Source: a virus | Lineage: Duplodnaviria > Heunggongvirae > Uroviricota > Caudoviricetes | IMG/VR virus record: IMGVR_UViG_2778261247_000010 | DNA: 6,502 bases | Reading direction: 5' to 3' (one strand) | Shown here: one piece after another, positions 1 through 6,502 of the stretch | How the letters are laid out: each line of letters begins with the position of its first letter | Position numbering within the stretch: position 1 is the first letter of the stretch | Made by a program: the position numbers and the translations under genes | Notes under the pieces: model-generated | What the model saw: the letters and a program-made list of their open reading frames with translations, nothing else | The model's database searches: none | What the model was told of the DNA's origin: nothing

Positions 1-2142
1 GAAGGCTCCAGACCAGGTACGCTGAATGATTTTCTCGGTGCCATGACGGAAGATGATGTCATGCCGGAGGCATTGCGTCGTTTTGAGGCAATGGTGGAAG
101 AAGTGGCACGCAACGCCGAAGCCGCCTCTCAGAGCGCAGCGGCGGCAAAGAAATCCGAAACTGCAGCGGCATCATCAAAGAACGCGGCGAAAACCTCAGA
201 AACGAATGCAGCTAATAGTGCACAGGCGGCAGCGACCTCAAAGACTGCATCGGCAAACTCCGCGACAGCAGCCAAAAAATCAGAAACCAACGCGAAAAAT
301 AGCGAGACAGCCGCAAAGACGAGCGAAACCAACGCAAAGTCCAGCCAGACGGCAGCGAAAACCAGCGAAACGAATGCCAAAGCCAGTGAAACTGCGGCAA
401 AAAACAGCCAGGTTGCAGCAGCCCAAAGCGAGAGCGCGGCAGCCGGTTCTGCGACTTCAGCAGCTGGATCAGCAACTGCTGCGGCTAACAGCCAGAAAGC
501 TGCGAAGACGAGTGAAACTAACGCAAAGTCCAGCCAGACGGCAGCGAAGACCAGCGAAACGAATGCCAAAGCCAGCGAAACTGCGGCGAAAAACAGCCAG
601 GTTGCAGCAGCCCAAAGCGAGAGCGCGGCAGCTGGTTCTGCAAGCGCGGCGGCTGCTTCTGCCACTGCATCAGCCAACAGTCAAAAAGCGGCAAAAACCA
701 GTGAAACCAATGCAAAGACAAGCGAGACTGCAGCGGCGAACTCGGCGAAAGCATCGGCAGCAAGCCAGACGGCTGCAAAAGCAAGTGAAGACGCAGCCAG
801 AGAGTATGCAAGCCAGGCTGCGGAGCCGTATAAACAAGTATTGCAGCCGCTTCCCGATGTGTGGATACCGTTTAACGATTCACTGGATATGATTACGGGC
901 TTTTCGCCGTCATATAAAAAGATTGTTATTGGTGATGATGAAATAACGATGCCTGGCGATAAGGTTGTAAAGTTTAAACGCGCATCAAAAGCAACTTACA
1001 TTAATAAATCTGGTGTGCTGACAGAGGCTGCCATTGACGAGCCACGATTTGAACGTGATGGCCTGCTTATTGAGGGGCAAAGAACAAACTACATGCTCAA
1101 TTCGGAAAACCCTGCCAGTTGGGGGCGATCGTCAAATATGGATGTTCCCGAAACCGGGAAGGATAGTTTTGGTTTTACCTATGGAAAGTTCGTCTGTAAC
1201 GATTCTCTGATTGGGCAAACCTCAGCCATTAATATGGCATCAATTGCTGCAACAAAGTCAGTTGATGTCTCAGGCTATAATAAATACGTGACAACCTCAT
1301 GTCGTTTTAAAACAGAACTGCAGGTAAGGTTGCGTATCCGGTTTGATAAATATGACGGTAGCGCAACAACTTTTCTTGGTGATGCGTATATTGATACACA
1401 AACGCTTGAAATTAATATGACAGGCGGTGCTGCCTCAAGGATTACAGCGAGAGTCAGAAAGGACGAAGCTACCGGATGGATTTTTGCAGAGGCAACAATT
1501 CAGGCAATTGATGGGGAGTTAAAAATAGGTTCTCAGATACAGTATTCTCCTAAGCAGGGCGGGGCAACCGTATCTGGTGACTATATTTATCTGGCCACCC
1601 CACAAGTAGAAAATGGGCCTTGTGTATCATCTTTTATTATATCAGGAACGACGGCGGCGACCCGCGCAAGCGATATAGTTACAGTTCCCATTAAGAATAA
1701 TCTTTATAATCTTCCTTTTACGGTTCTTTGTGAGGTACATAAGAACTGGTATAAAACGCCAAATGCAGCGCCGCGTGTTTTTGATACCGGCGGTCATCAA
1801 ACCGGAGCGGCTATTATTCTTGGGTTCGGATCTGCGGCAGATGGGCCAGACGGATTTCCTTATTGCGATATTGGAGGAGCTAACAGACGGGTAAACGAAA
1901 ACGCATCGCTTGAAAAAATGGTTATGGGGATGCGTGTAAAATCAGATCAGTCTACGTGCTCAGTAAGTAACGGGCGCATATCCAGCGAAAAAAAGACTAC
2001 GTGGTCCTATATTCAGAACTCTGCAACCATCCGTATTGGAGGCCAGACTACAGCAGGGTCACGTCATTTATTTGGTCATATCAGGAATTTCAGAATATGG
2101 CATAAGGCATTGACTGATGCTCAGGTGGGGGAGTCAATCTAA
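1..2142 (+). CDS. stf: Side tail fibre protein (Stf-like), 5'-partial: Ala/Ser/Thr-rich repeat shaft plus C-terminal LamG/ConA-like lectin-type domain
   Basis: Frame +1 has no stop from base 1 to the first ATG at 43, so the gene very probably starts upstream of the window (translation from base 1: EGSRPGTLNDFLGAMTEDD...). Nt ~43-830 encode a low-complexity A/S/T/K-rich shaft with reiterated KTSETNAK and AAKNSQ motifs typical of phage tail-fibre repeat regions. The C-terminus (...GSRHLFGHIRNFRIWHKALTDAQVGESI) has the characteristic ending of LamG/ConA-like lectin domains (inference). Stop TAA at 2140-2142. Confidence 0.88.
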   Translation, partial: EGSRPGTLNDFLGAMTEDDVMPEALRRFEAMVEEVARNAEAASQSAAAAKKSETAAASSKNAAKTSETNAANSAQAAATSKTASANSATAAKKSETNAKNSETAAKTSETNAKSSQTAAKTSETNAKASETAAKNSQVAAAQSESAAAGSATSAAGSATAAANSQKAAKTSETNAKSSQTAAKTSETNAKASETAAKNSQVAAAQSESAAAGSASAAAASATASANSQKAAKTSETNAKTSETAAANSAKASAASQTAAKASEDAAREYASQAAEPYKQVLQPLPDVWIPFNDSLDMITGFSPSYKKIVIGDDEITMPGDKVVKFKRASKATYINKSGVLTEAAIDEPRFERDGLLIEGQRTNYMLNSENPASWGRSSNMDVPETGKDSFGFTYGKFVCNDSLIGQTSAINMASIAATKSVDVSGYNKYVTTSCRFKTELQVRLRIRFDKYDGSATTFLGDAYIDTQTLEINMTGGAASRITARVRKDEATGWIFAEATIQAIDGELKIGSQIQYSPKQGGATVSGDYIYLATPQVENGPCVSSFIISGTTAATRASDIVTVPIKNNLYNLPFTVLCEVHKNWYKTPNAAPRVFDTGGHQTGAAIILGFGSAADGPDGFPYCDIGGANRRVNENASLEKMVMGMRVKSDQSTCSVSNGRISSEKKTTWSYIQNSATIRIGGQTTAGSRHLFGHIRNFRIWHKALTDAQVGESI
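313..641 (+). repeat. Intragenic in-frame tandem duplication (two ~140-bp copies, period 189 bp) inside the tail-fibre shaft
   Basis: Copy 1 ~313-452 and copy 2 ~502-641 differ at about 7 positions by eye, all at synonymous third-codon positions (agc/agt, acc/act, aaa/aag, gca/gcg, gcc/gct). Both encode the identical 48-aa block AAKTSETNAKSSQTAAKTSETNAKASETAAKNSQVAAAQSESAAAGSA. Confidence 0.9.
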
Positions 2143-2423
2143 TGAAAGATTTAACACTCAAATTTGCAGACAGGGCCGACTTTTCGGCCTTTATGGAGAG
2201 CACTGGCTATTATGATGACGAGTCGATGCAGGATAATATTCTTATTGACGTGATAGGTAACGTGTACAAAGAAACCGGAGAACTGACTGAAGATGGCGAA
2301 CCGGTATGTGTTAAGGAAGACGGATATTTTGTAAACGTGCGCATCATTAATGATGCAAAAAAATCGTCAATATTCGATAAATACGAGGTTGTTGTTGAGC
2401 ATCAACTTCGTGGCTGGATGTGA
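2142..2423 (+). CDS. Hypothetical small acidic protein (93 aa), translationally coupled to the tail-fibre gene; possible fibre accessory or assembly factor
   Basis: ATG at 2142 shares one base with the upstream TAA (cTAATG). SD GGGGGAG at 2127-2133 with 8-nt spacer. Product is D/E-rich with no hydrophobic segment. No family recognised from sequence alone. Stop TGA at 2421-2423 lies 9 bp before the next gene. Confidence 0.7.
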   Translation: MKDLTLKFADRADFSAFMESTGYYDDESMQDNILIDVIGNVYKETGELTEDGEPVCVKEDGYFVNVRIINDAKKSSIFDKYEVVVEHQLRGWM

Positions 2424-2432
2424 GGGAGACAA

Positions 2433-3473
2433 ATGGCTACATCGACAGTAATTCCTGATGACATCAAAACGCTAAAATCCGACGTTAGCAAATTAAAAAA
2501 CGATCAAGGAAGCTACGCAACAAAATCATATGTAGACAGCAAAGATGAAACCGTTGGTGACTGGTCTGCTTCATGGTATCAGCAGGTATTGCCAACTAGC
2601 GGAGCTATATTTGGGAGAAAACTCCGCTCAACTCACAGGACGGCAGGTGTTGAGGATGCGTATTGCGAACTATATCTCAAAAAATGGATAGACAGTCCAG
2701 GTAACGCAATGGCGCGCCTTAACCTGAACGATAACGGGAAAAACATTTGCTGGGACTTTACCAACCTTTATGGCGGTACGATGATTTTTCCCGGTGACAG
2801 CGGATACCTCAAAATGGGTAACTGCCTTATGTCATACAGCAAACGTGGAAGTAACGCGCTTATTAAATTTGATTACACCGACACATTACAGATCAAATAT
2901 GCTAATCATGGGTCAACCATGACATTAACCACACAGGGATCCGCTCACGCTGGCGTAACAACTAGACTATGGGGTAATTCTAGCCGTCCGGTTGTTTATG
3001 AAGTTGGCGTAGATGAGGCTCTGTATATGTTCTACGCACAGAAAACTACCAGCAATACCTACGAATTAACGGTTAACGGCGCGTGCAATGCAAGTGCATT
3101 TAATCAAGGCTCTGACCGGGATCTGAAAGACAATATTCAGGTGATCGATAATGCAACCGACCGCATTCGTAAAATGAACGGCTATACATACACGCTTAAA
3201 GAAAACGGTATGCCTTACGCTGGTGTTATTGCACAAGAAACCCTGGAAGCCATCCCCGAAGCCGTAGGGTCTATGATGAAATATCCAGACGGCGGGAGTG
3301 GATTAGATGGAGAAGAAGGTGAACGGTATTACACAGTAGATTATTCTGGTGTTACTGGCTTGCTTGTTCAGGTAGCCAGAGAGTCGGACGACAGAATAAC
3401 AGCACTGGAAGAAGAAAACGCAGAATTAAGACAAAGATTATCTGCAATTGAGGCGGCGCTTGCGTCTAAATAA
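2433..3473 (+). CDS. Tail fibre/tailspike-like protein with C-terminal self-cleaving intramolecular chaperone domain (peptidase S74-like)
   Basis: SD GAGGGAG at 2422-2428, ATG at 2433. From Ser227 (nt 3111) the sequence G-S-D-R-D-L-K-D-N-I-Q-V-I-D-N-A-T-D-R-I-R-K-M-N-G-Y-T-Y-T-L-K...AGVIAQE...PEAV shows the Ser/Lys dyad spaced five residues apart (S227, K232) and downstream motifs typical of the S74 chaperone domain of endosialidases and L-shaped tail fibres. Ends in a coiled-coil-like segment ITALEEENAELRQRLSAIEAALASK. The N-terminal ~226 aa would be the mature fibre part. Confidence 0.75.
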   Translation: MATSTVIPDDIKTLKSDVSKLKNDQGSYATKSYVDSKDETVGDWSASWYQQVLPTSGAIFGRKLRSTHRTAGVEDAYCELYLKKWIDSPGNAMARLNLNDNGKNICWDFTNLYGGTMIFPGDSGYLKMGNCLMSYSKRGSNALIKFDYTDTLQIKYANHGSTMTLTTQGSAHAGVTTRLWGNSSRPVVYEVGVDEALYMFYAQKTTSNTYELTVNGACNASAFNQGSDRDLKDNIQVIDNATDRIRKMNGYTYTLKENGMPYAGVIAQETLEAIPEAVGSMMKYPDGGSGLDGEEGERYYTVDYSGVTGLLVQVARESDDRITALEEENAELRQRLSAIEAALASK

Positions 3474-3478
3474 TATTA

Positions 3479-3502
3479 AGGGGCCGAGCGCCCCGTTTTA
3501 TT
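3479..3502 (+). terminator. Rho-independent terminator after the fibre operon
   Basis: GC hairpin GGGGC-cgagc-GCCCC (3480-3494) followed by GTTTTATT, immediately after the TAA stop at 3471-3473. Confidence 0.6.
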
Positions 3503-3515
3503 GGGTAGGATGAAA

Positions 3516-3803
3516 ATGGATATAACACCTTTCCTTCATGCACTTTGTGCTGTGGCTGCGCAGCTACTGATTGGTCTTTTTACCGGGAACTGGGCTTACG
3601 GGGCGATAGCCGGTTGTACGTTCTTCATTGCGCGTGAACACACCCAGGCAGAATATCGCTGGATTGAAATGTTCGGGCATGGCAAGCGTATGAATATGCC
3701 GTGGTGGGGCGGTTTTGATCTACGCGCGTGGGATGTAGCAAGCCTGATGGATTTTGCTGTGCCGGTGGTGGCGTGTTTACTTGTATTTATATTTTTTGAA
3801 TAA
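3516..3803 (+). CDS. Small integral membrane protein (~95 aa, three predicted hydrophobic helices); moron-type accessory gene candidate
   Basis: The ORF track begins at TTG 3501 (MGRMKMDIT...). ATG at 3516 preceded by AGGA (3507-3510, 5-nt spacer) is the better supported start; ATG 3510 is also possible. Hydrophobic segments FLHALCAVAAQLLIGLF, AYGAIAGCTFFIA and LMDFAVPVVACLLVFIFF. No family recognised. Stop TAA at 3801-3803. The gene is bracketed by hairpin terminators on both sides. Confidence 0.65.
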   Translation: MDITPFLHALCAVAAQLLIGLFTGNWAYGAIAGCTFFIAREHTQAEYRWIEMFGHGKRMNMPWWGGFDLRAWDVASLMDFAVPVVACLLVFIFFE

Positions 3804-3808
3804 AATTA

Positions 3809-3835
3809 AGACCCCATCTATAACTGATGGGGTCT
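3809..3835. terminator. Bidirectional intrinsic terminator between convergent genes (membrane-protein ORF and sopB)
   Basis: Perfect 10-bp stem AGACCCCATC (3809-3818) / GATGGGGTCT (3826-3835) with 7-nt loop TATAACT. T-rich runs follow on both strands (ATTCTATTTTCT on +; TAATTTTATT on -). Sits between the + strand stop at 3803 and the - strand sopB stop at 3852-3854. Confidence 0.8.
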
Positions 3836-3851
3836 ATTCTATTTTCTGCTA

Positions 3852-4841
3852 TTAGTTATTTTTTACATCGGAAGAATTTCCAAACGCCTCCTCAAGAATA
3901 GATTCAATTTTACTCATTAGGTGCGATGGTATTTTTCTGTTATCTAATTTTAATGTTGTGAAATTTTTCCCATATTTCGCCACAACACCGTCTCCATATT
4001 TCTTTTCCCTTTTCTCTCCATGTGAATTGTTTTTCTCAACAATAATGAAATCATGAAGAGCCTGTATTATTCTTTGCGCATCTAAACTTTCACCTGATTT
4101 TTTCATCCTCAGCAACTGAGATGCAGCATTTTTCATGGCTGCTTCCTGTCCCTGATATGCTTTAAAAAGAGCGTCTCCTGCTCTGGCTGATAACTCACCA
4201 GGATGGTTAAATATTGCCAATATATCTTTAGGTAAACCGGCTGTATTAATACATCGGCTGATAATATTTCTATCCACGCCTTCGGCTTCAGCTAAAGATT
4301 TTACGTTACCGTCAAATTCATGGAGCCTTCGCAGGTATCTTTTCCCCCTTTCATAGGCGCTGATAGGTCTATAGTCGTTGCCTATCTGCGATAACCATTG
4401 CATTTGTTCATCATCTAAATCGCCAATAAGAACACGATAATCGCATCCAGTTATAATGGCTGCTTTACGTCTTCGAGAACCATCAGCTACTTCAACAATA
4501 CCTGACACTTTTCTTGCGAAAGCCGGATTTTGTTGCCCAGAAGTTAGAAAAGATGGAATTAAATCAGCTAGAGAAGATTCATTTAATAAATCTTGATCAC
4601 GCTCATTACCTAGCCATACCATTGTTGCCATTTCTACTTTATCTGCGGGGATCGTCTCTAACTTAAAGTTAACATTACGTCCGCATACTGGCAAAGTTAT
4701 GCTATTACCGGTTAATGAACTCAGTTGACGTTTTAAATCACCAACCATAGGTGATACCGGCTGATGTTCAGGTGCATGATGATTATTACTCATAATGCGA
4801 TTAATATCCGGAGCATTTTTTAGAAGAGAGCGTTGTTTCAT
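3852..4841 (-). CDS. sopB: Plasmid partition protein SopB (ParB family, F-type centromere-binding protein)
   Basis: 329 aa. By-eye similarity to F-plasmid SopB over conserved blocks (GNERDQ.LL.E..L.DLIPSFL.TGQQ.PAF.R.VSG..E.ADGSRRRKAA; GNDYRP.SAYERG.RY; RCINTA.LPK...A.F.HPGELSAR.GDAL.KA). SD GGGAG 8 nt upstream of the start. ATG at 4839-4841 overlaps the sopA stop (ATGA, 4838-4841), implying translational coupling. Confidence 0.95.
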   Translation of the reverse strand: MKQRSLLKNAPDINRIMSNNHHAPEHQPVSPMVGDLKRQLSSLTGNSITLPVCGRNVNFKLETIPADKVEMATMVWLGNERDQDLLNESSLADLIPSFLTSGQQNPAFARKVSGIVEVADGSRRRKAAIITGCDYRVLIGDLDDEQMQWLSQIGNDYRPISAYERGKRYLRRLHEFDGNVKSLAEAEGVDRNIISRCINTAGLPKDILAIFNHPGELSARAGDALFKAYQGQEAAMKNAASQLLRMKKSGESLDAQRIIQALHDFIIVEKNNSHGEKREKKYGDGVVAKYGKNFTTLKLDNRKIPSHLMSKIESILEEAFGNSSDVKNN

Positions 4842-6007
4842 TCTTCGTTCTCCCAGCGAGGTTTTATTAGATCATCAAAAATTTCTCGACAAACAGGGTC
4901 CCATATAGAGACGGCATTTCTCCATGCATTAAGTGTTGAACGCTGGTTTGCCGCTTGTTCAAATACTGTTCGCATTTTTATCTGACCTTTACCTACTTCA
5001 TCGGTAACGCGTACAACCTGACGTAATACCATTGATCCCCATGTATTTCTTATTTGCTCTTCCATCCATCGTGATTGATTTCCTGTAGTGAGACTATATT
5101 TAGTCAGAAGCAAGCGAACGGTCGGCTCAAATCCGCCTAGGTCAACGCTTTCTAGGAGATCGAGAAGCATTGTGAAAAACTGTAGAACAGAGGCGTAATC
5201 AAATAATTCTGCAGGGGTAGCAACAACGATAACGTCAGCTGCGCAAACAACGTTAATGGTTCCTGTACCGAGGTTTGGAGCACTATCTATAACGATAACA
5301 TCGTAGTTATCCCAAACTGATTCTATAGCTGCGCGTAGCATCAGGTGAGGAGGGTGAGGCAATTTACCCTGAGCATGATATTGCATGAGATCTGTTTCTA
5401 TACGGTGTAAAGCTAGGCAGCTAGGAATAATGTCCAGTCCAGGCCAGCATGTTGGTTTTATAGCATATTCAGCGTTATCGCGTTCGCCCAAGTAAAATGG
5501 CAGTAAAGTATCCTCGGCATGTATATGTAAATCAGGTACATAACCGTGATACATGGAGGCTGTTCCCTGAGGATCGTTACCTTCAACTAAAAGAACACGA
5601 TGACCTTGTAATGCTAGCCATTGTGCCTGATGTACTGCAGACGATGTTTTATAAACTCCGCCTTTGTGTGACATAACAGCAAGCACAACTGGGTTTTTAT
5701 CTTGTGGCCGTTGGTTTGGGTTGCCAAAAACAGCTCGCATACTATTGATTTGATCTATGGTATAACCGGCACGACGTTCAACTCTTCCTCTCATTTCAAA
5801 GTCAGGTGCAGGTAAACGCCCGTTCTTCTCAGCATCTCTTATTGCTTGAGGAGTTACACCAATTAAATCTGCTACTTCAGTTATCCCCCATCTACGCGTG
5901 ATACGCCGAGCTTCAGGACTATCATCACCGAATTGAGCTATAGCAATTGCTTGGGTCATTTCTTGACCGCGCGTAACACAATCTTGTAATAACTTTTTCA
6001 AAGACAT
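4838..6007 (-). CDS. sopA: Plasmid partition ATPase SopA (type Ia ParA with N-terminal HTH autoregulatory extension)
   Basis: 389 aa. Deviant Walker A KGGVYKTS, A' region VLLVEGNDPQGTASMYHG, Walker B DVIVIDSAPNLG. N-terminal region ...AIAIAQFGDDSPEARRITRRWGITEVADLIGVTPQAIRDAEKNGRLP... is near-colinear with F SopA as recalled. SD GGAG (minus strand, + coordinates 6016-6019) 8 nt before the ATG at 6007. Confidence 0.96.
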   Translation of the reverse strand: MSLKKLLQDCVTRGQEMTQAIAIAQFGDDSPEARRITRRWGITEVADLIGVTPQAIRDAEKNGRLPAPDFEMRGRVERRAGYTIDQINSMRAVFGNPNQRPQDKNPVVLAVMSHKGGVYKTSSAVHQAQWLALQGHRVLLVEGNDPQGTASMYHGYVPDLHIHAEDTLLPFYLGERDNAEYAIKPTCWPGLDIIPSCLALHRIETDLMQYHAQGKLPHPPHLMLRAAIESVWDNYDVIVIDSAPNLGTGTINVVCAADVIVVATPAELFDYASVLQFFTMLLDLLESVDLGGFEPTVRLLLTKYSLTTGNQSRWMEEQIRNTWGSMVLRQVVRVTDEVGKGQIKMRTVFEQAANQRSTLNAWRNAVSIWDPVCREIFDDLIKPRWENEE

Positions 6008-6028
6008 ACTGTCATCTCCAGCTTATAA

Positions 6029-6106
6029 CTTTGCTTAATAATTATTGCTTTGCATATTTCTAGCAAATTGACATAGAAAAAGCAAAGTAAAACAAAAAAG
6101 GCAAAG
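6029..6106 (-). promoter_or_regulatory. sopAB promoter/operator: four CTTTGC hexamers (SopA autoregulatory motif) in dyad arrangement
   Basis: CTTTGC on + at 6029-6034 and 6048-6053; CTTTGC on - (GCAAAG on +) at 6082-6087 and 6101-6106. Spacing is 19 bp within each pair and the whole set is exactly symmetric about 6067/6068. Candidate sigma70 hexamers on the minus strand lie among them (TTGCTA at 6061-6066 as -35; an A/T hexamer around 6038-6043 as -10); exact hexamers uncertain. In F, SopA represses sopAB through repeated CTTTGC motifs overlapping the promoter (established knowledge). Confidence 0.55.
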
Positions 6107-6294
6107 ACGAAGATTTGAACAAAATCATCTTTTGTTTTATCCCTTAAATGCAAAAAAAAACAACGACAAGATCATAACAAATTGATAATAAAGGATTTTT
6201 TAAAAGAAAGGAAATCGTATAAAACTAGTGAAACATGATGAAAATCATCAATGAGATACGTTTCCTCTATTTATTCTCCTAATCCTCACCAACA

Positions 6295-6437
6295 AAAGAA
6301 CACAATCAAAGATCGTAAAACAACAATAATAATTCACACAAAATAAAGAACACAAATACAGAAAACAACAACACAATAAAAACAAGAGAACACAAGCTAT
6401 AAATATTACACCAATAGAGAACACTAATCAAGAACAT
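6295..6437 (+). repeat. Array of phased GAACAC(A) direct repeats in an A+C-rich tract flanking the telomere-resolution palindrome (candidate protelomerase or accessory binding sites)
   Basis: GAACACAA at 6298-6305, 6348-6355 and 6388-6395; GAACAC at 6419-6424; GAACAT at 6432-6437, the last inside the palindrome arm. Start-to-start spacing is 50, 40, 31 and 13 bp. The + strand of ~6288-6426 is roughly 80% A+C by eye. Confidence 0.7.
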
Positions 6438-6502
6438 ATCAGCACATAATTTCCCATTATACGCGCGTATAATGGGAAATTATGTGCTGATATGTTCTTG
6501 AT
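6427..6502. other. Telomere resolution site (tos/telRL-like protelomerase target): perfect 76-bp palindrome
   Basis: Arms 6427-6464 (ATCAAGAACATATCAGCACATAATTTCCCATTATACGC) and 6465-6502 are exact reverse complements, centred on ACGCGCGT. The core TATCAGCACAtAATTtCCCATTATACGCGCGTATAATGG closely matches the N15 telRL as I recall it, with the central telO-like segment identical. The palindrome reaches the last base of the window. Confidence 0.8.

Follow-up and report, generated by a model that had tools for sequence, protein, structure and literature searches.

The distal tail fibre protein pb1 of phage T5 is cut between Thr1263 and Ser1264, with Lys1269 as the partner of the serine; its receptor is bound only by the cleaved form, receptor binding being unmasked only after the cut before this serine (PMC4690869). 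The S74 domains that have been characterised work in cis, on beta-structure that directly precedes them (PMC4690869). In the T5-like phages DT57C and DT571/2, LtfA and LtfB, the proteins of a branched lateral fibre, each recognise an O-antigen type (PMC4728585; PMC10713586). The lateral fibre locus of IrisVonRoten (Bas32, Tequintavirus) consists of the proximal protein Gp22, of Gp23, and of a 'T-shaped' distal protein with an intramolecular chaperone (IMC), Gp24 (Humolli et al. 2025, PMC11990801). An AlphaFold-Multimer model has Gp24 attached to Gp22, a protein with a 'galectin-like' end, and these lateral fibres act on the O16 O-antigen (PMC11990801).

Here we analyse a window of 6,502 nucleotides, which originates from an N15-like linear plasmid-prophage and contains a fibre operon with the following main features:

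1–2142, plus strand: stf, the side tail fibre gene, truncated at its 5' end by the window edge (frame open from base 1)
2142–2423, plus strand: gene of an acidic 93-aa protein, pI 4.3 (phrog_1361, gene context)
2424–2429, plus strand: ribosome-binding site GGGAGA of the S74 gene (direct sequence reading)
2433–3473, plus strand: gene of a tail-fibre protein of 346 aa that ends in an S74 intramolecular chaperone (ORF, Pfam, PHROG)
3480–3501, plus strand: GC-rich, intrinsic-terminator-like hairpin GGGGCCGAGCGCCCC with a T-run, directly after the stop of the S74 gene (terminator scan, direct reading)

The 93-aa gene is translationally coupled to stf via a TAATG overlap and this coupling, together with the ribosome-binding site and the terminator, indicates that the three genes form one transcription unit; the operon ends at the hairpin and T-run. 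The reading frame of the S74 gene is intact, and in the translated window its start and stop match those of the initial annotation exactly. The 93-aa gene and the S74 gene are separated by a recombination joint, and the region as a whole is a mosaic. An Rfam scan matched nothing in the window.

The S74 domain makes up the last 120 aa of the 346-aa protein, and its parts are located as follows:

3111–3470, plus strand: intramolecular chaperone, residues 227–346, 13.2 kDa (Pfam, alignment, AlphaFold2, family profile)
3111–3266, plus strand: Pfam S74 core (Pfam)
3111–3113, plus strand: codon of Ser227 (translation)
3126–3128, plus strand: codon of Lys232 (translation)
3342–3467, plus strand: C-terminal helix (AlphaFold2)

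A profile search with the 346-aa protein returned Pfam PF13884 Peptidase_S74 at E=8.7e-14 and 52 bits (gathering cut-off 22 bits), with model positions 1-57/58 corresponding to residues 227-278, and because this alignment sets in at residue 227 the domain starts exactly at Ser227. The S74 signature that the initial annotation had read from the motif GSDRDLKDNIQ (residues 226-236) is thus borne out by the profile. The Ser227/Lys232 dyad named there is likewise present, and both residues are invariant in an alignment of 60 sequences which are 36-92% identical to the query; their spacing of five residues equals that of Ser1264 and Lys1269 in T5 (PMC4690869). The C-terminal coiled coil of that annotation finds its counterpart in a helix over residues 304-345 of the AlphaFold2 model (block pLDDT 72-94), in a region where the family profile also matches PDB entries of coiled coils, both trimeric and dimeric. 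Among solved structures, the best sequence match of the IMC is the IMC of S16 gp37 (PDB 6f45, E=1.4e-9, family profile). The evidence supports a bona fide S74 intramolecular-chaperone domain, complete with the Ser/Lys dyad and followed by a helix at the C-terminus, and, to judge from the sequence, this folding domain probably cuts itself off. The predicted cut is placed before Ser227 because of the T5 pb1 precedent (PMC4690869), and would yield products of 24.9 kDa (residues 1-226) and 13.2 kDa (residues 227-346). In S74 domains an arginine contributed by a neighbouring subunit serves as folding sensor or oxyanion-hole partner. R185 and E190, upstream of the predicted site, are invariant in the 60-sequence alignment, the AlphaFold2 monomer being poor for a comparison of these residues with Arg1250 and Asp1239 of T5.

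The predicted mature part is less uniform:

2433–3110, plus strand: predicted mature protein, residues 1–226, 24.9 kDa (secondary structure, entropy profile, profile matches)

It comprises a coil (about residues 9-30), a hypervariable stretch (about 31-105) and a fibre-end domain (about 116-226), with beta-strands predicted across residues 37-214. The entropy profile places most of the variation within residues 31-105 and 196-225, a pattern that supports a receptor-binding part, for which it would be expected. PHROG 4563 is matched over the full length of the protein, and in the PHROG tail-fibre families residues 92-342 align to the extreme C-termini of fibres of 1,200-1,570 aa. Further matches were obtained with the C-terminal region of T4 gp34 (E=8.5e-9, family profile against the PDB), with P2 gpH (30.8% identity, residues 110-233) and with the C-termini of T5-like fibres (28-49% identity to residues ~150-346). 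These alignments support homology of the pre-cleavage part to the long-fibre ends of T5-like, rV5-like, T4-like and P2-like phages, and they support a protein of the tail-fibre type. The likeness to T5-like fibres extends over the last ~75 mature residues and the IMC; the 'bullet' domain of T5 pb1 (pb1 970-1263) was recovered neither by phmmer or the PDB profile search nor by Foldseek, the latter with a low-confidence monomer model. No catalytic glycosidase or lyase domain was indicated upstream of the IMC: Pfam had no match for residues 1-226 even with E values of up to 10 allowed, and NCBIfam gave nothing relevant for the protein in full length. The AlphaFold2 monomer of the 346-aa protein (60-sequence alignment) reached a mean pLDDT of 63.8 and a pTM of 0.35, and Foldseek found no match for it in the PDB with E<=0.001, so that the fold of residues 31-226 is not established. 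The monomer is unusable for assigning a tip fold, and a poor model is what would be expected of an interdigitated trimer.

The upstream fibre contains several elements that bear on the role of the S74 protein:

301–735, plus strand: 189-nt tandem repeat, 2.3 copies, encoding the Stf shaft, which is rich in Ala/Ser/Thr/Lys (Tandem Repeats Finder, 85% matches, score 632)
805–2139, plus strand: C-terminal globular region of Stf (Stf-C), ~445 aa (tblastn, 14-phage alignment, PDB 6tb9)
1066–1668, plus strand: GTA head-spike-fibre-like domain of Stf, ORF residues 342–542 (NCBIfam NF048003)
1975–2127, plus strand: LamG/ConA-like C-terminal motif of Stf, below threshold (PF13385 Laminin_G_3)

The window stf has 94.8% nucleotide identity to the stf of the lambda-like phage 2G7b, its product matches PF08400 phage_tail_N and phrog_1419, and Stf is most likely the proximal subunit of a composite fibre. 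Stf-C was found by tblastn in 225 phage records and is conserved wherever the three-gene module described below occurs. In an alignment of 14 phages its ends are near-invariant, over ~85 aa at the start (QPLPDVWIPFNDSL...EPRFE..GLLIEGQRTN) and over the final ~30 aa (RHLFGHxRNxRIWHKxLTD). Stf-C matches the RcGTA head spike fibre in PDB 6tb9 (E=5.8e-7), and the NCBIfam model NF048003 GTA_spike_fiber exceeds its cut-off of 36 bits (E=1.2e-13, 52 bits), whereas PF13385 Laminin_G_3 stays below its own (E=2.7e-4, 21.5 bits against 27.6). Of the LamG-like tip proposed in the initial annotation, the lectin-like globular end can thus be retained, while the LamG assignment proper is plausible but weakly supported. 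An AlphaFold2 model of the C-terminal 445 aa had a mean pLDDT of 46.7 with a shallow alignment (the 120 homologues listed were all at least 72% identical), and the GTA-spike-like domain is its only moderately confident part. Foldseek matches of this model were weak (best E=2e-3) and comprised phage baseplate and fibre chains, CBMs and legume lectins, which is suggestive of a lectin-like beta-sandwich. The authors of the IrisVonRoten study considered that the lectin-like end of the homologue may be an extra binding domain (PMC11990801).

The 93-aa protein had no match in Pfam or NCBIfam, and a single-sequence search of the PDB gave nothing meaningful. Its homologues occur in 181 phage records, always directly 3' of a Stf-type fibre, and the gene is kept in phage 21, ev243 and FFH2, all of which are devoid of the S74 gene. 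From this gene context it is presumed to be a conserved partner of Stf-C, either an assembly factor or a connector.

The three genes form a portable module of constant order, in which a side fibre with a GTA-head-spike-fibre/LamG-like end is followed by a gene of 92-93 aa and then by the S74 protein. Its hosts include lambda-like, N15-like, Drexlerviridae (T1-like), Dhillonvirus, Queuovirinae (9g-like) and T5-like phages as well as other E. coli prophages. Common to their third proteins is the N-terminus:

2433–2483, plus strand: N-terminal 17-aa motif MATSTVIPDDIKTLKSD, proposed docking peptide (conservation across loci)

All module phages keep M-x-T-x-T-V-I-P-x-D-I-x-x-L-K in this protein. 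Among the IMG/VR loci with enough flank, the gene 3' of the 93-aa gene opens with M[AV]xxTxIPxDI in every case (77 of 77), and the motif also occurs in JenP1, tunus, KarlBarth, VogelGryff, IrisVonRoten and two metagenomic Drexlerviridae-like contigs. In the loci sampled it is always directly preceded by the Stf-C domain and then the 93-aa gene, and it is common to phages with unrelated tails and fibre N-termini (at least four siphovirus families, and prophages with other tail types). When different phage types are compared with 2G7b as reference, identity amounts to 20-35% in the N-terminal 150 aa of Stf (the tail anchor), 55-93% in its C-terminal 445 aa, 39-91% in the 93-aa protein, 47-100% in the first 17 aa of the third protein and 5-92% in the remainder of its mature part. 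This pattern points to a docking partner inside the module and not to the phage-specific tail.

Behind the same motif, allelic cassettes with mature parts of 115, 119, 226, 263 and 463 aa are found, each followed by an S74 domain. Moreover, the Stf-C of PhiR46_1 is only 45% identical to that of 2G7b, whereas the third genes are ~90% identical; since the alleles of Stf-C and of the third gene are shuffled in this way, any interface between them must reside in small invariant stretches. Phage 21 and ev243 possess Stf and the 93-aa gene and have no third gene, hence Stf is presumably complete without the third protein; this fits an optional add-on and equally allows other roles. The 14-phage alignment revealed no Stf feature specific to phages with the third gene and did not pinpoint a socket; phage 21 and ev243 likewise have the invariant QPLPDVWIPFNDSL segment and, at the C-terminus, the RHLFGH..RIWHK motif.

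The S74 gene itself is common and already annotated, its S74 domain being detectable by routine Pfam scans. It is present in 772 of 5,426 complete E. coli genomes (about one in seven), with copies covering at least 80% of the gene in 517 of them, and in plaque-forming isolates, e.g. ESCO3, 2G7b, Tritos, HannyBb and JenP1; some prophages carry truncated copies of 90, 194 and 227 aa. Identical RefSeq copies are named "tail fiber domain-containing protein", while homologues bear the names 'endosialidase chaperone' (ESCO3, OM386652) and 'putative lateral tail fiber chaperone' (VogelGryff, MZ501110), and the JenP1 homologue has an 'endosialidase'-related annotation. In the literature on the closest phages (the ECOR-derived PhiR phages) we found nothing specific to the S74 gene, and the Nature 2024 paper on lambda-STF engineering did not use this fibre module.

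The conservation of the motif across unrelated tails, always together with Stf-C and the 93-aa gene, indicates that the protein most likely plugs onto Stf. We consider it reasonably probable, on these comparative grounds, that the side tail fibre consists of two parts, is possibly branched, and has the 346-aa protein as its distal, receptor-binding and exchangeable subunit. The domains, the dyad, the order of the genes and the pattern of conservation and variation are observed here; how the protein trimerises, is cleaved and docks, what it binds and what the 93-aa protein does are inferred, as follows. The S74 chaperone (residues 227-346), with its mixed alpha/beta part and trimeric coiled coil, would set three chains in register and template the interdigitated beta-structure of residues ~116-226. 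Once a correct trimer has formed, Ser227, activated by Lys232, would cut the Gly226-Ser227 bond and the 13-kDa chaperone would depart. The mature 25-kDa trimer could then dock distally on the Stf trimer, the C-terminus of which bears a lectin-like GTA-spike-fibre/LamG domain, through the conserved N-terminal peptide MATSTVIPDDIKTLK and the short coil after it, and the 93-aa protein, translationally coupled with Stf, may help to assemble the Stf end or the joint. The tip, possibly together with the lectin domain of Stf, would recognise a variable glycan of the cell surface, for example O-antigen, in a reversible primary adsorption, and a J-type central fibre would subsequently engage the terminal receptor. 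A broader generalisation, to which we give slightly less than an even chance, is that the 17-residue motif is a universal 'plug' by which IMC-bearing tips (mature parts of ~115 to ~460 aa) fit onto a conserved fibre-end socket of the GTA-head-spike-fibre/LamG type, possibly with participation of the 93-aa protein, and that at least six coliphage lineages have this arrangement in common with the N15-like phage-plasmids. No experimental characterisation of such a plug/socket interface or of the 93-aa protein was found in the literature.

An independent second receptor-binding protein, that is a short fibre or spike on the tail tip which would provide the phage with two adsorption organelles and dual receptors, seems unlikely to us. 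The S74 gene is separate and has its own ribosome-binding site, its product varies like a receptor-binding protein, Stf has a lectin-like end of its own, and the dispensability of the third gene in phage 21 and ev243 means that Stf and the S74 protein are not obligatorily one unit. However, the protein has no recognisable anchor domain, since only the 17 conserved residues and a coil of ~20 aa precede its variable part, and the N-terminal motif stays the same despite unrelated tail tips, with Stf-C and the 93-aa gene directly upstream throughout the sample. For the same reasons, the 'two receptor-binding modules' of the initial annotation are not supported in the sense of two independent organelles, and the dual receptor use and expanded host range derived from them are speculation.

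That the whole 346-aa protein is a trans-acting assembly chaperone of Stf and no virion component is very unlikely. Residues 92-226 have their homologues among the structural ends of fibres, the characterised S74 domains work in cis on upstream beta-structure (PMC4690869), hypervariable allelic cassettes would not be expected if the protein chaperoned Stf-C, which is much better conserved, and Stf occurs without the S74 protein in phage 21 and ev243; these points outweigh the chaperone-type names in OM386652 and MZ501110, the Pfam family title 'Chaperone of endosialidase' and the position of the S74 gene in place of lambda tfa. If a dedicated Stf assembly factor exists, the 93-aa protein, being conserved, is a better candidate for it. 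Alternatively, the gene could be a fragment that recombination split off from a longer fibre gene and that is now decaying, perhaps expressed but functionless in the phage-plasmid, as the mosaic region with its recombination joint and the truncated prophage copies might suggest; the intact reading frame with ribosome-binding site and terminator, the copies of at least 80% coverage in 517 complete E. coli genomes, the presence of the gene in plaque-forming ESCO3, 2G7b, Tritos, HannyBb and JenP1 and the invariant catalytic residues render this highly improbable. Finally, a tailspike-like depolymerase (an endosialidase-type enzyme) degrading capsule or O-antigen, called to mind by the definition of the S74 family on endosialidase tailspikes and by the 'endosialidase'-related annotation of the ESCO3 and JenP1 homologues, is barely credible for a mature part of only 226 aa that lacks a catalytic-domain match in Pfam and NCBIfam at permissive thresholds and whose homologies point to non-enzymatic fibre ends, and it is rejected along with the trans-chaperone and pseudogene readings.

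The practical value of the composite-fibre reading is modest: the last gene of a portable fibre cassette, which occurs in temperate phages (lambda-like), in phage-plasmids (N15-like) and in virulent phages (T1-, 9g- and T5-like), would behave like a plug-in receptor-binding tip. If the plug reading is true, host range could be reprogrammed by swapping one small gene, and the Stf lectin domain and the tip would constitute a two-ligand adhesin on one fibre. A confirmed docking peptide would offer a simple handle to engineer or predict host range and would correct the database names "chaperones" and "endosialidases" for these proteins.

Compared with known systems, the window protein shares with the endosialidase tailspikes of K1F and K1E, founding members of S74 in MEROPS and Pfam, the C-terminal chaperone domain with its Ser/Lys dyad (for self-cleavage see PMC4690869), but it has no sialidase beta-propeller or beta-helix and its mature part is far shorter; by its sequence it would be a fibre tip, not an enzyme. 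Similarly, the gp37 IMC of T2 and S16 (PDB 6f45) resembles it in the chaperone domain, including the motif SSDRRIKKDI, but belongs to the long tail fibre of a myovirus with a separate gp38 adhesin, and only the chaperone domain is in common. As in the Stf/Tfa system of lambda, the window stf lies downstream of J and lom and has the PF08400 N-terminal anchor; unlike lambda Stf, however, it ends in a lectin-like region and not in a T4 gp37-like tip, and the 93-aa and S74 genes are added. There is no Tfa-type gene directly 3' of stf, and the window has no match to the Tfa family; 2G7b keeps only tfa fragments, further downstream.

T5 pb1 (2015, PMC4690869) shares the S74 IMC, the Ser-x4-Lys arrangement at the domain boundary, the coiled-coil core and a chaperone of ~120-133 aa, but is a single chain of 1,396 aa with its own N-terminal tail anchor, whereas the tip in the window is a separate product of 346 aa. 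In DT57C and DT571/2, the second fibre protein bears an IMC (pfam13884) and is present on the virion only via the first one (Golomidova et al. 2016, PMC4728585; Ayala et al. 2023, PMC10713586), as the window protein would be if it attaches to Stf. In DT57C, however, both proteins carry IMCs and LtfA has no GTA-spike/LamG end; the parallel appears to be an analogy of architecture only.

Another close counterpart is the lateral fibre locus of IrisVonRoten, which has the same order of three genes, a Gp22 whose C-terminal domain is 63% identical to the Stf-C of the window, a Gp23 (bas32_0023) that is 37% identical to the 93-aa protein, and a Gp24 that begins with MVTKTVIPTDITKLK and ends in an S74 domain. 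The two loci differ in the phage, IrisVonRoten being T5-like and virulent and its fibre having another anchor, and in the distal protein: Gp24 is 574 aa long and has two receptor-binding domains, one Gp12-like and one T5-like, while the window protein of 346 aa has a different and shorter mature part. Apart from the N-terminal motif and the IMC, there is practically no relationship between these two proteins, with 27% identity over the IMC only. Of an IrisVonRoten-type module, the window contains the lectin-like fibre end, the gene of ~92 aa and the distal protein that combines the N-terminal motif with an IMC.

The S74 gene and its flanking signals lie in the window as follows.

2424-2429: GGGAGA, ribosome-binding site of the S74 gene (sequence reading)
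2433-3473, + strand: open reading frame of 346 aa, the S74 gene (ORF reading)
3111-3113: Ser227 codon of the S74 gene
3126-3128: Lys232 codon of the S74 gene
3480-3494: GC-rich hairpin with a T-run, seven bases past the S74 stop (terminator scan)

Residues 227-278 of the 346-aa protein match Pfam Peptidase_S74 (PF13884) over model positions 1-57/58 (E=8.7e-14; 52 bits, gathering cut-off 22). As the match begins at residue 227, the S74 domain starts exactly at the proposed nucleophile, within the motif GSDRDLKDNIQ (residues 226-236). Both Ser227 and Lys232 are invariant in an alignment of 60 sequences that share 36-92% identity with the query. Residues 304-345 are predicted to form a long helix, the most confident part of the AlphaFold2 model, and here the family profile matches known coiled coils. 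The initial annotation, which had described an S74 signature with a Ser227/Lys232 dyad and a C-terminal coiled coil, was correct for this ORF in every checkable detail. In T5 pb1 the homologous bond, between Thr1263 and Ser1264, is cut, the serine being activated by Lys1269 (PMC4690869); on this precedent, cleavage would yield a mature protein of 24.9 kDa (residues 1-226) and a chaperone of 13.2 kDa (227-346).

The protein is already catalogued, and both it and its family are annotated and abundant. PHROG 4563 'tail fiber protein' matches it end to end (E=4.7e-212), and the nearest 90%-identity cluster, 'tail fiber domain-containing protein', holds 2,132 sequences. Of 5,426 complete E. coli genomes, 772 carry the S74 gene (517 of them over >=80% of its length), and 46-kb plasmids carry 100% identical copies, all with the same PGAP annotation. 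In public annotations the start codon of homologues is often misplaced (examples are P0015, P0017, P0023 and P0025): P0023, called at 384 aa, has a true ORF of 401 aa that starts with the conserved N-terminal motif (L095 3950-5155), and 254-aa 'proteins' start at an internal Met93.

The S74 gene invariably comes third in a triad, after a fibre gene (here the side tail fibre, Stf) and a gene for a ~92-aa acidic protein (93 aa here) that matches no Pfam or NCBIfam family; in the window this second gene and the stf stop codon overlap (TAATG). Carriers of the triad include temperate phages of the lambda-like and N15-like kinds, Drexlerviridae (tunus and two metagenomic contigs), Queuovirinae (ESCO3, JenP1, VogelGryff), T5-like IrisVonRoten, E. 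coli prophages whose fibre has a further type of N-terminus, and Dhillonvirus KarlBarth, where the motif-bearing third gene is split in two and devoid of an S74 domain. KarlBarth (L010 4270-5149) encodes a 98-aa motif protein followed by a 196-aa protein with PF25670 Phage_tail_C_2, which indicates that the proposed N-terminal plug can bear tips folding without an intramolecular chaperone (IMC).

The last ~445 aa of Stf form a conserved globular region, which matches NCBIfam GTA_spike_fiber above the cut-off (E=1.2e-13) and the head spike fibre of the Rhodobacter GTA (PDB 6tb9; E=5.8e-7) and, at its extreme end, Laminin_G_3 below threshold; the AlphaFold2 model of this region was poor and gave only weak, lectin- and CBM-like matches. 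The KTSETNAK-type shaft is encoded by a tandem repeat (301-735; 189-nt unit, 2.3 copies, 85% matches, nested 21/42-nt periodicity), which probably gives rise to differences in fibre length. The 93-aa protein has homologues in 181 phage records, in each case immediately 3' of such a fibre. Phage 21 (L012 1944-4585) and ev243 (L014 1935-4582) carry the first two genes of the triad and no third, while in rV5-like FFH2 (L013 562-5333) these two are followed by unrelated genes; all three fibres share the GTA-spike/LamG end and a 92-110-aa partner gene. The S74 protein is thus an optional add-on, and the 93-aa protein, because it is kept where the third gene is missing, probably has its role at the fibre end, either in assembly or as a structural cap.

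In every case compared, the third protein starts with the same motif.

Window: MATSTVIPDDIKTLK
IrisVonRoten: MVTKTVIPTDITKLK
tunus: MATVTVIPSDITKLK
VogelGryff: MAKTITNIPKDITNLK
Metagenomic contig L005: MARVTNIPGDITTLK

Among 80 IMG/VR loci retrieved using the 93-aa protein, the motif opens the gene after the 93-aa gene in all 77 with enough downstream sequence. Motif-bearing cassettes measure 234, 245, 346, 384 and 574 aa, each with a terminal S74 domain; the mature parts are between ~115 and ~463 aa long.

Identity to the lambda-like phage 2G7b of module parts in loci from different phage types
Fibre, N-terminal 150 aa (tail anchor): 20-35%
Fibre, C-terminal domain: 55-93%
93-aa protein: 39-91%
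Third protein, N-terminal 17 residues: 47-100%
Third protein, rest of mature part: 5-92%

The peptide stays constant while the tails differ and was never seen apart from the conserved fibre end; docking onto that end accounts best for this pattern, although a socket on Stf was not located in an alignment of fibre C-terminal regions. The initial annotation had proposed a self-cleaving, receptor-binding-type S74 protein as a binding module separate from Stf. This reading is supported in part. The fibre protein with its S74 chaperone, predicted to cleave itself, stands; in place of a second, independent organelle, the evidence favours a single composite side fibre whose distal subunit plugs in. 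Two binding modules may well be present at the locus, one at the lectin-like end of Stf and the other in the S74 tip; any consequences for host range are conjecture. That the 17-residue plug and the 93-aa protein define a universal, engineerable docking system for fibre tips across many coliphage lineages is an idea that we would stop just short of calling probable.

Alleles are reshuffled between fibre end and third gene: relative to 2G7b, the fibre end of PhiR46_1 is 45% identical and its tip ~90%. A second common third-gene allele, of 234 aa, occurs in L015 (from 5292) and ~45 other IMG/VR loci, and its tunus version has 245 aa (L009 4292-5029). Both carry the N-terminal motif and S74, with a mature part of only ~115-119 aa, mostly coiled coil, and would represent a strikingly small fibre tip. 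In the window, the 93-aa gene shares 99% identity with copies that accompany the 234-aa allele and only 89-91% with those that accompany the 346-aa allele, yet it is the 346-aa allele that follows it, which places a recombination joint in 2142-2433 (compared with loci L015-L094).

Close homologues of the 346-aa protein vary mostly at residues 31-105 and 196-225 through block replacement of variable segments, and are most conserved in the S74 core; their N-terminal coil varies by whole 14-21-aa repeats. Such block-replacement mosaicism is typical of receptor-binding proteins. The extreme C-termini of PHROG tail-fibre families of 1,200-1,570 aa align with residues 92-342, and tblastn matched residues ~150-346 at fibre ends of T5-like, rV5-like and 9g-like phages and residues 110-233 in P2 gpH. 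The family profile matched T4 gp34 in its C-terminal region (E=8.5e-9) and S16 gp37 in its IMC (PDB 6f45; E=1.4e-9). Pfam and NCBIfam profile searches detected no catalytic domain; the AlphaFold2 monomer (pLDDT 63.8) was too poor to assign a fold, and Foldseek found no significant match with it.

The remainder of the window points to the source element.

3852-4841, - strand: SopB-type ParB gene (PF18090 SoPB_HTH)
4838-6007, - strand: SopA-type ParA gene
6427-6502 (last 76 bases): perfect palindrome, 38-nt arms, no spacer

The window shares 98.5% identity with E. coli plasmid CP088430 and 97% with the end of the PhiR46_1 genome (an Escherichia phage), where a telR site is annotated. The partition genes overlap by 4 nt, like those of N15-like phage-plasmids, and the palindrome, which includes the N15 telRL-like sequence TATCAGCACATAATTTCCCATTATACGCGCGTATAATGGG..., is a predicted hairpin telomere or telomere-resolution site. 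These identities, the sopA/sopB-type genes and the palindrome identify the element as an N15-like linear plasmid-prophage. The integrating lambda-like phages 2G7b, Tritos and HannyBb have a tail-fibre region ~95% identical to bases 1-3776, and virulent 9g-like ESCO3 is 96% identical to bases 840-3401, so that the fibre region is a horizontally mobile cassette. Between terminator-like hairpins (3480-3494 and 3809-3835) lies a gene (3501-3803, +; likely start 3510 or 3516) for a two-TM membrane protein of ~97 aa (phrog_1443, labelled 'unknown function'), a moron-like accessory gene that may be exclusion-related; it also follows the fibre genes of phage 21 and ev243 despite their lack of an S74 gene. 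Between sopA and the telomere, 6008-6426 is non-coding (29% GC); it holds a direct repeat of 50 nt (6280-6379) and several occurrences of a GAACACAA motif, which may be TelN or partition-related binding sites.

The architecture has already been described for a homologous module. Humolli et al. modelled the IMC-bearing distal fibre Gp24 of IrisVonRoten as attached to the proximal Gp22, whose protruding 'galectin-like' end might be an additional binding domain (PMC11990801); both are homologous to the window proteins, and the modelled attachment agrees with the docking proposed here. A precedent for a tip held only through the first fibre protein is DT57C LtfA/LtfB, in which genetic evidence supports attachment of the second, IMC-bearing fibre protein solely via the first (PMC4728585, PMC10713586).

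Follow-up and report, generated by a model that had tools for sequence, protein, structure and literature searches.

What is the function of a small membrane-protein gene lodged between the tail-fibre genes and the partition genes of a prophage, and is it expressed with the tail genes or as a unit of its own? The locus lies in a 6,502-nucleotide stretch of Caudoviricetes DNA (IMG/VR record IMGVR_UViG_2778261247_000010), hereafter called the window. According to the original prediction, made from the letters of the window, a three-helix membrane protein of about 95 residues is encoded there alone, insulated by two terminators in the typical layout of prophage morons, and could modify or block the cognate receptor of the neighbouring receptor-binding proteins (RBP), or DNA entry.

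The gene, its product and its family

Megablast against phage records gave 99.2% identity over the region under study with Escherichia phage PhiR46_1 (PV340565), which has telL/telR ends and lambda-type head and tail genes. On this comparison, the window comes from an N15-like linear plasmid-prophage of the PhiR46_1 type. Its genes are ordered stf, phrog_1361 gene, S74 fibre gene, 95-aa gene, convergent sopB, sopA, and then a telomere palindrome (Table 1). The gene therefore does lie directly behind receptor-binding genes, as predicted, being preceded by stf, the phrog_1361 gene and the S74 fibre gene.

Table 1. Features of the window around the membrane-protein gene.
Positions	Strand	Feature	Evidence
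43..2142	+	Side tail fibre Stf (truncated at its 5' end by the window)	phage_tail_N, phrog_1419
2142..2423	+	93-aa protein, phrog_1361 (no function assigned)	PHROG match
2433..3473	+	346-aa tail fibre, C-terminal Peptidase_S74 intramolecular chaperone	phrog_4563
3448..3477	+	Weak sigma-70-like match TTGAGG, N15-18, AATAAT/TAATAT/AATATT (8-9/12), spanning the fibre stop codon	Speculative
3480..3502	+	Short GC hairpin GGGGC-CGAGC-GCCCC (3480-3494), then GTTTTATT; 5-bp stem, 5-nt loop, -10.1 kcal/mol	Folding
3506..3510	+	Shine-Dalgarno-like TAGGA (AGGA at 3507-3510), 5 nt before ATG 3516	
3516..3803	+	CDS of the 95-aa membrane protein, phrog_1443 family	ORF call, HMM, homologues, AlphaFold2, dN/dS
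3776..3803	+	Recombination junction inside the CDS	Most other phage copies are similar only as far as 3776
3809..3835	both	Bidirectional terminator hairpin between the membrane-protein gene and sopB; 10-bp stem, -18.8 kcal/mol	
3852..4841	-	sopB/parB, convergent with the membrane-protein gene	SoPB_HTH
4838..6007		sopA	ParA-type ATPase

The open reading frame has possible starts at 3501, 3510 and 3516. We take the ATG at 3516 (MDITPF...) as the true start, because it follows the AGGA motif, gives the N-terminus found in all homologues, MD(I/L/F/W)(T/S)P, and begins the same 95-aa CDS that is annotated in PhiR46_1. The TAGGA of the window is weaker than the AAGGAGG of relatives that lack the upstream hairpin. 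The phrog_1443 HMM matched the protein at E 6.3e-56, residues 3-95 aligning with profile positions 1-93 of 97, 512 homologues were collected, and dN/dS was 0.07-0.22 between the window copy and eight E. coli copies. From these three observations the reading frame is a real gene and not a chance ORF, and the prediction of a gene of this size at this place is borne out. At its 3' end, the last nine codons of the window copy (LLVFIFFE) stand in for the usual LLVWLLVNRG or LLIWMLIR tail.

AlphaFold2, run with a 71-sequence alignment, predicted helices at residues 4-23, 26-52 and 74-94, with a mean pLDDT of 92.9. On the Kyte-Doolittle scale, helices 1 and 3 alone exceeded the 19-residue transmembrane threshold; helix 2 has just 13-14 apolar residues, followed by the polar stretch REHTQAEYRW. 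The three predicted helices are thus recovered, but only two of them qualify as transmembrane. The N-terminus, MDITPFLHAL, contains neither a signal peptide nor a lipobox, and the product is, according to the model, a small helical integral inner-membrane protein. The family alignment has an invariant core (H8, R40, E41, Q44, A45, E46, (Y47), R48, W72 and P83) and a well-conserved loop, G-x-G-K/R-R-x-N-M-P-W-W-G-G-F-D, which includes M61-P-W-W-G-G-F67 in the window protein. The resulting signature, H...RExxQAEYR...MPWWGGF, is the same from alpha- to delta-proteobacteria, Sphingomonadaceae included. The positive-inside rule gave conflicting signals on orientation: the conserved loop, with a mean of 5.2 K+R, suggests a cytoplasmic location, whereas the variable C-tail, often strongly basic (up to seven K/R in alphaproteobacterial members), suggests the reverse. 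The C-tail of the window copy has no charged stretch.

The original prediction had recognised no family. This stands for Pfam, NCBIfam, PADLOC and PDB, while the full-length match makes the gene, by sequence, a bona fide member of phrog_1443, a catalogued family to which no function is assigned, so that membership gives no mechanism. Pfam gave PhoR as its best match, below cut-off (E 0.11), and no match for ten distant family members either; NCBIfam and PDB sequence profiles yielded nothing informative for the 95-aa protein, and the PADLOC defence models yielded 0 families at E<=10. Holin, Sie and Gtr families were not matched in Pfam or PHROGs (holins were checked to E<=10), nor were GtrA or acyl- or glycosyltransferase families in Pfam or NCBIfam, and the predicted structure had no convincing fold neighbour. 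The HMM and structure searches that had been proposed as a check therefore returned a family and a confident model, and the homology to a structural virion or lysis family that was to count against the prediction was found in none of Pfam, NCBIfam, PHROGs, PADLOC, PDB and the fold search. Other names for the family are 'FIG00639861' (RAST annotations) and 'Ybl63' (one UniProt entry); the literature on the phage, on the name Ybl63 and on exclusion genes close to tail fibres yielded nothing specific to the family. A published sRNA of a lambdoid prophage was set aside as irrelevant, as it lies in cI.

A profile search of 1.84 billion representative proteins retrieved 418 clusters (50% identity) at E<=1e-3. 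The best 150 of these 418 were stand-alone proteins of 57-146 aa, with no fusion among them that would hint at a function. Matching sequence was present in 1904 of 5426 complete E. coli genomes (35%), at a median of two places per positive genome. Beyond E. coli, the hosts include Aeromonas, Leclercia, Silvania, Pantoea, Comamonas, Acidovorax, Halomonas, many Sphingomonadaceae and Desulfovibrio, so that the family spans four proteobacterial classes.

Position behind receptor-binding genes

The surroundings of the gene were compared in 61 distinct viral loci, retrieved with an alignment of distant members. A same-strand upstream gene lay within 100 nt in 57 of the 61, and a protein of at least 340 aa was encoded by the nearest or second-nearest upstream gene in 54. 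Among 58 same-strand neighbours, 22 overlapped the start of the gene and 22 ended 0-15 nt before it (44/58, 76%). The domains detected in 77 upstream proteins were Peptidase_S74 (15), phage_tail_N (7), CarboxypepD_reg (7), pectate-lyase (6), Phage_tail_fib (5), Tail_spike_N (3), endosialidase (3), GDSL esterase (2) and P22 head-binding (1). Downstream genes were mixed (UmuD-like proteins, repressors, DGR Avd and proteins of no recognised kind), and all-against-all clustering of the neighbouring ORFs from 64 genome loci revealed no conserved partner gene.

The same arrangement was observed in sipho-, myo- and podophages. In HP1/P2-like prophages of Aeromonas and Leclercia, the gene follows the fibre gene with a gap of 0-1 nt or a 4-nt overlap. 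It lies between the fibre-assembly (Tfa) gene and the sheath gene in phiHAP-1, between a pectate-lyase tailspike gene and the small terminase gene in a T7-like podovirus contig, and after gpJ and a 72-aa gene, ahead of the lysis cassette, in a Comamonas siphoprophage. An RBP gene would precede a random phage gene in only a few per cent of cases, so this linkage is not due to chance. We conclude from the gene-order comparison, and this is our main new result, that phrog_1443 genes have a near-obligatory place behind RBP genes, usually in the same operon.

The original prediction had placed the gene alone, and had suggested that its product could act on the cognate receptor. The first point is not borne out: 44 of 58 diverse homologues overlap the upstream gene or lie at most 15 nt behind it, which points to co-transcription with late tail genes and away from an insulated, lysogen-expressed unit. 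On the second point, copies in E. coli keep 88-99% identity behind three kinds of upstream gene, and as the sequence barely varies between fibre types, these comparisons exclude a blocker fitted specifically to the cognate receptor.

Orphan copies, with no RBP gene nearby, were also found in bacterial chromosomes, all of them amid housekeeping genes. In Aeromonas aquatica, A. media and A. taiwanensis the copy lies between pirin and RIO kinase genes; in five Leclercia genomes it is near dcp, urtA and genes for a Bor-like lipoprotein and a MetE-like protein, and in three Silvania/Leclercia genomes it adjoins a porin gene. These orphans have upstream regions of their own. Their dN/dS of 0.09-0.23, at pS 0.3-0.5, shows, as far as substitution rates tell, that free-standing chromosomal copies are under purifying selection. 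Among virulent phages, HC6-like siphophages retain a decayed remnant of 51 aa behind an S74-type fibre gene, and intact copies are present in several phages that appear virulent, namely jumbo Aeromonas phages, the T7-like contig and Aeromonas phage 62AhydR11PP, where the copy is located among small early-like genes.

Flanking hairpins and the moron question

Two hairpins do flank the gene, as had been noticed. The downstream one is the stronger, and the reading of it as a bidirectional terminator common to sopB holds: it lies 6 nt past the stop codon of the membrane-protein gene and 17 nt past that of sopB (itself confirmed by its SoPB_HTH domain), it is T-rich on both strands, and a terminator is annotated at the corresponding position in N15. 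Over the window, 13 terminator-like sites were counted, against 5.9 +/- 3.2 in shuffles.

The upstream hairpin is a weak candidate for an intrinsic terminator or attenuator. That it closes the fibre operon, as had been supposed, is not confirmed: its stem is short, the spacer is only 42 nt, and in relatives the gene is joined to the fibre operon. The exact hairpin was found in 35 of the 80 closest E. coli IMG/VR prophage loci, always behind the 346-aa S74 fibre gene and with the 42-nt gap; it is therefore part of the S74-fibre cassette and not of the membrane-protein gene. In about 37 of the 80 loci, the gap is 10-13 nt and the hairpin is missing. Similarly, the gene lies 12 nt behind the phrog_1361 gene in Lambda_2E9 and mEp460_4F5, and 10 nt behind a 234-aa gene in IdasGreatGrand, each time with a strong AAGGAGG. 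It looks, from these gene orders, as if the S74-fibre cassette had been inserted between the phrog_1361 gene and the membrane-protein gene.

Since only 42 nt separate the fibre stop codon from the gene, there is no space for a promoter after the upstream hairpin. The search upstream of the gene gave no convincing promoter, the best match being the 8-9/12 sigma-70-like site, and equally weak promoter-like matches are present in the unrelated upstream genes of other phages.

A moron in the sense of Juhala and Hendrix, as restated in PMC3594210, has its own promoter, its own terminator and a deviating GC content, and is expressed from the prophage. A terminator is present here, but it is common to sopB and outside the block found in other phages. 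Base composition did not set the gene apart, with a GC content of 0.490 (GC3 0.469) compared to 0.487 for stf and 0.445 for the S74 fibre gene. Presence and absence do vary: the gene occurs in 73 of 50,697 phage records, it is absent from lambda-like phages and from N15, and the N15 slot holds a umuD-like gene. By this distribution, it is an accessory gene in a slot that is variable among N15-like phages. In a megablast search of the 50,697 records, phages with another upstream gene shared only positions 3507-3776 with the window, that is, the ribosome binding site and all of the CDS except the final nine codons, and neither hairpin belongs to the mobile unit. The reading as an insulated moron is therefore only partly supported, and not in the strict sense: the gene departs from the definition in two or three points, and only the terminator and the presence/absence polymorphism hold.

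Could the gene still be an autonomous moron, transcribed from a promoter next to the fibre stop codon as far as a terminator at 3809-3835, shielded from the late operon by the upstream hairpin, and expressed in the repressed prophage? Both hairpins exist, a transcript from the sigma-70-like site would begin inside the 5' arm of the upstream hairpin and could not form it, the slot is variable, and the chromosomal orphans have upstream regions of their own. Yet the promoter match is no better than those in unrelated genes, the GC content is ordinary, the block common to phages stops at the ribosome binding site and the CDS, most diverse homologues abut or overlap the gene before them, and a short gap without any hairpin is seen in about half of the nearest copies from E. 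coli. We consider this reading unlikely, albeit the best placed of the alternatives.

Proposed role and comparison with known systems

Our best guess, held with modest confidence, is that the protein is an envelope-acting, autonomous exclusion or conversion factor co-expressed with the RBP. More precisely, it might generically lower the display of surface-glycan receptors, a receptor-level exclusion that would count as lysogenic conversion in the broad sense; we give this roughly one chance in three. The gene would be the last cistron of a late unit of ~27 kb (holin ... J-lom-stf-1361-S74 fibre-gene), transcribed by read-through of the weak 3480-3494 hairpin, which may attenuate its level, and transcription would end at the strong bidirectional hairpin. 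Low expression in the lysogen from the 3448-3477 site is possible. The protein would insert in the cytoplasmic membrane and act alone, without any virion part, via the invariant polar cluster (H8, R40, E41, Q44, E46 and R48) and the MPWWGGF loop at one membrane face. There it may interfere with a conserved lipid-linked step of surface-glycan supply, the target being a guess, and fewer glycans would be displayed for fibres and tailspikes, whatever the glycan structure.

This role is consistent with a constrained, membrane-embedded product, with a motif kept across hosts, with the chromosomal orphans, and with the decay of the remnant in HC6-like phages. Against it, the tight coupling to a late gene argues against the expression in the prophage state that classical exclusion or conversion needs, and a late halt of glycan supply would leave in place the glycans already on the surface. 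The intact copies in the T7-like contig and in jumbo Aeromonas phages also weigh against exclusion, and a 95-aa protein without partner or fold relative gives no handle on the target. An LPS-specific target (lipid A, WaaL, Lpt) was set aside as unlikely: the family is common in Sphingomonadaceae, which have no LPS.

An effect on glycan display is favoured over a phage-specific block of DNA entry because the linkage to glycan-active RBPs matches the placement of the conversion genes that follow tailspike genes. A further reason is that exclusion genes occur beside RBP loci, as in the Drexlerviridae (PMC8594841). An entry blocker of the HK97 gp15, T4 Imm or P22 SieA type would meet the tail tip or tape-measure protein of the incoming phage and keep a channel from forming. 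Like gp15, the protein is a small inner-membrane product of a tail operon (PMC3594210), autonomous and retained in chromosomes. Known entry blockers, however, are narrow in range and evolve fast, whereas the phrog_1443 motif is invariant over four classes and three tail morphotypes; moreover the linkage is with RBP genes and not with tape-measure or ejection genes, and PHROGs and Pfam gave no similarity to gp15/YebO, Imm or SieA. We regard such a blocker, our second choice of mechanism, as quite improbable.

We are just as sceptical of a host-physiology factor unrelated to phage resistance, acting for instance, as is common among small membrane proteins, in envelope stress or in the regulation of a membrane enzyme or sensor, for which the RBP-trailing place would be only a permissive site of insertion or recombination. 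It would account for orphans conserved across species and for the recombination junction inside the 3' end of the CDS, and cargo genes are known to settle where tail modules end, for example between G and FI in P2 and where the b-region of lambdoid phages starts. The mid-operon places in phiHAP-1 and the T7-like contig and the frequent start/stop overlaps nevertheless exceed what passive cargo needs.

A lysis function, as holin, antiholin or other lysis-timing membrane protein, appears very unlikely. It is suggested by the small size with two or three transmembrane helices, by the T7-like contig, whose copy occupies the slot of the T7 holin (gp17.5 lies between the tail-fibre and small-terminase genes), and by the Comamonas prophage, where the copy is followed by genes for two membrane proteins, a probable endolysin and an Rz-like spanin. 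Only in Comamonas prophages was the gene seen next to a lysis cassette, though, and in PhiR46_1 a separate holin-lysozyme-Rz cassette is located 27 kb upstream of the gene; no PHROG or Pfam holin matched at E<=10, the protein has a long invariant loop in place of short ones, the window copy has no charged C-tail, and purifying selection on stand-alone chromosomal copies is hard to square with a lethal holin. Finally, a membrane-tethered assembly or quality-control factor for fibres or tailspikes, made with the RBP, would fit the translational coupling, the slot usually taken by tail-fibre assembly chaperones and the self-cleaving S74 chaperone domains of many partner RBPs, but is highly improbable in view of the same protein occurring behind unrelated RBPs, of orphans with no RBP nearby, of the 62AhydR11PP copy amid early-like genes, and of the assembly of tailed-phage fibres in the cytoplasm.

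A wider reading of the favoured role, which we advance as quite doubtful, is that phrog_1443 is an unrecognised, near-universal companion of RBP genes across the three tail types of proteobacterial phages, repeatedly domesticated by bacteria. Its polar face would bind or process a conserved lipid-linked envelope intermediate (e.g. an undecaprenyl-(pyro)phosphate-linked glycan) and act as a generic switch-off of glycan receptors.

Within its catalogued family the gene is unexceptional; it is the RBP-trailing rule, the deep conservation and the domesticated copies that make it a worthwhile target, in a family present in 35% of complete E. coli genomes but absent from Pfam, NCBIfam and PADLOC. 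Should it indeed control receptor display or entry, few prophage-borne genes that modify the phage susceptibility of E. coli would be as common. This would bear on host-range prediction for phage therapy and on engineered tail-fibre swaps, since the gene moves together with the fibre cassette and even provides the 3' arm for its recombination. With 95 residues, six of them invariant and polar, it is a compact and cheap experimental target.

Among known systems, class I holins (lambda S105) and T7 gp17.5 share with the protein a size of ~100 aa and up to three transmembrane helices, and one homologue sits in the gp17.5 slot; the family differs from them by the lack of homology, the long invariant loop, the separate holin of PhiR46_1 and the stable chromosomal orphans. 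O-antigen conversion genes lie directly after tailspike genes (P22/epsilon34 gtrABC, epsilon15 genes 21-22, Sf6 oac, D3 iap). They likewise encode inner-membrane products 3' of an RBP gene and alter the glycan that the RBP recognises, and many RBPs encoded upstream of phrog_1443 genes carry glycan-active domains. Conversion genes are prophage-expressed and serotype-specific, and our protein matches no GtrA, acyl- or glycosyltransferase family.

Exclusion genes that travel with a receptor-binding module are also known in Cor (phi80, N15 gene 24, T1) and Llp (T5) (PMC8594841; N15 map). These are lipoproteins of the outer membrane tied to a single protein receptor, FhuA, whereas the 95-aa protein is polytopic, without signal peptide, and has no family match to them; with no lipobox and no co-variation with the RBP, a receptor-specific blocker of the Cor/Llp type is excluded.

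HK97 gp15, the first described moron, is an inner-membrane superinfection-exclusion protein (PMC3594210). Like the phrog_1443 proteins, it is small and membrane-bound, is encoded among the tail genes of a lambdoid phage, acts on its own, and has relatives in chromosomes outside prophages (YebO) (PMC3594210). The two are not related in sequence, and gp15 has its own promoter and terminator and adjoins the tape-measure gene. While gp15 is confined to Enterobacteriaceae, phrog_1443 genes are operonic with RBP genes and extend over four proteobacterial classes.

An apparent cassette slot downstream of stf

Among E. coli lambdoids, the phrog_1361 gene was always positioned between stf and the gene for the 95-aa membrane protein (phrog_1443 family), and variable fibre-tip genes, of either the 346-aa S74 type or a ~230-aa type, were inserted between the phrog_1361 and membrane-protein genes. 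No Pfam match was obtained for the phrog_1361 protein. The order stf, phrog_1361, optional tip, membrane protein looks like a cassette slot. A family remnant was also found in the virulent Escherichia phage HC6 and in at least four similar virulent phages. Immediately ahead of the HC6 remnant is the gene for an 859-aa fibre whose C-terminus is of the S74 type, and in these phages the trailing gene appears to have come in with the fibre cassette and to have decayed afterwards. In three diverged IMG/VR loci (L194, L200 and L210), GC-rich hairpins of -14 to -31 kcal/mol, devoid of clear U-tracts, separate the receptor-binding protein gene from the membrane-protein gene. Hairpins in this position may represent a recurrent element, either an attenuator or one affecting mRNA stability, that sets the ratio of both products.

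Upstream, the repeat unit of stf is composed of 21- and 42-bp sub-repeats, and the motif KTSETNAK is encoded five times; this is a repetitive Ala/Ser/Thr-rich shaft region, liable to length variation.

Features of the window and of related loci
Feature	Location	Description
stf repeat region	window 264-735	189-bp unit, 2.3 copies, 85% matches
phrog_1361 gene	window 2142-2423	93 aa
Non-coding stretch	window 6008-6440	very AT-rich (GC 0.29), between sopA and telomere
Telomere palindrome	window 6427-6502	N15 telRL-like, core CCCATTATACGCGCGTATAATGGG, perfect inverted repeat
Family remnant	L082 (Escherichia phage HC6) 3938-4093	51 aa, unannotated (…RRRANIPWWGGFDWRAWDLPSLLD)
'Spackle exclusion protein' gene (as annotated)	L256 (PhiR46_1) 3086-3373	early region, outside window
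Chromosomal copies, Aeromonas	L014, L016, L019, L020	
Chromosomal copies, Leclercia	L015, L021, L022, L024, L027	
Chromosomal copies, Silvania/Leclercia	L018, L025, L028	

The window copy and its chromosomal relatives

The window copy of the membrane protein carries Leu69 (codon at 3720-3722), versus Pro in the N15-like Escherichia phage PhiR46_1 and nearly all relatives (FDPRAW). In the window copy and PhiR46_1 alike, the C-terminal end is replaced (LLVFIFFE, 3776-3803) and the usual basic tail is absent; the similarity break at 3776 is a recombination junction within the CDS. Homologues located on chromosomes outside prophages form a subgroup, with longer, basic C-tails (102-115 aa in all) and, except for L018, which retains His, with Gln in place of His42 (AREQTQAEYRW). 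In Leclercia the gene adjoins one for a Bor-like lipoprotein, an arrangement that may be all that is left of a decayed prophage.

Telomere end and early region

Words like AGAGAACAC and AAGAACA recur in the non-coding stretch following sopA, which may contain the sopA promoter/operator, centromere-like sites or protelomerase-accessory sites. The arms of the telomere palindrome match at 38/38 positions each, reaching the final base of the window. Unlike the window, which holds both arms, the PhiR46_1 record stops at the palindrome centre (telR); the window end is therefore either an uncut telRL site or a read-through around the hairpin telomere, and such reading around could be an assembly artefact. 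In its early region, PhiR46_1 would, if the Spackle annotation is correct, have one exclusion gene in addition to the membrane-protein gene studied here.

Follow-up and report, generated by a model that had tools for sequence, protein, structure and literature searches.

The 6,502-nucleotide stretch of DNA analysed here, referred to below as the window, is part of the tailed-phage record IMGVR_UViG_2778261247_000010 and carries a sopAB partition operon. This operon is best explained as being of the N15 type, with the centromere sites not placed next to sopB but dispersed elsewhere on the replicon. We assign this reading a probability of about 0.9.

Origin of the window and features of the sop operon

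Because of its matches to the Escherichia phage PhiR46_1, to N15 and to phiKO2, we assign the window to an N15-like linear phage-plasmid of the PhiR46_1 lineage in E. coli, of which it would form the end next to telR, an assignment made by sequence comparison. The right end of the PhiR46_1 genome (PV340565.1) is 100% identical to positions 3777-6475 of the window. This record, deposited as a complete phage genome, has the orientation of the linear prophage and terminates in an annotated telR site. Across the whole window, 98.5% identity is reached by CP088430.1, a plasmid of E. coli, and by part of the YDC107 'chromosome'; the relatives matching over this full length are 97-98.5% identical. 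At the nucleotide level, N15, phiKO2 and related telomere phages of Klebsiella and Enterobacter are about 74-77% identical to the part extending from sop to the telomere. Mosaicism is seen in the tail-fibre part, which shares 94-98% identity with many lambdoid prophages; the virion genes of the PhiR46_1 lineage are lambda-like. Gene assignments, listed in Table 1, were concordant across Pfam, PHROGs and NCBIfam, and an Rfam search of the window returned zero RNA families. Several of the inspected database records show the replicon as circular or even as chromosomal. In the records inspected for PhiR46_1 and the E. coli plasmids, the partition genes are labelled ParA/ParB or SopA only and centromere sites are unmarked.

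Table 1. Features of the window and candidate SopB sites on the PhiR46_1 genome
Feature	Position	Strand	Remarks
Window
Side tail fibre gene, lambda Stf-like	43-2142	+	
Small ORF	2142-2423	+	
Second tail-fibre gene	2433-3473	+	Peptidase_S74 chaperone domain
Membrane ORF, 100 aa	3501-3803	+	convergent with sopB
48-bp interval 3' of sopB	3804-3851		
Predicted intrinsic terminator hairpin, bidirectional	3809-3835		10-bp stem (AGACCCCATC), 7-nt loop, GATGGGGTCT
sopB, ParB-family centromere-binding protein, 329 aa	3852-4841	-	ORF list, Pfam, NCBIfam, PDB match
sopA, type Ia ParA ATPase, 389 aa	4838-6007	-	ORF list, Pfam, NCBIfam
Non-coding region, 28% GC	6008-6430		
Predicted sop promoter and SopA operator	6029-6106	-	sequence and alignment with N15, phiKO2 and F
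AGAACACWA repeats, four	6297-6426	+	in the 28% GC spacer from sop promoter to telomere
Protelomerase target palindrome, perfect	6427-6502		centre between 6464 and 6465; arms reach the window end
PhiR46_1
IR site	7931		inside repA, about 370 bp from repA start; N15/phiKO2 IR1 equivalent
IR site	10374		about 200 bp after Q gene; IR2 equivalent
IR site	14753		6 bp after gp51 homologue, about 20 bp before late-promoter-like element; IR3 equivalent
IR site	17793		after DUF4406 gene; IR4 equivalent
IR site	18013		220 bp past 17793, directly before next ORF; extra, no N15/phiKO2 equivalent

The perfect palindrome at the right end of the window matches the telR site of PhiR46_1 and is homologous to telRL of N15. 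Its centre is 457 bp away from the start codon of sopA. The position of sopBA beside a telomere palindrome and the homology to PhiR46_1 and N15 uphold the N15-like assignment that had been made in the original prediction.

We interpret positions 3852-6007 as a partition operon of type Ia that is complete and belongs to the F/N15 Sop family. SopA matched the NCBIfam SopA equivalog NF010259 with 734.2 bits (cutoff 725) over positions 1-387 of the 388 in the profile and was also recognized by the Pfam models AAA_31 and CbiA. The protein has a winged-HTH extension at its N-terminus, a MerR-like HTH at residues 42-68 and a deviant Walker A motif with the sequence KGGVYKTS. SopB scored 405.5 bits (cutoff 274) with PRK13698, the Sop-type ParB model in NCBIfam, and 123.9 bits with TIGR00180 (parB_part). 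It furthermore matched Pfam SopB_HTH (E 1.6e-23) and the SopB of PDB entry 3mky (E 5.8e-39), and contains the arginine box GSRRRK as part of a DGSRRRK motif that does not vary in the alignment. The sopA stop codon and the sopB start codon overlap by four nucleotides (ATGA), which implies translational coupling of the two genes. Both had originally been described as close relatives of the F plasmid partition genes. A resemblance does exist, with amino acid identities of 75% to F SopA and 50% to F SopB, but the proteins are much closer to N15 gp28 (93%) and gp27 (74%). When compared with N15 and phiKO2, pN amounts to 0.04-0.05 for sopA and 0.16-0.17 for sopB while synonymous sites are saturated in both genes (pS 0.76-0.88). 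This indicates a long divergence of sopAB under purifying selection and suggests that the genes are functional. The codon usage of the module is strongly AT-shifted, with a GC3 of 27-30% versus about 50% in N15.

The putative SopA operator upstream of sopA consists of hexamer boxes in both orientations. On the sense strand of sopA, three direct boxes, CTTTGC at 6101-6106, CTTTGC at 6082-6087 and aTTTGC with one mismatch at 6063-6068, follow each other with 13 bp between successive hexamers. Exactly 28 bp separate the second and third direct box from inverted GCAAAG boxes further downstream, at 6048-6053 and 6029-6034, respectively. The hexamer columns proved invariant in an alignment of the promoters from the window, N15, phiKO2 and F. 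This layout of overlapping inverted repeats has been published for the SopA/ParA-F operators of F, N15 and phiKO2 (PMC8465637).

Search for a centromere within the window

The original prediction stated that the short interval between sopB and the convergent membrane protein gene holds only a bidirectional terminator, and our analysis agrees. The hairpin in this interval has folding energies of -18.8 and -21.3 kcal/mol (z = -5.6 and -6.6), values not attained by a single shuffled sequence, and is accompanied by T-runs on both strands. It is thus predicted to act as a bidirectional terminator for the converging transcripts from the tail module and the sop operon. Neither did Tandem Repeats Finder detect any array in or beside sopAB, in agreement with the claim that tandem 43-bp repeats are lacking. 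Its only hits in the window were coding repeats in the tail-fibre gene and, close to the telomere, a weak AT-rich repeat of 13 bp. When F was analysed with Tandem Repeats Finder as a positive control, the sopC array was recovered as 10.7 copies of a 43-bp repeat, 88 bp after sopB.

The window was also searched for individual SopB-binding palindromes. With up to three mismatches allowed, there were 0 matches in the window for the F palindrome TGGGACCNNGGTCCCA and also 0 for the N15 palindrome GTGCGACCNNGGTCGCAC. The earlier statement that the window holds no inverted repeat of the TGGGACC/GGTCCCA type was therefore borne out and needs just a small correction, as a lone GGTCCCA half-site is present at 4897-4903 within sopA. 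We rejected it as a SopB site: it is a half-site only, it is located in the coding sequence of sopA and it occurs at chance frequency (0.94 copies expected). A general scan for compact perfect palindromes in the window yielded only GCATCATTAATGATGC at 2341-2356 and the telomere palindrome. The former was rejected as well, with a count within the expectation from shuffled sequences and a location in the conserved small ORF. In all likelihood, the sopAB operon itself is devoid of a centromere.

SopB specificity and dispersed sites in related replicons

All specificity determinants of SopB have been assigned to residues 177-198 in F and residues 179-200 in N15, and the centromere sequences of F and N15 differ in one base per half-site, beside the contact of a conserved arginine (PMC2910045). 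The half-sites read TGCGACC for the SopB proteins of N15 and phiKO2 and TGGGACC for F SopB. In the SopB of the window, the segment corresponding to the region of N15 residues 179-200 is GNVKSLAEAEGVDRNIISRCIN and of the N15 type. The neighbours of the conserved arginine are D and N (DRN) in the window, N15 and phiKO2, and S and K (S-R-K) in F. The other DNA-contacting arginines are invariant in the alignment, and two positions in the recognition helix vary, being IS in the window, VN in N15 and IT in phiKO2. The specificity of the window SopB is likely identical to that of N15 SopB.

Table 4 of PMC7205306 lists the sequences of the four N15 sites; each contains the core GCGACCNNGGTCGCAC, and IR2-4 correspond to the full GTGCGACCNNGGTCGCAC. 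Our scan of the N15 genome placed IR1-4 at 33479, 35930, 41124 and 45561. Scanning of complete replicons closely related to the window revealed five copies of GTGCGACCNNGGTCGCAC each in PhiR46_1, in pEC21Z151-46K and in one unit of CP088430.1, with a single mismatch in one of the five PhiR46_1 sites. In all three replicons, the sites are located 7.9-18 kb from the left telomere and at least 25 kb from sopB. They are confined to the replication/regulation/lysis arm and missing from the arm with the virion genes, where sopAB is located. These results support the original prediction in that the centromere would lie elsewhere, as in N15. The related palindromes that it expected to be scattered over the replicon do exist in these relatives, but they are of the N15 type, TGCGACC, and not of the F type, TGGGACC; F-type TGGGACCNNGGTCCCA sites were absent from PhiR46_1. 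The TGCGACC sites of the relatives and the DRN residues in the SopB of the window are consistent with each other.

phiKO2 has four annotated 'putative plasmid partitioning sites', and their gene contexts match those of four of the five sites in the relatives of the window. In PhiR46_1, the site at 14753 is followed by a late-promoter-like element (14790-14818) and then by a terminator (14855-14875). The presence of an IR site about 20 bp upstream of such an element is common to PhiR46_1, N15 and phiKO2. An exact-match scan of IMG/VR returned at least 157 N15-type sites in at least 120 loci. Among the matches listed, the minimum spacing was 220 bp and the median 3.7 kb, and dispersed single sites therefore appear to be the rule among viral loci with an N15-type Sop system. 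F-type sites were not encountered among the matches listed for these loci, at least 120 in number. For the window's own replicon we infer the same IR sites, with positions extrapolated from the relative that is identical in the sop region and from the relatives with 97-98.5% identity.

Alternative explanations, proposed mechanism and known Sop systems

In principle, the window could contain a cryptic centromere of some other kind, residing either in the AGAACACWA repeats or in the palindrome of the terminator. The repeats adjoin the operon and are significantly enriched (four found versus 0.29 expected), and centromeres upstream of parA do occur in some par systems. However, they are unlike either of the two SopB half-sites, and across the telomere, on its telN side, the same GAACA-type repeats recur as inverted copies both in PhiR46_1 and in N15; inverted TTGTGTT copies are present on the telL side of PhiR46_1. 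Such a symmetrical placement around the telomere is in keeping with the TelN accessory repeats described in the literature (PMC12624138, which cites the N15 precedent), and the AGAACACWA repeats are probably degenerate versions of these and stand outside the sop system. The hairpin after sopB in turn has the typical anatomy of a terminator, and the specificity segment of SopB is of the N15/phiKO2 type, for which matching IR sites are available elsewhere on the replicons of the relatives. We consider a cryptic centromere very improbable. Even less probable is a SopB with F-type specificity whose target would be an F-type sopC (TGGGACC) at another location or on an F-like plasmid in the same cell. 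The 75% and 50% identity of SopA and SopB to their F counterparts would be in line with this idea, as would the relaxed specificity reported for N15 SopB, including binding to F sopC (PMC7205306). It is contradicted by the residues beside the conserved arginine, which are those of N15 and not of F, and by the lack of TGGGACCNNGGTCCCA in the window, in PhiR46_1 and among the matches listed for at least 120 viral loci.

The least probable of the alternatives is a decaying operon that has lost its centromere, with the replicon being kept by other means, for example by a RelE/ParE toxin-antitoxin module. Such a module is indeed encoded by relatives, and there is no cis site beside sopAB. A decaying operon is difficult to reconcile, however, with two intact, overlapping open reading frames that retain every catalytic and DNA-binding motif, with the conserved operator architecture and with pN values far below pS. 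The same operon is present in identical form in PhiR46_1, deposited as a complete phage genome, and the relatives agree in how many IR sites they have and where these are located.

An N15-type operon with dispersed centromere sites, the explanation we prefer, would function as follows. Judging from the homologous systems of F and N15, dimers of SopB would bind to single palindromes of 16-18 bp (GTGCGACCNNGGTCGCAC). The five scattered sites, located in repA, after Q, just before the late promoter and as a 220-bp pair after the lysis/DUF4406 genes, would each nucleate partition complexes, and nucleoid-bound SopA-ATP would then position these complexes such that each daughter cell receives one copy. 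Both the binding of SopB to the IR sites and their activity in partition are what we infer from this comparison. SopA probably autoregulates the operon at the hexamer operator with SopB as co-repressor, and the terminator downstream of sopB would insulate the sop operon from the tail genes. The N15 Sop system has been reported to aid the expression of late genes (Ravin, Rech & Lane 2008, as cited in PMC11652158), and the IR site just upstream of the late promoter fits such a role. This published role of Sop in N15 already anticipates the suggestion, contained in the original prediction, that partition sites may have a second function in regulation.

The dispersed-centromere arrangement as such is already known from N15 and phiKO2. 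In N15, the Sop system comprises sopA (gene 28), sopB (gene 27) and the sites IR1-IR4 (Ravin & Lane 1999, as reported in PMC7205306 and PMC3235114), and the dispersed centromere-like sites are treated as established (PMC3235114, PMC7205306). The window shares with N15 the order and orientation of sopB, sopA and telomere, the terminator after sopB without an adjoining array and the hexamer layout of the SopA operator. Its relatives have the same 18-bp palindrome GTGCGACCNNGGTCGCAC, and four of their sites lie in the same contexts as those of N15, i.e., within repA, behind Q, ahead of the late promoter and past the lysis region. On the other hand, SopB and SopA of the window are only 74% and 93% identical to the N15 proteins, and codon usage is AT-shifted. 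N15 has four sites and the closest complete relatives of the window have five, the extra one being 220 bp away from the IR4 equivalent. The neighbour of sopB is the umuD-like gene 26 in N15 and the 100-aa membrane ORF in the window, whose tail-fibre module is furthermore lambda Stf-like. The differences in SopB identity, number of sites, codon usage and neighbouring genes are minor.

phiKO2 resembles the window and its relatives in architecture, in the sequence of the site (GTGCGACCACGGTCGCAC), in the synteny of the sites and in the DRN residues of the SopB recognition helix. It differs by a SopB of about 75% and a SopA of about 93% identity, by the host genus and by having four sites. F has homologous SopA and SopB proteins (75% and 50%) encoded in a sopA-sopB operon, a CTTTGC operator and a palindromic SopB site with one base per half-site different. 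In contrast to the window, it carries an array of 43-bp repeats with TGGGACCACGGTCCCA that starts 88 bp downstream of sopB; 10 (PMC7205306) or 12 (PMC3597684) copies of the repeat have been reported. The N15-type TGCGACC sites of the window's relatives are single and dispersed, and no such array adjoins the sopB of the window.

The value of these results is chiefly one of annotation, as the N15 pattern points to the cis-acting partition sites. It may be of use in the construction of mini-replicons and linear vectors, in predictions of incompatibility and in the reading of SopB ChIP data. No new question is raised, since the dispersed centromere is established in N15 and equivalents are annotated in phiKO2. 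It is conceivable, though in our view unlikely, that the PhiR46_1 lineage forms a distinct sub-branch of N15-type Sop systems characterized by five sites, the 220-bp pair and strongly AT-recoded sopAB genes. If the paired sites or the AT-rich context (e.g., through H-NS binding) altered the coupling of partition to late or lysis gene expression, this would amount to a modest variation on the connection of Sop with late gene expression known from N15. The 220-bp pair of sites encloses conserved non-coding DNA behind the lysis module, and the AT-recoded sopAB module (GC3 about 28%) sits in AT-rich telomere-proximal DNA.

Telomeric end of the window

The window's final 11 nt are the mirror image of the left flank of the telomere palindrome, and they differ from the telL flank of Escherichia phage PhiR46_1 (ATGTTCTTGAT against TTTCAGAACAA). 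Such an end, with perfect arms up to the last nt, is what an assembler's read-through of a hairpin telR, or a telRR replication junction, would produce, rather than a true telRL junction. The same artefact is displayed by public records: YDC107 (NZ_CP025707.1) carries a sopA-tel-sopA mirror duplication within its "chromosome", and the E. coli plasmid record CP088430.1 combines two inverted copies of 45.8 kb each in one 91.5-kb "circular" record.

The motif AGAACACWA occurs four times beside the telomere, against 0.29 matches expected by chance, and AGAACATAT, additional to these four, adjoins the telomere core. PhiR46_1 has inverted TTGTGTT copies on its telL side, and in N15 the telRL site is flanked by comparable GAACA repeats. 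The AGAACACWA repeats are probably degenerate TelN accessory (L/R) repeats. For N15, "at least two" such repeats have been reported (PMC12624138), a copy number that seems to be exceeded in the PhiR46_1-type lineage.

Features of the window
Feature	Position (nt)	Remarks
Tandem repeats, 189 bp	264-735	2.3 copies, 85% matches; within tail-fibre gene
Hydrophobic ORF, 100 aa	3501-3803	Between tail-fibre module and sopB; PHROG 1443, family without assigned function
AGAACACWA repeats (n = 4)	6297, 6347, 6387, 6418	Within 6297-6435, DNA of 28% GC
Telomere palindrome	6427-6502	Arms perfect, reaching the last nt

Centromere palindromes and base composition

Centromere IR palindromes are easily mis-annotated. 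IR4 of N15 (45561-45578) is labelled as a "putative rho-independent terminator" stem-loop in the RefSeq record (feature 45560-45584), and a consensus terminator scan scored the PhiR46_1 IR at 18012-18031 as terminator-like. A fifth IR site is present in PhiR46_1-type replicons (PhiR46_1 17793-18030; also L006 and L008, the latter from CP088430.1), where two identical palindromes, 220 bp apart, stand on either side of a non-coding segment that separates the DUF4406 gene from the ORF after it. The spacing of 3040 bp plus 220 bp was found again in IMG/VR contigs among the matches listed.

Third codon positions of the window's sopA and sopB are strongly shifted towards AT, with a GC3 of 29.7% and 27.3%, respectively, compared with 51.8/49.6% in N15, 43.6/48.5% in phiKO2 and 41.6/34.3% in F. 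Despite 93% identity of the SopA protein, the proportion of synonymous differences in sopAB (0.76-0.88) exceeds 0.75, the saturation limit of the Jukes-Cantor correction. The PhiR46_1 genome has 49.5% GC, but the 2 kb next to each of its telomeres are AT-rich, with 38% and 29% GC.

Tail-fibre repeats and the ORF next to sopB

Periodicities of 42 and 21 bp are nested inside the 189-bp unit of the tail-fibre gene, and the repeats encode the "KTSETNAK" repeats, rich in Ala, Ser and Thr, in the N-terminal region of Stf. Since PhiR46_1 and the window differ mainly here (74% coverage), the region is likely a hotspot of repeat-number variation. The 100-aa ORF yielded no Pfam match. In N15 and phiKO2 its position is occupied by a umuD-like gene. 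Many lambdoid prophages that are integrated also carry this ORF together with the tail-fibre module.

Follow-up and report, generated by a model that had tools for sequence, protein, structure and literature searches.

The GAACAC repeats near the right-hand end of the analysed stretch of DNA (6,502 nt, referred to here as the window) probably form the left, sop-side half of an N15-type tos, made up of copies of the outer arm of the telRL palindrome, with each box a putative low-affinity site for the protelomerase. Observed directly are the anatomy of the array, its homology to the N15 tos, its confinement to the telomere site and, across lineages, the agreement of the flank repeats with the outer arm. 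Judged by sequence, the repeats are homologues of the L1/L2/L3 repeats of the N15 tos in a little-described N15 relative. An earlier note on this DNA had already surmised a kinship with the flanking repeats of the N15 tos, and this is borne out, as the boxes are both positional homologues of the N15 array and degenerate copies of L3/R3. The other properties ascribed to the array there, namely, helical phasing, a one-sided and graded layout and a link to SopB, turned out to be a false lead, and the feature falls under the known N15 tos architecture.

Our analysis identifies the window as the sopBA arm of a linear, N15-like phage-plasmid of E. coli, close to Escherichia phage PhiR46_1. Its last 600 bases match PhiR46_1 (PV340565.1) at 100% up to the end of that record, and also match many E. 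coli "plasmids" at 82 to 99.8%; the queried stretch 5900-6475 is identical to PhiR46_1, and over window positions 2093-6475 the identity is 98.5%. Besides the partition genes sopB and sopA, the latter adjoining the array, the window holds tail-fibre genes according to Pfam. The organization of the complete locus was taken from the phage-form records OY754439.1 (L001), L033 and PhiR46_1 (L041), where telRL sits between sopA and the protelomerase gene, as in an N15-type tos. In near-identical phage-form records the protelomerase gene begins at +192 from the palindrome centre, and the PhiR46_1-type TelN shares 77% identity with N15 TelN. The coordinates of the features in the window are collected in Table 1.

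Table 1. Features of the sop arm and telomere palindrome in the window; offsets refer to the palindrome centre.
Feature	Position	Strand	Remarks
sopB	3852-4841	-	Pfam SoPB_HTH; annotation of matching records
sopA (ParA-type partition ATPase)	4838-6007	-	Pfam AAA_31 and CbiA; annotation of matching records; gene adjoining the array
Distal conserved box GAAACATGAT (offset -233)	6230-6239	+	At -233 in 13/19 loci, including N15 (GCGAACATGCTG); beyond the coordinates of the earlier note
Unit 1, outermost, decayed: AAGAACAC-AATCAA-AGATCGT-AA-AACAACAATAA	6296-6329	+	Leading box AGAACACAAT, 6297-6306, offset -166
Unit 2: AAGAACAC-AAATAC-AGAAAAC-AA-CAACACAATAA	6346-6379	+	Boxes 6347-6356 (-116) and 6368-6377 (-95)
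Unit 3, most decayed: GAGAACAC-AAGCTA-TAAATAT-TA-CACCAATAG	6386-6416	+	Leading box 6387-6396 (-76); in-register listing; repeat D4 AACAAGAGAACACAA
Unit 4, functional outer arm: GAGAACAC-TAATCA-AGAACAT-AT-CAGCACATAAT	6417-6450	+	Boxes 6418-6427 (-45) and 6431-6440 (-32); L3 motif 6440-6450
Left half of telRL palindrome (ATCAGCACATAATTTCCCATTATACGC)	6438-6464		Homologous to annotated telRL of N15 and phiKO2
Mirror image of 6427-6464	6465-6502		38/38 complementary up to the window end

The palindrome holds the telO core (…CCCATTATACGCGCGTATAATGGG…), annotated as telRL in the N15 and phiKO2 records. It aligns with the annotated N15 telRL at about 90% identity over roughly 60 nt, and its match in phiKO2 overlaps the telRL annotated there. 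The palindrome centre, and hence the hairpin tip, lies between 6464 and 6465. The bases that follow, up to the window end, do not belong to the true telN arm; they represent either a junction of replicated telomeres (telLL-type) or a hairpin read through during assembly. Phage-form right arms depart from the window after the position equivalent to 6491; since the window ends in a mirror copy from which the true right arms diverge, it holds the sop arm only. A PLSDB record of 14.5 kb, listed as "circular," is a perfect inverted dimer of this kind. The one-sidedness of the array is therefore an artefact of the window edge: the telN arm of phage-form relatives (L001 and L041, with 99 to 100% identity in the queried region) bears three AACACAAT boxes in inverted orientation, on the - strand at +74, +99 and +156, and the mirrored array that the earlier note had proposed to look for across the palindrome is indeed there.

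On the sop arm itself, exact GAACAC stands on the + strand at 6298, 6348, 6388 and 6419, and the reported spacings of 50, 40, 31 and 13 bp are correct, as is the A+C richness of the tract (0.800 for 6288-6437). The fifth supposed copy, at 6432, reads GAACAT and abuts or overlaps the telRL outer arm, and the longer form GAACACA is found in only three of the copies. Two further sop-arm copies had been overlooked, CAACACAAT at 6369-6377 and the distal GAAACATGAT listed in Table 1. The boxes well kept in the window lineage are those at -166, -116, -95, -76, -45 and -32, and a single position separates box AGAACACAAT from the N15 L3 core AGCACACAAT. [quoted passage not shown] The array had also been called long; N15, however, has eight AACA[CT] boxes on its sop arm between -170 and -30, versus six here.

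The array consists of four tandem decayed copies of a unit of about 34 nt, which is an extended telRL outer arm with the consensus AGAACAC-N6-AGAACAY-N2-CAGCACAYAAT. All four units point towards the palindrome, and their decay is progressive with distance from it. The repeat structure is visible in the alignment of 6280-6329 with 6330-6379 (repeat D1; 70% over 50 nt, local shuffle P=0.001) and in that of 6342-6375 with 6413-6446, the segment running into the telRL outer arm (repeat D2; 76% over 34 nt, 26/34, local shuffle P=0.0045). What had been described as graded spacing reduces to this structure, 50, 40 and 31 being the lengths of decayed tandem units and 13 the spacing within a unit. The alignments D1 and D2, the shuffles and a position weight matrix (PWM) all identify the flank repeats as degenerate copies of the L3/R3 outer-arm motif, oriented as L3, in keeping with an N15-type tos. 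The PWM was built solely from the true L3/R3 boxes of 19 loci and scanned across the PhiR46_1 genome (46.3 kb). L3 is its best-scoring match, and the top 30 genome hits include five flank boxes, all inward-pointing, in a telomere region that makes up 1% of the genome; only two left-arm boxes (at about -172 and -134) are among these 30, and most left-arm boxes of the window match the core alone.

For enrichment, the local flank 6270-6437, which is rich in A+C, was shuffled 20,000 times with dinucleotides preserved; GAACAC is observed there four times versus 0.19 expected (about 20-fold). A look-elsewhere test for any 6-mer in the same flank was weak (P=0.18) because poly-A-type words dominate shuffles of such sequence. 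Stronger evidence than these local shuffle statistics comes from the genome-wide and cross-lineage comparison. Outside the telomere site of PhiR46_1, the 45.7 kb contain 25 copies of GAACAC, counting both strands, which is the chance level, versus four within some 170 nt here. AACACAA, the better core, has seven inward copies at the telomere site versus two in the other 45.7 kb, and five of the six genome copies of AACACAAT are at the telomere site, two on the left arm (+) and three on the right arm (-). Neither AGAACAC nor AACACAA is enriched elsewhere in the replicon. Similar motif density throughout the replicon, which the earlier note had named as the mark of a compositional artefact, was not seen; the array is real.

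To place the array among its relatives, 19 loci were compared, gathered via the telO core and annotated records and covering the N15, phiKO2, Citrobacter, Enterobacter and window (PhiR46_1-type) lineages. Boxes of the form AACA[CT] occur in all 19 loci at about -117, +33, +99 and +156, in 18 at +75, in 15 at -45, in 14 at -166/-167 (N15 among them) and in 12 at -32, while telN starts at +191 to +193 in all compared loci. The spacers between boxes are far more diverged across lineages than the boxes. Conservation is 0.754 for box columns versus 0.638 for spacer columns, a difference matched by 4 of 147 circular shifts, and, the compared lineages being linked loci, the positional conservation is partly shared ancestry. 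One conserved pair on the telN arm, at +33/+46, is not mirrored and runs in the absolute orientation of the left-arm boxes.

The box sequence is uniform within each genome and differs between lineages, being GAACAC in N15 and the window, TAACAC in phiKO2 and Citrobacter and GTAACCC in PY54, so that selection by a lineage-specific reader is implied. The PY54 outer arm reads AGT(C/A)ACCTAT, and GTAACCC/GGGTTAC, the repeats flanking the palindrome on each side, are near copies of it. Since the flank repeats of PY54 co-vary with the cognate outer arm, whatever reads the outer arm, that is, the cognate protelomerase, would read the flank repeats as well; this co-variation is the best argument at sequence level for such reading. 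A comparison with N15, phiKO2 and PY54, which had been suggested on first inspection, accordingly finds counterpart flank repeats in all three, in PY54 with a motif of its own.

In the mechanism that we consider probable, the protelomerase domain recognising the L3/R3 motif would bind each box with low affinity. Additional TelN molecules could then load beside the catalytic dimer and stay on the sub-telomeric 170 to 230 bp of the hairpin end. Such loading may serve to concentrate the enzyme locally so that replicated telomeres are resolved promptly, to help in capping the hairpin or to repress telomere-proximal promoters, and in each case the boxes would be accessory and not catalytic. The natural N15 target of TelN is about 310 bp long, of which the 56-bp telRL suffices for recombination (PMC12624138, 2025 EMBO J, summarising Deneke et al. 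[quoted passage not shown] The flanking inverted repeat of P840 is likewise dispensable (PMC10612081). Any role of the flank boxes must therefore be accessory. For PY54, the palindrome without flanks is processed only partly, and the flanks aid processing in vivo (PMC3540006).

The N15 repeats L1/L2 and R1/R2 have been described as degenerate copies of L3/R3, and the L3/R3 motif has been named as the presumed contact of a C-terminal domain of the protelomerase (PMC12624138). The same work calls it only "conceivable" that TelN CTD1 binds all the N15 repeats and builds a protective assembly, and reports CTD1 to be non-essential for end protection (PMC12624138). The primers used for cloning the 0.4-kb N15 tos (PMC2847241) bracket exactly the outermost boxes mapped here, and in the N15 records of GenBank the annotation is limited to the 56-bp repeat. 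The promoter-proximal box of the telN arm, which overlaps a -10-like element in every lineage including PY54, would fit autoregulation. The same-orientation pair at +33/+46 is not predicted by a purely symmetric TelN model, against which the core-only match of most left-arm boxes speaks as well.

This pair is also one of the points that speak for an unlikely but not negligible alternative, in which the boxes serve some other regulator, phage- or host-encoded, as operators or promoter elements and control telomere-proximal transcription instead of loading protelomerase. The regulator would act on a leftward distal promoter of sop and, across the palindrome, on the promoter of telN, and promoter-like sequences do coincide with boxes. 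In every lineage, the box of the telN arm nearest the promoter shares bases with an extended -10-like element, TG-n-TACGAT, some 30 nt before telN begins; PY54 carries GGGTTACGATAA at this spot; a leftward TTGACT-18-CATAAT spans the right flank and R3; and in N15 a leftward CTGATA-16-TATGAT overlaps L3. However, a simple sigma-70 consensus scan detected nothing promoter-like within 6290-6436 on the + or the - strand, and overall it returned fewer sites than shuffles did. Moreover, the box motif has no other targets in the replicon, and TelN is the best fit for a reader whose sole target is the telomere site; the boxes are copies of the outer-arm motif of TelN, and in PY54 the same holds with a different sequence. 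According to Dorokhov, Lane and Ravin (2003), TelN reportedly represses a second promoter of sop in N15, located close to the telomere site; if this is correct, control by another regulator merges with protelomerase binding as the main explanation. Less probable still is that the array is a functionless relic, left by ancient tandem duplications of the telRL outer arm that decay neutrally in a non-coding spacer. Within the array identity is low, at 76% over 34 nt to the L3-containing unit and 70% for the pair of 50-nt copies, and unit 3 can hardly be made out. Of the N15 boxes, those at -154, -106 and -64 survive in the window lineage only in degenerate form, and processing in N15 and P840 does not need the flanks. 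Neutral decay is nevertheless at odds with boxes that keep their offsets across lineages though the spacers have diverged far more, with box columns that are better conserved than spacer columns and with a box sequence that is lineage-specific but uniform within a genome.

Largely refuted, and given little credence here, is the idea of the earlier note that the sites are helically phased on one DNA face, possibly to anchor SopB or the nucleoid, and with it that of an intrinsic bend. The tract is very A-rich, the array adjoins sopA, and the first four exact copies are in phase if 10.0 bp/turn is assumed (R=0.96), but the fifth copy is then roughly 110 to 145 degrees off the other four. At 10.5 bp/turn the five sites give R=0.54 (Rayleigh p about 0.25), with values of 0.44 to 0.61 that are not significant, and the best R over periods of 10.0 to 11.0 was equalled by 14% of random placements in a Monte Carlo test. 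The relatives have other spacings (R of 0.16 to 0.75) and are unphased, and the A-tracts lack a 10- to 11-bp periodicity (periodogram P=0.68). As for SopB, the SopB-type inverted repeats of the replicon are GCGACCACGGTCGC at five distant sites, at 7.9 to 18 kb of PhiR46_1, none of them in the window, and SopB/ParB centromere repeats of the GGGACCACGGTCCC type (14 to 16 bp, inverted) had no match in the window even with three mismatches, so that anchoring is without support. Least credible, and refuted by the shuffle, genome-wide and cross-lineage results, is that the repeats are a compositional artefact of the A+C-rich tract or codons of the 58-aa ORF at 6248-6424 (-). The A+C content of 80% and the any-6-mer test (P=0.18) point this way, and the ORF does span the array. 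Against composition, 0 of the 20,000 local shuffles reached four GAACAC, the motif is confined to the telomere site genome-wide, and box positions are kept across lineages; against coding, the product of the ORF is low in complexity and rich in Cys/Leu/Phe, it changes out of step between close relatives, and the ORF is stop-filled in N15. An Rfam search at a permissive E-value returned nothing on the array and, on the palindrome, only generic hairpin (miRNA-model) matches below gathering scores. Replication iterons were considered and set aside: the primase/RepA-like gene lies at 4314-8309 of PhiR46_1, about 38 kb from the telomere end of the linear map, and the boxes occur only at the telomere site.

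Returning to the boxes as protelomerase sites, a bolder version, which we put forward tentatively and hold to be rather doubtful, is that those on both arms form the scaffold of a precisely spaced complex of several protelomerases on each hairpin end. In its favour, box positions are fixed within 1 to 3 bp while the spacers have diverged far more, box pairs recur at 13-bp spacing, the +33/+46 pair is oriented as the -45/-32 pair and keeps the 13-bp register across telRL, and a distal box is conserved at -233. The two AGAACAY boxes (-47 to -27) of the unit, which lie outside the 56-bp telRL, could on this view be read by a further part of TelN, such as the C-terminal domain absent from the TelK crystal, or by another partner. 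If true, this scaffold would be the physical basis of a higher-order end cap, which has been a matter of speculation in recent work on TelN and Mre11-Rad50. The value of the present analysis is comparative, in that box positions are kept across N15, phiKO2, Citrobacter, Enterobacter and PhiR46_1-type phage-plasmids. Together with the co-variation in PY54, these conserved positions argue that the accessory repeats are under selection and may be read by the cognate protelomerase, which was left as conjecture in recent work on the shielding of hairpin ends from SbcCD by TelN. The unit model yields exact targets for mutagenesis with regard to capping, resolution kinetics and sop/telN regulation.

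The array can be set beside the arm and accessory sites of tyrosine recombinases, such as the arm sites of lambda attP and the accessory sequences of Xer, which surround a small catalytic core, assemble a higher-order complex and are not required for the chemistry itself. By analogy, the boxes may be extra sites for a recombinase-family enzyme or its partners. Unlike recombinase arm sites, they copy part of the core half-site and are not a distinct motif read by a separate domain; bending proteins are not implicated, and the reaction makes hairpins without strand exchange between partners. Among protelomerase systems, the pal/telRL site of PY54 (Hertwig et al.; PMC10612081, PMC3540006) resembles the present one in that its palindrome is flanked on both sides by outer-arm copies, the flank copy nearest the tel gene overlapping a TACGAT -10-like element, whereas its motif is GTAACCC, its palindrome is a different 42-bp sequence, and its partition genes are separated from the site by an additional gene, icd. 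phiKO2 (TelK) and related Klebsiella/Citrobacter phage-plasmids share the architecture and the offsets -120, -45, +33, +75, +99 and +156 but have CATAACACAAT boxes genome-wide, with T and not G before AACAC. The closest counterpart is the N15 tos. Its boxes at -154, -106 and -64 have only degenerate equivalents in the window lineage, and the window L3 reads CACATAAT versus CACACAAT in N15. Common to both are the place between sopA and telN, the telO core, the inward orientation, the box motif AGAACAY/AACACAAT, which is a near copy of the L3 motif CAGCACACAAT, and the offsets -167/-166, -119/-116, -32, +33, +75, +99 and +156, with telN starting at +191 to +193.

The telomere site is made asymmetric by a pair of boxes, short repeats resembling the telRL outer arm (L3/R3 motif), on the arm of the protelomerase gene telN, at offsets +33 and +46 (in nt from the telRL palindrome centre, negative on the sop arm). 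The +33 box is conserved in all 19 phage-form loci compared and the +46 box in 15 of them; both keep the absolute orientation of the left-arm boxes instead of mirroring it, and a 13-bp register running across telRL links them with the pair at -45/-32. On the sop arm, the distal box at -233, GAAACATGAT, is conserved in 13 of the 19 loci, N15 among them, and lies about 65 bp past the last box of the array, outside the telomerase occupancy site as usually defined (~310 bp).

Features in the window, in PhiR46_1 (PV340565.1) and in the phage-form record OY754439.1
Feature	Location	Strand	Remarks
CTTTGC hexamers	window 6029-6034, 6048-6053	+	
CTTTGC hexamers	window 6082-6087, 6101-6106	-	
Distal box GAAACATGAT	window 6230-6239		offset -233
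Box pair GAACAA/GAACAT, 13 bp apart	OY754439.1 3598-3618 and equivalents		offsets +33, +46; telN arm, outside window
Promoter-like site TTGACT, 18 nt, CATAAT	OY754439.1 3580-3609	-	
Inverted repeat GCGACCACGGTCGC	PhiR46_1 7930, 10375, 14753, 17795, 18015		five dispersed copies
Lone, near-perfect telRL outer-arm box copy TAACAGCACATAAT	PhiR46_1 38903-38918	-	start of lom gene, outside window

When the PhiR46_1 genome was scanned with a matrix built from the true L3/R3 boxes of the 19 loci, the box at the start of lom, which contains the exact 13-mer AAATTATGTGCTG, scored 20.3, the true boxes themselves scoring 21.2 and 20.5. This copy may be a chance occurrence or an orphan protelomerase half-site. 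In the promoter-like site of OY754439.1, the -35 element falls in the right flank and the -10 element in R3; the site reads leftward via telO, the telRL core, toward sopA, and includes within its stretch a terminator-like hairpin (GGAAC-N10-GTTCC). This promoter-like site would exist only in uncut, phage-form telRL, and telomere resolution would destroy it.

At the window end, positions 6465-6502 perfectly mirror 6427-6464, repeating the same arm beyond the hairpin tip, and this symmetry exceeds the true telRL palindrome by 11 nt; the mirrored end represents either a telLL-type junction or read-through during assembly. The sop arm forms a perfect inverted dimer in at least one database record, the 14.5-kb PLSDB 'circular' plasmid NZ_CP101203.1, and several records of 61-92 kb, each with four matching places, look similar.

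The dispersed GCGACCACGGTCGC copies are probably N15-style SopB centromere sites, and none of the five PhiR46_1 copies lies within the window. Directly upstream of the sopA start (6007), four CTTTGC hexamers, two per strand, fall within 80 nt, with a promoter-like pair TTGCTA…TAATTA among them; this cluster resembles the hexamers of the SopA operator in the sop promoter of plasmid F. In PY54 (4290-4620), GTAACCC/GGGTTAC repeats that copy the PY54 outer arm lie on both sides of the palindrome, which is also straddled by a 25-nt repeat present three times at an exact 101-bp spacing (4291, 4392 and 4493).

Follow-up and report, generated by a model that had tools for sequence, protein, structure and literature searches.

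A mirrored contig end that probably reads around the sop-side hairpin telomere of an N15-like phage-plasmid

A 6,502-nt stretch of viral DNA (the window) closes on an inverted repeat whose right arm runs to the final base, which raises the question of whether the bases beyond the centre of symmetry are unique sequence or a second copy, on the other strand, of bases already present. A repeat search of the window returned a perfect 76-bp palindrome with two arms of 38 nt (6427-6464 and 6465-6502), 100% complementary and joined by a spacer of 0 nt. From the base composition of the window, 1.4e-19 centres with a perfect arm of this length are expected by chance, and the runner-up perfect arm elsewhere in the window measures 8 nt. 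Single-strand folding of the 76-mer as DNA gives one hairpin of -38.1 kcal/mol (z = -16.8 against shuffled sequences). A sequence-only reading of this stretch had described a flawless mirror about 6464/6465 that extends to 6502, and had suggested that the window stops at a contig terminus; both descriptions were borne out.

The source record confirms the terminus: the window is identical, base for base, to the entire 6502-bp contig NODY01000058.1 (GCA_002517525.1). Because it is all of that contig, 6502 is a true contig end, and the inverted duplication reaches the very end of the contig. The partial tail-fibre product that starts from base 1 has been recorded on one contig only, again NODY01000058.1. 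Among complete E. coli genomes and PLSDB plasmids we found no record identical to the window, the best match having 98.5% identity, and part of the window was matched in 4827 of 5426 complete E. coli genomes. Since bases 1-3776 recur in lambdoid prophages, the break at base 1 can be attributed to a repeat; a break of this kind, inside a tail-fibre module, has the usual cause of short-read contig breaks.

The genes of the window (Table 1) place the palindrome in context. Open reading frames follow one another in the order stf, a 93-aa frame, the Peptidase_S74 fibre, a frame of roughly 100 aa, sopB and sopA, and past the sop genes some 450 bp of A+T-rich DNA end in the palindrome. The stf frame is open from base 1, where residue 1 of the frame opens the phage_tail_N match at profile position 93, and it is called on the source contig as a 713-aa partial product. 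The tail-fibre module (1-3776) is 94-98% identical to lambdoid phages and chromosomal prophages (2G7b, Tritos and many chromosomes); because this module resembles lambdoid prophages and the sop-tel part does not, the element appears to be mosaic at about 3776-3850. NODY01000058.1, which ends at the telomere, contains no protelomerase gene, as is to be expected of a linear prophage, in which telN sits at the opposite end of the molecule. The exact 389-aa SopA was found in 2565 blocks of an assembly collection, and in most of these blocks the longest contig carrying it is only 2-10 kb. These counts and contig sizes suggest that the phage-plasmid lineage is very common and that its sop-telomere end typically forms a short terminal contig.

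Table 1. Coordinates of genes and telomere features in the 6,502-nt window
Feature	Position	Strand	Basis
Side tail-fibre gene (stf), 5'-truncated by the contig start	1..2142	+	Pfam phage_tail_N
Tail-fibre protein with C-terminal Peptidase_S74 (intramolecular chaperone) domain	2433..3473	+	Pfam PF13884, E = 8.7e-14
sopB/parB partition gene	3852..4841	-	Pfam SoPB_HTH, E = 1.6e-23; ParB annotated in PhiR46_1
sopA/parA partition ATPase gene	4838..6007	-	Pfam AAA_31 and CbiA; placed relative to the tel site like N15 gene 28
A+T-rich telomere-proximal region	6298..6437	+	GAACAC at 6298, 6348, 6388 and 6419; GAACA at 6432
Sop-side tel half (telR half-site, 27 nt)	6438..6464	.	27-nt arms in intact relatives; 'telR site' of PhiR46_1
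Left half of telO core	6454-6464	.	22-mer same as in N15
Dyad centre	6464..6465	.	Centre of palindrome; matches N15 annotation 'cut at 24802/3' in mid-telRL
Probable wrap-around copy, reverse complement of 6427-6464	6465..6502	.	Sop-side mirror at arm positions 28-38; end point of the k = 77 walk at 6502
Diagnostic bases ATGTTCTTGAT	6492-6502	.	Mirror the sop side, against TTT[C/T]AGAACAA in relatives

Several features identify the palindrome as part of a tel site: firstly, the exact 22-mer telO core CCATTATACGCGCGTATAATGG lies at 6454-6475 and is identical in N15, where it falls at the annotated telRL; secondly, a sopAB/parAB operon adjoins the site (3852-6007), and lambdoid structural genes, the tail fibres, occupy 1-3473; thirdly, in intact relatives and in N15 inverted-repeat arms (27 nt and 28 nt, respectively) widen the core to some 54-56 bp and then give way to unique sequence. 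Of the two arms in the window, the sop-side one alone is genuine. Judged by these features, the element is an E. coli N15-like phage-plasmid. The window holds its telR side, because the related phage PhiR46_1 has its ParA-side end annotated as telR and its telN-side end as telL.

The GAACAC and GAACA motifs listed in Table 1 all lie on one strand within 170 nt before the tel arm, and in the intact relative OY754439.1 (locus L002, 9239-9325) the complementary motif TGTGTT is found at +70, +95 and +152, on the telN side. These motifs resemble the flanking inverted repeats of the N15 tos site, and we take them to be putative accessory protelomerase-binding repeats. Arm position 13 (6452 in the window) is polymorphic on the sop side, reading TTTCCC, TTCCCC, TTCTCC or TTGCCC; since the two arms disagree at this position in L002 and L032, natural sites can fall short of a perfect palindrome. 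In relatives whose site is intact, a protelomerase gene lies about 190 bp to its right. The 631-aa product of this gene in OY754439.1 has TelK_N, muzzle, catalytic and stirrup domains (four TelK/ResT Pfam domains) and matches the TelK structure 2V6E with E = 3e-293. Among GTDB species representatives, exact telO occurs at one locus, in Pseudocitrobacter vendiensis (NZ_CALSBS010000033.1, L019), a record of unit phage-plasmid size (46,169 bp) in which the site is internal and first becomes asymmetric at arm position 28.

We compared the bases to the right of the centre with six internal-site loci that carry an exact or near-exact copy of the sop-side arm of the window (L002, L016, L017, L021, L032 and L035). 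To the right of the centre each of them reads GCGTATAATGGG[A/G]AATTATGT[G/C]CTGAT, then TTT[C/T]AGAACAAAGTCAAG, such that arm positions 28 onward read TTT[C/T]AGAACAA; the start of PhiR46_1 reads like this telN-side sequence. The telN-side arm that serves as reference for bases beyond 6464 is GCGTATAATGGGAAATTATGTGCTGATTTTCAGAACAAAG... The window instead has GCGTATAATGGGAAATTATGTGCTGAT, then ATGTTCTTGAT, and these last 11 bases (arm positions 28-38) are the exact complement of its own 6427-6437; for 11 additional symmetric positions the chance expectation is 2.7e-7. Because they mirror the sop side, 6492-6502 are incompatible with the telN side of an uncut telRL. The mirror is thus longer than the natural palindrome of an uncut site, positions 28-38 being symmetric here but in none of the six intact relatives.

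A wider set of 15 internal sites (L002, L016, L017, L019, L021, L025, L026, L031, L032, L035, L037, L038, L039, L041 and N15) gave the same picture: symmetry was first broken at arm position 12, 13, 22 or 28 in every one, and in none did it extend beyond 27-28 nt per arm. Two other candidate markers of a fold-back were set aside. Arm position 13, A in the window and G in OY754439.1, is also A on the telN side of PhiR46_1, L016 and L035. The pattern of core plus 38-nt arm is unspecific, also matching intact sites on the opposite strand (L016).

We simulated a canonical k-mer walk along the unique strand of the window joined to its own reverse complement, the template that a polymerase copies when it goes round the hairpin. 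Such a walk halts when it would next take up the reverse complement of a k-mer that it has passed before, which happens (k-1)/2 bases beyond the centre. At k = 77 the walk round the hairpin ended 38 nt past the centre, at 6502, the last base of the contig, which suggests k = 77 for the assembler behind GCA_002517525.1. A walk across intact telRL passed through for k of at least 55, and it stalled only at small k, when the natural 54-bp palindrome was perfect.

Searching metagenome contigs for the telO 22-mer yielded 23 loci. The tel site lay no more than 63 nt from a contig or locus end in 13 of them, and all 13 were mirrored to the final base, with a single mismatch in one (L033) as the sole exception. 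Their overhangs measured 16, 19, 19, 21, 26, 27, 27, 29, 38, 63, 63, 63 and 63 nt. Of these lengths, 16, 27, 38 and 63 nt correspond to k of 33, 55, 77 and 127, and 19 and 29 nt to k of 39 and 59, all common SPAdes or MEGAHIT values; the overhangs of 21 and 26 nt match none of the commonly known default k values. The 51.8-kb contig OJJJ01000118.1 has a 63-nt overhang at each end, as expected for a whole linear prophage. Assembler behaviour varies, since at least one SPAdes-style contig (L005, 90,054 bp) is folded back completely instead of stopping at (k-1)/2.

Deposited records fall into line with these contigs. In PLSDB and the complete genomes, matches that end at query 6491, 27 nt past the centre, belong to unit-length records of 45-47 kb; matches that reach 6502 belong to records of aberrant size, from 11.2 to 91.5 kb (for example 14.5, 62.6, 75 and 91.5 kb), or to a chromosome record. 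Nearly all of the longest contigs with an identical SopA are fold-backs in which the sopA genes are mirrored. In CP088430.1 (L001) the mirror continues more than 100 nt beyond the centre.

Individual records illustrate how such fold-backs have been deposited. CP088430.1, labelled 'circular', is 91,525 bp long, about twice unit length, and mirrored about the dyad. NZ_CP101203.1, a 14,498-bp 'plasmid' in the RefSeq complete genome of strain EC21Z-151, has its tel dyad at 7249, exactly half the record, and so appears to be entirely a fold-back of a prophage end; the same strain also has a 46,173-bp plasmid record, NZ_CP101200.1, which ends 47 nt before the tip. In the chromosome record of E. coli YDC107, positions 6767-27936 of CP025707.1 (L011) contain a fold-back of a phage-plasmid end with at least 9.5 kb per arm and with the genes fragmented in one arm. 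This strain has a separate unit-length phage record as well, CP025712.1, which matches only the 54-bp symmetric core (query 39-92). The CP025707.1 fold-back is probably a long-read wrap-around that was misjoined into the chromosome.

Taken together, the mirror beyond 27 nt, the terminal overhangs of other contigs and the stop expected at k = 77 argue that 6465-6502 is the strand read around the sop-side telomere and not an uncut telRL. We consider it likely, from the contig alone, that the element is a linear N15-like prophage with hairpin ends, that the contig ends at telR and that 6465-6502 belongs to the other strand. The source would be a short-read assembly of an E. coli strain in which an N15-like phage-plasmid resides as a linear prophage, closed covalently by a hairpin at each end. 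The contig would start at the repeat in the tail-fibre gene, pass through sopB and sopA and reach the sop-side telomere, where some of the sequenced molecules would have gone round the tip at 6464/6465 onto the complementary strand. The assembly graph would then have followed the palindrome until its k-mers were the reverse complements of those already used, and stopped (k-1)/2 = 38 bases past the centre for k = 77; 6465-6502 would accordingly be the same DNA as 6427-6464.

Protelomerases such as TelN and TelK cut telRL in both strands, a few bases from the dyad on each side, and rejoin each strand to its complement, which leaves two covalently closed hairpins as the prophage ends. In this element the hairpins would presumably be made by a protelomerase, as they are in N15 and phiKO2, and 6464/6465 would by the same analogy be the tip of a covalently closed hairpin, the true physical end of the prophage DNA. 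Covalently closed ends in the prophage state are thus a prediction to which the mirrored overhang lends indirect support. The sequence-only reading had proposed that the 38 bases right of the dyad are complementary strand at a hairpin end and not unique sequence, with an intact, uncut telRL, as in virion DNA or a circular intermediate, as the alternative. The first proposal gains support from the whole-contig status of the window, from the N15-like sopBA genes and tel site, and from positions 28-38, which mirror the sop side; the alternative is rejected on those same positions, in which telN-side sequence is lacking.

A different origin of the mirrored bases has a modest chance of being right: they may come not from a hairpin but from double-stranded telR-telR' junctions, in head-to-head dimers or Y-shaped intermediates that protelomerase had yet to resolve. 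Such a junction predicts the same sequence as is seen here. A Y-adapter on the open end of a hairpin fragment can yield an amplifiable molecule, which counts against the need for a junction. Two further points do so: telR-telR' junctions are expected to be rare and transient, as compared with two hairpins per plasmid copy, and the overhang pattern recurs across many unrelated assemblies. According to PMC3558466, a replicated telomere is a perfect palindrome that protelomerase resolves again, and protelomerases act on palindromic junctions of this kind in replicated chromosomes. In Borrelia, folded hairpins reportedly blocked Illumina adapter ligation and amplification, such that no short reads covered the wrap-around (10.1101/2025.07.18.665644). 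This would speak for double-stranded molecules as the source of short reads, and we keep the junction as an alternative because that preprint found no Illumina coverage across wrap-arounds.

Less probable again, and in our estimate a long shot, is a real and reasonably abundant double-stranded telR-telR' palindrome, either as a head-to-head dimer that is stable or as a replication intermediate that has accumulated unresolved; if present, it would point to inefficient telomere resolution in the strain. Because hairpins are found on every plasmid copy, the mirrored reads more probably came from the hairpin itself, by read-through, than from a replicated junction. Whichever source applies, the DNA truly ends at 6464/6465 and 6465-6502 contributes no sequence of its own, so that under the junction explanation too the contig ends at a telomere and these bases are not unique.

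That the window instead contains an intact, uncut telRL, from a virion, a circular intermediate or a circularised assembly, and that the contig broke inside it by accident, is highly improbable. Bases 6465-6491 are identical to the telN-side arm of PhiR46_1, L016 and L035, and a perfect 54-bp palindrome can halt a walk at k of 53 or less (the case of k = 33). The argument fails beyond that arm: 6492-6502 follows the sop-side mirror where all six intact relatives sharing the arm have their common telN-side sequence, none of the 15 internal sites shares such extended symmetry, and assembly at k of at least 55 runs through an intact site. An uncut telRL would need a relative in which the telN-side arm naturally begins ...GCTGATATGTTCTTGAT and is followed by telN. 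As for a random inverted chimera produced by snap-back synthesis during library preparation or amplification, or a chance palindrome, neither linked to a telomere, whole-genome amplification is known to produce inverted chimeric reads (PMC6218980 and PMC13265396), but the centre matches, to the base, the dyad of the 22-bp core shared with N15 telO and the annotated N15 cut, the same centre is the fold-back point in more than 10 independent assemblies, and the expectation for a chance palindrome is ~1e-19, which makes this the least credible explanation of all.

The reading of 6465-6502 as strand carried round the sop-side hairpin has practical consequences. These bases should be trimmed or flagged as an other-strand duplicate of 6427-6464, and the contig should be taken to stop at the actual end of the replicon rather than at a gap. 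In draft assemblies, the ends of linear N15-like prophages are identified by flawless symmetry around the telO centre that continues past arm position 27 to a contig end, and the same signature exposes fold-backs deposited as 'complete' plasmids or embedded in chromosome records. For the assembly at hand it predicts that the telN contig of NODY01 should end 38 nt past the dyad with the mirror of ...TTGTTCTGAAAATCAGC. The phage-plasmid papers 10.1101/2025.09.12.675607 and PMC12042878 do not mention palindromic contig ends. Telomere phages of the N15 type are already well characterised and widespread, as are the tel sites and protelomerases they carry, and the finding is an ordinary one that reveals no new biology.

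Among known systems, the closest model is N15 (Ravinvirus N15, NC_001901), with which the element shares a palindrome 90% identical to telRL over 61 nt, the gene order parB-parA-tel site-telN (telN being seen in the intact relative L002), a sop pair corresponding to N15 genes 27-28, and lambdoid tail genes. It differs in that intact relatives of its lineage have 27-nt arms that often form a perfect 54-bp palindrome, whereas N15 has 28-nt arms that are asymmetric at positions 12 and 14; the sop-side arm of the window matches that of N15 at 36 of 45 positions, and the window presents what is probably a resolved telomere, as a fold-back, and not telRL. The Klebsiella phage phiKO2 is similar in its telRL, 87% identical to the window over 61 nt, and in its protelomerase TelK (PDB 2V6E), which is matched by that of L002, but it has another host genus and other flanking genes.

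The closest records by sequence include Escherichia phage PhiR46_1 (PV340565.1) and the E. coli plasmid records OY754439.1 and NZ_CP101200.1, which have 94-97% nucleotide identity over 74-80% of the window (97% for PhiR46_1) and a sop-side arm identical to that of the window; several E. coli plasmids of roughly 46 kb are also among them. PhiR46_1 was deposited as a linear molecule with a 'telL site' at the telN end and a 'telR site' at the ParA end. Its match stops within the telO core (query 6475), that of NZ_CP101200.1 stops at query 6417 and OY754439.1 runs on into telN; the 38-nt mirrored overhang is absent from all three.

The overhang itself has its counterpart in Borrelia, where a terminal inverse duplication, or 'hairpin wrap-around', has been described as the assembly signature of hairpin telomeres and used as a criterion that a contig reaches the hairpin (10.1101/2025.07.18.665644). 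Here as there, a perfect inverted duplication stands at the contig end and its inversion point corresponds to the telomere tip. The Borrelia duplications come from long reads and range from 68 bp to 18 kb, whereas the window has a 38-nt overhang from what is apparently a short-read de Bruijn assembly.
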